A stretch of 63,982 nt of DNA, filler included. It is 12 parts of 12 records of this genome, joined end to end, with 100 filler letters (N's around TTAATTAATTAA, not from the genome) between each part and the next. Parts side by side here need not be neighbours in the genome. Positions count along the whole stretch, not along the records: positions 50,825 to 56,945 come from SRR7504441_13697; 11 more parts are not named here. One strand, 5' to 3'. Position 1 is the first letter of the stretch. Each line of letters starts with the position of its first letter. Shown here one piece after another: positions 1 to 63,982 of the stretch. A model generated the notes under the pieces. It had not been told where the DNA came from, made no database searches, and saw nothing but the letters and a program-made list of their open reading frames with translations. A program made the translations under genes and the position numbers.

Positions 1-782
1 ATAACATCCGGTGAGACGGCCGCCGCGACTCGGGCCGAGCCCGGCTGCAGCTGGCTGACCACCGTCACTGGACTCGGGCTCAGCCTGGCCGCCTTCCTCG
101 GCTTTTTCAGCTCGCTGATCAGCCTGTCGCTCAGCGGAGTGATCCTGACCGCCTACCTCTGGTGCCCGGCTCAGGTTGTCCCACATGCTGACCGGCCAGT
201 GCAGCCCGATCGGACTGATGGTGGCTGTCACCGAGGCCGAGATGCTGTGCCACAAGACCGTGCTCGGCTATTTCCCCATCCTGCGCACCCACGCCGGCCG
301 CGGGGTCTCCTACATTTTCGTCGGCGGTGCGCCAGTCCGGGCTGCACCCCGGCTCACCTGTCGGCAGGTCTGGCTCTGAGCGTGGATTCGCTCCTGTGTA
401 TGATAGCTGGCCTGGCGCTCCTGGGCGGTGCGTGGCCTGGTGCTGCCTCGGAATGATTGGCTGCTGCTCAGAGGCCGGTGCTTCGATCGCGTTTGCCAAG
501 AGCCGCTCACAGCCTGAGAGCTACGAGAACGTGACCCAGGAGGAGGACGTCGCCATGGCACAGATGGTTCCAGCCGCCAGGTGCTCGGTCCGTGTGCATG
601 GGCTGACCCGTTTGGGGGGCAGCATTGCAACACCTGTTCCTACAGCGACAGCAGCCCCTCCAGCCCGGAGCTACAAAGAAATCTTGCCAAGTGCGGATCT
701 GTACAAGACGGACTCAATCTATCAAGTTGGCGGCCAGTCGTCCCTCGCCACTAGCGTACAGCTGACGGCAGTCGACGTGTAG
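1..782 (+). CDS. TVP15/COPI-associated-like small membrane protein, 5'-partial, intron-containing
   Basis: Hydrophobic segments and the motif YFPILRTHAGRGVSYIFVG, typical of the COPI-associated/TVP15 family. Short GT-AG introns join the frames. The 3' end is approximate. Confidence 0.55.
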
Positions 783-1221
783 GCCGGGGGGTTGGGCCAA
801 ACGCTCTCGGGCGCGTGCACGAGATAACTAATCGACCGTGGCAAGACTGAATTGGTTCAGCCAGTGTTGGCCATATAGCAATAATATAGCAAGGTTTCGT
901 CATCGTGGTCATTTAGATAGTGTAATAAAATGTTCAAAGGTGATCTCATCGATCTCATTATGCGAAACTGATTATCATCAACATCGCGGTGGATTGTACT
1001 TTCAATTGGCGGTTGTATGCTTCGCATCTGTTTTGCAGCCGATCATGACGCTACGGGGGTTCTCGTCGTCTATCACGCAAATACATATCGATATCACGCA
1101 TCGAATGCTCACTGAATGGCCATTCCTGTTCTCACTCTCAGTTTCGTCCTCAGATATGTCCGTTAGTTCTGGATGGTCAACACCTCGCAGTTCCGGCTTG
1201 ACGCGGCTCGGGCTGGCGGCA

Positions 1222-4200
1222 ATGGGGGCCGAACCCGAGGAGATGCCGCCGCTGGCGGTGGACCCCTTCAGGTCTGCCGAGATGGTGAACCTGATGATCT
1301 CCTTCCCGGACGACGGCGACCTGCCGCACGACCTGATTCGCGAGCTGGGAAAGACGAAGCTCTGCCAGTTCGAGGATGTGCGTCCTCCCCGCCGGCTGCG
1401 CCCCCCGGCTGAGCTTGCCCGGGCGCAGATGCACGCAGTCAAGGCTAAGGCCGGGAAGAAGCCGGTTGCGGTGCCCGCCAGCGCTCGCCGGTATCGCACT
1501 CAGCTAAAGACAGCCAGCGACTGTGCGTCAGCCCGGGCCCTCAGCCGCGAGCGAGCGGGCAGGCGCGCGTATGCTTAAAGTGCTTCAATCAGAGGTAAAT
1601 GCGCTGTGGGAGAAGGAGTGGATCGGGCACGGCCGGGGCCAAGTTCGGGTGGAGTTCACCCGTGACGCCTTCCCGAACCTGGGTCCCGATGCTGACTGGG
1701 CCCACTTCGGGCTCGCTCAAGGTAAACCATCGCTAGGGGGAGACTGGGCTGAGTGGCGTGGGTGCGCCAGGCGGGCTTGAGCCGCAGGCGCGACCAAAGG
1801 TGGGGGGATGGGTGGGTTGGGGGTTGACAGAGTTGGGCAGAACCTGGCGAACTGTCATCTCAAGCTGAAGCAATGGGTGGACGGGGTCAACCAGAATAAC
1901 GTCTCGCTCAGCCAGATCACGGAGGATATGAACAGACTCGTGGAGGCGATGAACGTGCTTCAGCTTTCCGGTGGCCGCCACTCATCCGGCATGCATGAGA
2001 CAGGCTTCACTTAGGTGCTCTGATTGACCAGACAAAGACCGCCTTCGCCCAGAGCAAAGGCGTGGCTGTGGAGATGCAAGAGGTGGCCGAGCCGCTTGTG
2101 GGCGACAAGTCCATGGTCACCGGCTGTGTGCCGGTCCGCCCATCTACTCGGCTTTCTCTTAGCGTTGAGTCAGGTTGAGAAGCTGGAAGGGCTCCGGCAC
2201 AAGCTTCACACTGTACTCCGAGGCAACTTCGTCATGGCCTCCACTCAGATCGCCGAGCCGCTCTTCGACGCGGCCACTGGTGCGCCGGTTCTCAAGGCAG
2301 TATTCTTGGTCTATTGCCCTGGCAAGGTCGGCTCCCCGGCTCGGCAGCCGCTTGCGAGCATCTGTCGGCAGGACATGAGTGCCCGGGTCGAGCGGATGGC
2401 CAAAGCATTCGGAGCTTCATTGCACACGCTCTGCAGCCCAGAGGACCGAGCTGCCACCGTGGCATCGCTGGGTGACCATGCCGGCTTGTCATCGATTGAG
2501 TGGCAGCAGGCGACGAGATTTACACTCGGAATGTGACTTTCCATCAGACCATGTCGGACAAGTACAAGAAACTGCAGTGCTTTTACCAGCACGCCCAGGA
2601 GCTCCGTGAGTTTGTGAGCGCTGAGCAGCTGATCTACTTCACCCTCAACAAATGCTCCGATAAGCCCGAGGACGGAGTCGAGCTCAAGTACAAGGCCATT
2701 ACTCGATTCCGCGCCAGTGTATGGGTCCCGACGGTGGCCATGCCCCAGATCCGGGCCGCGGTGGACCGGGCCAACAAGCTGTGCTGCTCGTCCCAGAAGC
2801 TGGTGCTGCTCAACATCGCTCCGAGCCTTGGACCCAAGAAAGACCCGACTCCGCCCACCTTCACCCCCACCAACAGCTTCACGGCTGGGTTCCAAGCGAT
2901 CGTGGACGGGTACGGCATCCCAGACTACAGGGAGATCAACCCGAACGTGTTTGCAACTGCCATGTTCCCGTTCCTATTTGGCGTCATGTTTGGCGACATC
3001 GTGCACGGGACTCTGATGCTCCTGTTCGGACTGGTCATGATTCTCAAGGAGGACAAGATCAACGCCATCCCCGATCGGAACGAGATCTTTGAGTACATGT
3101 TCTCTGGCCGGTCCGCCTGCCCAGCGGGCCTGTCTGAGCCATCCGCAGGTATACACTCTTCATGATGGGCGTCTGCGCCACCTACATGGGCTTCATCTAC
3201 AACGAGGCGCTCTCGCTATCCATGGACCTGTGGGGCTCGGCCTACGCCTACTCGTACACCTGCTCTTCCTCGGTCGGTGGCCTCGAGCCGATGCAGTTCC
3301 CGGACTTTGCTGGCAATCGAGTCGCCGCGACTGCCGAAGCCGGGATGGTCCAGTACGCCTCGACTGGCTGCACCGCCGACGCCCTCAAGCAGTCGGACAC
3401 CTGCTGGCGCTTCCTGGGGGACGAGCAGTACTTCAGCCAGCTCCCGTGTGGGCTCAACCCCAAGTTCCCTTGCTCAGACGAGATCGTGGCGCAGGTCAAC
3501 AAGTGCTACAGCGACCCAGCCGACCAGGTGGACACTGTCTCCATCAAGATGGAGCCCATGGTCGTCCCCTCCGGCGGAGACCCGCGTGCTTTCCTGCCGT
3601 CAGAAGTTGGACAGCCTGTCGACGCCTCGCATGTGAATGGAACCGTGGAGGACGCCGCTTACGCTTCGTACACACCGTACGCATTCGGCGTGGACCCTGT
3701 GTGGCGGTACTCGGGCTCTGCGATCCAGTTCACCAACAGTCTCAAGATGAAGATCTCTGTGATTCTCGGTGTCTCGCAGATGACTTTCGGGATTCTCCTC
3801 AAGTGGCTGAACAAGATTCATTTCGGCAAATTCGGAGAGTTCATGGCAGTCTGCATCCCTGAGCTCGTGTTCATGTGCGCTACATTCGGTTACATGAACT
3901 ACCTCATCTTTGTCAAGTGGTCCACAGACTACACCCAGGGTCAGGCTGGCGCTGGCGTGCCATGCTGGGAAACCTGCCCCACCTACGATGCTGATGCGTA
4001 CGGGGATGTCGGCTGCTACCGCGAGCCTCCGATGATCATCACCACTCTCATTGGCATGTTCATGGCTGTTGGGACTGTTGGCCAGGACCAGAACACGCTC
4101 GCCATGCGTTGCAAGTGAGCCGTCGCGCGACGTACCTGGCTGACTGTGTGGGCAGGTTCTGGCTCTTTGAGTCTCAAGAAGAGACCCAGGTGATGCTCCT

Positions 4201-4539
4201 GATCGCCGCAGTAATCTGCATCCCGTGGCTGTTCGTTGTCGAGCCGGTGCTGGTCTACCTGGAGCATCGGGCCGAAGTGAATGCCAAGTCCAAGTCTGGC
4301 TTCCACGCTCTCGAAGACAAACCAGAGGCTGCAGGCGACGAGGACGAGGACGAGGACGAGGACGACTTCTCGATGGGCGATGTGATCGTGGGCCAGAGCA
4401 TCCACGCCATTGAGTTCATCCTCGGATGTGTCTCCAACACAGCCTCGTACCTCCGTCTGTGGGCTCTGTCTCTGGCGCACTCGCAGCTCTCCGAGGTGTT
4501 CATGGAGTACATCTTCAAGGGGTACGAGATCGAACTCCT
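1222..4539 (+). CDS. ATP6V0A: V-type H+-ATPase V0 subunit a, multi-intron, 3'-partial
   Basis: Motifs [86 protein letters not shown]. Example intron 1378-1428 (GT-AG). Confidence 0.97.
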
Positions 4540-4639
4540 NNNNNNNNNNNNNNNNNNNNNNNNNNNNNNNNNNNNNNNNNNNNTTAATTAATTAANNNNN
4601 NNNNNNNNNNNNNNNNNNNNNNNNNNNNNNNNNNNNNNN
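4540..4639. other. Artificial contig linker
   Basis: N44 + TTAATTAATTAA (stop in all six frames) + N44. Confidence 0.99.
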
Positions 4640-4645
4640 GGAGCC

Positions 4646-5492
4646 ATGGAGGCCGAGCTTCGCCCGAGCATGGAGGCGCTCCGGCCGACCATGGAGGGCG
4701 AGCCGGCCGAGGCGAAGCAGTTTGAGCCGTACGAACCGCCGTGCTACAACGGCCACGCGGGAATAGCTGCCGGTTACTGGGGGGCCGCGGCTCTGCTGCT
4801 GCTCTACGGGGCGGGCGGGCTGTGGATCGGCCTGCACTCCTGGCCGCGCGACAGCGGCTGCGGCGGGCGCATGTTCGCCCAGGCGGTGGGGGCCGCCTGC
4901 TTGTCTGCCGGCGTGCTTGTGCTGCTCTACGCGCTGCTGCGGCGCCGTCTCCTGGCTTGGGAGGACGGATGCGGGCTGCTGCTATACGCCGGGTGCGGCT
5001 GCTGCTGCCGCTGCGTGGTGGTGGTCGCGCTGCTCTGCGGGATGGTGCTCGGGAGCGTCGAGTACGACTGGGACTGCGACTCCTCGGTGAGCGCTGCCGC
5101 TGGCATGGACGCAGGCGTGCAGCAGGTGTCCGGCTGGGTGCTCGGCTTCGTCGTCGGCGGCTGGGGAGTGCTGCTCATAACCACTGTGGTCCTCTGCTGC
5201 CTGCCCGCTTACAGAGACAGGTGCCGGACCGGGCCTGGCCGAGATGACGGCCGGCAGGTTTGAACTTAGGACGCTGGCACGCGAGGCCAAGGATTCCGGC
5301 GATGAGCAGCAGGGCGAGACTGAGCCACTGGCCCCGGCCGAAATCGACATCAACAGCGTCTCGGTGGAGATCGAAGAGGAGCCGACCTCACAGCAGAGCC
5401 CAAACGATAGCGTGAGCCAACAGAGCTTAGTGGCCGCGGCTGAAGAAGAGCCAGATGATGACGGTTCAGTGGGTCCGGTCATAAAACAATAA
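4646..5492 (+). CDS. Hypothetical multi-pass membrane protein with acidic C-terminal tail
   Basis: About 4 hydrophobic helices in ORF 4646-5263. A GT-AG intron near 5221-5257 joins it to the acidic ORF ending at 5492. Confidence 0.6.
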
Positions 5493-5858
5493 CAAACGTT
5501 GAATACATACATGTATTGTCTTAAAACCGACATATGCATTTAAATATTGTATGAAGCAACCCGTCGCCTTTGACAACGGGCAGCTAGACAACAACTAGTA
5601 CCAGATTAACTACAGATTAACTAGTACTATAGATACATTTGGTACCGTGGAATATGGAATTGATTAATTTATTTTGATCACGCTACTCACCGAACATTTG
5701 AAATACAGAATCACGCTACAATCACGCGTAAATCACGCGTGTATGAAGCGTATACGTAGTGTTGAACTCGTACAATCATAATTATAGAGCAAATACATTG
5801 TATACTGCGTAAGCGCCTTAATACTGCCGCCCAAGCGGCTTCAGTGATCAGCACTTGA

Positions 5859-7889
5859 TCACGAGCTCTGGGTCGCGCTAAGCAGCCGGTACCTATTGAG
5901 CGCGGCGGCCACCTCGAACCGCCTCGGGCGGGCGTAGTCGCCTAAGCTCTGCGGGCTGAGCAGGTCCAGTCCGCGCTGGTCGAGTTGCTGGTCCAGTCTG
6001 GTGACTGCTTGCTCGACCGACACCCGCTGCAGGTTGTGCTGGATCCACTTGATCCCGTCCATGATCGCCCGGGTCTGGCTCTTCTCTACGATCTGCTCCA
6101 CCCCCGACAGGTCGATCCCACACTCGCCCACCTCCGCGGTCTCATGGTCGCGCACTCGGATCTTCTCGCGCCCGAACGGCTGGAGTGAATCCATCTGCGG
6201 GTACCGGGCGGTGATCTGGCCAAAGCTCGCGCCGCCCTCCTCCACTCGCTGCGAGGGCAGTTCGGCCGCGATTCGCTTGGCCTCGGCTGCGGGCCTGGCT
6301 CAGCCGGCTCACGGGGCGGGCACCTGTGGCGTCCTGCGGGAGGTATCCCTCGCAGAGCACGACCGAGTGGGCCACGTCGAAGTAGTCCCCGGCCCCGCCA
6401 GTCACCTGGCCACACTCAGCTGGCCCACAGGGCAGCCGACCATGATCACAGAGACGCCATGGTCCGCGTGGAGCTGATGGACCTTGTAGATGAATGGGGT
6501 GATCGGCTCGTGCTGCTTGGCGATCAGCCGCTGCATCCGATGGTCCCGAATCATGAAGTTGGTCGCGCAAGTGTCCTCGTCGAGCAAGAGAGTCCGGCTG
6601 CCGGCCTCGACTGCCTCAATGATGTTGGCTGCCTGCGATGTCGACCCGCTGGCGTCGGCGGTCTCGAAGCACTGGGTGGACTTGTCGTAGGGCAGGTTGT
6701 TGATGAACGGACGGATGTCCACGCAATGGCACGCCCGGCCTGCCGCACCACTCACTAGATACCGGGCGAGCGCGCTACCGTCCTCGGCGCGAATCTTGAC
6801 TGCGGACGGCTCAATAACAACGAACTCGCGGCCATCTCCGATGCAGTGGTTGTACACCCCGAGCTCCAGCGCGGCCAGCAGCGTTGATTTGCCGTGGAAT
6901 CCGCCGCCCACGATCAGCGTGATCCCCTGCTCGATGGCCATCCCAGTCACTTGCCGGCCACTCGGCAAATCAAGAGTTCGGCGCATCTCAGGCGGCGAGG
7001 CGAACCGGACCACCGACGGGCCCTGCATCGGGGTGTCGGCGGCCCCTGTGGCCCGCGGGAGGACGGCGCCATCCAGCACGAACCCGATCAGCCCATTCGG
7101 TATGAGCATCTCCCTGAGCGCCTGCTGGTCCTCTACAGACTGCACGTGCGCCTGCAGCCCAGGCTGGTCCAGGTGCTCCCAGAACAGGCTGTGCAGCGCC
7201 ACGTTCGGCATGGTCTCGGTGAGGATCTGGTGCGCCCACTGCCCAATCACAGACCTGCCACGCGCCGGAAGGTTGACAGTCACTCGGCACTCAATCCAGT
7301 CTGGCCCGAGCACCACCGAGCTGCGCTCGATCACGTGCTGCCCGGGTGCGTCCACCGTGATCTCGCCGCCCTTCTCTCCGCTCCAGCCGCCGCTCTGGTG
7401 GTGCACGTGGTGCCCGCCGCTGGTGACCAGCTGGTGCAACTGCCGAGTGAGGAAGTCGCACAGAGCCACCCGCCGGATCGGGCTGCTCATGCTCTCGGCC
7501 GGCAGCCCGCTCTCGGCCAGCGGCACCCGCAGCCGCATCCGGGAGGGCATAGCGAACGGGTCGGCTTGGACGTAATCCACCAGAAGCACGATCGCCCGCT
7601 CAAACTGCCACCCGCCCCGCAGGTCGTTGTATGCCTTGTAACCGGCCCCGTCGATCCGCCGGAGCACATCCGTCAGCTCCGTCGCCGGCCGCGCCCGATC
7701 TGCGCTGGCTGGCGCTTGCTGCGGCCTCGGGCCGTTGTCTCCGCCGCCCTTGCCCTTGCCGCCGCCGCCCTTGCCCTTGCCGCCGCCACCGCCCTTGCCC
7801 TTACCGCCGCCACCGTACTTGTTGCGGTAGTATTCGCCTGGACGCCCCAGCTCAAAAGCCCGCCGCCCCAGCCCGCCACCTTTACCCAT
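5859..7889 (-). CDS. Predicted ABC-class P-loop ATPase (COG3044 / MRB1590-like) with a Gly/Lys-rich N-terminus, 3 introns
   Basis: Walker A GGGFHGKST, plus KIRAEDGR, ASGSTSQAAN, LLLDEDTCATNFMIRD, EPITPF, GGAGDYFDVA and RRFEVAAALNR. Three short GT-AG introns restore one frame. Confidence 0.92.
7741..7815 (-). repeat. Coding tandem repeat (GGGGKGK)n
   Basis: Repeated ccgccgcccttgcccttg units on the + strand. Confidence 0.85.
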
Positions 7890-8339
7890 ACCGCTCGCTG
7901 GTCGCGGGTGCTTCGTGGTTGGCCACGTCCGAGGTGGATCCGTTAGAATTCTCCCCGAACCTAACTGGGGGGCTCCGCGCTTGCTGCGGATTATGGGCCG
8001 GGCGAGCCGGGGCGGGGCCGCTGGGAGGTATGGCGGATGGTCCGGACCGTCGGCCGCGCCGGAACAGCCGGTTCAACGAGCGGGCCCGATGCGGCAAGCA
8101 CCGGCGGACGTCGTGCCCGCTTCCAGGCCACGCTCGACGGTACTCGACAGGTAACTAGTGCGAGATCCACTCCGTTGTCCAGGGATACGCTCGCCCCATA
8201 GGCGTATATAGGCGATGGGACGGCGGAAGTTGCGCTGGGGGCGAGGTTCTCCGCCTCATGGTTCCGAGCCAGCTGCAGTCCGTAGTCCCGATGTCGGTCA
8301 AGTGTTGACCGCAGTCGTCTTCGCACCGGTTCGCTGCAA

Positions 8340-8981
8340 ATGGTGGAGGTGCTGAGCCGGCAGGCGAGCCCCCCGGAGCAGTTCGAGCACACCTTCAGCG
8401 CCCCAGGGCCGCTCGGGCTCCAGCTGGGCAGTCTCAACCCGTCGGGGGCCTACCTGCACTCGATCACCGCCCCGGAGCTCCATGAGGCCGGGCTGCGGGT
8501 CGGGATGTCGGTCGAAGCCGTGGCCGGCAAACCGGTGAACGGGCTAGATCTCAACCGGGTGGCCGCTCTAGTCCGCAGCGCCGATCGCCCGCTCACGATC
8601 CAGTTCAGCAACCGGGCGGTCGGCGGGGAGCAAGCCGGGACCGAGCTGGAGCACACGTTCGAGCGGCCGGGCAAGCTAGGACTGAGGCTGCGGCCTGCCG
8701 GCAAGTGGGCCGGCACCGGGGCCGAGGTTGAGGCGGTGCTCGAGCCGGGGCTGGCCAATCTGGGGATCGAGCCCGGGATGGTGGTCGACCAACTGGACGG
8801 CCAGCAGGTGGGTGGATGGAAGTTTGACCAAGTGGCCGAGGCGCTCGGGGACAGGCCGGTGCGGGTCAAGTTCAAGGGGCCGCAGTGGGGGCAGCAGTTC
8901 CTGAAGGAGCAAGTGATGGACAACACGGTGGCGTTCACGCTCTTCCAGCTGGCGCTCTATTCACAGGGGATCATCCTGTAG
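8340..8981 (+). CDS. Tandem PDZ-domain protein with a hydrophobic C-terminus
   Basis: Two related repeats (EHTF..PGPLGLQL / EHTF..PGKLGLRL; GL.VGM.V.AVAGK.V; RP.T/V.F). Confidence 0.75.
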   Translation: MVEVLSRQASPPEQFEHTFSAPGPLGLQLGSLNPSGAYLHSITAPELHEAGLRVGMSVEAVAGKPVNGLDLNRVAALVRSADRPLTIQFSNRAVGGEQAGTELEHTFERPGKLGLRLRPAGKWAGTGAEVEAVLEPGLANLGIEPGMVVDQLDGQQVGGWKFDQVAEALGDRPVRVKFKGPQWGQQFLKEQVMDNTVAFTLFQLALYSQGIIL

Positions 8982-9261
8982 GCAACAGACTGGTATCACG
9001 CTCAGAGACACATTGTAACATAGCAACCGTGGCGCCACATCTAGACATAAGCAGCAAATACAGAGACAGGGCATTCAAGGCCGCCAACCGAGCATTTCTG
9101 CTCTCAACTAATTCATTCGTTTCACACAGTACGAGTACGCGGATCAGAATCATTATCAGCTAATACGACCGTGCACGTCGTGCTTTTATATATCTCATTG
9201 TTAAAAAATAAGTATAGCTAGCCATCTTGGACGAGCATCGCCAGCCGCTAGCCCCGGCGCT

Positions 9262-10295
9262 TCAGGTGCGTGGGCCCTCGTCGCCCTCCCATAGCCTGAC
9301 ATAGATAGGCGGGTGCATTACATCCTGCCCGGCCTGGCTCTTGATCTCAAATCCCAACGGATACTCGAACACCGCCCACTCGGGCAGGTCCACCCGCCGC
9401 ACCCGCCCGAACCCGGCCAGCAGCTCGCACACTGTCATCTGGCCCCGCGGCTTGTGGCCCGGCTGGTCGCTCCATAGTGTGCTGCTGTGAGGGCCCCAAA
9501 CCCGGCACAGCCGCAGCCCGTGCCCGCCGGTCGGGTCGAGCGCCGCCAGCACCGGGCCGGCCAGCTCATCCAGGCTGAGCCCCGGCTGGTCCACCTGTAT
9601 GGCCGGGGCTTGCCCGCCCTCTGGCAGCGCCAGCAGCTCGGGCACTGCAGGCTCCCTCGGGCGGGACCTAGCCGATTGCCATGACATGGTCACCATCCCT
9701 GGCCCCGGCTCGCCCGCCGGCCGCCCGGCCGCCGCACGTTCCAGCTCGTCCTCCGGGTGCTCCCAGCCGTGCCGGTGCGCCCACCCGAGTAGCTGGCTCA
9801 CCGAGCTGCCCCCCGCTCCCCGGCCGGTGCCAGCCGCAGGCGCCTGGTGTGGGCCGGGTGCGAGTGCGGCCGGTCCTGTCGGAGCAGTCCGTTGTCGGCC
9901 AGCAGGCAGATATAATCGTCCGACTGGAGGAACTTGTGCCAGCGCACCCCGGGCTGCTGGCCCACCCCGGGCCTCTCCGTGAGCGGCATCGGATCCTCCC
10001 GGCCGCACAGCTGGTAGCTCACCACGAACGGAAGCCGGGCCAGCTCCACCGCCCCGGCCCACGGCTGGAACACCTTGGCCGCCGACAGCTTCTTGGCGAA
10101 CTTGGCCGTGTTGTCGATCTGGAGCGCCCGCCCGATCTGCTCCAGCCCGGCCGTCCAGCGGTGCCGGGGCGAGCCGTCCGGCAGGATGTGGCTCGGGTGC
10201 GCCCGCAACTCGAGCTGCAGCCGGCCCAGCCCCGGCACCACCAGCGCGCACCGGCGGCTGGTCTCAAACTCCACCGCGGCCCTCTCATCGCCCAT
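9262..10295 (-). CDS. Hypothetical protein, intron-containing
   Basis: Two overlapping minus-strand ORFs with coding-like composition, joinable by an intron near 9800. Ends at an AT-rich spacer. Confidence 0.5.
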
Positions 10296-10392
10296 ACCGG
10301 CGCGTTGTATGGGCGCGGCGTGCTGTGGGGGCAGCGAGGACGGGCTTCCCTCTCGCCTGCCGCCGGGCGGCCGTCACGACCCCGAAGGTGGG

Positions 10393-11292
10393 ATGGGCAA
10401 TCGGTGCTGCATGCCCAGGGCTGCGGCCGCCGACCCGGCGCCCACCGCCGACCCGTACACTCAGCTGGCCCAGCTGGCCGCCCCGCTGGTCCCCGAGTGC
10501 GACCGCCCGCCGTGGTCCGGGCCGAACGGGCTGCTAGCCAAGTGCCTCCGGTCGCGGGACGGCAGCGTGTCCGAGGCCTTCGCGGTGCTCAAAAGCTTCG
10601 TCGAGCTCCGGCAATCAAGCGGTGCGCCCGCGGCCGGCCGGTCGGAGCAGCGCGCGGCAGGCTGGGGCTACCGGATCGGCCCGGCGGAGGTGGCGCCGGC
10701 GCTCCGGAGTGGAGTGCACTGGCTGTTGCCGGGGAGGGATACGGCCGGCCGGGCGGTGGTTGTGTTCAATCCCAACTACATGGAACTAGGGGGCGCGCTC
10801 AGGGTGGCCGACTACCAGCGGATGGGCGCCTTCGTGGTCGAGCGGATGGTCGACGCGCACGACGTGCGGCCGGGGCGGGAGCGGGCTGATATCTGGGGGC
10901 AGGTGCAGCTGCAAGGGATCTGCCTGGTGGTCGACCTGCAAGGGCTAACAGTCAAGAAGATGATCAAGCTGAGCAGCCTGCGCGACATGCGCCGCGGGGT
11001 GCAGATGTGGCAGGGGGCATTCCCGTGCAAGCTGCGCCGGGTGCTCATTCTGAACGCATCGGGGGTCACTCGTGGCGCCATCTCGATAGCGCGGTCGCTG
11101 CTCCCCGCAAAGATCAAGGCTCGGCTCCAGCTGTGCTCACTCCCGGAGCTGCACCAGGAGGTGCCGCCCGAGATGCTCCCGGGCTCGCTCGGGGGGACGC
11201 TTGAGTTCAGCTGGAGGGCCTGTGTGGAGCAGCTTTTAGACGAGCCTCAGGAGGCGGGCAGCGAGGGTTGCGGCCCGGAGGACGCGGAGCAG
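10393..11292 (+). CDS. CRAL-TRIO (Sec14-like) lipid-binding protein, 3'-partial
   Basis: Motifs LPGRD..GRAVV, GICLVVDLQGL, QGAFPCKLRRVLILNA and EMLPGSLGG. N-terminus MGNRCC is an acylation-like motif. Confidence 0.85.
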
Positions 11293-11392
11293 NNNNNNNN
11301 NNNNNNNNNNNNNNNNNNNNNNNNNNNNNNNNNNNNTTAATTAATTAANNNNNNNNNNNNNNNNNNNNNNNNNNNNNNNNNNNNNNNNNNNN
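11293..11392. other. Artificial contig linker
   Basis: N44-TTAATTAATTAA-N44. Confidence 0.99.
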
Positions 11393-12842
11393 CCGGCAGC
11401 TAGCGCAACCCTCTGGTAGTTGGCCGCCACGCCCTTACCTGCGCCCACAGGCTGAGCTAGGCCCGGACGGGCGGCTGACCGTCCGTTATGATGGTTTTCT
11501 CTAGCAGTTGATCGATGGCTGCCTGGCTCAGCCTGTCAGATACAGACCAGCATATACTCGCCTGGTCGACGGTGCCATCCGGGCCATACGCACTCACGGA
11601 GGGCTCAATGACCTCATCCCCACTCTGCAGGCCCGCTCAGCCCTGCCGGCCGGCCGCTGGTACCGCCGGCTCGTTGATTGCCCGAGAGCTGGCCACGAAC
11701 TGGGTCTCAAGGCAGCTAGCTTTGGTCCAGCTCGGCAGGCCAGTCCGGATTGAAGGCAGCATGGTGTACCGGAAGAACCGGGCCGAGTGGGTGCCCTGCA
11801 GCTCGCCCGACTCGGTCGTCGACGAGAGCTCCACTGTGACAAAGCAGCCTCCGTGTACTGGGAGCGCTCCTGGCTGCCCATCCGGCTTCTCAACCTGTGC
11901 TGACATCTCGAGCCAGTAGCTCTGGTCGTGCGTGGACGGCTGGCGGAGCTTGCAGCTGTAATCGACCAGCGCCAGCATAGGGTCCACACTCAGCCGGGCC
12001 GCCTCCGCCATGGCTTCGACCATTGTTGCGTGGATGCACCCACCGTGTACGAGATCAAACAGCAGCTTGTGGTTCTTGGCGCCCTGCGCGTTAACCCCGT
12101 ACTTGACCACCCCCACCGCCGCCTGCTTGACCGGGTTCCAGAACATAGCCAGCGCTATCCCGCGCCCGGACACCGCGTCCGCCCCCACCACAAACCCGCC
12201 GTCAGACGTCCACTCAAACTGCTTTGACCAAGGGTCCCAACTCTGCCGGGCGGTAAGCTGCAGATTCTGCTCGGCCGCCCGCGCTATTGCCCAGTCCTGG
12301 TCGCTCAGCGTGCTGGGCCGGCCGGAGCCCAGCCCGGCTTTGATCGCCTGCTTCCTATACAGCCCCGGGGTGCACCCGCTCCAGCTCGGCTGGCCAGCCG
12401 TCGCGTTCATCGACAGCGGCTCCCCGGCAGTCGGCTTGCGGTACGAGCTCTTTGCCGCCCCGAGCGCTCCGCCGCTGGCGTACCACTCGTCGACGTCCTT
12501 GACTGGCCAGAGTTCGACCGCAGTCCAGTCGAGTTCCAGCGGTTCCCCCCAGTTCCCGAGCACCTGCGAGTACTTCTGGCGGCATTCGAGCACTTGGAGC
12601 AGCCAATCCAAGTCCATCTCGTGCTGCCACTGCTCCTCGGCCTCCGGGCAGACCACAGGCGGCCCGCGGGCCAGCGGGGGCTTGGGACGGGCCGCCGGGA
12701 TGGCCTGGCCGTCCGACTCGAAATACTCGCGGATCTCGTCCTCGGTCCAGTCCTCCGCGGCCTCGGCCGGGGCCTGGATGTTGTCCAGCGCGTACTCCTC
12801 CTCCAGCTCATCGATCAGCTCGCGCCGACTAGCCTCGTCCAT
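11393..12842 (-). CDS. Protein with a hotdog-fold thioesterase-like domain (VHGG motif), probably 3'-partial
   Basis: LVHGGCIHATMVEAM followed by a PaaI/THEM4-like strand pattern, with an acidic N-terminus. Introns probably extend it past 11637. Confidence 0.55.
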
Positions 12843-12926
12843 TGCTGGCTGCGACTGCTCGAGGCGAGTAGAGCGTTATCTCACCAAAAAGCCGTTGTAG
12901 TGCTGTTGCAGTGCCCAGAGACTGCG

Positions 12927-14328
12927 ATGCCAGGGGAGTGGGAGAAGGACGCAGGGCAGGACCCGCGGAAGAAGCACAACCAGGCGATCCGGGACTCGCG
13001 CAAGCAGAGCGCGGACCGGGCCTTCGAGCCCAAGCACCGCCAGCTGGGCGGCCAGCGCCGCGAATGGGAGAACCCGAGTGGACGGGAGACACAGCAAATC
13101 ACCATGTTTGAGCGCGAGACAGGTGTCGCCAGCCGCGGGGCCAGGCTCAGCCGGGGGGCAGATGCCCAGGCCGAGTGGCGCAAGCGGCGGGACGCGGGCT
13201 ACGACGCCCGGATGGCCCAGGACGCCCGGTCGGCCAAGGTGAGTCAGCGGGAGCGGGAGCCATCCCCGGCGAGCGGCTCGACATCCCCAAGATCCCCAGG
13301 AGAGGTGCCGGGGGCGGGCCGGGGCCCGGGCGACGGGCGGTGCAGATCTGGAAGATCGAGGAGCGGCTCAAGGCCGAGGCCGAGCAGAAGGATTGGACCC
13401 CGGCCCAGCTCGCCTTCGAGGCAGGGCCCCCCGGCGGGGCGACCGGGCGATCCGGAGGGCAGAAGCGGAAGGCCGGGATCCGGGAGGAGAAGCAGTCGGC
13501 CAAGCTGAACGCTAAGATGCTCGAGACCAAGACCGGGCAGGGGGAGACTCGGCGCGAGCGGGAGTGGACCGGGACGGGAGTCCGGTGCGGGCGGTGGGCG
13601 GGCGGGCGGCTCACCGGTCGGGCAGCAAAGAGGGTCTGAGCGCGGTCCAGCTGGAGTGGGAGGCCCAGAAGGCCAAGCAGTTTGAAGACCAATGGGCCGA
13701 TGGCGAGAAGTGGCTGATGGGCCAAATGGCCGCAACCACAGCCGACAATCACGAGATTCAGAAAGCACCGTCGGCGGTGTTGCACAAGCAGTTCTACCCG
13801 GGTAAAATGCCCGAGCGGGATGAGGAGGCGGTTGGGTATGATATCAACGTGCCCAAGTGCTACCGCAAATTAAAGCACCACACCGCGAACCCGGATGATC
13901 TGGAGGAGCAGCAACAGTGGGAACAGGTCAGGACGAGGCCCAGAGACAAGTGGTACGCCAAGAACAAGGGCGAGCACGGATTCCCGACCGCGGTGACCGA
14001 GCCCGAGAGCCGAGGCAGCATGCTGCCACCACGGTACGCAAAGCCGGAGCCTCCGTCGGTGTACGGGCTGCCACACGGAGCTTTTGCGGCTGAGGAGGAA
14101 ACTCGGTGGAACCGGGGCGAAATTTGGCTCAGAAGCAAGATGGCTCAGAAGCAGGAGGACGCTGAGCAGCCCGAGACCGAGCAGGCCACTGACGGCTCCG
14201 AGTTGACAATGCTGCCACCGTTTATGCACCCCCATTTCGGGCATCCCGCTGTGGGGTACGTGCCGCCTCCGGATCTCTGGCGGAACTATCTGCCCGAGGG
14301 GTACGGACCTCCTCCATTCATGTACTAG
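12927..14328 (+). CDS. Hypothetical hydrophilic protein, intron-containing
   Basis: Successive + ORFs joinable by short introns. Stop at 14328 is followed by an AT-rich spacer. Confidence 0.55.
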
Positions 14329-14617
14329 GACTTCGTGTACGCATAGATTGATAGCACTCTTGGATTAGCTGTCTTGTGTGGTCTGACAGTGCGCCTTCAT
14401 AATGCAACTTGACCCATCGACGAAGTGCATACTAGCAATTAGTAGCAATAATGCCAATCAAGGTGACTCAGATGCTATGTAAATGCTACATATGTGTACA
14501 CTTGTATGTGCCAAAGAAAAAAGACCTACATGACCATATATTTACGCTTATACTAAGTCTTTCGACCGCGCTCTCGGAGGGCCAAGAGGGCTTCGGCCAC
14601 GGCCCTAGGTGCTTGAC

Positions 14618-14717
14618 NNNNNNNNNNNNNNNNNNNNNNNNNNNNNNNNNNNNNNNNNNNNTTAATTAATTAANNNNNNNNNNNNNNNNNNNNNNNNNNN
14701 NNNNNNNNNNNNNNNNN
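14618..14717. other. Artificial contig linker
   Basis: N44-TTAATTAATTAA-N44. Confidence 0.99.
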
Positions 14718-15478
14718 CCAAGGATGGGAAAGCCGTGTCAGCTGTGGAGGACGCCTCCGAGCAAACAGAGGAAGGCGCCGAGAAGAAGGAGGAGGAGGCC
14801 GTCAAGGCCAACGTCGAAGCAAAGGAAGACTTGAAGCGCGCCCAGACCAAGGCTGCCGCCAAGCCAAGTGTCGAGAACGTGAAAGCTGTCAAGGCTCAGA
14901 AGAAGATTGCTGAGGCCACTAAGAGGCAGGAGGATGAGGCCAAGGTGAAAGTTGTGAAGGCCAAGGCCAAGGTTCACGCTGTCTCGCAGCAAAAGAAGGC
15001 GCTCGCAGTTGCTGCTGCTGCCGATGCTGCTGGAGCAGTACTGCCCAAGCCAACTCCAAAGAAAGTCTCAGTTGCTGCCAACCCCGTGGCAGCCACAAAG
15101 GAGGCAGAGAAGGTGAAGGCGAAGGCCGACAAGGGGAAAAATGATGCCATCAAGGCGGCCGCGGCCGCATCGGCCAAGGAATCCCAGGCTGAAAACGAGG
15201 TCTCCAAGGCCATTGCCTCAGGTGATCCCAAAGCCACCGAACTGGCAAAGGAAGAGCTTGAAAAAGCCACCGCCGAGTCAAAGGCTGCTGAAGAGAAGAA
15301 GGATTCAGCGGAGAAGGTTGCCGACATTGCCAAGAAGGCTGAGAAGCAGACCACGGCTGCTGCAGAGGCAGCAACGAAGGCTGCCCCTGCCGGTACTCCT
15401 GGACCAATCTCTGTTCATGTTCACATCCACAAAGATGGGAAAGTGACATCATGCCCTGGTGGCAAGGAGTCTTGCTAG
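14718..15478 (+). CDS. Lys/Ala/Glu-rich low-complexity protein, 5'-partial
   Basis: Open frame from the contig edge, strongly biased codons (AAG, GCC, GAG), ends SCPGGKESC*. Confidence 0.7.
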
Positions 15479-15870
15479 TCGCGCAGTCCGCTCGTTGCGA
15501 TGCATTTAAACACATCACGACATGTTTGGTGCATAATTATAATAAACTCATCTCCTACAAAAAAAATGCATCATGCAGTGCCAATTGCAGCGTTTTCAAA
15601 GTTTTAAAACTCTTAATGTCTCTGATGTAAATTTTAGAAAGAAAACTAGATCGTTATGAAAGTAGTGAATCATGACAGACAATAGAGCCGATCTTTGCAG
15701 CGCAATATCAACGCATGATTTGGATTGGTAAGCACAACGGGCAATAAGTTGTCCGACCGTGGTAAATTGCTTGGGTGCACCCCTCGCAGCACACCTAAAG
15801 GAACCATGTTGCGTTGTAAAACAAACTCGTTGAACACGGCGCCATATGGCTGACCAACATGTGTACTTAG

Positions 15871-16250
15871 GAGATCGACTAATTGAAGTTTATGCCATGG
15901 CGGCGTTCCTCAAGCCTCTACGCCGCTTGACCCAACAGCCCGTGGTTTATCTGCATAACGAGGAGCCATCTGAGACAGACCTGCTCGTGCTAGAGCAGAC
16001 AGACGGGGCGTGCTTTGTGTTGGGGTCACCTCTGCTTCTGGCTGATCTCCGTCGAGCTGGCGCTGATGGTGCTGCACTTGTGGTAATTTTGAGTGATCCT
16101 ACTGAATATTGGTTTGGTTCCACAAAGATCGGGGACAACAGGCTCAATGACCACTTTTCTGTGTTTGTGGTTAATCTGATAACTCAGCATTTCCATTGCC
16201 GCTGGTTGGTGGAACTTACTATGCCTGACTCAATGCACTGGCTTGCTGGA
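15871..16250 (+). pseudogene. Fragment of a BK/Slo-type K+ channel (RCK2-like region)
   Basis: AFLKPLRR...FVLGSPLLLADLRRAG...VVILS...LVEL pattern. Preceded by an intron acceptor and broken off near 16250. Confidence 0.7.
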
Positions 16251-16758
16251 TTTCAACAGAATATACTTCCTGGCCAAGGCCGACACAGTAATCCTTCAAC
16301 CATTTCTTCGTCAAGGATTTCGGCTCTCCAGCAGACTGGACTAGATTGGAAAGCATCGTGGTGAACCCGGGGCAATGGACGGAGATGGCCAGTAGCCCGA
16401 GCCTCAGGACTTCACTGCAGACCACCTGGTCATCCGCCCTTCTCATCAATCGTGGACTTAGCACCAGACCATTCTGACACTCATTCGGCTCCGCGCTTGC
16501 CGCCTGCTTAGGAAAGGCTGGCTCATTGGACTGCCGGCTGACAGCAGGCGCACTGACCGCTGCTGCAGCCGGCAGGTTGGGCGTGCCACGGGTCAGCCGT
16601 TTGGACAGCTCCCACCACTCTGGGGACCCCTTCTCCAGGAATGTGGAGCTCTGGCGCGCTTTGGAAGGGCCGAACCCAATCACAGACTTGCGCACCCGGG
16701 GTGATTCCAAAGGCGGCGGCTTCTTCCAGACCAGCGCCTGCTGCAGCCACACGCTCAT
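16250..16758 (-). pseudogene. N-terminal segment fused directly to the end of a BK/Slo RCK1 domain, transmembrane core absent
   Basis: DDQVVCSEVLRLGLLAISVHCPGFTTMLSNL...WLKDYCVGLGQEVY resembles the end of Slo RCK1. Confidence 0.7.
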
Positions 16759-16858
16759 CCTCCACCTACCGGGCACGCCCCCCCGACGGGCTCAGGCGCT
16801 CAGGCCATATTCTTAGGATGTGCGTTTCGGTTTGCCGTTAATTAAAAGGCCGGCCCGA

Positions 16859-18568
16859 ATGGCACAGCTTGGAGCTGCGCTGTTGGCTCTGCTGTTGGCC
16901 GGCTCCGCCAACAGCGCCGCGATCAACCGGACGCAGGAGCTGCTGTGGCGGCCGCGCTACCACGTCACTGGGTGGTGGGGCGGCTCAGGCCACATCCAGG
17001 ACCCGGCGGCGCCATACCAAGACCGCACCGGTCTCTGGCACGTTTTCCCCGACTGCTGGCCTCAAACATGGAACCATGTAGTGGACGGCGGCAGCCCGGC
17101 CTATCCGGCCGGCCAGAACAACCTCGGCTGGTGCCACCTGACCTCCCCAGATCTGGTTCGGTGGAAGCATCAGCCGCCGGCCGTGTGGTGGGGCGGTGCC
17201 GCTGAGCCGCTGGTCAACGGCAGTGGGTTCACCGGAGGGTGCGGGACTGGCGGCGGGGCTGTGAACCAGCTGGGCGAGCTAGTGGTGTACTGCCCGCACG
17301 GGGTTGGCGGTATCAACACGTTTATAGCACCCAACGCCAGCGCCGTCCACAGCAAGCTCCAGCTAGTCGATCCGCCGCCAGCTGGGCTGAACTGTAGCTC
17401 GCCGGGCTGGCAGCCCGGATGCGCCATGCAGACCCCGCCGCACCCACCCAGGGCCACTTCGGACCCAGGCACCCCGTTTATGGCATCAGACGGTAACTAC
17501 TATACTGTCTGGGGTAACCGTGGAGGGCCGGGTGCTCTCGTCTATCTATATAAGAGCCTCAGCGGACCAGATCTGAGACACTTTGGGTACGTCTCAACAT
17601 TCTTTAACAGCTCTGTGGTGCCGAGGCAACGGTGCTTGGCGTACAACCAGGATCCACACCGCAACTGCACGACAGACCCGGAGCCGGCCTCAGTCACTGA
17701 GTGCCCAGACTTGTTCCAGGCACCGTCTGCGGCAGACTCCACCGGGCAACGGCACCTGATGATCGCCTCGTTGGGCTGCGGATCGTACGGCACAACGGCC
17801 TGGTGGTCGGACAGCTCGTGGGTGCCAGGGTCGAGGTTTGTAGTAAACAAGTCTGGCGTACTCGACTTTGGGTCGATGTATGCTCCCAAAAGCGCCGGCT
17901 CAAAGGATGGCAGCAGGCGGCTACTGTTCGGGTGGATCATGGAGGACTGGTGCGACAACGGCTGCAAGTACGCCAGTGCGTGTAATGACACGCAGCACCC
18001 GCTGGTGGATTGGGACGGCTCTCAAGCGCTCCCGCGAGAGCTGTCCGTCGACGCCGAGGGAAGGCTGCTGCAGGATCCGATCTGGGAGCTTCGGTCGTTG
18101 AGGATAGAGAGCTCGCGCGTTCATCTGGATGCGACGCTTGTCCAACCAGGCCAACGGCGCATCCTTGGGCACGGGCGGGCTCTCGAGCTAGAGATGCGCT
18201 GCTCGATGCCTGGGCCTGGCGCGGCCGTGGGCATTGACATTCTGGCCTCGGACCAGGAGCGCACACGATTTGTAATCAACGGCACTAGTCTCAAGCTGAT
18301 TATCGACCGGTCGTCCTCATCGTTGGGCCCAGTCGGGAACAAGTCTCCCTACTTTGCCGCACTAGAAGACCTCAGCATTCGGGAGGGCCAGCCGGTGCAG
18401 CTGACAATGTTTGTCGACCACAGTGTCGCCGAGATCTTTGTCAACAATCGAGTGGTGCTGACTTCGCGCCAGTATCCGGCCCTCTTAAAAAGCGACGAGG
18501 TGGCGTTGTGGGCTGAAGGCGCTGCGGTCAAGGTAGCGGAAGCAGATCTCTGGCAGCTGGCATGGTAG
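16859..18568 (+). CDS. Secreted glycoside hydrolase family 32 (beta-fructofuranosidase-like), intronless
   Basis: Signal peptide, RPRYH, IQDP (NDPN variant), WCHLTSPDLVRW, SDP (RDP variant), ECPDLF, LFGWI, LPREL, C-terminal FVDHSVAEIFVN. Confidence 0.9.
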   Translation: MAQLGAALLALLLAGSANSAAINRTQELLWRPRYHVTGWWGGSGHIQDPAAPYQDRTGLWHVFPDCWPQTWNHVVDGGSPAYPAGQNNLGWCHLTSPDLVRWKHQPPAVWWGGAAEPLVNGSGFTGGCGTGGGAVNQLGELVVYCPHGVGGINTFIAPNASAVHSKLQLVDPPPAGLNCSSPGWQPGCAMQTPPHPPRATSDPGTPFMASDGNYYTVWGNRGGPGALVYLYKSLSGPDLRHFGYVSTFFNSSVVPRQRCLAYNQDPHRNCTTDPEPASVTECPDLFQAPSAADSTGQRHLMIASLGCGSYGTTAWWSDSSWVPGSRFVVNKSGVLDFGSMYAPKSAGSKDGSRRLLFGWIMEDWCDNGCKYASACNDTQHPLVDWDGSQALPRELSVDAEGRLLQDPIWELRSLRIESSRVHLDATLVQPGQRRILGHGRALELEMRCSMPGPGAAVGIDILASDQERTRFVINGTSLKLIIDRSSSSLGPVGNKSPYFAALEDLSIREGQPVQLTMFVDHSVAEIFVNNRVVLTSRQYPALLKSDEVALWAEGAAVKVAEADLWQLAW

Positions 18569-18593
18569 TTGGAACCCTGAAAGGAACGCGACT

Positions 18594-18693
18594 NNNNNNN
18601 NNNNNNNNNNNNNNNNNNNNNNNNNNNNNNNNNNNNNTTAATTAATTAANNNNNNNNNNNNNNNNNNNNNNNNNNNNNNNNNNNNNNNNNNNN
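18594..18693. other. Artificial contig linker
   Basis: N44-TTAATTAATTAA-N44. Confidence 0.99.
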
Positions 18694-19284
18694 AATCTGC
18701 CAGAAGTCGTTGCTGCCATCTCCGGCGATCACCAACACGCCTCTTGCGTTGAAAGGCGAGCAGTAAAGCTTTCCGTCATAGGCTGTGATTCCGGACCACT
18801 TGCCGGGTTGATCGTCCCCAATATCGATCGTCTCGATAGTATCCGTTACTTGGTCGATCACCAGTACCGACGCGGCATTGAACGGCGCACAGTACAACTT
18901 TCCGTTGCAGGCCGCTACGCCCATCCAGCCCAATGGGCCCCGCGACGCGTACTCGCCACAATCGACTGTAAAAGGCCACCGCGGACCATATGGACGATCG
19001 ATTGATTGGCTGATGTGCACTGAAATTTGGCCGCCGTAGATGTGCAATTTGGCCGCCGATGTGTCCCATTTCAGTGCCACCGCCGCCTCAGCCGCCGATG
19101 CCTCAGCCGCCGCCGCCAAGCGCTCCTGCTCCTCTCTCGCGGCCGCGTCCTTAGCTTGCCGCTCCTCCCGAGCAATCCGTTTAAGGTCGTCCTCCAGGGC
19201 TTTGGCGGCACTGAGCGTGATTTCGCCTGCGGCGAAATCGCCACTGGCCGTGTCGCACTCAGCGACCGAGCCTAAGTCCTCCAT
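18694..19284 (-). CDS. Coiled-coil plus beta-propeller-like repeat protein, 3'-partial
   Basis: Two repeats of W.G....GKLYC.PFNA..VLVI. Confidence 0.65.
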
Positions 19285-19340
19285 TGCTCGGCTCCGTCTA
19301 ACGGCAAGTCTTGGCACCCGGGCCCTGAGGCAGGGCCTGA

Positions 19341-20441
19341 ATGGAAGTGGTGGTGCCCATCGCGGAAAACGCGCTGGTCGAGGCCTCCAAGAGCTTCTTC
19401 ACGGAGCTCGGGTTCGCGCTGGTGTCGATCAAGCCAGCCGACGACCCACGAGACGCCTTGCTGCAGGGCCACGGCTGCCGGCTCCGGCTGCTCAAAGGCT
19501 CGCTCGCCCCGCCCCCGCGGCTCCGACTCACCTGCGAGGCGGCGGGTGGCCCACCGCGGGAGCTGACAGCGCCGAACGGCACGGTGGTGGAGGTGGTGGC
19601 AGACCTGGAGCCTCCGCTGCCGCTGCCGGCGCTGGCCGAGGCGATGCACATCAGCCGGACCGGCGGGAGGCAGGTGGAAGGCCGGGCCGGGATGGTGTAC
19701 CGGGACTTGATACCGACCCGACTGGGCGGCCGGTTCGTGGCCTCGCACATTCAGATCCCGGAGCCGGGCCCGGTGCCGGATATGGTCCATCATCACGCGT
19801 GCCGGTTCCAGCTCATCTTCTGTGTGTCGGGATCGGTCCGGCTGGTATATGAGGACCAGGGCCCGCCGTTCTGGCTCCAGGCAGGCGACTGCGTGCTCCA
19901 GCCGCCCGGGATCCGCCACCGGGTGCTCGAGAGCTCCGGAGGGCTCCAGGTGCTCGAGATCGGGTCACCAGCCGAGCATCTGACGGAGCAGGATCTAGAG
20001 CTGTCGCTGCCCACCGCGGTCGTGCGAGCCGACCGCGAGTGGGCGCAGGCGTATGATGGCCAGCCGCAGCGGTTTGTGCGGCACCAGGCGGCGGCTTCTG
20101 TGTGGACGCCGCACCCGAGCTTGTGTGGCTGGGATTGTGCTGACACAGGGATCGCTCAAGCCACACAGGGACTGGGCTCGTGCCTTGTCGCGCGCTGTGG
20201 CCAGCCCGGCGGGAAGGCGGCGATGCTCCAGCACGATGGCGAGCTCGTGTTCCGGTTTGTGGTTCGGGGCGAGTGCACGGTGAGACTGGATCGGGGCGAC
20301 GAGGGTGCGACTAGCGAGAGACTTGGCCCGGGAGACTCCGTGGTGGTGCCTGCAGGCGTGGGGATGGCAATCTCAGGGACAGAGTGCGAGTTGATAGAGG
20401 TGATGCTACCCGCCGATGTGCGCTTTACGGAAGTAACATGA
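19341..20441 (+). CDS. Bacterial-type cupin-domain protein, intronless
   Basis: GRAGMVYRDLIP.RLGGRFVASHI, PDMVHHH..FQLIFC, AGDCVLQPPGIRHRVLE, and a second cupin motif LGPGDSVVVPAG. Confidence 0.85.
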   Translation: MEVVVPIAENALVEASKSFFTELGFALVSIKPADDPRDALLQGHGCRLRLLKGSLAPPPRLRLTCEAAGGPPRELTAPNGTVVEVVADLEPPLPLPALAEAMHISRTGGRQVEGRAGMVYRDLIPTRLGGRFVASHIQIPEPGPVPDMVHHHACRFQLIFCVSGSVRLVYEDQGPPFWLQAGDCVLQPPGIRHRVLESSGGLQVLEIGSPAEHLTEQDLELSLPTAVVRADREWAQAYDGQPQRFVRHQAAASVWTPHPSLCGWDCADTGIAQATQGLGSCLVARCGQPGGKAAMLQHDGELVFRFVVRGECTVRLDRGDEGATSERLGPGDSVVVPAGVGMAISGTECELIEVMLPADVRFTEVT

Positions 20442-20614
20442 AGTAGGAAGCTCGATTCCTCAAGTTTAGCTCGTTGTAAATTCATTTCTGAGTACTTAAC
20501 GGGCTGACTAATTCTGCATCTATGGGTGAACTGTACAAGTCATGATTGTAAGCAAGTAGTAAGCAAGCTTGCATTCTGGGTTTATTACGTATTTATTACG
20601 GGGTGTCACTTCAA

Positions 20615-21141
20615 TTAATGCTTGTTAGCTCGCAGTTGGCAGATGAACTCTGACGGCCCCAAAATCCGCTCGAGTAGCCCGGCCTCGATTAGCCTCTCCA
20701 CTTCCTCGGGATCGTCCCACAGGAGCACCCGGCTGTACAACTGCTCGGCCGCCCGCTCGTCGTGTTGCCCGCATACGTCCCTAGACTCTAGATGAAACGG
20801 TAACGGAATCTTGTTCGACTCATCCCCAAGCCAGTGGTCGGCAAACTGGCACCCGTGCCTGCTCGTATCCCTGCCGGGCAGCCAGCGCAGCCCCCACCAG
20901 CCCGCGTTCGGCAGCCTGCAGCCCTTCCATCCGCTCGCGCAGACCGGCCTGCAGCTCGCGCAGCTCGCGCAGCGCCGCCCGCCCGGGGTCCTCCTTTGCC
21001 TCTGGCGGCGCTGCTGCCTCTTCCGCTGCCACCTCTGCTTCTGCTGCTGCCTCTTCCGGTGCCTTGGATAGGCCAATTGCGTGGGGTGCCGACGACTTCT
21101 ATTGGTTTGTGGCCTGCCCGCCCTTGCAGCGGGATTACCAT
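20615..21141 (-). CDS. Hypothetical small coiled-coil protein, intron-containing
   Basis: A GC-AG intron near 20806-20850 joins ..GYEQ to IPLPFHLE.. The start is uncertain. Confidence 0.4.
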
Positions 21142-21288
21142 GCTAGCCAGACGCTCTCTTGGGCCTACATGCCGTTCCTGGCGGATGCTGCTGGGCCCTG
21201 CGGAGAGCTGCTCGACGCCTGGCCCAACAAGTTCGGTGTCGACAACAACAACAACGTTCTCCAACGGCACAGCACCAAGGCAAGGGGG

Positions 21289-22928
21289 ATGGACCTGGAG
21301 GCCTTCCACCTGCAGACGGCCCAGCTGCGCTGGAACGCGCACTACGCGGCGCTGGAGCAATGCGTCGCCCACCTGCAGGCCAGCACCGAGCACGGGTTCG
21401 CGCCGCTCTCGAGCCTCCGGTTGCTCGAGGTCAAGCTCGACCGCTCAGTGCTCTCCGGCGACCGCCAGATGGCGCTACTCGCGCTCGCTGAGGCCGAGCT
21501 GGTGGAGGCCGCCGTCCGCCCCTCCAACGCGGCGGTCCGCGGAGCGTCCGCTCTGAAGCGCTGGTGGACAGGCGAAACCCAGGCCTTGGCTGAGCACCTC
21601 AAGCTGGCCGTGTATGGGTTTGCGTGCTTGCTCAAGGGCCTGCTGCAGGTCCAGACTGGGTCCAAGCTGCAGGGCTTCCTCTCGTTTGGCCGGGCCCAGT
21701 CCGCGTTTGAGAAACTGCCCGAGCTGCCGACCAAACCGGGCGAGCCTTTCGAGGCTGTACTAGTGCGCGAGTCCAAGCTGTGCGGAGTTGGCGCGTTCAT
21801 GCTCCTGCTCTCGTTCCTGCCCAGCCGGCTGGTCGGTTTCCTGGAGCTGGTCGGGTATGCAGCGGATAGAGAGCGAGGCACCCAGATGCTCGAGTTATGC
21901 GCCGCATCCGGAGTGTTCGGGAGGGAAATGGCACGGGGAGTGCTCACTCTTGGGGCGCTGATCCGGTCCAGGTTCGAGCCGGCCAAGCAAGCTGAGTGGG
22001 TCCAAGTTGCGCTGGGACACGTGCTGTTTCTCAGGGAGGAATGGCCGAACAATCCGCACTCGGCTTGGCTCCACAGCCAGATCTGTAGAATGTCGGGACA
22101 GCTTGATACAGCGATTGAGGCGATGCAACACACGCTCGAGTGCAGTCGGGAGCTGAGCGACCAGGGGCTGCCGCTCAATAGGGTGACTAAGGAGCTCGGC
22201 TGGTGCTACATGATTGCTTTGCGGTGGTCTGAGTGTGCGGAGATCATGTGGCCTATAGCCTCGTGCGATAGCCCGGACAACATGCTGCGGCTGTGGGGGC
22301 TGATGCTGTGCATCGTCAGCTGCTGGATGCTCGGGCAGCACGACAAGCTCGCCGAGCTCTGGCCGTGGGCGGAAGAGGCCTCAGCTCACAATGAGTTTGA
22401 CGAGCAACTCAAGCGGAAGCTTCTCAGTGCCAGGCACCGGAGCTCGGGCCAGCTGCTCGCCGGAGAGATGCTGTACCACCTGAATCGGTTCACTGGCACG
22501 ATGCACCCAGAGTGGCAGCAGCAGGTTCTGGGGATGCTGGAGCAGGCCGAGGCGGCGGACATGGTTAGTCCCACGGAACTGGCCATATCAGGCACACTGC
22601 GGGCGGCGCTTCAGATGAGCTCTAGCGAGTACAGCGAGCACGGCCTGGTTAGGGAGCAGGCGTTGGCGGCGCTGGATGGGCTGAGTGGGCTGGACAAGCA
22701 AGAGGGCTGGCTGGGGCCTAACTTGCACTTGGTGGTTGCAAACTGTGCGCTCAAAACTGATGACCCAAAGGAGGCGGTGGGTCTGGCGCAGGGGCCAGAA
22801 GGGTTAGGTCCAGGGGGCAGGTGCGCCACCTCGGGCTGGCACAGAAGGCGTCCGGTTATGTGTTTGAGAATACGCTGAGCTTCACACTCAAGAACACGAT
22901 GGATACTGCCAAGGCTAGACTTGGATAA
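21289..22928 (+). CDS. TTC39/IML2-like TPR protein
   Basis: GVGAFMLLLSFLPSRLVGFLELVGYAADRERG, ELGWCYM..LRW. A terminal intron gives the C-terminus GYVFENTLSF. Confidence 0.75.
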
Positions 22929-23195
22929 TCGCTCAGGCTCAATAGTCGGCGGCGTTTGCTAATACTTCCTTGTACTTCGCTACTAAAATTCCCACAAGTA
23001 TACAACTCAAGGTCTCAAGCTAATATGTCTCTCATACTCGCGCACCCTTAGAATGCCTCGTTGATGGTCTAAACATAAGAATTAAACACTTGTATTCAGT
23101 AGAAACGACCAGTAATAGGCACGGAGTCAACTGTTTACAATGAGTTTTAATATTATGCATGTAAGAAATACTAAAGAAATACAGATCCCGCACGG

Positions 23196-24113
23196 GTGAA
23201 GCTGATAACACGTCTCGACCAGATCCATAAGACTACTGTACTCCACATATTTCAGGACAGGGCAGCAGAGTCATGGAGGGTGGCCAAATTGGTGGAAGCA
23301 ACTGCAACTGCAATGAGCCCAGAGCTATTAGAGTGGCGAGCCATTCGGCTGAGCAACGTCCCAGCTAGCGAACAGCTGCAAGCAGGGCTAGTGCTCGTCC
23401 AAGAAGGGCACCGCCACAGAGTTTGGCTACGAGAGCACATCGTGCCACCCACCGCCACTGGTGTCTCCGAATGGATAGCTGGCGCTGTGCAATACGGCGG
23501 CGATGTCGTGTCGAGCGAGCCCCAGTTTACACAGACGTGGCTGGAGGGCGATCCTGCACTGATTCTGGTGACGGATAAAGTGCAAGTGCCGTTGCTGTTT
23601 AAGATGCTCTGCATTAAGTATCAGCCACAGCTCAAATTTGGTGTTATTGTCAGCAACATCCTCCAGCCATGGCACAAGGAGCTGCTTGGTGCAACACAGG
23701 TCCCTGCTCTTGTACTGATTATCAACAACAAGCCATCCTCACTGGCCGTTCCTGCGACGATTGATCCGAGAATGATGTCGCTAGTGCGTGTCCTCAAACG
23801 GGCGGCACAAGAATTAGTGGCGCTAAAGCGGTTTAGCATGTCTTGGGCCGATGGGGTTTCACAATCTAAGCTGGTGCAGGCAGTACATGCTGAAATGAGT
23901 CAGCTTCCTACGCTTGTTGCAATTAGACCTAGATCCGCAAAGTTAATGAGAAGTCCAGCCGCCATTCAAATGGGCCAACCAGTGAAGGAACAAATGAGAG
24001 CCATCTCTGATTTTGCACAGAGCTGTCTCGATGCATTCTCGGTTGAACCAGGGTCGGTGCAACATCCACATTGGCAAGAGCTCTCTGAGCCGCTAAAATT
24101 CTTAGTTTCTTAA
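23196..24113 (+). CDS. Thioredoxin-fold-like protein (DNAJC16/ERdj-type redox-inactive domain), 5' end uncertain
   Basis: LILVTDKVQVPLLFKMLCIKY...KFGVI...VPALVLI pattern, no CxxC. Confidence 0.45.
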   Translation: MKLITRLDQIHKTTVLHIFQDRAAESWRVAKLVEATATAMSPELLEWRAIRLSNVPASEQLQAGLVLVQEGHRHRVWLREHIVPPTATGVSEWIAGAVQYGGDVVSSEPQFTQTWLEGDPALILVTDKVQVPLLFKMLCIKYQPQLKFGVIVSNILQPWHKELLGATQVPALVLIINNKPSSLAVPATIDPRMMSLVRVLKRAAQELVALKRFSMSWADGVSQSKLVQAVHAEMSQLPTLVAIRPRSAKLMRSPAAIQMGQPVKEQMRAISDFAQSCLDAFSVEPGSVQHPHWQELSEPLKFLVS

Positions 24114-24289
24114 GTAAAACTGTCTTGCGCCGCGCGACCCGCCGAGTATTGAAGGCTGCACGCGCGACCCGCACTCTATGTAGTGATAATGTATTGACTC
24201 TGCTTTCGTGGGCATAATTATCAGGGGCAAGGGCATTGTGGCAGTGCACAATCATGATGCATGCACCTGAGGCCTAAAAAGATTGTGTT

Positions 24290-26047
24290 TTATTTTAAGA
24301 ATCTCTGTTGCAAAGCTTCTAGTTGTGTATCCGTAAAACCGTCGTGAATCCATTGATCCCATATAGCATTGGCTCGACTTAAGTGCTCCGGATCCACCAC
24401 ACCGCATGATTCGGCTTCATAAGCCAGCTCGATCACCTCCGCCTTTGCATAATCAGCCATCCCAGTATCACCAATCAAACTGAGTGGGTGGAGAACACAC
24501 TCAGAAAACTTAAGCACTTTGTTGTCCACGGATCCTAACGCTAGCATTGGTGCTGCCTGCACCAGAAGGGTACCAATAGTGCAGTTGGCTGAAGTCTGAA
24601 CTGTAGCAGTTTGACCTTCGTGAAGAACAACAACAGCCAGTGCGCGGCTGCTGCCTTCCGATTGCATGCATGCTAAAGACACCAGTGTGGGCTGAACTAC
24701 TCGCTTGGCACGCTCTAGTGTATTTGACACACGGCACGCAATGGTGTTCCTCCCCTCAGCAACTGGCAGACGGAGTTGGTCGTCAACGCCATGGCCATAA
24801 CAGCATGACCAAAGTCTGTAACCAAACAAAACAAGCCACGGCGGGACGATCACACCGAGTACTATCAGCAGAAACGCGAGCCCCGCTTCTTCGGACCCCT
24901 CTGTCCAGGTCAAAACTAGTCCAATAGATACAATGCCCAAAATGATGAAAGACGCCCAGGTGAGATTGCGCACGATCTTGTCAGAATTGAACCAACTGCA
25001 GCGCGTGATAAAACAGTCGCAGCATGCTTCGGGCCGTGGTTGGAACAATTCGCCTAGCCCACTGAGCCAGAAGCGTGTGCACGGGTGATGGTCGTGATGC
25101 TGCGTATCTGCTGATGTCTCCAACCAAAGCTGACACTGCTGAATTGCTTGGCACACATGCTGCCAGTGCTGTGCGTTCCCTGGAGGGCTTTGGAGTTGCT
25201 CCAGTTCAACCAACGACGCGTGCCATTTGTGGCCTAGTCTGATCCTTCGCGCGATCTGCAAAGGTACTGCCATAGCGATCAGAGCACTCCCCAGCGGCCA
25301 AGCTATTAACAGCCAAACCCAGCCCGGCCAGCCAAGCCACGTTGGTTCCACATCAGAGGCTGCTCTCACGACTAAAAAGATTCCAAACAGGCATGTTGGG
25401 ATCTGAAGTACGGCCCAACTCCATGCTGTGCGTCGAATCAGCTTGTCAGCTGCTTCGAGCAGTTTAGAGCAGCCATTCTGCTCCTCAGCATCCAGCAGCA
25501 TCTCTTGATCCAGCATCCCTCCAAACAGCCTTGTGTAACGGCAGTAGGTGTACATGCACGCCAGCCCCAACGTCCCTAACACGGCCAGTACCACATACAT
25601 TCCATTCCAATCGAATTCGCATGGACAACTGTGGACTGACTCGCAGTCGCCGCGCACATGTGCTACCGGACATTTAGTGCATTTGGGCAGGCCGTTGAGC
25701 GCACTGGTCTTGTACTCAGAGTCTGACTTATGTCCCCTGGCCTGCCTCGTAATCAGCAGGTGCGACACGGAGGTCGAGTACTCAGGACAAGCCAAGCAGG
25801 TAGAGCTGTTGAGAGCTGGGGTGGGCTGCGTTAGCCGGGTTGGGCCTCCCTGGACGCATGCTGGTGGTGGCGTGTCGGTCTGAGCAGTCCAGCCACACGA
25901 AAGCCGCGGGGTGTTCCCACCGGCTCTTCTCCTCCGCATATCGAGGCCTCGAGTTTGATAATAGCACTCGCGAGCGTTGCCGCACGTCTGCTGGTACCTG
26001 CCACCGGGACAGAATGCGTGCAGCTTCAGGGTCGAGTTCGGACAGTA
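24290..26047 (-). CDS. Membrane protein with Cys-rich ectodomain, several TM helices and a possible C-terminal ubiquitin-like domain, 5'-partial
   Basis: CLACPEYS / CTKCP Cys pattern, about 5 hydrophobic helices, Ubl-like TIGTL...VLKFS...L...LIGDTGM. Confidence 0.55.
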   Translation of the reverse strand, partial: YCPNSTLKLHAFCPGGRYQQTCGNARECYYQTRGLDMRRRRAGGNTPRLSCGWTAQTDTPPPACVQGGPTRLTQPTPALNSSTCLACPEYSTSVSHLLITRQARGHKSDSEYKTSALNGLPKCTKCPVAHVRGDCESVHSCPCEFDWNGMYVVLAVLGTLGLACMYTYCRYTRLFGGMLDQEMLLDAEEQNGCSKLLEAADKLIRRTAWSWAVLQIPTCLFGIFLVVRAASDVEPTWLGWPGWVWLLIAWPLGSALIAMAVPLQIARRIRLGHKWHASLVELEQLQSPPGNAQHWQHVCQAIQQCQLWLETSADTQHHDHHPCTRFWLSGLGELFQPRPEACCDCFITRCSWFNSDKIVRNLTWASFIILGIVSIGLVLTWTEGSEEAGLAFLLIVLGVIVPPWLVLFGYRLWSCCYGHGVDDQLRLPVAEGRNTIACRVSNTLERAKRVVQPTLVSLACMQSEGSSRALAVVVLHEGQTATVQTSANCTIGTLLVQAAPMLALGSVDNKVLKFSECVLHPLSLIGDTGMADYAKAEVIELAYEAESCGVVDPEHLSRANAIWDQWIHDGFTDTQLEALQQRFLK

Positions 26048-26147
26048 NNNNNNNNNNNNNNNNNNNNNNNNNNNNNNNNNNNNNNNNNNNNTTAATTAAT
26101 TAANNNNNNNNNNNNNNNNNNNNNNNNNNNNNNNNNNNNNNNNNNNN
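26048..26147. other. Artificial contig linker
   Basis: N44-TTAATTAATTAA-N44. Confidence 0.99.
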
Positions 26148-27866
26148 GACGAATGTGCCACAAGACTGACGGCAGCGACCCAGCGGATAAATGAGCTCGA
26201 GGCAACTTCATTAAGAATGGGCGACGAAAGCGAATCGGCAGCAAGTGAGGTGGCGAGCCACCAAGAGATAAGTGAGCAGCGTGCTGTTGAGACGGAGGAG
26301 GATGACAAACTGCAAGCTGGCTACAAGTACGAGAATGAGCAGTCAGATGGCGGCGAGGCTGAGCCAGACATGAACGAACAGACAGGAACCGGGCAACCTG
26401 AGGACGCACAGGCTGCAAGTCCAATGCAGCTAGGCGAGCTCCAGGGGGATGCTACCAGGGCAGCTGAAGCCAGTTCAGTAGATGGCGAATGCGACAGTGA
26501 GAATACTGTACAGGCTTCCTCTCCATGCGAGCCCCCAGCCAGTCCGGAGCACCTGGACCGCGACGAAGCGCAAGTCCTGGAGGATCTGGATGGAGCAGCA
26601 ATTTCAGCTCAGAAAGGAGCTGTAAATGTGATGGATGTGGCGAGTGAGCCCGGGGCGGACAGAGCTGGCGTCCAACAGTCGGCGTGCTTGGATCGGAGCG
26701 GTACAGAGCCCGGACTCTCAGATCAAGTAGTGGACGCGTTCAGCCCAGCCGAGGCCAGAGCTAGGACGCCATCTTCGGGCGATGAGGCCGAACCGGTATC
26801 TAACCAGCAGCGGAATGAGTCGGCAGATGGTGAGGTGTGTGATGGACAGCATCCGGTGGAGCCGCGCACATCTCGGGCAGTTGCGCGCAGACCGGTGAGG
26901 CCGTACAGCTGGGCCGACCTGTGCGCGCACGCTGCCAACCAGTCCGAGCGGTACGCCGCGGGGGAGTGGCCAGGCCGTGCACGCAGGAGTCAGGAGGACT
27001 ATGACGCCTACAAGGTGTGGTGCAGTGCGCAAGGGCTGTCGAATGAGGAGTTTGTGCTGCGCTATGTGATCTGGCGGGATGGCCTGGCACTCGAGCCCGC
27101 CCTGGCACCGTATCTGCTCGAGGACGGAGTGAAGCATTGGATCCTGTGGCATCACCCAGATGGCGGCGCCTCTGAGCTTGATCCCGACGACGAGGCTGCC
27201 ACCGCAGTCGCTATCTGGGCCGCTGACGGCGCCCGGGTGGCTCGCGATGCCATAATCACCTGGCAGAACCTCCCTGAGCTGCGGTCGGTCCAGTCCATCG
27301 CGCACAGTCACGTCTTTGTCCGGATGAGCGAGTTGGACCAATCGAGCTGCACAACTCTCAGCGAGCTGCACGCTCAATGGCGAGGCCGGTCGCCATGGCT
27401 GCACGCCAAGCAAGCGCCCGAGAGCCCAGACCAGTTAGATGAGCAGGCAAGGCCTCAGAGATCAGATAACTCCGAGGAAGCTCAGCGGATCCCTAATCCG
27501 CTTTACAGTGTTGATCAGCAGTCAGATTTTCAGAGTCCAGGGCACCCAACGGCTGTCCAAGTACACCTGCTCACCAAAGTCTCAAGATCCCAGCCCCATG
27601 ATTCATCACTCAGCCCCATAGCTCCGAACCAGAGCCCTTTGAGTGCGAGGCAAGAGGACGTCACTCCTGATCCTCCGCATCCGCGAAGAAGTTATGTGCG
27701 AGCGGCAGGGCAGGCTGTACTAAGTGAGCCGCCTGTGGATCTGGGTCCTTTGTTGCTTCCAAGTAGTAGCAATCAGCCTGAATATGCTGATCTTCAATCG
27801 GACAACAATAAGCGTAGGTCACGAGTGCATCCTATACGCCGCATCCCGGTCTTGGCGCTGCCATGA
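26148..27866 (+). CDS. Disordered protein containing a DUF3605/GIG1-like (HIT-like) domain, partial
   Basis: PYLLEDGVKHWILW...WQNLPELRSVQSIAHSHVF. The 3' exons may extend toward 28425. Confidence 0.65.
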   Translation, partial: DECATRLTAATQRINELEATSLRMGDESESAASEVASHQEISEQRAVETEEDDKLQAGYKYENEQSDGGEAEPDMNEQTGTGQPEDAQAASPMQLGELQGDATRAAEASSVDGECDSENTVQASSPCEPPASPEHLDRDEAQVLEDLDGAAISAQKGAVNVMDVASEPGADRAGVQQSACLDRSGTEPGLSDQVVDAFSPAEARARTPSSGDEAEPVSNQQRNESADGEVCDGQHPVEPRTSRAVARRPVRPYSWADLCAHAANQSERYAAGEWPGRARRSQEDYDAYKVWCSAQGLSNEEFVLRYVIWRDGLALEPALAPYLLEDGVKHWILWHHPDGGASELDPDDEAATAVAIWAADGARVARDAIITWQNLPELRSVQSIAHSHVFVRMSELDQSSCTTLSELHAQWRGRSPWLHAKQAPESPDQLDEQARPQRSDNSEEAQRIPNPLYSVDQQSDFQSPGHPTAVQVHLLTKVSRSQPHDSSLSPIAPNQSPLSARQEDVTPDPPHPRRSYVRAAGQAVLSEPPVDLGPLLLPSSSNQPEYADLQSDNNKRRSRVHPIRRIPVLALP

Positions 27867-28669
27867 GGTCAAACTGACCTTCGTGCAGGGATCAGCTCGG
27901 AAGAACCCAGGTGATACCTCTGCAGCAGCGCCTACTAACAAGGTCCGTGCTTGACCTGTTCATAGCCCACACTGCAGTGTCTGAGCCCTGAGTCAGGCCC
28001 AAGATGATGAGTACGAGACCACTGTCCGGCTTTCGGAGCATCAGTCTGGCCAATCTAATCATTTTGCAAAGCGCCCAGCTTTGCGTAAAAGTGTACGCCT
28101 TTATGAGTACGCACAAGTAGGAGCAGTCCCAAAATCTCATGGCGTTCACCATCCCCAATCTGAGCACATGAATAGGCAGCAACCTCTTCAACAAAGCGCA
28201 CAAATTTCTAGTTCAAGGGTTCGAGCTCTACGTGCCAAGCAAGGTCAAAAGAACACACGCCGTGATGGTAGTCAATCCCGCGCGCATGACGACACTAGGC
28301 GGGGATCGTCAAATTTTTCTCTCAGTGGTTCTTTGGTACCTCCTTCAACCAAACGATTCAGTGGCAGTCTTGATCTTTATTGCACGAAGAGCTATTATGC
28401 TCAATCATTGAAAAATGAGTACTAGCTAGATCAAGTGCTTCTATCGAGTTTCTCCGTGTTTCTCTCTCACCTATGAACATCATTGATTGTCTACAGGCTT
28501 GACAACAATTACATTAACCGCGTTTCCGTCGAGCGGGCCTGGGTGGCCCAGAACCAGTTGTAGGCTTGGCAACACAGGCCTTCCAGTCCGTGGAGCTATC
28601 CGTGGAGCCAGCTCATCTTCATCATGATCAGTTCTTTTTCTTTTTTCGCAATCTCGACTCGGCGGTCAC

Positions 28670-30183
28670 ATGTCTGACTGTGCGCAGCCGGAGCTCTCGG
28701 GCATGGATCTATACGACAACGTCCGGTCATACTTCATCGAGCGCGTCATCCAGAACGCCTTTCCTGGCGGGTTTTCCGGCCAGCACCCATTTAGGTCTAT
28801 CCGGGCGCTCGACGTGATGAGCTACACCCGGATCGACTCCGCCCGCTACCAGTTCCCGGCCCACTACCCGTTCGCCCGGCTCAGCACCCCGCCCGAGGTG
28901 GCCGAGGCGCTCGGGGCCTCGGACCACGAGCTCAATCTGCTCGAGAACGCGCTCCCACCGGGCCAGAAAGCGGGCGACTGTCAGGCGGCGATCCTGGATA
29001 TCGGCTGCGGGTACGGCGGAATGGCCCGCATGCTCAAGATGAGGTACCCGCACGCGCGGGTGGTGGCGGTCGAGTTCCAGCCGCTGGTGCGCGATCTGGC
29101 CCGCAAACTGACCGGGGCCACCAAAGAGCTCGGAGAGGGCGCTGTGGAGTTCTGGGAGCCTAAACGCGACCCGAACTGTCTGGCCGACGTGCACAGATTC
29201 CTGGTCGGCACGAGCGACGCCAGCTTTGACGCCGTGGTGAGCCGCCGCCCGATGCGCGCTCATCGTCAGCAGGTCTCTTTCCTGGCGATCCTGCACATCC
29301 CAGAAAAAGACGCTTTGTTCAGAGAAATCTACCGTGTTCTGAAGCCTGGCGGCAGGATCATCTTTGTGAGCTGGCCAGTGTGTGCCGACTGACAGATAAT
29401 CGCAGGAGGACTTGATTGGGACGGCTCCGGCCGACACCCTCAAACAGCAGCCCTCGCGGAGTGTGGAGGCAGTGAGGGCAGACATGTCGCGCACCGACAA
29501 GCAGCCAGCCCTGCTGGAGAGCAAGTTCGATAAGCTGTGTCGGGTGGTGAGCTTTAACGATGCGCTGACCCTCGAAGACTACCGCAAGAAGCTCTGTGCG
29601 GCCGGCTTCGAACCGGTGGACTCCTCTGAGATGGTAAGCTGCGCCGCAGGGGTCTGGGGCAAGGTGCGGCTCTTGCTGGCCCGATCGACCCCTGACTTAA
29701 TCCCGGCAGTTTGTATCGGATCGGAGCGAAACGTTTGCAGCGTACCATGGCGGGAGCAGTCTGCGGCAGCTCGGCGTGGAGGCCGATGGCTCGTTGGGGA
29801 GTGCACTCAAACGGCCCGGCGTGTATGGCATCGAGCTGCGATGGGATCAGTGGAAAGCGCAGACCAAGCTCACCCCAGGTGTCAGCCCCTGGACTGTGCC
29901 CTGTCTTGACGGCGAGCCAGGGGCTCAAGGCCATAGCCTGCTCCGTGGGGTTGCGGGAAATACATACACGTTCTTGGAGCCGAGTAGGTGTCGGCACGAA
30001 TTCACAGAACCTGCCGGCTCGATAGTCGACTCGTATCTCCAATCTCAGAAGCGGTTTTGCAAGGAAGTTCATGAACTCTTCAATGAAGAGTGCTGCTGCG
30101 GCGGAGCATGGGTTTTCGCCCAGAAGGGTACCTCTGACAATGCCCTGGACGAACATGAAAACAAACGAATCAAAACAGCGTGA
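28670..30183 (+). CDS. Class I SAM-dependent methyltransferase (sarcosine/dimethylglycine MT-like), 3 introns
   Basis: ILDIGCGYGG, FDAV|VSFLAILHI, YRVLKPGGRIIF|ED. GT-AG introns restore the frame. Confidence 0.8.
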
Positions 30184-30541
30184 CTCCGTGCCTGATCAAA
30201 GTTAGAAGCCACGCCCACTCCCCACGTTTCCGGCTTGCCTATAGCTCCTGCCTCCAAGCCGGAGAATGCGAATAATCAAGGCTGCTTTAGGCCGATTTTC
30301 AAGAGCTCATTAGGTGTACGTATAATTATGGCAGACGATGAGCCGCAAGACCTTAACATTTACAACTACAACGTGTACAGTGCACCGTACGTACCGGTTT
30401 TAACGTGCTATTTAGATCTAGTATTGGTCCCTGCGGCCGTCAATGAATTAGCCACCAGTTCCTCAAGGTCTAGCCACTAAGCTTACTAGTAGTTCCCGCT
30501 GAGCCCGTCACTGATATCATCATAATCCAAAGTCGCCCCAG

Positions 30542-31284
30542 TCAGTGCCTGCACAGAACGCAGTCAAGGGCGCAACGCAGACGGCAAACCTGCAGGTACC
30601 AGCCGGGTGCCGACCTTCTGTGCCCTAGCTCCGGGGCCTTGCACGTGCTCCTCTTCATGCCCGACCCCACACGTCGTATCCTGTACTTTGGTGACAAATC
30701 CACCCTCACTCGCCTTGATGCTCTCATAGTGCTCCAACTGCTCCTCGTTCGGCGCCACAGTCTTCCGGTGCGGTACTTTCTTCAGCTCGCACACTTCCTC
30801 GCACGCCGCAGCCTCCTCGCGCAGTCTGTACCGCGCCCCGCACCACTCGCACGACCACCGTCCAGACGCTGCACCGCCCACTCCCTCAGCCGTAATGCGC
30901 TCATGGTCTGGCACCGCAGATCTGCAGCGCGAGCTGGGCGGCTGGCCCGGCGCAATCCTCTACGTCCCCTGCCCTCCAGATGAGACCGAGCCAGGCAGCG
31001 CCGCACCTTTCTTAAACCCGTGCTCTAGATCATACGCCGCGCGATCCGCTGGGTCGATCAGCGTAATGTAGGCCTGCCGCAGCTACAGCCCAGGATGAGC
31101 GCGCCCTAGCCCAGCCAGACACCCGCTCGAAGTTGGCCTCAGCCAGCTTGCTGCCCGGGTGCTTATCTGGATGCCATGAGCGGGCGAGTTGACAGTAGCT
31201 CTCCTCGACTTGGTCGAAGGACGCCTCTGGAACCAGCCCAAGATTGCGATAAAAGTCTTCCGACCCTAAGTTCACCCCGGCCAT
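30542..31284 (-). CDS. J-domain (DnaJ type III) protein with C-terminal Cys-rich Zn-finger-like motifs
   Basis: FYRNLGL...WHPDKHP...FER|LRQAYITLIDP..RAAYD, then CEWCGARY...CEEVC. Introns are GT-AG. Confidence 0.75.
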
Positions 31285-31589
31285 GGTCAGCCAACCCCGC
31301 CCTCTGCACAGCGAGGAGAGATAAGCGCGACAGCGTGGCCGTTGATCTAACGGCAAGCTTCGGCTTGCCTCCAACGCCGGAGATGCGCTATATCACGTTT
31401 CATTGCACATATACAAAGTACGAGTAGACTAAGACTCAATCTCGAACCGAGCTCACTAATCTGAGTCGGTATTGCAATTTGTCGTGCGCCGACATGCTAC
31501 TGATTGCTATGAATTCGTACACCTCGACTCAACCAAACTCGATCACTTTAACAATCAAACTACTTGTACTGTTTATTCGCTCTCACCAG

Positions 31590-32429
31590 CTAAGGACTAG
31601 CAATTTCTTCCCATTGATCATGATCATCTGCAACCAAGTCGACGCCCACACGGTTAACCACACCAAGATCCTCACCAAGATCCTGCCAACATGCTTGGAG
31701 ATCAGCTTTGCTCAGGCGACCCTTTGGTCTTTCGGCCCCTGCGAAGTTTTGCACAAGTTTGTCAAAGCAACCTTTTGCCTCCGTTGCCCACTCGTGGTCA
31801 CCGGTCCAGACACGTGCAAAATCGAACCGGCATCCAGTGTCTCGGGTCTGATCGCTGAGCATCTCCAGCCCAGAGCACAGCCGAAGACTCTTGGAGGCAC
31901 AAAGCTCTACGGCTTCACTGTAGCTCTTGCGGTCGCATTCGGGACATCCCGCGCCTCTCGCAGGAGAGGTGCAGCCGTAGTCACTCATACGGGGTTGCTC
32001 AAATAAAGCTGCATCTTTGCAGCAGCGCACTGCGTGCTTGCTATTCTCGGGTGAGCACACTCTGCATCAGTGGTGAGTGTCGCTGTTGTGGAGCCCGTGG
32101 AGCCTGTGGAGCCCGACTCTGTCAAGCCTGTGGAGCCCGTTTTGTCTCCCGACTCTGGCTTCGACCAGCATTTCACGGATACTCCAGCAACGGTATTAAA
32201 CTTCTCCCACATGATGTCCGGGTGTACCAGGGTGTACCTGTGGGCACAGCTCATCGGATATTCTGGCACTTGCAGCGCACCCCTGCTTGTTGCACCAGTC
32301 AGCGCTGACATCCTTGACCTTGACCTGAAATATATGTCCTTGACCTTGCTGTTCCATGATCTTAACAACGTTTTCTCCGACCTCGTATTGAACCCAGAAA
32401 ACCCGCCGATCGGGAACTAGCCGGCCTAT
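31590..32429 (-). CDS. Protein with a Cys-rich extracellular-type module, 5'-partial
   Basis: HAVRCC..C..LC..TGC..D..VW Cys pattern. A predicted intron at 32062-32117 joins the two ORFs. Confidence 0.55.
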
Positions 32430-32529
32430 NNNNNNNNNNNNNNNNNNNNNNNNNNNNNNNNNNNNNNNNNNNNTTAATTAATTAANNNNNNNNNNNNNNN
32501 NNNNNNNNNNNNNNNNNNNNNNNNNNNNN
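32430..32529. other. Artificial contig linker
   Basis: N44-TTAATTAATTAA-N44. Confidence 0.99.
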
Positions 32530-32741
32530 GGCACACCCGATGCGAGGTCTTCATGGCTCTCCATGGCCAAGAGGCCCAAATCAAAGCCCAAGCGGACAAG
32601 ATCTACGAGCTCACGGAGAAGCACCGCGTTACCAAGCGTCGCGTTTCAGATCTAGAGGCCAAGCACCCTCTTATTCCTCGCGCCCTCGCCGCCTCGCTTT
32701 TTGCACAGGCCAGGCCACAAGACAACAACAACAACGGCTAG
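32530..32741 (+). CDS. 3' end of a coiled-coil protein
   Basis: Open frame with a heptad pattern ending at TAG 32741. Confidence 0.4.
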
Positions 32742-32815
32742 ACTCATCTCATTCATCGACTCACGATTCGAGGGCATCGCCCGGCATCACCGGACTGCTT
32801 TCGGGCTGAGCGAGC

Positions 32816-34486
32816 ATGGTGCTAACACAGAAGCAGAAGACAGAGCTGTACGCAGACCCCCCCTAGTCGCCGCCGCGCGCCTGCTAGGCGCTCCAGCGCG
32901 AAGCACTGCTGAGCTTGCGTTGTGGTGCAGACACGGCGCGATCGCCGAGTACCTGAAGGCGGAGGGCTACGAGAGCGCCTGCGCTGAGCTGTGTCGCGAG
33001 GCCGGTCTCGACGAGTCCGTGTGCAACACCTCAAACAAGCTGCTCGAGAAGAAGTGGACCAGTGTTGTTCGCCTGCAGAAAAAGGCACGTCAGATGCGGG
33101 GTGTCGAGACTCTGAGCTGCTGGCGCCGCAGATTATGGACCTGGAGGGCAAGGTGGAGCAGCTGGAGTCAGACCTCGCAGCTCGGGGCGGGAAAAAGGGG
33201 AAAGCCAATTCGACAAATCTGCCCAAGAACGTGTCGCGACACGAGCTGAGCGGATTCCGAGGGCCGGTTACGTTTGTCAGCTTTCATCCGGTGGTGCCGC
33301 TGGTGGCAGCAAGTGGGGAGGATGGCACTGTGAAGGCGAGTAGGCTGCGCAGTCAGGGGTGCGGCGTCTCAGCCACGGAGCAGGTGTGGGACTATGAGAG
33401 TGGCCAGTTTGAGCGGTCGCTCCGCGGGCATACAAACGCTGTGCAGCGAATTGCCTTCGACCCAGCGGGGAATTTATTAGGTAGCTTCGCGAGCATAGCC
33501 TGCTGGCCACTGCGGCGCTGACAATGATGTGCGCAGCATCGTGCTCTGCTGACCTGAGCATCAAGCTGTGGGATTTCGCCTCCTATGATAATGTAAAAAC
33601 CCTGAATGGTCATGAGCACAATGTCTCTGGTGTTTGCTTCATCCCTCCGGGGGATTATCTGGCATCGTGCTCCCGCGACACCACGATCAAGATCTGGGAA
33701 ACCTCCACAGGGTAGCTGCACGGTGGCTGTGCGAGAGTGAGTGACAGAGTCGATGTTCAGGTTCTGCACCAAGACCTTGACCGGGCACGATGACTGGGTC
33801 CGTGCTGTTGTGGCCACTGCAGATGGCAAAACGCTGGTGAGCTGCTCGAATGATCAAACGATCAGGATGTGGAGTGTGGACACGGGCTCCTGCACAGCAG
33901 TACTGAGGGGACACACTCATGTGGTTGAAACAATTGCTCTCGCTCCGGAGTCGGCACAGCTCGCCATAAAGGCGGCGGCGAATCAGGTAACAGGAGCTGG
34001 TTTTGACAAGCTGACATGGTCGCAGGGGGCAAATCCTGAGAACAGCACAGCTGAGGATGGTGCAGATATGGGGTTAGGCTACCTTGCATCAGGCTCGAGG
34101 GATAAAAGCATTCGACTGTGGGATTTGACAACGCAGCAATGCATTCACACTCTGGTGAGGCACTCCTGGCCCACTTTGGTGTGATAGTCGCCATATTATG
34201 TCGTGCAATTTTGTGTTATGGTTAAGAGTCTTAACCTGTGTTGTGTTGTCAGAATGGCCACGATAATTGGGTGCGGTGCATCTGTTTCCATGCATCTGGG
34301 TTGTACTTAATATCATCATCAGATGACAAGAGCATCCGGGTTTGGAGCCTCGAGAACTTGAGATGTGTCAAAACAATAGCTGAGGCCCACGGACACTTTG
34401 TTTCTTGTGTCGATTTCAATCAGAGATTTCCAATGATGGTTACAGGTAGTGTAGATCAAAAGATTAAGGTTTGGGAATGCCAATGA
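32816..34486 (+). CDS. LIS1: LIS1 dynein regulator (LisH + WD40), 6 introns
   Basis: [41 protein letters not shown]40 repeats, ends IKVWECQ*. Introns 33085-33131 and 33336-33383 are GC-AG. Confidence 0.97.
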
Positions 34487-34843
34487 TCCACTACGGGTCC
34501 TGCCAAGAATGCAAGAGCACTCTTCAGAGGCATTAGACGGGTGATAGCGCCAGCGATAGCAGCATGCTTTAGCGTGCTCAAACCAAATGACTCAAATAAA
34601 TGTGTTTGATATAACATTAAACTTGTGCCTTAAGTACTTAGTGCCTTTCGATTATACTAGTATTACTATTCCGTGAAGTTTTTGTGCTATTACGGATGTA
34701 TTTTGGATGTATTGGTGGCGCATTGAACACTAGTTAATTAATAGAGAAATACAACTCTGTGCTACTCCTACTAATTACTTAGTACACGTAACTATGTGCA
34801 CGGAGTTGTGGCCATCGCATTGTCAAGAACATCCTGCAGATGA

Positions 34844-37190
34844 TTATAATGTGTTGATCAATTCCTCGTCTTCAGGTGTGAGAATCCCTCTTTCTTGTAA
34901 TCTTGCGGCTAATCTATCAATCACATGATCACGATACATGACTTGCCGGCGCGCTCCCACAATGCATTGATTCTTGCGAGTGAGCGCCATTGTGAATCGG
35001 TCGAATGCTGGAAGGCTCTCCAGGTTTTGAAGCCTGATTTTGATTGAGTCTGCCATTCTTCGCATGTGCTCCCACTGAGCAACAAAGTTGACCTTTGGAC
35101 TCATTTGCTGCTCGTAGCACTGGTATTCTAGAAGTCGATCGAAGTCAGAGATTATTCGCTCGACGTCAAACTTTCGGGTACTGATGGCTTGACTAGCCTT
35201 AAGGTGGTGTGAAACATAGGATACAAGGTCTTGCTTGAAGGCGTCCACTTGCCACAGTGAGTCGAGCATGAAGCCTTCAAGGTTGTCTTCAAATTGACCC
35301 AACTGAGAAGCCATTGGCGGTATTTGAGATGCAAGCTCCGCCACCTCATTGAGCATCTCCCGATAGGCTTCTTCGACAGAGACAAAGACGTGCTCTTTCC
35401 CTTGGAAACGCCCACTCAATTTGCAGTCCATGCATACAGGAACTCCAGTGAGTGTGTCGAAACGATCTAATGGCATGCCAGTGCCACATGACTGACAAGA
35501 ATCGACAACAGCAGGCATGTCGTCTAGAGCAATCAGCCTGCCTTTGACCTCAAAAGCTAGAGGAACCTCTGGTCGAGCTGATGTGTACTCAAAAGTGACT
35601 TGATGAGTGGGTAGCACAAGGTTGGTATTCAGGACTAAGTAGGTGTCCAAGAAATAAGCCGGCGTGCCGTCAGCACAAAGCGAGGCTCCTGCGTTTGCGC
35701 TCGATTTTAGGTCGGCAGGCACGTACAAGCTGTGATACCTGCAGGGGCAGCAGACACAGTCAGCAATGATCGGACGCGATGAGTTAGTCACCCAGTGGGG
35801 AGTTGTAGCTCTGCATCGAGCTCAGCGCCAACAGCCATCGGCAGAGTACGCCCAAGTGCAACCTGACCAGGCAGTGAGGCAGAGCTAAAGCATTGCGCTG
35901 TATTTTCTACTCGGTACTGCTGACTAGCCAGCACAAAGTGTGAGCCCACCTTGCATAGGATCATGTTTTGATCGGTCCCAGGCACACAGAGTGGGTCCTG
36001 TATCCGGTACAGACCGAGGGGCACACCGCGTGCCAGCAGGGGGCCCAGGGCCTGCATTCCTTGCTGTGTAACAGCGTTCAGCACGTCTTCATCCTCCAGG
36101 TAGAGCCATAAATCAGCCACGTTAAAGTCTTTGTAGGTGGTGCAGAATTGGTCGAAGTCAGCGATGTCCACCAGCTGCGTGACCGAGTTGATCTGCACCC
36201 CCTGCTGCACGGGCGCCTGACAAAGGCTCATCACTCCGCCAGCAGCTGCTCACTCACGTGGTGACACAGCTCAAGCAGCGTTTCCACTCGCCAATAGGCT
36301 GCTGCTTCCGAGTTGAGCTTCTTATGATTTGCCTTGAACGGCACCGGCCGTGGCAAGTCGAGCAGCTGCCCCCCGGCTCAGCCAAGCTGCCGGACTGAGC
36401 CAAACCTGCTCGACAGAGACCAGTGCCGACTGCTGAGCATCAGCAATGTCTAGAGGGCGCGAGCTCTCGGTCAGCTCCGCGCTCTGCGACACAACAGGTC
36501 GGCTCAACACACGCTTACTTGCAGTGGGTTACCTGGATCTCATGCTCTCGTTCCTGCCGTGTCGATGCCAGCTCCGCTATTGCAGCGTCGACCACTGATC
36601 TGAACGCAGCTGCATCTTTGGCGGTGGAGAAACTCAGCCCGTGGGACTCGTCGTCCAGACCTGCGGCCGGTGTCGGCACGGCACTCGGCGCGAGCCACCA
36701 GTCCACTGGTGGAATTGGCTGCTGGCCGCCTCGTACACGCAGTCGGCGTACAGCGCAGAATTCACCAGCACCGAACGGTCCTCAGCACAGCTGAAACACA
36801 ACCAGCCGGACTCAGAGCACAGGGCATCGCGGCTCAGGCTAGCAGCAGCAGCGCAGCAGCGGCGACTGGCACTGCAGCAGTGCGCTGGCAGCAGCATGCT
36901 ACCGCCACCGCTGCTGCTGCTGCTGCATCGCAGAAATCGTGGAGGGCAGCGCACCTCACGACCCTGTACGTGTTGGCGGTGGCGTCGTGGTAAACGTCCA
37001 CCCGATTCACTTCGTCGCCCTGCGCGGCCAGCCCGTCGGCGCAGGCCCGGGCGCGGAGCCACCTGCTGAATCCACTCGTAGCCGTCCGACGTGTAGACGG
37101 CTGCGATCGCCCCGAAGACCCGCTGCTCCCTGCCGACCCCACAGACCTCGAGCTGAACCCAGGGAGAACGCACCCAGACGGCTGCCCCAT
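34844..37190 (-). CDS. EVH1/WH1 domain + PARP-catalytic-like region + B-box-like Zn finger + coiled coil, about 8 introns
   Basis: The spliced model reads MGEQRVF...YHDATANTYRVV...FHQW..GLSF (EVH1), MILCK|VALGR...G|YHSLY...YLV...VLP (PARP-like), CQSC...CMDC...H (B-box-like). The frame is continuous across the introns. Confidence 0.75.
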
Positions 37191-37349
37191 ATTCCGAATT
37201 CTTCTGTGGCTCGATTCTTCTGCAGCTGTGGCCGTTTTTCTGTGGCGACTGGCAGCTCGATTTGGCTAAGTTTAGAAGTGAGGAGCCCCAGGCAGGCCAG
37301 CAACACGTGCTGAGTCGCCTGGGCCAGCAGGCTGGGGCTGCCGGCGGCG

Positions 37350-38024
37350 ATGAATACCTACGGCCAGCGGGCGCTGCCCACCCTCCGGCTCGACCGTGTC
37401 GGCAAGGCCAAGATCGACGCGCCGCAGGACAGCGCGCGCAGGACGGCGCGCGGTGCTGAGGCAGGTCGCACCGGCCGGCACAAGCATACCACCAATGGGC
37501 GGCCCCTGGGGCACACCCGACAGCCGCAGCCGCCGCAGCACCGCCGAGGCTACGGCTTCTCGGCGCTGGTGGCCGACGGAGTGCCGCAGACGGTGCGCTG
37601 GTACGTCTCTACCAGGCGTAAGATGTTTTTTGATAGTTCGGGACAACCCAGGATTGTGCCAAACTCACGTGGCAAGAAGCGTCGGCCAGGCACGAAGGAC
37701 CTGGCAGCGGCGCTCCAGTGCAACGATCACAAGTTTGTGCACTTTCTGCAGGGCTGCCTGCGGTGGGATCCTCGCGAGCGGTATACGCCTGAGGATGCCA
37801 TCCAGCACGAGTGGATCCTGCAAGGGCTGCAGCCGGTTGCGCCGTCGCAGCCCTCGGCGCGGTCATCAAGAGCAAGTAGTGGGAGCAACCACTCGTCTGA
37901 TGATAAGCCGCACTCCAACCCCAAAGTCCACTCGGACGCTAAGCCAGTCAAACCATGCACCAAACGCGGCCAGCAGTTCCCATCGATCTCTAAACGCAAA
38001 ACTCTCCTTGCCACAAGGTACTGA
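37350..38024 (+). pseudogene. DYRK: DYRK2-like kinase with most of the kinase domain missing (N-terminus fused to subdomains X-XI)
   Basis: STRRKMFFDSSGQPRIVPNSRGKKRRPGTKDL...FLQGCLRWDPRER.TP..A.QHEWI. No Gly-loop, HCD or DFG upstream. Confidence 0.75.
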
Positions 38025-38423
38025 ATTGTGCGCCACCAAAACTGAGGGTCTGCGCACACACATGTTTCTAAAATTCCATAGCTCGGTGCACGTGGTTTCC
38101 AGAGCTCCACACCAAAACCTGTTTCACGACGGATCCGTTGACCACTGTCACTTTGGCTTGACTAAGTTTGTATTCTGAGGTTTCAAATGGTATCTGTAAT
38201 GCATGAAGTCCTATACCGGTTCTGATGATTCAATGCAGTCTGATCAATCCGAGGCTTGCCGTAACGTAAGAGTTCCGTTGCATCACTCTCGGGCGCTGGT
38301 CGGGCACACAACTTGTAACTCACATGAATACAAATCACTTAACGAACCTACTAAGTACTAATTGAGGCGACTTGGACTCTAGTTCAATACGTGCACGCAT
38401 TCAATTTTAATATCTAATTAAGT

Positions 38424-39108
38424 TCATTGGTATGGAGCTGCTTGTTTGGGCCACGAGTTGTTGTCTACTGAGCCAGTCTCATGCACCTTCTGTGTGTCCA
38501 CCATTAAGTCGAGGAAATTTTCCTTGTAGCAGAACATCCCCCCTGCGTTGTCGTCCACTCCGGCCTCAATTTTGAGGTGTTCGATCTGCAGCCCCACACT
38601 GTCAGCATCGCTGCCCAGCGCCAGCCAGCTCGCCTCCTCGTCAGTGAAGTGGTCTTTCGTCAATCTGCCGAAGATTTTGAGGCACTGCGCCAGGTCGTCG
38701 AATTTGATCTCGCCCTTCTTCTCCTTGTCCCACACCTGCCGCCGCGGCCTGAGCGCCGGAGCAGCACAGCCCGCCCGCCTGGAACAGCTTCTCGATCTGC
38801 TCAACGTCGACAGGATCCTTCTTTTGCTCCTGGTAGGTCTTCCACGCTATCGGAAATTCGACCTCCTCGGGCAGCACCGACACCTCCTCCTGCGTCGGAT
38901 TCTGACCTGGAGCCGCACAGCGCTGCTCAGCCTCAACGCTGCCGGCCCACTGACCGAGCGCGCGCAGGAAGAAAGCCAGCTGGTTGCGATTGATCTTCCC
39001 GTCAGAGTTGGTGTCGCAAATCGCGAACGCACGGTGGGCTTCTGCCTCCTCCTGAAACACAGCGCCTGTCAGTGCCTCAGGCCAGAGAACAGAAGAGATG
39101 ACCGCCAT
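38424..39108 (-). CDS. Calmodulin/myosin light chain-like EF-hand protein, 4 introns
   Basis: AFAICDTNSDGKI...LRALG|QNPTQEEV, LFQ|VWDKEKKGEI. Two introns are GC-AG (38736-38778, 38586-38633). Confidence 0.85.
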
Positions 39109-39244
39109 GCGAAAATTTCGGGCTAACGGCCCAGATCAACGGACAAATCCATACGAAAGAAGCGCAAGCCAGCTTTGGGGAGAGGCTGCATGAGCGCAGA
39201 GGGCAGCCGCGCGGTGGTGTAGCCCAGCTCGGCTGCTTGGCAGC

Positions 39245-40696
39245 ATGGCCCGGAGCTCGCTGCAGAGCATCAACCAGACCCTCGACACGCTGGTCAACAA
39301 CCTACGCCTGGACCATCCAGTGACGCCGCCAGCGGCTCCGCACCCAGTCGGCTCCGCACCCCAGCCGGGCCCAGCTGGTTCCGAGCCAGAGCTGCAGGTG
39401 GCCCAAACATTGGCCGCTGGCCGGTCGAGCTGCTGGTGGCGCAGAGCTCAGTGGGACCGACCGGGAGCAGCTTACAGCTGCAGCACTTCGAGGAGCTGCG
39501 CGAGTCGTCGGTGCAGCAGTGCAAGAAGGCCAACCAGGAACTGGTGCACAGACTGACGTGAGTCACAAACAGCCGGATGTGTGCCTGACCGGCGTGCGTG
39601 TGTGGTGACAGCGAGATCACCGAGGAGAACTCCCGGCTGAAGGTGCCCATCCCACGCGGTGGAGGCTGATGGGCTGCGCGCAGAATAAAGTTCACCAACT
39701 GAGCCGCAGGAGCTCCCCGGTGTCCGGGTGCCTGGTATAATGTAGGAACTGCCAAACGCTGGGGGTGCAGCCATGCCGCGAACTCGGCCCAGGGACCGGC
39801 CAGTGCCGAAATAGGCTGGAGCACCGAAAGCATGGTGGGCTGGCTCTGTGCTGAGTTGTGAGCTGGGGCACAGGTAGCTGCGTGCGATGAGATGCATCAG
39901 ATGGCAGAGGTGCTGATGAAACGGGTGGATATGATGCAACTCGCACCACCCGGGAAAGCTGGCAGCGCGCTTGTGACTCGAGCCGAATCAGCTCGCAGCG
40001 GCACCAACCCATCAGCCGGTCAGCTGCAGAATCAGCTCCCGACACCTTTGGCCCGCCAGCCAGCCATTACGAATGCAGCCACGTGTGAAACACTAGGTGC
40101 GGCGAGGCGATTGGATACTGGGTTACTGTTGGCAGATATTGCAAGGATGTGTACCAGCATTTCAAGCCTGTCATTGGCCACATTGTCAGACGCAGAGTTT
40201 GGCATGCTGCAGGTCAGCCGTGCGGTGCATGCTGACGAAGGCTCAAGAATGTGCAGGATCTCTATGTAAATTTGGGAGATCTCCTCGGGCAGCCTCGCGC
40301 AGCGGATCCTCAGGCAGTGGACCAGCTCCGGCCCAAGACCTCAACTTCGCCAAAGCTTAAGCTGAACGCGAGGTGACAGAGGCTGTGCCATAATTGCGTA
40401 GTTTGCATTGGGATTGGGAGATTCTCTAGAATTCGTCTCGAATGTGCGGTCTGCCCGGCAGGTGCTGGATTTGTGATGAGCAGGACAACTCTGCAAACCT
40501 GAAAGTTCGTTGCGGATGCGTCGACAGGATTGCACACGAGCATTGCCTCAAGGAATGGTGAGATCCTTGATTAAGATTCTGATGTCGACATGCAATTGAT
40601 ACCTGCCTACTGCACAGGATCGATATGCTTGATGGGGATGCCATGGCTACACGTTGTGCAGCTTGCAATGAGGAGTTTCAAATTCAGCAAGACTAA
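39245..40696 (+). CDS. Protein with a C-terminal RING-CH (C4HC3) finger, multi-intron
   Basis: The last exons read CWIC...RCGC...AHEHCLKEW|...CAACNEEF. The upstream exon structure is only partly resolved. Confidence 0.6.
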
Positions 40697-40960
40697 CATG
40701 TATAGCTTCTTCTTCGACAGGCCCATCTTCCATGGAAATTATCTCAAAGCTGGATGCTAGCTGGATGCATGCGTCCAAATCTCCGAGGAAATCTAACATG
40801 CAAGGAAGATAAAAAGTCTACATGTATCGATATCTTGCGGTATGGCCTGAACCGGTCGGGAGAACGAATAAAGTACTTAAGAGGACCTTTTGAATCGTTT
40901 TCTGAATGACGTATTGTACGTCTCGTCACGGATCTGAATGATGTAAGTTGTACGGTGCAC

Positions 40961-41004
40961 ACTACATGTAAACTAATGTTACATGTAGTATTAGTTTACA
41001 TGTA
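40961..41004. repeat. Perfect 15-bp inverted repeat with three ACATGT palindromes
   Basis: TACATGTAAACTAAT (40963-40977) / ATTAGTTTACATGTA (40990-41004). Confidence 0.85.
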
Positions 41005-41220
41005 CATAGTGTCGTAGTGTATTAAATTAACTGATTAATTCGTTGAAGATCTAATCTATTTAGTTATCATTCATTCATTGGCCTGCCAAGTAATTGATCT
41101 GGGGATAATTGTATGTACAACAATGCAAGCCACTTGGTCCATATGAGATGGCTATCGAAGAGAGAGACCTTGTCCTTCATGTAAGGTGCCGATTGAAGAC
41201 CACCGCCTCCAATCCCACCA

Positions 41221-41320
41221 NNNNNNNNNNNNNNNNNNNNNNNNNNNNNNNNNNNNNNNNNNNNTTAATTAATTAANNNNNNNNNNNNNNNNNNNNNNNN
41301 NNNNNNNNNNNNNNNNNNNN
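41221..41320. other. Artificial contig linker
   Basis: N44-TTAATTAATTAA-N44. Confidence 0.99.
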
Positions 41321-42850
41321 GGGGACGAAGAACTGATTGCGGCAGCAGAAGCGACATTCAAGGCAGCTGAGCGGTCAGCAAAAGGCTGGTACGGACCAAA
41401 TCGGCCGGATCCTGCCAGCGCAGCTAGTAGGCGCGAGTGGGACCGCACCGAAGCGGCCCGGAAAAAGGCAGAGCTGGACAGTGTAGACCCCCAGAAACTG
41501 TCAGGTGATCAGGCAGGGCTGGACGACACAGACCCCCAGAAACTGCCAGATGAGAAGGCAAGGCTGGATGACAGGCAGAAGCATACAAGACCCATCCGGG
41601 CTAAGCCACTGTTTGCAGCTGCTGGGTTGCTAGCCAGTGCGGCTACTGTGGCCTCGACTGTGAGCACCGGCGGTTCAACAGCAGCCAAGAATGGGGCAGT
41701 ACCACAAGAGAAGGTGTTGGCACCTGAATGTCTGCAGGTTGCACAACACCCAGGGCAACCGCAGCACCCGAGGCAGGATTCTGCAGCGCAGGCATGGTTT
41801 GGGGGGTCAACTTTGCAAGAGCAACCGCGTCAGCAGCAAGAGGAGTTAGAGCAGCAACTTCCGGAGTCCAGGCCCGCAGCGCAGCTCGATGGGATTAGAG
41901 GGGCAGTAGTAGCGACGCCTGGGCAGCAAGTTGGAGGCAGCCGCGGGTTTGTACAGACAAGGCTCCAGCCGGAGGCAGAAAAGTTCAACGAGGCTCCAGC
42001 TGGACGAGGCGCCAACTGGTTTGGGCAGCTCTCAGGCGAAGTTGTATCCCCGTCCGGCAAGGCCAGCAGTATCAGCCTGAGCGAGCTGCTGTTCAGCCCG
42101 ACACAAGCACAGCTCCAGGATTCAGAGCTCAGAGATTCAGAGCTTAGGGATTCGAGCGAACCAGAGTCACGAAACAGTGCGGCTTCGCTGTGTGCTAGAG
42201 CTCTGCATCGAGCAGTGTCAGCCCAGCTCTTGGAAGCGTCACAGGAGGTAGAGAGCCAAGAGCTGGGCCAACTGCGGTCCAAGCTCCAGCAAGAAAGGGA
42301 GCAAAATGCGCTGTCTGTTTCGCAGCTCTCACAGGGTAGTCACGAGGGCCACACCAGCACTACAGCTGACGAGAGGGCGCCAGCTTTGGATGTGAAGCAA
42401 TTGTTGGAATCTCAAGACCCTTTTAGCCGGCTCAACTCCCGTTTAGCCAGCTTCATGGACGTGGCGGCGGCAGCGTCCGATAGGGAGGTGTTGGCACCCA
42501 AAGGTACTCAGAGCAACAGCAGCATACAGGTTGAAACGCCTCTCCAGGCCAGGCAGGAGAAAACGCAGCAGAGCAGCCGTAGGGTGCTCAAGCTTGCTCG
42601 CGGCGTGTTCGACATGGCGAGTACTGGCGGGGATGTAATAATCACAGGGGCTCATCACCTGAAAGCTATGCTTGCGCGCGTCAGCCAAGAGGGCAGGGAA
42701 AAGTGTATTGCTGCAATGGCGGACATGGACAGGGAACAGTGCGGGATGATAACATGGGAAGATTGGAGCAACTGGTGGACACAGTTGGATCCACTGGAAG
42801 CTGAAAGGCAGCTCCTCACGTTGTCGCAGCATGCTCGCAAGTCGGTGTGA
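41321..42850 (+). CDS. Large low-complexity protein with a C-terminal EF-hand-like motif, 5'-partial
   Basis: Frame open from the contig edge to TGA 42850. Contains MDREQCGMITWEDWSNWW. Confidence 0.65.
   Translation, partial: GDEELIAAAEATFKAAERSAKGWYGPNRPDPASAASRREWDRTEAARKKAELDSVDPQKLSGDQAGLDDTDPQKLPDEKARLDDRQKHTRPIRAKPLFAAAGLLASAATVASTVSTGGSTAAKNGAVPQEKVLAPECLQVAQHPGQPQHPRQDSAAQAWFGGSTLQEQPRQQQEELEQQLPESRPAAQLDGIRGAVVATPGQQVGGSRGFVQTRLQPEAEKFNEAPAGRGANWFGQLSGEVVSPSGKASSISLSELLFSPTQAQLQDSELRDSELRDSSEPESRNSAASLCARALHRAVSAQLLEASQEVESQELGQLRSKLQQEREQNALSVSQLSQGSHEGHTSTTADERAPALDVKQLLESQDPFSRLNSRLASFMDVAAAASDREVLAPKGTQSNSSIQVETPLQARQEKTQQSSRRVLKLARGVFDMASTGGDVIITGAHHLKAMLARVSQEGREKCIAAMADMDREQCGMITWEDWSNWWTQLDPLEAERQLLTLSQHARKSV
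41466..41573 (+). repeat. 45-nt (15-aa) coding tandem repeat, about 2.4 copies
   Basis: Units start at 41466, 41511 and 41556 (aggcaR.gctggaY....gacccccagaaactg). Confidence 0.85.
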
Positions 42851-42919
42851 GTAATTCATAACCTGCTCGCGGCCATGTTGCGACGGCGTGAAGAGCTGCC
42901 TTTTAGCTTCCAATGGATT
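42788..42919. repeat. Long imperfect inverted repeat (stem of about 60 bp) overlapping the CDS 3' end
   Basis: The left arm from 42789 matches the reverse complement of the arm ending 42918, with mostly transition differences. Confidence 0.92.
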
Positions 42920-43072
42920 ATATATATTGAGCTTTGTAATTATAGCTTTGTAACATTACAAGTCATGGAATTCACATTTATTTTTCTCATTGCAAGGTTG
43001 TTAATAGCGCTCTAGATCTCTCTCTAGCTATAGCTTATTACCTCTACGAGTAAATCCAAGTACACGACAAGT

Positions 43073-44662
43073 TCAGTTCTGTTTGCGTTCGGCTTGTCGC
43101 CGAGCAGCTCTAGCCGCCCTCTTGTCGGGGTCTCGGGCCTTCTTTTTCTTCTTGTTTTTAATCCCTGCAAATGCACTGAGTCAAACTAGCGAGTATCGCC
43201 CAACCACCTTCGATCTGTGGCGCCACATTCTTTTTCTTCTTCCTTGCAGGGCCGTCGTCCGGTGTACTCCGCTTTCCCTCGTATCCCGAGCCCGAATCCT
43301 GCCTGGGCCGCTTGTTCCCACCCACAGCTCGGGTGTGTGCCCCATCTGCACTGCCCTGCCGAGCCTGGATTAGCAATGCCTGCTGTATCTTCTGGCCTGC
43401 TTCTTGAGTCTATTCACTCTGGCCACACGCCCACCGATCTTGGTCTCGTTCAGCTGCCCCAGTCCCGTCCACTCTGGCTAGACGGGCCAGATACCTCCAC
43501 AGCAAGTGCGACAGCGTCCCGATCTGTAAAGTGCACAAATGCAATCCCCTTGCCCAGGTTGGAGCCGCGGTCCCGAACCACTCGCACGTTGGCGATCTGG
43601 CCGCAGTCGCTAAATACAGCGTGCAGCTGCTGCTCCTGGCTGCGTGTGAGCCCGGCAGTCGGGCTGGGCTGCCTGTATATTAAACGGGAGGTTCCCAATG
43701 AACACGCCTTTCCTATGGTCTCCGTGTTCCGCATCCGTGTGCCGGCCGGCAGCCGTGGCCATATCCACTCGGAGCGTCCGCCCCTGGAGCACCTAGCCAC
43801 GCCGCTCTCTCCATGCCCACGCCGTGCTGCCTCACCAGCCCGTTAGCCTCACTGGCCGCGCTGTTGGCCGCCTCCTTCTCAATAAACACAATATATCTAC
43901 CGACCAAATCGGCCCGGCCCGGCGCCAGCCCGCACGCGTTGCACGAGTTGCGCTCGCCCAGCTCCTTTTTGGTTATCACAGCCGACCGCCGGTGTTTGGT
44001 GCCCTGGCCAGCCTCTCCGACACCCTCCGAACGGTGTCCAGCACCTCTGCGAAAGCAATTGATCTAAACCTTACGCTCTCGATCGCCCCAAACGGCCGGA
44101 ACAGCGCCTTCAGCTGCCACCCGGTTCCAGCGCGGCCAGCTCGCCGGCACCGGGGCTGGCCGGTGGATGCAATCGCCCGGTACGTTCCCAACGAACAGTG
44201 TTCGCTTCAGCTTCTCGGCTTCGGCGTTTTTCTGGGCGGCTGTCCCCTCCGGGTGACCCGAGGCGCGCGGGGCTGGCGCACAGCTGATCCGCGGCCGGGC
44301 CAATTCGTGCTCCTTGGAAGGGTCGGCGTCCGGATCGCGTGGCGCTGGCTCCTGGTCGGCCTCCTCCTCCTCCGCCTCCGGCTGGGGATCGGGGCTGCCG
44401 CGGCGCTCAGCCGCCGGTGTGGGGGCAGCGCACATATCAGCCGGCGCGATGAAGCTGGACGGCTTGGGCTGCCCGCACCGTCCGGCCCGGGTGCGGCAAG
44501 CGGGCGCACCGCAGCGAACAGCCCACTGAGCGCGCTGTCGGGTGCGGGCGCACCGAACAAGGCGGCCGATAGCGACGGATCGGATGGTGGTGCTGGGGGC
44601 TCGGCCGCGTCGCTCGCGGGCTTCTTGCTCTTGAGCTTCTTCTTCTTCTCTGACTTGGGCAT
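43073..44662 (-). CDS. RBM34: RBM34/Nop12-like nucleolar RRM protein, multi-intron
   Basis: KLKRTLFVGNV, FGAIESVRFRS, GVFIGNLPF, NVRVVRDR..LGKGIAFVHF, Lys-rich termini. Confidence 0.88.
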
Positions 44663-44741
44663 GATCTCTCCCCTGGTGCTTTGGCGCGCGGCGGCCGGTG
44701 CTTTCCGTTTTTTTCGAGCGGCGCGGGAAGTGCGCTGCAGG

Positions 44742-45593
44742 ATGGCTCCCAAGAAGAGGTCGCGGCCGTTCGAGGAGCCGGCTTTGGAGGGCAACCCACT
44801 GCTCTCCGGCTGGCAGGCCGCCCGGCAGGCCGAGCCACAGCTCGAGCGGGCGTTCGACCGTCGGCTGCCCGAGGCTGAGCGTGAGCGCCTCTACTACGAG
44901 GCCGAGGACCCCGAGCTGGCGCACAAGTACGCCTGGGCGATCCCGGACGCCCGGGCCATCCGGATCGTGGCGGCGTGCAGCCCGGTGGTCGAGATCGGGG
45001 CCGGGCGGGGCTACTGGGGCCGGCTGGTTCGGGATGCGGGCGGGGAGATCGCGTGCTACGATATCTGTCCGCAGGAGCCGCCGAGTCCGGAGCTGCCGGA
45101 GCCGTTCCCCAACTGGTACCGGGTGGAGCTGGGCGGGCCGGAGGCGATCGATCGGCACCCGGGAGCGGCGCTGATGCTCTGCTACCCGGACGACTTTGAG
45201 AGGAGCGACAGCAGCATGGCTCTGGAGGCGCTCGAGCGGTACAAGGGCGACACTGTGATCCATATAGGCGAGCTATTCGGGCAGTCGTTCTGCAAGCCGG
45301 GCGCGTTCGGCAAGACTACTGGGCCGGACGCCCAGGTATATCTGGCCGAGCATTTCCACAAGCTGCTCCAGGTGCCGCTCCCAAGCTGGTCGGCCTCGTG
45401 CGACACGCTGTCGGTCTGGCGCCGGAGCCAGCTGACCGAGATCGATGACAGCCAATACGCGGATGTGCCACCGGAGGAGCGGGTGGAGCTGGTCCAATGC
45501 TGCGAGCAGATGCGGCACTTGGTGGTGCCCGATAGCAAGACCTCAGCGACCCCAAAAGCTGCCAAAGCCGCAAAACAAAAGAAGCAGCGCTAA
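44742..45593 (+). CDS. SAM-dependent methyltransferase-like protein, intronless
   Basis: YAWAIP, VVEIGAGRGYW, LMLCYPD, VIHIGE. Confidence 0.7.
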   Translation: MAPKKRSRPFEEPALEGNPLLSGWQAARQAEPQLERAFDRRLPEAERERLYYEAEDPELAHKYAWAIPDARAIRIVAACSPVVEIGAGRGYWGRLVRDAGGEIACYDICPQEPPSPELPEPFPNWYRVELGGPEAIDRHPGAALMLCYPDDFERSDSSMALEALERYKGDTVIHIGELFGQSFCKPGAFGKTTGPDAQVYLAEHFHKLLQVPLPSWSASCDTLSVWRRSQLTEIDDSQYADVPPEERVELVQCCEQMRHLVVPDSKTSATPKAAKAAKQKKQR

Positions 45594-45685
45594 CTGGCTC
45601 CTTGTTCATTCCGAAAATAAAGAAATTGATTTTTACAATACATTTCAGGCTTAGTTCACAACTGAACAAGCCTTTCACTCGAGGA

Positions 45686-47314
45686 TCAGCACGCTTTCCG
45701 AGCCGCAAACCCATCCGGATAGAGGCATGCCTTACCGCCAGCAGTTGCGGGCCGCTCAACTGTGAATCGCATCACTTGTTCTCCACCCGCTTCGCATTCG
45801 CCCCACGCGAGCCAGACACCATGGCAGTCGGCCTTGAGAAGCCTGCCGCATGGCTCGACCCACCGCATCAACTGCATCCCGCTCCGAAGCCCCGCGAGAC
45901 GCGACGCGACAGTCGAATTGTAGCCACCCACAGCCGTGCTGGGGAGCGTCTCAAAATAATCCTTCACCCAGGGCCGGTAGCGGCTAGGTGCGGGCCTGCT
46001 CTGGCGCCACTCATCGCACTGCAAGCCGGCCGCATCAGTGTCAAAGCCCAGGCTGGCATTCCTGAAGCGCAGCTGATAAGCATCCGGGAACCATTTGTAC
46101 TCCGCCGTGACGGAGCCGGCTGTGTCAATGAACCGACCCACGCCTCTGCTGACCAACTCCTGGTCGCAGAAGAAGGACTGGTTGCCGTGCCATGCTGTCC
46201 GAAAGCAAAGGTCTCCGATCGAGTTATTCAAGAATACGTTGCCACTAAAGTTGCTCCGTGCGGGCGAGGCCCAGCCCTTTTCCGTGGAATTATAGCTCAG
46301 CATCCAGGCAAAGGTCGGGAAACGCTTTGCAAACTGCGATGTTATGAGTTCAGACACGCTGTGTACTCCAAACGCCTGCTCAGTTCGCCATATGTAGTCT
46401 CCAACGTCTCCTCTCCTGAGCGTGCCATTGTCGTATAGAGGCAGTGTGGCAATGTCTTGCTCGTCATCGGCATTCTCATTGTAGATCCCAACCCCGCCGG
46501 CGACTAGAAGATTGCCAGTCACATTGGCCCCAGGGCCGCCGTTCACTAGAATGCTCCTTCCTGCGGCCTTGTACAGGACATTCCCGGAGACATTTGATAT
46601 AGCCTGCATATGGCCATCAAAGTATATTCCTCCCCTGCCATGCAGTCCCGGAATCTCCATCGAATGATGGATGAAGTTCTCCCGAAAGGACATGCCGTAG
46701 CCCTGGTGCAGGCTCATCCCGTTATATATCACACCGCCGTCGCCCTCCGAGTATCCTGTGTTGAAAATCTCATTGTGATCGAGCATTGTCAGCGGCCCAT
46801 CGGGCGTAATGATCTGTCCTGGCGTGTCGTGGACAAGATTGTGTGAGAACCGATCGCCCATGCCACGGATCGCAATCCCACCATAGAACACTCCGCCCAT
46901 GAAAACCTCAGAGAAATGGTTATTTGCGATCAGGTTGTTGGTCGGCACGAGTGCGTTGAGGCTGGCTGGATCGCTTGCACCCTCACTCCTGATGTGCGAA
47001 CCAACGTCATAAACGTCATTCCCAATCACCTTGTGCCGTTGGCCGCCGGTGAGGGCGACGGCCTGGCCGGGCGAGTTGCGCACCACGCACCCTCCAACTG
47101 TGTTTGCCTCGCCGCCATTGATACTGATGGAGCCACCGCCTTGGACAATCACGTCTCTCAAAGTGAGATACGATGCGTTCACCATCTGCATGAAAACAAT
47201 CTCCTGCCACGAGCCCAGCCGGACCGTGCTCGGGTCGCCATTGTAGTCCTCTGGAGGGTAAATATACACTGTGCGTGCCCCATCAAACCACCATTCTCCC
47301 GGTGAGTCCACCTC
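45686..47314 (-). CDS. Right-handed parallel beta-helix protein (putative CAZyme) with a C-terminal TSP1-like module, 5'-partial, intronless
   Basis: DSPGEWWFD, repeated xxNNxx strands, DGGVIY, GIYFD, C-terminal DCHGVW..WGEC...GGKAC. Confidence 0.75.
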   Translation of the reverse strand, partial: EVDSPGEWWFDGARTVYIYPPEDYNGDPSTVRLGSWQEIVFMQMVNASYLTLRDVIVQGGGSISINGGEANTVGGCVVRNSPGQAVALTGGQRHKVIGNDVYDVGSHIRSEGASDPASLNALVPTNNLIANNHFSEVFMGGVFYGGIAIRGMGDRFSHNLVHDTPGQIITPDGPLTMLDHNEIFNTGYSEGDGGVIYNGMSLHQGYGMSFRENFIHHSMEIPGLHGRGGIYFDGHMQAISNVSGNVLYKAAGRSILVNGGPGANVTGNLLVAGGVGIYNENADDEQDIATLPLYDNGTLRRGDVGDYIWRTEQAFGVHSVSELITSQFAKRFPTFAWMLSYNSTEKGWASPARSNFSGNVFLNNSIGDLCFRTAWHGNQSFFCDQELVSRGVGRFIDTAGSVTAEYKWFPDAYQLRFRNASLGFDTDAAGLQCDEWRQSRPAPSRYRPWVKDYFETLPSTAVGGYNSTVASRLAGLRSGMQLMRWVEPCGRLLKADCHGVWLAWGECEAGGEQVMRFTVERPATAGGKACLYPDGFAARKAC

Positions 47315-47414
47315 NNNNNNNNNNNNNNNNNNNNNNNNNNNNNNNNNNNNNNNNNNNNTTAATTAATTAANNNNNNNNNNNNNNNNNNNNNNNNNNNNNN
47401 NNNNNNNNNNNNNN
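47315..47414. other. Artificial contig linker
   Basis: N44-TTAATTAATTAA-N44. Confidence 0.99.
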
Positions 47415-48058
47415 TCCATCTGCAGCGCTGCTGCCTCGCTGGCCTCAGCCTCGCGCTGCTGTCTGCTCATCTGCTCTTCACTCAGCTGGTTCTGCAGTTC
47501 CACCAGTTGCGAAGCCAGCGCATCGCCCCGCCGCTCCGCAACCAACAGCTGGGCATCTCGGCGGGACTGCCTCTGCTCTAGCATCGAGCGCGCCATCGCG
47601 CGCATGCCTGCCGCCTGCCTGCGCCACAGTTCGCAGCCTACACAGAGAGCCCTGGCCTCCGCCCAGAGACCAGCCACCACGGCGCCTCCCCGGCCTGCCA
47701 TCTTCTCCCGGCACCAGCCGCGCCAGTGCAGCAGCCCCTTCCACTCGCGCCGCCGCCGCCACTCGATACCAGCGGACGCTTCCAACCCCATCTGCACAAC
47801 AAGCTCAGGGACAACCAAGTCAAGTGGTACCATGTCCCCCAGAGCGTCTGCCCCGGCCGCCCGCAAGCTCTCCAGCCCGGCCACCAGGCTCTGGATGGCG
47901 TACCACCTGCACGGCTTGTGAGCAACTGGCCGCAGCCCAGCCGGATACTCGGCGGCAGTCTGCTCGGCCTGATGCACACGATCGGCCAGCGCGACCAGCG
48001 TGCCCCATCGCGCCCCCGGATGGATGTCCGCGCCCTCGCCGGCCCGCCCAGCCGGCAT
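47415..48058 (-). CDS. Hypothetical coiled-coil protein, 3'-partial
   Basis: Open frame to the contig edge with a heptad-rich C-terminal part. Confidence 0.5.
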
Positions 48059-48166
48059 GTGTCCTATTCAAAGCCTCTGCCTGGACGCCATGACTGGACG
48101 AAACGCTCGCCAACGGACGGCGCAAGTCGACCAGGCCACTGAGAGGGTGGGCGAGGGTAGTCATCC

Positions 48167-49263
48167 ATGGATCTGTATGCCATCCGGAACCAGCTCTACG
48201 CCGGCAACTATCAGCAGGCGGACCGCCCCCGCCCCAGTACCGGTCCTGAACCTCGGCCGCAGGTGGTGACTGACGCAGCGGCGTTCAACCCCAAGGGCAA
48301 CCCGGAGCTGAAGACCGAATGCGAGGTGCTCCTGATGCGGTACCCCCCTACTCCGACCGGTCACCGGCCTGACTGCCGGTCGGCGCAGCGCGCACATTGC
48401 GCTGGGCAACCATTTCCTGGTGCTGCAAAACGTGCGCGACGACGCCCCGTACGAGCTGCGGGCCGTCAAGCTGCTCGCGCAGTTCGTGCAGGCAGCCCCA
48501 GGACCCGGGGCGACGGTGAGTCGCTGGGGGGCAGGATCCGGATTCGGCGGGTGAAGCGGCCAACAACCAGCTGAACGAATGGCTCTGCGTGCCGGAGGCG
48601 GCGACGAATACGACAGTGTTGCTGGTGGCCGGGACCATATACCACATGCAGGGCAACTACGAGGAGACGCTCAAACTAGTGCACTCCTCGGAGGACGCCG
48701 AACTGTGCCCCCCACCCGCAGCTCTGTGTGTGACGCGCTTTCTCGCAGGATGGCGTTGCTGGTGCAGACGTTTCTGTCGATGAGCAGATTGGACCTGGCG
48801 GAGAAGCAGTTCAAGACGATGCAGCAGAAGGAGGACGACCACACGCTGACGCAGATCGCGTCGACATGGGTCAATCTGGCCAAGGTGGCTCCCCGCGGCC
48901 GGGCAGCTGCTGAGTGGAGAGCAGGGGGGGACCAGTATCAAAGAGGCGCTTTTCACGTTCGCTGACCTGGCGGACAAGTTTGGCACCTCCACGCTGATCT
49001 TCAACGGGATGGCCGCCGCGCACATGGGCCAGGGGGAATTCGAGGACGCCGAGGGCTGTGTGAATAGCGCACTGCAGATGAATCCAAATGATGTCGACTC
49101 GCTGATCAACTTGATTGCGGTTCTAACTCATCTCCGACCAGGGGACGACCGGATCCAAAACACCCAAAGCATGCTGCAACACCAGCACCCGAAGCACCCC
49201 TACGTCAAGGCCTACCACGCCACTCAAGACAGCTTCAACAGGATTGCCGGGATCACTGCATGA
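48167..49263 (+). CDS. COPE: Coatomer subunit epsilon, 5 introns
   Basis: LYAIRNQLYAGNYQQ, ELRAVKLLA, RLDLAEKQFKTMQQKEDDHTLTQIA.TW, LIFNGMAAAHM..G.FEDAE. GC-AG introns at 48218-48262 and 48492-48534. Confidence 0.95.
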
Positions 49264-49497
49264 GGCGGCCTTCACTGATTAGTTGGTCGTTACTATGGGC
49301 TTTATTGAATATTTGACTAACTAGCTATTCTTCCTCTTCTGGATCCTCGTACATCTTGTGGCTACATCTAACGAGCTTGGCTTAATTACGGCTACAGATT
49401 TGTGGTATTACGTATATCTCAACATGATGGATCCAATAGTTAACTGGCTACAGTAGCTGCCGCATGCCGGCAAGCAAAAAGCGCAATTAAATATATT

Positions 49498-50724
49498 TTA
49501 CACCTCTTTGAACGAGATCTTCACCTTTTGTCGCCACAAGTCCCGCGCCATGTCCGGCGCGCCCACCACTGTCTTGTCCCTGCCTTGGACCCAGTACAGG
49601 TACGCCGTGTCTCCCACGACCGTCTCGTAGCTTAGGCTCAGCGAGCGCGGGTCGAGCAGGCTGGGGTAGATTCCATGGGGATTCCCGGCATCCTTCGTCG
49701 GATTTACGTCGACGCCTCTTATCGGGGTCATCGCCGACCAGGGGCCCCATGGGACCTTGGCAGTGGCGTACCCGAAATGGCCGTGCCCACCTGGCATGTT
49801 GGCGTAGCCCGTCATGACGAAAATGTCGTGCGAGGGCAGATAGCGCGGCACCGGCTGACTCGGCTGGGGCTGCTTCGGCTGCGAGGCGTTGGGCACCGGC
49901 CCACCGAATTCGAGCGCCGCCGGTGCAGCGCCGGCCTGCTGCGTGTAAGGGTCGGTGAACTGGCCAGTGAATGCGCTCTCGCCGCCGTCACGGCCAGTCC
50001 AGAAGCGCCACTTGGTTGGATCGTGCAGATCCTTCTCTTGGATACGCATCACGGTGATCCCGCCACCCACCCCCTGGGGCTCCGGCTGCGTGGCAAAGCG
50101 CGGGAAAGAGTAAAGCCACCCGCGATACGACACGATCTGCGAGGGGGAGAACACACCGTAGGCCCCGTTGTTGGGCACGTACTTGGTCGTCGCGGCCGCC
50201 ACGAGATGCAGAGGGGGCTCTGCAACGTGCTCGATGTGGCGCCCACCATCGTGAGATACGCTCATGCTAACGCTGTTGTACCAGCAGCGGCCCTGCACCA
50301 TCCTCGTCGCGTTGCACAGCTGCGGGGCGTGCTCCCAGCCGTGAAACTCGTTGTGCACCAGCATGAACAGCGTCGCGTTCGCGCCCGGGTTCGCCGGTGG
50401 TACGACCCAGGGCGCGTACAGCCACTCGTGCGAGCTGAACATGCTGGGCGGCTGCAGGTACCCCGTCGGCCCCGAGTAGTTGAACACCATCGCGCTGCAG
50501 TCGTGCCTGACGGCGTCCAGGCTGGGCCCCACTGAGGCCCAGGTGCCCCTTGAGTCGCCGGGCGCGACGTACGTGAGGCCGGACACCGGATCGCGCCAGG
50601 CCATCGCGGGCGCGTCGGGCACGTCGCGGCGGTACGGCGTCGCCCGGCACGGTGCAGGCTGGCACGGCGCGAGTGGCCGGCCGCTCGCGCAGTGCTGCGT
50701 CTCCCAGTCGTACACCGACTCGGG
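49498..50724 (-). CDS. Putative secreted beta-propeller glycosidase-like protein, 5'-partial, intronless
   Basis: LVHNEFHG, Asp-box-like SHDGG, WRFWTG, YPSLLDP. Confidence 0.55.
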   Translation of the reverse strand, partial: PESVYDWETQHCASGRPLAPCQPAPCRATPYRRDVPDAPAMAWRDPVSGLTYVAPGDSRGTWASVGPSLDAVRHDCSAMVFNYSGPTGYLQPPSMFSSHEWLYAPWVVPPANPGANATLFMLVHNEFHGWEHAPQLCNATRMVQGRCWYNSVSMSVSHDGGRHIEHVAEPPLHLVAAATTKYVPNNGAYGVFSPSQIVSYRGWLYSFPRFATQPEPQGVGGGITVMRIQEKDLHDPTKWRFWTGRDGGESAFTGQFTDPYTQQAGAAPAALEFGGPVPNASQPKQPQPSQPVPRYLPSHDIFVMTGYANMPGGHGHFGYATAKVPWGPWSAMTPIRGVDVNPTKDAGNPHGIYPSLLDPRSLSLSYETVVGDTAYLYWVQGRDKTVVGAPDMARDLWRQKVKISFKEV

Positions 50725-50824
50725 NNNNNNNNNNNNNNNNNNNNNNNNNNNNNNNNNNNNNNNNNNNNTTAATTAATTAANNNNNNNNNNNNNNNNNNNN
50801 NNNNNNNNNNNNNNNNNNNNNNNN
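50725..50824. other. Artificial contig linker
   Basis: N44-TTAATTAATTAA-N44. Confidence 0.99.
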
Positions 50825-51128
50825 GCCAGAGGCGCGATTTTAAATAAAATTGGTTGAGGTAAACGGAGTAAACGCTAGTAAACGCCCGTGGACGCTGCGA
50901 TCGATGACCTGGAATGTACTCTGAAACGGAAGAAACCGGATGCGCCACGAGTGGCTGAAGCTACAGCTATAATAATAAGAGATGGAACCCACAGCTTTCA
51001 GTAGCAGGCGGGCCGAACTGCACCTGGGTGTGAAGACAAGGACGAAGCTCCGTGCAATCCACAATGCGCGACGGCCTGCAGCTGATGATGAGGAGGATCC
51101 TCGGCGTCGGGCGGTGTAGTAAGGCGCA

Positions 51129-51970
51129 ATGACGGATCGCAGCGGCAGCCCAGCCAGGTGCAGTGGGGCGGTCGGTCCGCTGGAGGTGGCGCCAGAGCGG
51201 GTGCAGCTGCCGGGCGGGGCGCTTGTAGGACTGGGGCCGCTGGAGTGGGCCGCTGTTCGGGAGGCGGCACACAGTCTGGAGGCCGAGCCTGGCCCATCGC
51301 GAGTGGCCGCCTACCGCCTGCACAAGGGCAGCTACAAGCTGGCGGGGCTGGAGGCGCTGGTTGGCTGGCTGGCGGCAGCGTTGACCGGGAATCGACTGGT
51401 GCTCACGCTGCGTGACCGGGAGGAGCCGGCCCCGGAGGCGCCTAGGGTGCTGGCCCAGCCGGCCGCCCTAGGGCCACCAGGGGCTGTGTCGGCGGCCGTA
51501 CAAGGCAAGTGGGCCACCGGGTGGGCACGGGCTGGAGAGTGGCCGTATAACTAGCCAGGGGCAGGACGGTGGACGCGCAGGGCGTGTGCTTGCTCCATAC
51601 GAGGCCTCCAAGCTTGCCCAAGGTGTGGCGGTACTACAAGCAGTTGAGCACTAGCCGGCCGCCGGCGGTCCAGGCATCTGCTAGCGCATGGGCTGGACCG
51701 ACAGAGTTACTGCAGGTGTCGAGGCATCCGACAGCCGGAGTTTGGGTGGCAAACGACGGGGCACATCGGCTGTACGCTGCGAGGCTGGCAGGGGTGCCAT
51801 TGCAGGCGCGGTGGAAAACAGTGCAACGTGCGGAGCACGAGTTATCAGCCAAGGAGCGGGATTTGTTGGCGGCCCAACGTACTACAGAGTTAGATGCCGC
51901 CAAGGGGCATCCTAGCGGGGCGCCGCCTGAACTTAGCATCAATGATAATAGAACAAACAATGTTCGATGA
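51129..51970 (+). CDS. Hypothetical protein, at least 1 intron
   Basis: Two + ORFs joinable by an intron ending near 51564 (ggggcag). Confidence 0.4.
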
Positions 51971-52055
51971 CGACGGCAAATTCTAATCTAAAGCAAAGGC
52001 TGGATTTGATCACTTTCACGTAGCTTTTAGCCTCGCACCGCGCTAAATGGGCTTG

Positions 52056-52646
52056 CTATTCCAAGTACTTTAACACGGCCTCCGGGACATTATCAGGAGC
52101 GGGCACCGTCACATACACCCTCGGGGCCCTCTCGAGGTCGATCTTGGGCGAAATGAGAGCTCGATTTCTATCCACATACAGCTCCGGCTTGGACCATCTA
52201 TTGCTCCTGTTCAGTCGGACTAGCTTGTGAGCCATCCATCGCTCCATGCTAGGGCCGAGCCCTACCGGCCCACGCTCGCCACCCGCCAGCCAGCAGCCCA
52301 CCTGGGCACAGCGTGTGTCGGGCGAGCTCCTGGAACCCCCGGTGCCGTCCAGACCCGATCCAGAGCCGATCGCCAGGCCACGGCTCGGCCCGCGGTGCGG
52401 CCCTGGGCACCGGCCTCTGAGGCCCAATTTGGCCGGTCTGACGGAGTGAGAGCAGATCCACCGCGCTGCCCGCCGGTGAGCGGCCGTTGGAGCGGCCCGC
52501 GGGCACCGCCGGCGGAGGAAAGGGTGGATGCGCACGGGGCAGGCGCCCGGGGCGATGCGCACTAGGTCGGGTCCCGGGTGTGGAGCCGCGAGCGCCCGCT
52601 CCATTTCCAGCGGATCCAGGCTCCCGGCGCGGCCAGCCCGCGGCAT
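52056..52646 (-). CDS. Hypothetical small basic protein, intron-containing
   Basis: Coding-like last exon (..KLVRLNRSNRWSKPELYVDRN..). A GT-AG intron is visible near 52466-52506. Confidence 0.45.
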   Translation of the reverse strand: MPRAGRAGSLDPLEMERALAAPHPGPDLVRIAPGACPVRIHPFLRRRCPRAAPTAAHRRAARWICSHSVRPAKLGLRGRCPGPHRGPSRGLAIGSGSGLDGTGGSRSSPDTRCAQVGCWLAGGERGPVGLGPSMERWMAHKLVRLNRSNRWSKPELYVDRNRALISPKIDLERAPRVYVTVPAPDNVPEAVLKYLE

Positions 52647-52777
52647 CCCCGCAGCGCCAGGCCTCGAGGCTTGTGCTGCCAGGGGCTTTGCTGCCAGGGG
52701 CTACACCGTTGCAGAAAGTTCGTTGAAAGTTCGTTGAAAGACATGCACGAGGCTCTGACAGGACCAGGTAGGACGGG

Positions 52778-53195
52778 ATGCCAGGCCGGGCCTGGAACAC
52801 CACAGGTGCTCAGCGGCTAGCCGGGAGCTCAGCGAAGGGCAGCCAATGCGATCGTGGCGGCCGAGACGATCAGGAACGAGAACCGGGTCTGCCACGGCCG
52901 GTGCCTTGCTGAATCTCGGGGCAGATTAGCGGCAACCACCCGGTGAACCAGGGACGGGGTTACTACGCCATCCCGCCCAAGGCAACAAGGGCGCAGCCCA
53001 GGGGCGGAACCCGGGGGGCAGGAACAAGGGATGCTACCCAAAGGGTTGAGCGCGGAGCCCAAGTATCGGGCCTCCCTCCAGTCGGCTCCATGCGAGACCC
53101 ACGGAATCTCAAAGTGTTGCCACTGCTTTAGGGCACCTTGGCTAGAACCGAGCGACTTCAAACCGCTGTTCGGCTGTCCCCGCACTGGGTCTTGA
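52778..53195 (+). CDS. Small (~100 aa) hypothetical protein with 3 short introns, not assembled by the ORF track
   Basis: The spliced model reads MPGRAWNTT|ANAIVAAETIRNENR|ISGNHPV...IPPK|EQGML...CCHC...GS*. Each intron has a GT or GC donor and a GGGCAG acceptor. Confidence 0.55.
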
Positions 53196-53409
53196 GCTCT
53201 CAGCACCTAGGTGCGGATCAGCTCAACGAGGCAACAAGCAAGTGGCCAATCGAATATTTATATTATGTACATTACAACAATTTACGAGTTTTCATCGCTA
53301 TTTAGTCGTATTAGTAGTTCATTAATCACTAGCGCGCGTAGTGTAACCATCATATCATGGCTAGATCTCATCATCTCTGTAGTAGGCCCGGTGCCTCAGC
53401 CTCCGCGAG

Positions 53410-54399
53410 CTACGAAAGGAATGCCAGAATGGAACTGAGCACCTCCTCATGGAACTCGTGATAGAACCAGTGGCCTGCCTTGAACGATTTATGCAAAGAC
53501 CCGTCTGTGCGGGCATCCAACGCAGCCAGCGAAGCCGCGGTGTGAAAGAACGTCTGCTTTTGAGTGCCGTACAAGAATAGCACTGGGATCCCGACCGCTG
53601 GCAACTTGAACTGCTTTCTCCAGCCAGTGTTTCCGGTGAGCACGCTGCGCCACTGCGCGTAGTACATGTAGCATTTCTTCGGATCCAGCGGCTGGCTCAA
53701 GGCAACTGCATCGGCCGCAACGTTGGGACTCAGCGGGCCTAGAAGCCACCCGACAGGGTATTTAGCAAAGAGAAGCTTCTGGCCGAGCCACAGCAGCAAA
53801 AGCGCCAGGGTCGCGCTGAGGTGGAGTGTCATGTACACCAGACCAAAGTAGAGCTGATAAAGCACCAATCGGAGCACTCGCAGGCACCTGACCGGCGCGC
53901 TGGCCGCCAGCGGAAACCGCGCCCCAGCCGCGCGTACGGCCTCGTCTGTCGGGTACTGGTCCTTTGGGGGCGGGGCGAGGATGTCTAGAGACACCACTCG
54001 CTTACATTTGTGCGCATGCTGGTTGCTGAACATGAACCCGGGCACGCAGCCCCAGTCATGCACGAGTAGAGTCACTTGCTCCGCCCCGCAGCTTGATTGC
54101 TCCAGCAGCGCCTCCACGCCGGCCGCCAGCGCCTCCGCCACTTGATCCATCGTGTACGACTGCCCGTGCACCAGCCGCCACCCGGGCTGGTCATACTCTG
54201 GGAGGCAGCCCACCCCGACCAGGCAGTTGCCTGTGCGGGCTAGGCTCTGGGCGAGCGGGATGAGGGCCTGGTGCGTGTCTGGGAAGCCGGGCTGCAGGTA
54301 AATCAGCTCCGAGGCGTCTCTGTTTCCGGCGACCAGGATCACACCACCGTCGTCGCGGCCCGCCACCCGGTGTCCCACTCGGCTGAACTCGGGGGACAT
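53410..54399 (-). CDS. Alpha/beta hydrolase (epoxide hydrolase-like)
   Basis: LQPGFPD, LLVHDWG nucleophile elbow, PVLFLYG, AGHWF. Confidence 0.85.
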   Translation of the reverse strand: MSPEFSRVGHRVAGRDDGGVILVAGNRDASELIYLQPGFPDTHQALIPLAQSLARTGNCLVGVGCLPEYDQPGWRLVHGQSYTMDQVAEALAAGVEALLEQSSCGAEQVTLLVHDWGCVPGFMFSNQHAHKCKRVVSLDILAPPPKDQYPTDEAVRAAGARFPLAASAPVRCLRVLRLVLYQLYFGLVYMTLHLSATLALLLLWLGQKLLFAKYPVGWLLGPLSPNVAADAVALSQPLDPKKCYMYYAQWRSVLTGNTGWRKQFKLPAVGIPVLFLYGTQKQTFFHTAASLAALDARTDGSLHKSFKAGHWFYHEFHEEVLSSILAFLS

Positions 54400-54432
54400 G
54401 CTCGGCCAACCGACGGTAATAACGGTTTTTAG

Positions 54433-55539
54433 ATGGCCGACGCGGGCACACCTGGGGAGTTGAACTGTTTCGGGTCTCAGGAGCCGCCGAGCGGGAACTG
54501 CTGGGCCGCCGCAGCGCCTGAGACAGCTGCGCCGGGGTGCATGCGCCGGTTCAAGGCGGTGGTGAGCTTCGACGGGCACGACTACCACGGCTGGCAGCTG
54601 CAGCGTAACGTCCAGCCCACCGTCCAGGGCCAGATCGAGTTCAGACTAGGCCAGTTCTTCGGCAAGTTCCAACAGATCCGGTGCCACCCTGCACAGCCGC
54701 CCGGCCCGACCCGCGGGCAGCACCGTGGTCAATGGGCGCACCGACAAAGGGGTGTCGGCCCGCGGCGCTGTGTTCCATCTGGATCTGATTCGTTTAAAGG
54801 ACCACCCGCGATATCAAACCGACCCGCGCTGTGCCGGGCCGGCGCTGACAACCGGGCTGCTGCTTACAGCCCTCCGAAACCAGCCGCGGGGTGACTTGCT
54901 CGTGAGGAGCGTGGCGGAGGTCTCACCCGGGCGCGGCCGGGGTCTCATCCAGTGGGACAGGTGGACCCTGCGTACTTCCACGCACGGGAGTCCGTCAAGG
55001 GCAAGCAGTACCGGTACACAGTCCTCGATGCCAAGGCCAACGGCGGTTGGGCCTCGCCATTCAGCTCTCGCTGGTGCTGGCCGCTGGGCGGTGGGCTGGC
55101 TGGGCTGTGAGGCTTGCTGAGCTGGGCCGCAGCCAAGGAGCTCGATTTGGACCGGATGCGCCGGGCGGCCCAGCGGCTGGTCGGCCGGCGGGACTTCCGG
55201 CACTACGCTATTATGGAGCCAGGGGACCCTCGGGAGCCTACCAGGCGGCTAGATAGGTTGGATGTTGCCCGGGTCGAGACGGCCGAGTTTGAAGGCGACT
55301 GCGAGGCCGGGTGCATCACGCCGGGCCGGGTAGTATTTGTGCTCGAGGCCGATTTTTTTCTCTATAAGATGTGCCGCAAGCTGGTCGGTACGCTGGTTGC
55401 AGTTGGTTGTGGGCAGTTGCCTGAGCAAGCGGTCGATGAGATCTTGGCTGGCACCGGCACCGAGCGAGTGGTCACCGCCCCGGGGGCTGGGTTGTGCCTA
55501 CACGAGGTTTACTATGATGAGATTGAAACAATTACTTAG
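54433..55539 (+). CDS. truA: tRNA pseudouridine synthase, TruA family, 3 introns
   Basis: FDGHDYHGWQ.Q, GRTDKGVSA, FHAR, Y.Y, FFLYKMCRKLVG, TAPGAGLCL. The start is 54433 or 54541. Confidence 0.92.
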
Positions 55540-55583
55540 ATTTAGTGAATATATTGGCGTCTAATTTGCTAATTGTGTATGGT

Positions 55584-55972
55584 GTTGCGCACTTGGAATC
55601 TCCTAGAAGTGCAGCTATATGATGGCCACTCGGGATTGCTTGGCCACAATAGCCGACATTGGTCCAGACAGGCCATGAGCTCGCACAACAGCTACATAGC
55701 TGAGTAATGCGAACGCATCATGATGGATGCGACTCAGGCCGTCTGAAACGCTCGTGATCTCCAGGTGGAGTAAATGCATTGAGCAACTGGATTTTGTGCA
55801 CTTGAAGACCCCAGGAAATGCTTGGTGCAACCGAGTTGGCTGACTCGGCCCACAGCACTTGAAGCCTGGGGTAAATGCTGGAATCAAGGAGGGCTGGATG
55901 GCACTTGAAGACTCTCAGGAAGTGCATGGCGGCACTTGAAGCCTGAGGGGAAATGCTTAATGGTCCAGCCCT
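55584..55972 (+). ncRNA. Candidate structured RNA with a repeated internal-loop motif, family unknown
   Basis: Five GCACTTG(A/G)A and six AA(A/G)TGC copies, nested complementary helices, G-U pairs favouring the + strand. Confidence 0.55.
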
Positions 55973-55982
55973 GGGCAGCAGC

Positions 55983-56869
55983 TCATTCGGCCGTGACGGT
56001 GCGCTCAAACAACGCTCTAAAACAGCTCCACCACTGGGTTTTGGCTGTTTCGGCTGGCCCCGGCACCAATTGCCACTGCGAGGGTCGCCACGGCCTCTTG
56101 ATGAACCTGCCCAGGCTCAGCAGCTAGCTCTCGGGGCACTCACGCATCCGACTCGGCGCATTGATCCACCAGTCGGTGGAGGCTCTTTTCGACTCCCTCG
56201 CCGGTGCGGGCACTGCGTCGGCCACTCAGCCCAGCAAGAGCAGAGCGCACGCCTGCACTCGGCGAACTGGGCACTGATCTCGTTGGCGAACTCGATGGCC
56301 GCTCTCTTGAGCGCGTGCCGCTCCTCCATCGGCAGCTGGTCAGCCTGGTCCAGCTTGTTGGCCAGCAGCATCACGTTCCCGGAGCCTACCCATCACTCAC
56401 CGGACCAGCCCGCAGCCACCCACCCAGCGCCCGGTCGCAGCCCTCATGCCGGCGCAGCTCCGGCAGCCAGAGCTGGCGCAGGCTGGCCAGGCTGGCCGGG
56501 TTGGTGCAGTCGTACACGAGTACTAGAGCGTCCACTCGGCGGTAATAGGAGGCCTGACCCGGCGTCCACACCAGTACTAGAGCGTCTCACCGAGATGGTT
56601 CTGAACCGCTCTTGGCCCGCGGTGTCCCAGAACTGGGCCTTGACCAGCTTGCCGGCGACCTCGCGCAGCACGATCCGGAAGTCTACCCCAATCGTGCTGG
56701 TCTGCTTCGAATCGAAGCTGCGCCCCGGCTGGCCACCCGCCCCGGCCGGGGGCACGCACGCATTGTCGGCGTACCGGAACAGGGTGCACGACTTGCCCAC
56801 TCCGCTGTCGCCGACAAGTACCAGCTTCATCAACTGGTCCGGCTGCTCGGCTCCACACATGCTGCTCAT
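55983..56869 (-). CDS. Divergent Rab-family GTPase lacking a C-terminal prenylation motif, 5 introns
   Basis: [38 protein letters not shown]. The spliced end reads [16 protein letters not shown]. Confidence 0.85.
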
Positions 56870-56945
56870 CGGTACCAGGTACAGGTACCTGGTAGACTCA
56901 CAACCGACGTGTCTCGCGCAATACACACTTTGCCACATAGGGTAA

Positions 56946-57045
56946 NNNNNNNNNNNNNNNNNNNNNNNNNNNNNNNNNNNNNNNNNNNNTTAATTAATTA
57001 ANNNNNNNNNNNNNNNNNNNNNNNNNNNNNNNNNNNNNNNNNNNN
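56946..57045. other. Artificial contig linker
   Basis: N44-TTAATTAATTAA-N44. Confidence 0.99.
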
Positions 57046-57473
57046 CCGCAGCCGCCTTCTCTGCCTTGGCAGCCTCGGCTGCGGCCTGCTCCTGGGCAGC
57101 CCGGCCCGCGGCTCGCTCTGCAGCGGCCTTCTCTTCTTCGTCGGCCTGGCTAGCCCCGCCTGCCCATCCGTCACCAGCGTGCACCATATCCAGCCCTACC
57201 GTCAGCCGGCTCCTCCTGTGCCTCGGCCGCGCCCTCCGGCTCGATCGCCTCGAGCAGCCGCTTCTGCAGCTCGGCCTTCTTTCCTTTATCCGACGCTCCC
57301 CTCAGCTTGAGCGCCGCCTTCAGTTCAACCACCTCCAAACCGCTCAGCCGGCCGCCGGCTACAGCCCGTGCCTTCATCCCGGCCACGTCCTCCGCGGTCA
57401 GCTCGTCGGCCGGCGCGCTCCGTTTCTGGCCCGGCGGTCAGCCCGGCACCCCGGCTCGGCAACCCACCACCAT
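57046..57473 (-). CDS. SAP-domain protein, 3'-partial
   Basis: MK|VVELKAALKLRGASDKGKKAELQKRL. Confidence 0.8.
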
Positions 57474-57783
57474 TTTCAAGAGGCGATCCCAACCGCCAGC
57501 TGACCGCTTTGTCTTCGCTTTCAATAAAATAAACTCTGTCGTCGGCCGAGGCTATGAAGCCCGCGGGGATCAGCCCCGTGGGACGTAGCGGACGTAGATG
57601 AACGGGCAGGTAGAGTGTTCATCTTAGGGCTGTAATTTCCACTCATATTCTGACGTACGGACGGTACGGTATCAAACGGTAAATAAACAATTATTCGTAC
57701 ACAAGTACCTGACAAGTACTTACAACAAAATGAAAACACACAACCTCAAATGCAATGATTTTGATTGAGGTCGGCCAGGTATC

Positions 57784-58896
57784 TTATGCTTGTGCCCCGT
57801 GGGCTAAGCTGCTTACGGCCTTGTGCTCTTGCTTATCATGCGGCAATTCGTTGAGTTCGCCAGGCGCGGGCGGCACCACCAAGGCTATTGCCTGGAAATG
57901 CCGGTCTAACAATCGTTGTAGCTCCGAAAAGCCTTCACCCCGCGTCCGTTAGAGCCGGCGGCAGACCGGCAGGCACTTTCACCGCTGGTGATGCTATTTT
58001 CTTGGTGCGCTTCATACAGAAACGATGCTAGCGCGCCTGGTCTCGCGTGCTCAGCCCTAGTGCCCAGGCCAATCGATCACCGGAGCGGATGGCCAGCTCC
58101 TCCACCGAGCAGGCCTCCAGCTCCTGCCCCGGCTGGCCCGGCGCTCGCCGGAGAAAACCTCAAAGTTGACTGCGAACGGGTTGGGCGGCGGCGGGAGTAG
58201 TGTAGAGTTGACTAGTTCACCAACAATCGCCCACACTCGGACAGATTCTGAGCTCCAACGGTAAGTCCCGCCGCCCCAGGGCCCGCACCGGGCTCCCGCT
58301 TCCAACGGGATGTGCTCGCCAGCGTCAGCGGCACGTCTTTACTCTTGCGGACTTCCTGCTGCGACCGCAGCTGCCGCCCCCTCGTCCCCCGGGCTTCCGG
58401 GGGCAACCGACCCAGACGTACGGCTGCTTGTACTTGGCGTACCCTCCTATTAAATAAACCGCGTCCGCCGTGGCGTTCCGTACCTGGGTCCGGGTCCGGC
58501 GGGCGGAGGGACGGCGCACCGTCTCGGACTCGTTGACTGCAGGGCTGGCTGGGGGCGGGCCGCTGCACTGCTCATCCGGGCTGGGCGGGGGTGAGGCTGG
58601 GCGGGCGCGGGGGGGGTACTCCCAGTGGGGGGCGCGCTGCGGCTGGGAGTGCCGGTGGACGGTGACCAAAAGCTCCTCCTTTCCCCGAAGGTAGAGCGAA
58701 AAGTGCTTGAAGCCCTGCCGGCCGGCTGAGCAGGCGGGCAGCCCGCGCGGGCGCCCGCAGCGTCCCGAACCGGATGCAGTCCTTGGAGAACTGATCCTGC
58801 CCCCCCAGCCTCGCCCCGAGCTCTCGGCCGGAGCCGCACCATCAACGTTGTTGCCGTTAGAACGCCGATCCTATTTTTACCGTCATCTCCAGGCAT
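57784..58896 (-). CDS. Conserved-looking hypothetical protein, multi-intron
   Basis: Spliced segments FSLYLRGKEELLVTV, VYLIGGYAKYKQPYVW|LRS, VWAIVGELV..PPPNPFAV. Confidence 0.6.
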
Positions 58897-58942
58897 GACG
58901 CTGCGGCCGGCCTCCGCCTCCCAGAACGCTTGGAAGCAAGAC

Positions 58943-60048
58943 ATGGGCGCCATCTCCGGGGCGCTCCGGCAGCAGCTGTTCGACCGAGGCCTGTACAATG
59001 TGGCTGAAGTCCGCAAGGTGGGCATCCACGCAGCGGCCGCTCAGCCGGCCGGCAGGTGTTCCGATCCGAGGACTGGACCGGTGACGGGACGTTGAACAGA
59101 GACGAGTACGAGCACGCGCTGCACAAGTCCGGGCTGTTTCTGAGCAGCGCCGAGGTGTCGACAGTGATGCGCTGCTGGGACACGGAAGGAGACGGCCGGA
59201 TCGACTACGAGGCTTGGATCTCCTCGCTGCGCGGCACGATCAACAGCCGGCGCGCGCACGTGGTGCAGCTGGCGTTCGAGGCGATCAAACAGCGGTGGGA
59301 CTGGCAGTCGGGTGGACAGCTGAGGGGCCGGGCAGGCGTGGAGGCAGCACTGTGGCGAATGTGATGGGAGAATTCAGAGTGAAGGAATTCCCTCGTGTGA
59401 AGGCGGGGATGGTCACAGAGGAGGAATGCTTGCTCCAGTTCAGCGAGGGGCTATCTGAAGCGGCTGGGGGGGCTAACGAGTACACGCTGGATCACTTCCT
59501 AGACTACTACTCGGACCTGAGTGGGGGGATCCCCAGCGACGACTGGTTTGTATATATGATGGAACATACTTGGGGAATTTGCGAGGACGAAGAGCGGCAG
59601 TTTAACGCGGTAGGCTGCCCTCGAGTGATTCTGGTGTGACTCGTGTTGGTAGTTCCTGGATAGCCTGGAAAGGCTCTTTATTGTAAAGGCCAAGGAGGTG
59701 GCAAAGGGAAATGAAATTGAAGAGAAGGCGATGGCCCGTATTTTTAAGTTCTTCGACGTTGATGGCTCAGGGGTGCCTTTGGTCCTGTCGACGCACTTGC
59801 TGAGTCTGTGATCAGGAGCTTGACAAAGAAGAGTTCTCGATGGCAATGAACAGATTTGGAATGCCCCTGAAGCAGCACGAGATCGATGGCTTCTTCCGAA
59901 GGTGCATGATTATCCATTCCTCGCTGAGCTGCTGGGTGCAGGTACGATGAGGATGGTGGTGGTGCCATCTCATTCGAGGAGTTGGTGTCGCGAGTCTGTT
60001 GGTCCCACCTGCCAGGCCTGATCTGCGTGCTGACCGTCCTGTCTTGCA
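58943..60048 (+). CDS. Calcyphosin-like multi-EF-hand protein, 3'-partial
   Basis: DWTGDGTLNRDE, DTEGDGRIDYE..LRG.INSRRAHVVQLAF, FLDYYSDLS..I.SDDWF..M...W, and further EF-hands. Confidence 0.8.
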
Positions 60049-60148
60049 NNNNNNNNNNNNNNNNNNNNNNNNNNNNNNNNNNNNNNNNNNNNTTAATTAA
60101 TTAANNNNNNNNNNNNNNNNNNNNNNNNNNNNNNNNNNNNNNNNNNNN
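60049..60148. other. Artificial contig linker
   Basis: N44-TTAATTAATTAA-N44. Confidence 0.99.
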
Positions 60149-60330
60149 TTTATTAATCCAACAAGCGCAGACCCGTCGCCCATACCCCAACAGCACCGCA
60201 ACGGCGCAGTATACACAATCACGTTATATCATAGTTATATCATGTCAACGGCGCAGTATATCATGTTAACTTCAGGACATTAAATCTCCGACGGATCGGA
60301 GTTCGGATCCCCACACAGTTTAAATTTCGA

Positions 60331-62220
60331 TCAAGCGCACACCAGGCCAGATTGGCACTTCTTGGATGAGTTTGAGTTCCCCGTCACGCATCGCTGCTCC
60401 ACCGAGCCCATCAACGGCGCACAGGCCCCCGCAGGCAGCAGCGACGAATTGAACTGCGTGCAGTTGATCTTGACTGAGCCATCAGTCACCACGTCGGCAG
60501 CAAAGCAGGCATTGCTGCAGGTGCCTGTGCGGCTAAGTGGCGGGTCGTTGCACGGCTCAGAGCTGCCGTCCACCTTCACATTCGCCATGCGCACCCGCAC
60601 CGCATTGTACTGGTTGCCCTGAATCACGAAATCGCTGGTCCGATACAACGGCAGCCCGTTTGGCTGTCCGGCTCGCGCGATGTGCAGTCCGTCTATCTGA
60701 ACATCCACGGAGGCGTCGCTGTTGACGGAGCAAGTGCCAGACCTGAACCATGGCCAGCTCCACGGGCAACTGTTCTTCGTGAACTGGTGAATCGGCCCGA
60801 TGAACACCGGGAACTGGAGCGTGTGTCCAGTCAGGGTAATGTTCTGATAGAGCACCTGTGCAGAGTTGCCGGGCGTGTCGATCTTGACGTAAATGCCTTT
60901 TCTCGTATCTGGCATCACGATGTTTCGAAACGTGACGTTCCGGGTGATGAAATTGCCCGACCACATAGTCCCAACCGTCAGGCCCTCCCCGGAGGCGGTT
61001 GAGTTCTCGACCAGCCAATTCTCGGACCAGATTCGCGAGCCGTCGTTGTCGCCCTTGACACAGATACAATCGTCCGCGTTCCTCACATATACGTCGTGCA
61101 CATGAATGTCCGAGCCCCAGATATCGATCCCGTCGGTGTTGAGTGCGAGCGCCCCGACCATGTTGCCCGGGGTTGTGGCCGGCTGGCTGCAGGAGACCTC
61201 AACCCGAACGTGTCGAATCACGACATTGTGCACCTTGTTGAAGTATGTCTGCCAGTTCGGGCCGTCTTGCACTGTGATCCGCTCGACCACCACTTGCGAG
61301 CTGGCAAACGTCAGCTCCGGGTCGGCGCCGATCTCAATCAGCGGCGGCGGGCCTGGGACGTGTCCGAATTCCCGCTGGAGGTACCAGAGCGTGCACCCAT
61401 TGGCGCTCACTTTGCCTTTGCCAGTCGAAGACGTGATCGTCACGTTGGTGAGCCCCTGAAAGAGGATGGCGTGCGCGTAACCGGTGCCGTTGGTGACGTT
61501 GGTCCACTCCTGGTGGCCTTGCCCGAAGTAGAGCTCGCCCTGCAGGTCAATCACTCCGTGGCTCAGCCTCAGCCCGACCACCCCGGCTGCCATGCAGAAC
61601 ACGCCCTCGGGCACAACCAGCCGGTCGCCCGGCCGCATCTGGGACAATTGTCCGTTGAGCAGATCCCGGTTCCGCCCGGCCGTCTGCTGGTCCCGCGAGC
61701 ACATCGGGTCGAGCAGCCGGCGCTTTGTCCCGTTGAATCGGATCTCCCGCCCTGCGGACCCGGCAGGGTAGGGCATCCAGGGCAGCGCTTCGGGCTCGCG
61801 GGCCGGGTCGAAGGCCGTGCCGACCGGGCAGGCGGTGCCGTTAGGCGGGTCGATCAGCGCGTGCGGGGTGGAATGCTCGGACTTGACCACGCACCGGCCT
61901 CCAAAGCTCTGCACTGTCCAGCTGGTGTTGGTCGGCCAGCGGCTGAAGGACTGTCCCGGGAGCATCCGAAACGGCAGCGCCGGCGCAGCAAGGTCGGGCT
62001 GGCTGAGGGTGCACTTTTTGTACTTGCAAGGGCACGGGCACTCGGGCTGGGCCTCGTCGCTCTCCCAGGCGAAGCCATTGTTGGCCCGGCAGAGCCAACG
62101 GAACCCGTGGTCCCCGGCGCCGCACTCGCAGAAGTTGGCAGGGCTGCCTGGGCACGGACTGGGTGGCACTTGGGCCAGGGCCAGCCCAATCACCACCACG
62201 CACGAGAGCGCTCGTGCCAT
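60331..62220 (-). CDS. Secreted glycoside hydrolase family 28 (polygalacturonase-like), intronless
   Basis: Signal peptide, Cys-rich N-terminus, NTDGID, ADDCICVK, GEG in place of GHG, GIYVK in place of RIK. Confidence 0.85.
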   Translation of the reverse strand: MARALSCVVVIGLALAQVPPSPCPGSPANFCECGAGDHGFRWLCRANNGFAWESDEAQPECPCPCKYKKCTLSQPDLAAPALPFRMLPGQSFSRWPTNTSWTVQSFGGRCVVKSEHSTPHALIDPPNGTACPVGTAFDPAREPEALPWMPYPAGSAGREIRFNGTKRRLLDPMCSRDQQTAGRNRDLLNGQLSQMRPGDRLVVPEGVFCMAAGVVGLRLSHGVIDLQGELYFGQGHQEWTNVTNGTGYAHAILFQGLTNVTITSSTGKGKVSANGCTLWYLQREFGHVPGPPPLIEIGADPELTFASSQVVVERITVQDGPNWQTYFNKVHNVVIRHVRVEVSCSQPATTPGNMVGALALNTDGIDIWGSDIHVHDVYVRNADDCICVKGDNDGSRIWSENWLVENSTASGEGLTVGTMWSGNFITRNVTFRNIVMPDTRKGIYVKIDTPGNSAQVLYQNITLTGHTLQFPVFIGPIHQFTKNSCPWSWPWFRSGTCSVNSDASVDVQIDGLHIARAGQPNGLPLYRTSDFVIQGNQYNAVRVRMANVKVDGSSEPCNDPPLSRTGTCSNACFAADVVTDGSVKINCTQFNSSLLPAGACAPLMGSVEQRCVTGNSNSSKKCQSGLVCA

Positions 62221-62267
62221 GTTCAAGTCAGTATTATCAAGTAACGGACTTCGTCAGCCGTCGCGGC

Positions 62268-63347
62268 ATGGAGGCAAAAGCGGTCGTCCACAACCTGATG
62301 GTGCCCGAGGAGGTGGTGGTGGCGGTGCTGCGCGAGTTCGGGCACCGGGTGGTGGCCCAGCAGCCGGTCACCGGCGGCTACTCATCGGCCAACCTGGCTG
62401 TGACCACCGAGGCCGGCCGAATGCTGCTCAAAGTGAGCAACCCGACCCACCCCATCGAAGCCCTCCAGGCCCAAGCCGAGCTGCTCGCCGCGCTCGAGGC
62501 GGCGAAATTCCGCACAAACTATCCGCACCGGCTGCCGGACGGGGGTATGCTAGTAGAGCGGCAGGGGCTGCGCTGCATGCTGCTGGACTGGCTGGACGGC
62601 AGGCAGGGCGACACGCTGCTGGCCGAGCTGGCGCACCAGCCGGCCGCGGTCCAGCAGATGCTGCACAGCCTCGGCCGCACCCTGGCCGAGCTGCATCAGC
62701 TGACTGAGATGGACGCGCTGCCGGTGCCAGACTACCGTTCGGGATTCCCTGTGAGCAACACCGGCGACCTGCTGGTGCCCGGCGAAATCGAGGCCAAGTT
62801 AGCCCGGGCGGACCAGCCGGAATTCCGGCAGTTCATGCTGGACAGACTGGGCCGGTTCCGGGCGGTTCACGATAAGAGCAGTCGGCTGAAGAGCGGGCTG
62901 ATCCATGGTGATGGCTACTTGGATAACACACTGTACCAGCCGGAGAGTCTGGAGCTGGTCGGGCTGGTCGACTGGGAGGACGCCTGCCGGGGGCCGTTGG
63001 TGCTCGACTTGGCGGTGAGTGCGATGGCGGTGGGGTTTGACGGGCAGAACGAGCTGCACTTGGACCGGATCCGTACGCTGGTCGGGGGCTATTTGGGCAG
63101 CCAGTCGCTGGCGGCAGAGGACCTGGCCGCTCTGCCGGAGCTGATATGGGCAGCGGCGCTGGCAGTGGCCTGCTGGCGGTACGTCAATTTTAACATCGAC
63201 AAGCCGGATTCGCCCGAGCCTGCTAAGCAGTCTTACCAGTTAATGCACCAGCGCGTGGGCGTGATTGAGCAAGCTGAGCCACGGCTGAGCAAAATGTGCC
63301 AGGAGATTGCTGCCGCCCAGCACGCCGACGCCGAGTGCGCGCCGTGA
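62268..63347 (+). CDS. thrB: Type II homoserine kinase-like / APH-family phosphotransferase, intronless
   Basis: GGYSSAN, LGRTLAELH, GLIHGDGYLDN, LVDWEDAC, LDLA. Confidence 0.7.
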   Translation: MEAKAVVHNLMVPEEVVVAVLREFGHRVVAQQPVTGGYSSANLAVTTEAGRMLLKVSNPTHPIEALQAQAELLAALEAAKFRTNYPHRLPDGGMLVERQGLRCMLLDWLDGRQGDTLLAELAHQPAAVQQMLHSLGRTLAELHQLTEMDALPVPDYRSGFPVSNTGDLLVPGEIEAKLARADQPEFRQFMLDRLGRFRAVHDKSSRLKSGLIHGDGYLDNTLYQPESLELVGLVDWEDACRGPLVLDLAVSAMAVGFDGQNELHLDRIRTLVGGYLGSQSLAAEDLAALPELIWAAALAVACWRYVNFNIDKPDSPEPAKQSYQLMHQRVGVIEQAEPRLSKMCQEIAAAQHADAECAP

Positions 63348-63768
63348 ATCGCGCCCTCTGTACATGTCCTTGATGTAATAATGTTAGCATCGATGAGTAA
63401 CTTACAATCCGAAGCAATGCTTAGAGTCATCGAACCGATACCTTTAGAATTTCTGGTTTACTGTGTCAGTCAAGTCCAGAGTATTCGGGAGTTACGCTCG
63501 TTGCGCTGTCACTCTCTAGAATTCTCGACCAAGACTTGCAATTGAACATTGCATCCTCGTTGATTAAGGTTACGCATTTCGCAGCGGTGTGCTCTTCATT
63601 CTGACAAGTGTATTTTTGTGCTATTCGGAGGCAGGCCAGTACTAGGCTAGTACAATGAGCTGACCCCGTCCCTACGACCTAGGGGGCGCCACGAGCCGCA
63701 GCATAGGCCTGGTGTAAGATGAATAACGGAACGTCGTCTAATTGAGTGGCCCCACTCCCCAGGCAGGG

Positions 63769-63982
63769 ATGCCGACTGAGCTGTCCGAGTTCGACATGAT
63801 CCAGGTGGACGCCAGCGGGCTGCAGGAGGCGATCGTCCAGCTCACGCACCGGCTGGCTGCCGCCGAGGCCCGCTGCGACTGCGCCGAGGCCCGGTGTGCC
63901 GCACTGGAGCACCAGGCGGCACAGTCCGAGGACAAGCTGCCCCAGCTTGAGCAGCAGCTCGAGCAGGACAGGGAGGCCCAGC
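63769..63982 (+). CDS. 5' end of a coiled-coil protein
   Basis: MPTELSEFDMIQVDASGLQEAIVQL..., open to the window end. Confidence 0.5.
   Translation, partial: MPTELSEFDMIQVDASGLQEAIVQLTHRLAAAEARCDCAEARCAALEHQAAQSEDKLPQLEQQLEQDREAQ

Follow-up and report, generated by a model that had tools for sequence, protein, structure and literature searches.

Short motifs repeated within a structured RNA are familiar from the GGA hairpins of CsrB and RsmZ, the roX boxes and the A-repeat of Xist, all of which are multivalent decoy or scaffold RNAs. The locus described here, at 55584-55972 of the 63,982-base window (the whole stretch of DNA that was analysed), resembles these RNAs in that a short constant motif recurs in a structured RNA with free sequence between the copies. 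The motifs of CsrB/RsmZ, roX and Xist, however, lie in hairpin loops or single strands, whereas those of the present element are paired bulges arranged with two-fold symmetry, and there is no sequence or family relation between them.

Classes of RNA with a defined consensus provide a second comparison. In box C/D RNAs a terminal stem brings together the C box (RUGAUGA), close to the 5′ end, and the D box (CUGA), close to the 3′ end. Inspected by eye, the element offers only AUGAUGG, at 55617 and 55719, with the final A missing; CUGA occurs inside stems and there is no terminal stem. H/ACA RNAs consist of a hairpin, an ANANNA hinge, a second hairpin and an ACA 3 nt from the end, and have large pseudouridylation pockets. 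Again by eye, ANANNA is absent from the hinge between our two main hairpins (55879-55889) and there is no ACA after hairpin 2; the bulges are of 4 nt rather than two-sided pockets. SECIS elements combine an AUGA/GA non-Watson-Crick quartet with an unpaired AAR in the apical loop; here the 3′ strand of the module has no GA, no Rfam SECIS model matches and no selenoprotein gene was recognised nearby. In Sm-class snRNAs a single-stranded RAU4-6GR lies between stem-loops, together with family-conserved sequences. A GAUUUUGU tract (55790-55797, plus strand) follows the upstream domain and precedes hairpin 1; in the minimum-energy fold of that strand it is paired, and the Rfam models of U1, U2, U4, U5 and other snRNAs gave no match.

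The module on which the locus is built can be drawn, with full pairing, as a 6-bp constant helix (GCACUU/AA(A/G)UGC), a 4-nt bulge directly after it and then a variable helix; the bulge reads GAAG on the plus strand and CUUC on the minus strand. This drawing is simpler than a 7-by-3 internal loop. In the standard kink-turn, as described in PMC8191799, a 3-nt bulge is followed by tandem sheared G:A and A:G pairs. Our module shares with it the order of helix, short bulge (starting with pyrimidines or G-A) and second helix, and its plus strand reads CUU-GA after the GCA stem. On the opposite strand, however, AAA or AAG pairs with CUU, leaving the GAAG bulge without cross-strand G:A and A:G pairs; the element has no G at 2n, one module has a G at 1n, and there is no Rfam C/D family. 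With no unpaired G-A facing the bulge, the module falls outside the definition given there. An earlier note on this DNA had seen a likeness to K-turn or SECIS cores; once everything is paired, all that remains of it is a 6-bp helix next to a simple GAAG bulge of 4 nt.

Substrates of the archaeal and eukaryal splicing endonucleases, the bulge-helix-bulge RNAs, have in common with the element bulges on opposite strands, a short helix and pseudo-two-fold symmetry, a layout that, by analogy, would suit a dimeric enzyme or binder. PMC7714728 defines the motif by a helix of 4 bp with a 3-nt bulge at either end, dimensions from which the element departs, with bulges of 4 nt and a central helix of 8 bp (hairpin 1) or of 8 bp plus an A.G mismatch (hairpin 2). 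It differs also in that its flanking helices are constant in sequence and have no tRNA or rRNA context. The general kind of object, a pseudo-symmetric double-bulge site and a multivalent scaffold, is already known; the element matches no family and lies outside the definitions of the motifs it resembles.

A repeated bulged module and its arrangement

The element starts 45 nt after the stop codon (55537-55539) of a truA/Pus3-type pseudouridine synthase gene on the plus strand, whose last exon covers 55114-55539 (Pfam PF01416, E 7.2e-17) and for which a scan for small GT..AG introns gave no gene model. Relatives of the protein are named tRNA pseudouridine38-40 synthase, and since the best of them among 5.8 billion proteins is only 57% identical, the organism is poorly sampled. 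On the other side, a Rab-like small GTPase gene (55983-56945; Pfam Ras, E 7.2e-17) occupies the minus strand. Two GT..AG introns of this gene, at 56385-56422 (38 nt) and 56553-56589 (37 nt) on the minus strand, are skipped by RNA contigs of two oligo-dT libraries from different studies, which marks the window as eukaryotic. The sole AT-rich island of the spacer (55495-55588) contains the truA stop codon and, at 55551, about 30 nt before the element, a TATATT; it might be where transcripts of either gene, or of both, are polyadenylated, or it might act as the promoter of a plus-strand RNA. AT-rich intergenic islands number 42 in the window and many carry TGTAA (35 on the plus strand, 21 on the minus strand). 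A canonical TGTAA poly(A) signal can be set aside for the present spacer, as neither TGTAA nor TTACA occurs on either strand in 55300-56400.

Four exact copies of GCACTTGAAG stand on the plus strand at 55798, 55855, 55901 and 55932, confined to 145 bases. There is no other copy in the window, for which a mean of 0.21 is expected, and none of 100 dinucleotide-preserving shuffles reached four. When one mismatch is permitted there are nine matches against 4.5 expected, the five additional ones being scattered singles. The variant GCACTTGGAA begins at 55589. AA(A/G)TGC occurs on the plus strand at 55607, 55772, 55816, 55873, 55920 and 55951; across the window it is not enriched (63 matches against 64.7 expected), and 11 of the 63, both strands counted, fall in 55589-55956. 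The earlier note had placed the motif, its variant and all six AA(A/G)TGC matches correctly. A loose pattern for the whole unit finds five units on the plus strand, every one at this locus, the degenerate unit 0 being found on the minus strand as well because it is a palindrome. The same pattern has a single unrelated match at 45350-45375. A repeat finder recovers a 25-nt family and a perfect 9-bp inverted repeat, 55890-55898 with 55964-55972, all nine pairs of which are Watson-Crick. All four arms are 24-25 nt long and have the 5′ 10-mer in common.

Since the spacings between units are 57, 46 and 31 nt, the units share no reading frame. This, together with a flat GC content by codon position across the element (0.49/0.55/0.55; GC3 in the Rab-like exons is 0.73-0.93), rules out a coding repeat. 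A protein-level search with a 96-amino-acid open reading frame spanning the element returned four candidates with word matches, none of which scored.

The whole structured element (55584-55972, about 390 nt) is supported by the fold of the 406-nt stretch 55575-55980, and its parts are placed here without regard to strand. Unit 0, a degenerate module recognised from sequence, unit pattern and pairing, lies at 55589-55612. It is followed by a three-way junction of 83 nt (55665-55747), with a 13-bp outer stem and two inner hairpins, and then by two hairpins in tandem, hairpin 1 at 55798-55878 (from its pair table and minimum free energy, MFE) and hairpin 2 at 55890-55972 (from its pair table, inverted repeat and MFE). 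Each of the two hairpins contains two modules whose bulges are on opposite strands, 8-9 helix positions apart, giving pseudo-two-fold symmetry. Judging from A-form geometry, bulges offset 5′-ward by 8-9 bp on opposite strands should face one another across the major groove.

Hairpin 1 consists of a constant helix, a GAAG bulge (55804-55807), a variable helix of eight Watson-Crick pairs (55808-55815 with 55865-55872), a second constant helix and an apical arm bearing the CCGAGU/ACUCGG stem; its second GAAG bulge, on the 3′ strand, is at 55861-55864. Hairpin 2 begins with the perfect 9-bp closing helix, a constant helix and a GAAG bulge (55907-55910). At its centre are an A.G mismatch and an 8-bp variable helix (55912-55919 with 55942-55949) of seven Watson-Crick pairs and the wobble U55913.G55948, and inside these an all-Watson-Crick constant helix closes a 6-nt loop, the second GAAG bulge being at 55938-55941. 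The mutual complementarity of the middles, noticed earlier, is thus real, as is the repeated junction with its constant, non-complementary flanks, and the whole takes the form of two pseudo-symmetric hairpins and an upstream domain. At its fourth pair, the constant helix has C.A on the plus strand and U.G on the minus strand in three of the four hairpin modules, and C-G in the remaining one; a candidate fifth junction likewise has U.G on the minus strand where the plus strand reads C.A.

That fifth junction depends on how unit 0 pairs. It can form a perfect local 6-bp hairpin, GCACUU/AAGUGC (55589-55594 with 55607-55612), or its 5′ half (55589-55603) can pair with 55767-55777 and close the upstream domain, forming a weaker fifth module in which a 4-bp helix is accompanied by a U.U mismatch and a GGAA bulge. 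A third domain closed in the same way as the hairpins, as the earlier note envisaged, can therefore be drawn in this weaker form, but the minimum-energy folds prefer the local hairpin. If it is counted, the bulges are four GAAG and one GGAA, all of 4 nt. The helices CCGAGT/ACTCGG, CGCATC/GATGCG and CTGAGT/ACTCAG are all present in the sequence; the predicted folds form the first whole; of the second they retain five pairs (GCAUC/GAUGC) and of the third four. The proposed closing helix of hairpin 1, GATTTTG/TGGAATC, exists with four Watson-Crick and three G.U pairs, and the GAUUUUGU tract can serve as the 5′ arm of this weak, G.U-rich helix on the plus strand only. Alternatively, and again only on the plus strand, the tract might be single-stranded, as an Sm-like site or a T4 tract.

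Hairpins 1 and 2 are paralogues with a mean column identity of 78%. Between them there are compensating changes: an extra U55915 in the 5′ arm of hairpin 2 pairs with an extra A55946 in its 3′ arm, and a C-to-U difference gives the wobble U55913.G55948. In addition, one A-U pair has become A.G. On sequence grounds, we regard as the strongest internal argument, above any energy, that the flanks of both arms are the same in the same orientation and non-complementary while the middles are complementary, a pattern that a plain DNA palindrome would not be expected to give or keep.

Folding, strand and known families

The stretch 55575-55980 folds better than its shuffles on both strands. The MFE is -160.6 kcal/mol on the plus strand (shuffles -138.7, z -3.75) and -158.3 kcal/mol on the minus strand (shuffles -123.0, z -6.58), and none of 100 shuffles folded equally well on either. 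By domain, hairpin 1 reaches -30.3 kcal/mol on the plus strand (z -2.37) and -38.7 on the minus strand (z -4.62), hairpin 2 reaches -39.3 (z -4.62) and -32.7 (z -4.24), and the three-way junction -37.4 (z -5.70) and -39.9 (z -5.30), which none of 200 shuffles matched on either strand. The first 81 nt of the element are weak on the plus strand (z -0.98; minus strand z -2.90). The element is not the most structured place in the window. In a GC-corrected scan with 150-nt windows, in which the outlier is at 42751, its plus-strand windows rank 28th to 72nd of 816 and its minus-strand windows 15th to 94th, with one at 430th.

The earlier note held that G-U pairs favour the plus strand. The minimum-energy folds of the two strands have 110 Watson-Crick pairs in common, and the further pairs, G.U on one strand only, are balanced, nine on the plus strand against ten on the minus strand. 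The energies oppose one another, hairpin 1 being better on the minus strand by 8.4 kcal/mol and hairpin 2 better on the plus strand by 6.6 kcal/mol, so that calling the strand by energy and G.U count ends in a tie. The TATA-like box, the U.G pair in hairpin 2 and the G.U-rich helix that closes hairpin 1 point to the plus strand; signs for the minus strand are the U.G pair of the constant helix, a sequence variant at 55836, the stronger z-score and the position of the AT-rich island.

Covariance-model searches with Rfam 15 found no match at gathering score in the whole window. In permissive scans over the element the best match, Xist_exon4, scored 15.9 bits where the gathering score is 100, which is chance level, and the next was mir-3135 (14.8 against 80, E 7.9). 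RNase P, RNase MRP, SRP RNA and the snRNAs gave no match even at E up to 10. ARAGORN finds no tRNA in the window, and by eye the spacer has no run resembling a telomerase RNA template.

Contigs and relatives in other samples

No sequencing run contained half of a query of about 2.6 kb. Of 24 runs listed, 20 contained a small part, six of these 20 being RNA. Alignments were made for four of the 24 (X1, X6, X9 and X15), from contigs, which carry no strand; the small word shares of the 20 others are uninformative on habitat or expression. In the metatranscriptome X6, a 271-nt contig at a depth of 4.75 lies on 55703-55972 and differs from the window at 55780 (T>C) and 55836 (T>C). It is the only near-identical piece of that run on a stretch of about 2.5 kb, the remaining pieces being matches of 33-43 nt with 3-6 differences to the conserved GTPase core. 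DNA carry-over in X6 is a possible source of the contig. The DNA run X1 has contigs on 55758-55972 (depth 2.7), 56013-56280 (2.5) and 56402-56676 (4.25), the last of which includes intron sequence. The oligo-dT runs X9 and X15 contain spliced Rab-like exons (56273-56554; depths 3.6 and 2.3), and their contigs have nothing on 55540-56270. Positions that no contig of the four runs covers, 55540-55700 among them, are uninformative in either direction. The Rab-like mRNA and the element were found in libraries of different kinds, which hints, from few libraries at low depth, at a separate, non-polyadenylated RNA.

The RNA contig of X6 and the DNA contig of X1, from different studies, both stop a single letter beyond 55972, where the closing helix of hairpin 2 ends, and an end shared in this way argues for an effect of assembly or polymorphism rather than for an RNA end. 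The element looks single-copy, since its DNA depth (2.7) matches the depth of the neighbouring contigs towards the Rab-like gene (2.5 and 4.25). Among the four variant sites within it, three are in loops or bulges (55780, 55930 and 55941, the last turning one GAAG into GAAA) and one, 55836, is on the pair that closes the loop of the apical stem. The element has diverged by about 1%, as have the neighbouring contigs towards the Rab-like gene, and the figure is therefore uninformative on constraint.

The search for relatives turned up no homologue from another species in the collections scanned. A two-unit scan gave four loci in JGI metagenome contigs (unrelated coding sequence or other tandem repeats, with non-complementary middles), seven in one genome each of 185,579 prokaryote species and eight in viral contigs, and none of these 19 had complementary middles or the architecture of the element. 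A single-unit scan of viral contigs matched at least 115 stretches, with one match each, which we take as chance. In the literature, the matches listed for spellings of the 10-mer concern, by title, animal, cell-biology or method topics, with none among them on an RNA family. Covariation consequently rests on the two paralogous hairpins.

Readings of the element

The element is best read as a structured RNA of about 390 nt, strongly folded and transcribed (one RNA library, low depth). From the repeat, the fold, the lack of an Rfam match at threshold and the presence in that library, all of them observed, we infer a stand-alone RNA, not polyadenylated, on which several copies of one protein or nuclease, or dimers of it, would dock, and to this reading we give a probability of roughly 0.38. 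The four to five identical bulge modules would each be a site for the same RNA-binding protein or nuclease, and the variable helix would be a spacer only, a role that would leave its sequence free as long as its arms stay complementary. The transcript would be independent and probably non-polyadenylated. As to function, a multivalent protein scaffold is our best guess. More tentatively, and with a good deal of doubt, we consider that the element may represent a new RNA family, a stand-alone non-polyadenylated RNA of this length in which a dimeric protein or nuclease would read the bulged module as a wider-spaced analogue of the bulge-helix-bulge. The module of such a family would comprise the constant 6-bp helix, a wobble or mismatch at its fourth pair and the 4-nt bulge, and would be paired with a second across a spacer of 8-9 bp. 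If the modules are real recognition sites, they would constitute a new and inherently two-fold symmetric motif for the recognition of RNA by a protein or nuclease, found in a lineage of marine eukaryotes whose best protein match here is 57% identical, and would provide a defined bait for the binding protein of a family absent from Rfam.

The element might instead be a structured 3′UTR of the Rab-like gene, read from the minus strand, with a role in cis in stability, localisation or 3′-end formation, and might leave a stable fragment derived from that UTR. The annotated frame ends at a TGA (56140-56142) within a GTGAGT, which could open a 37-nt intron, GTGAGT..CAG, at 56107-56143, of the size of the verified ones. 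Splicing of this candidate would shift the stop codon to 55983-55985, 11 nt from hairpin 2, and the tail beyond it has a GC3 of 0.71 against 0.47 and 0.62 at the other codon positions. Transcription from the Rab-like gene would cross the element before it reached the single AT-rich island of the spacer, and another gene of the window has the same order of stop codon, long hairpin and AT-rich island with TGTAA. The minus strand has U.G in place of C.A in the constant helix of three of the four hairpin modules and of the candidate fifth junction, keeps the 55836 pair as G.U after the T>C change that breaks it on the plus strand, and shows the stronger z-score for the whole element. However, neither of the two oligo-dT libraries with Rab-like exons, low as their depths are, contains any of the supposed UTR, and the library with the element has no Rab-like exon of the same species. 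On the minus strand, moreover, the central helix of hairpin 2 contains a C.A mismatch and the hairpin is weaker by 6.6 kcal/mol, and a UTR of 400-600 nt would be unusual because TGTAA follows the stop codon by about 35-100 nt in the two genes examined. We therefore regard a Rab-like 3′UTR as possible, if rather unlikely. It would be an unusually long and ordered UTR for a compact genome with introns of 37-38 nt, and a handle on the 3′-end biology of that lineage.

A cluster of inverted repeats at the level of DNA, or what remains of a small mobile element, transcribed passively and without function as RNA, would account for pairing that is nearly all Watson-Crick and equally good on both strands; inverted repeats that are young or under no selection would look the same. 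The window has another near-perfect inverted repeat, of 118 nt, so this genome makes long palindromes, and the contigs of two studies break at the same base at the edge of the element, as contigs do at repeat boundaries. Against this, the arms have identical yet non-complementary flanks, which neither palindrome formation nor arm-to-arm conversion would make or keep. The 64-kb window contains a single locus and the DNA depth equals that of the neighbouring contigs, which may speak against a dispersed family of MITE type; no terminal inverted repeats with a target-site duplication bracket the whole element, and no duplication flanks the 9-bp arms of hairpin 2. We consider a DNA-level relic improbable, and as a palindromic relic only the locus would be ordinary.

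That the element belongs to the 3′UTR of the truA-type gene, an idea raised in the earlier note, is the weakest of the three contexts and strikes us as very improbable. Its position 45 nt past the truA stop codon would fit, as would two features that function on the plus strand only, the U.G pair in hairpin 2 and the G.U-rich helix that closes hairpin 1. TruA is a homodimer in E. coli, and the two-fold symmetry would suit a dimer, so that the synthase itself might perhaps bind the UTR for feedback control, although autoregulation of this kind is conjecture. The truA stop codon, however, lies inside the AT-rich island, where transcript ends are expected, no RNA contig in the runs aligned joins truA to the element, and on the plus strand the constant helix has its C.A mismatch in three of the four modules.

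A cluster of small-RNA precursors, each 24-25-nt arm of which would yield a small RNA with the same first 10 bases, would make use of the four arms and their common 5′ 10-mer and could draw on the sub-threshold likeness to mir-3135 (E 7.9) and on the much longer precursor-like hairpin elsewhere in the window, but the stems are short (about 20 bp) and interrupted by two 4-nt bulges, and the mir-3135 match is at chance level, so we hold this to be the most far-fetched.

The longer hairpin, at 42795-42912, is a feature in its own right. It is a near-perfect inverted repeat of 118 nt with a z-score of -12, folds better on the plus strand by 10.5 kcal/mol and looks like a miRNA precursor. It resembles the present element in being strongly structured and in lying at a gene end before an AT-rich island, and differs from it in being a single inverted repeat with no repeated constant module.

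A near-perfect hairpin and the AT-rich islands

The strongest structure anywhere in the window is a near-perfect hairpin of 118 nt at 42795–42912, for which both strands were folded: the plus strand gave −93.9 kcal/mol (z −12.05, where z compares folding energy with that of shuffled sequence) and the minus strand −83.4 kcal/mol (z −12.28). The stop codon of the ORF at 41627–42850 falls within the hairpin, which is followed by an AT island carrying two TGTAA signals. Possible readings are a 3′-end hairpin, a precursor of small RNAs and an insertion of palindromic DNA.

There are 42 AT-rich islands between genes in the 64 kb of the window, and TGTAA is frequent in these intergenic islands (35 occurrences on the plus strand and 21 on the minus strand, window-wide), with examples at 20476, 42935–42960 and 63370. 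TGTAA appears to be this organism's poly(A) signal. The spacer between the truA and Rab-like genes, which holds the structured element, has no TGTAA.

Surroundings of the structured element

Two contigs from different studies, one a metatranscriptome contig on 55703–55972 and the other a DNA contig on 55758–55972, both terminate one base beyond 55972, the last base of the element. DNA cover starts again at 56013, and the segment between (55973–56012) may be polymorphic or replaced in wild strains.

On the minus strand, spliced contigs from two oligo-dT libraries of different studies define two very short GT..AG introns in the Rab-like gene, of 38 nt (56385–56422) and 37 nt (56553–56589). A candidate third intron of 37 nt (56107–56143, same strand) encloses the gene's apparent stop codon. 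The 5′ part of this gene region is broken by a run of N near 56950–57045; the window holds 968 N letters in total (first 4540, last 60148), representing masked or unknown stretches.

Within the truA gene region, a GCTGG-rich simple repeat (55092–55125) is probably a microsatellite common to other loci or organisms; it draws a short DNA contig whose two ends both hang loose.

ORFs with glycoside hydrolase and beta-helix domains

Three ORFs carry a GH32 (invertase-type) domain (16820–18568), a right-handed beta-helix domain (45686–47311) and a GH28 (polygalacturonase-type) domain (60331–62226), which suggests that this marine eukaryote lives as an osmotroph and degrades carbohydrates.
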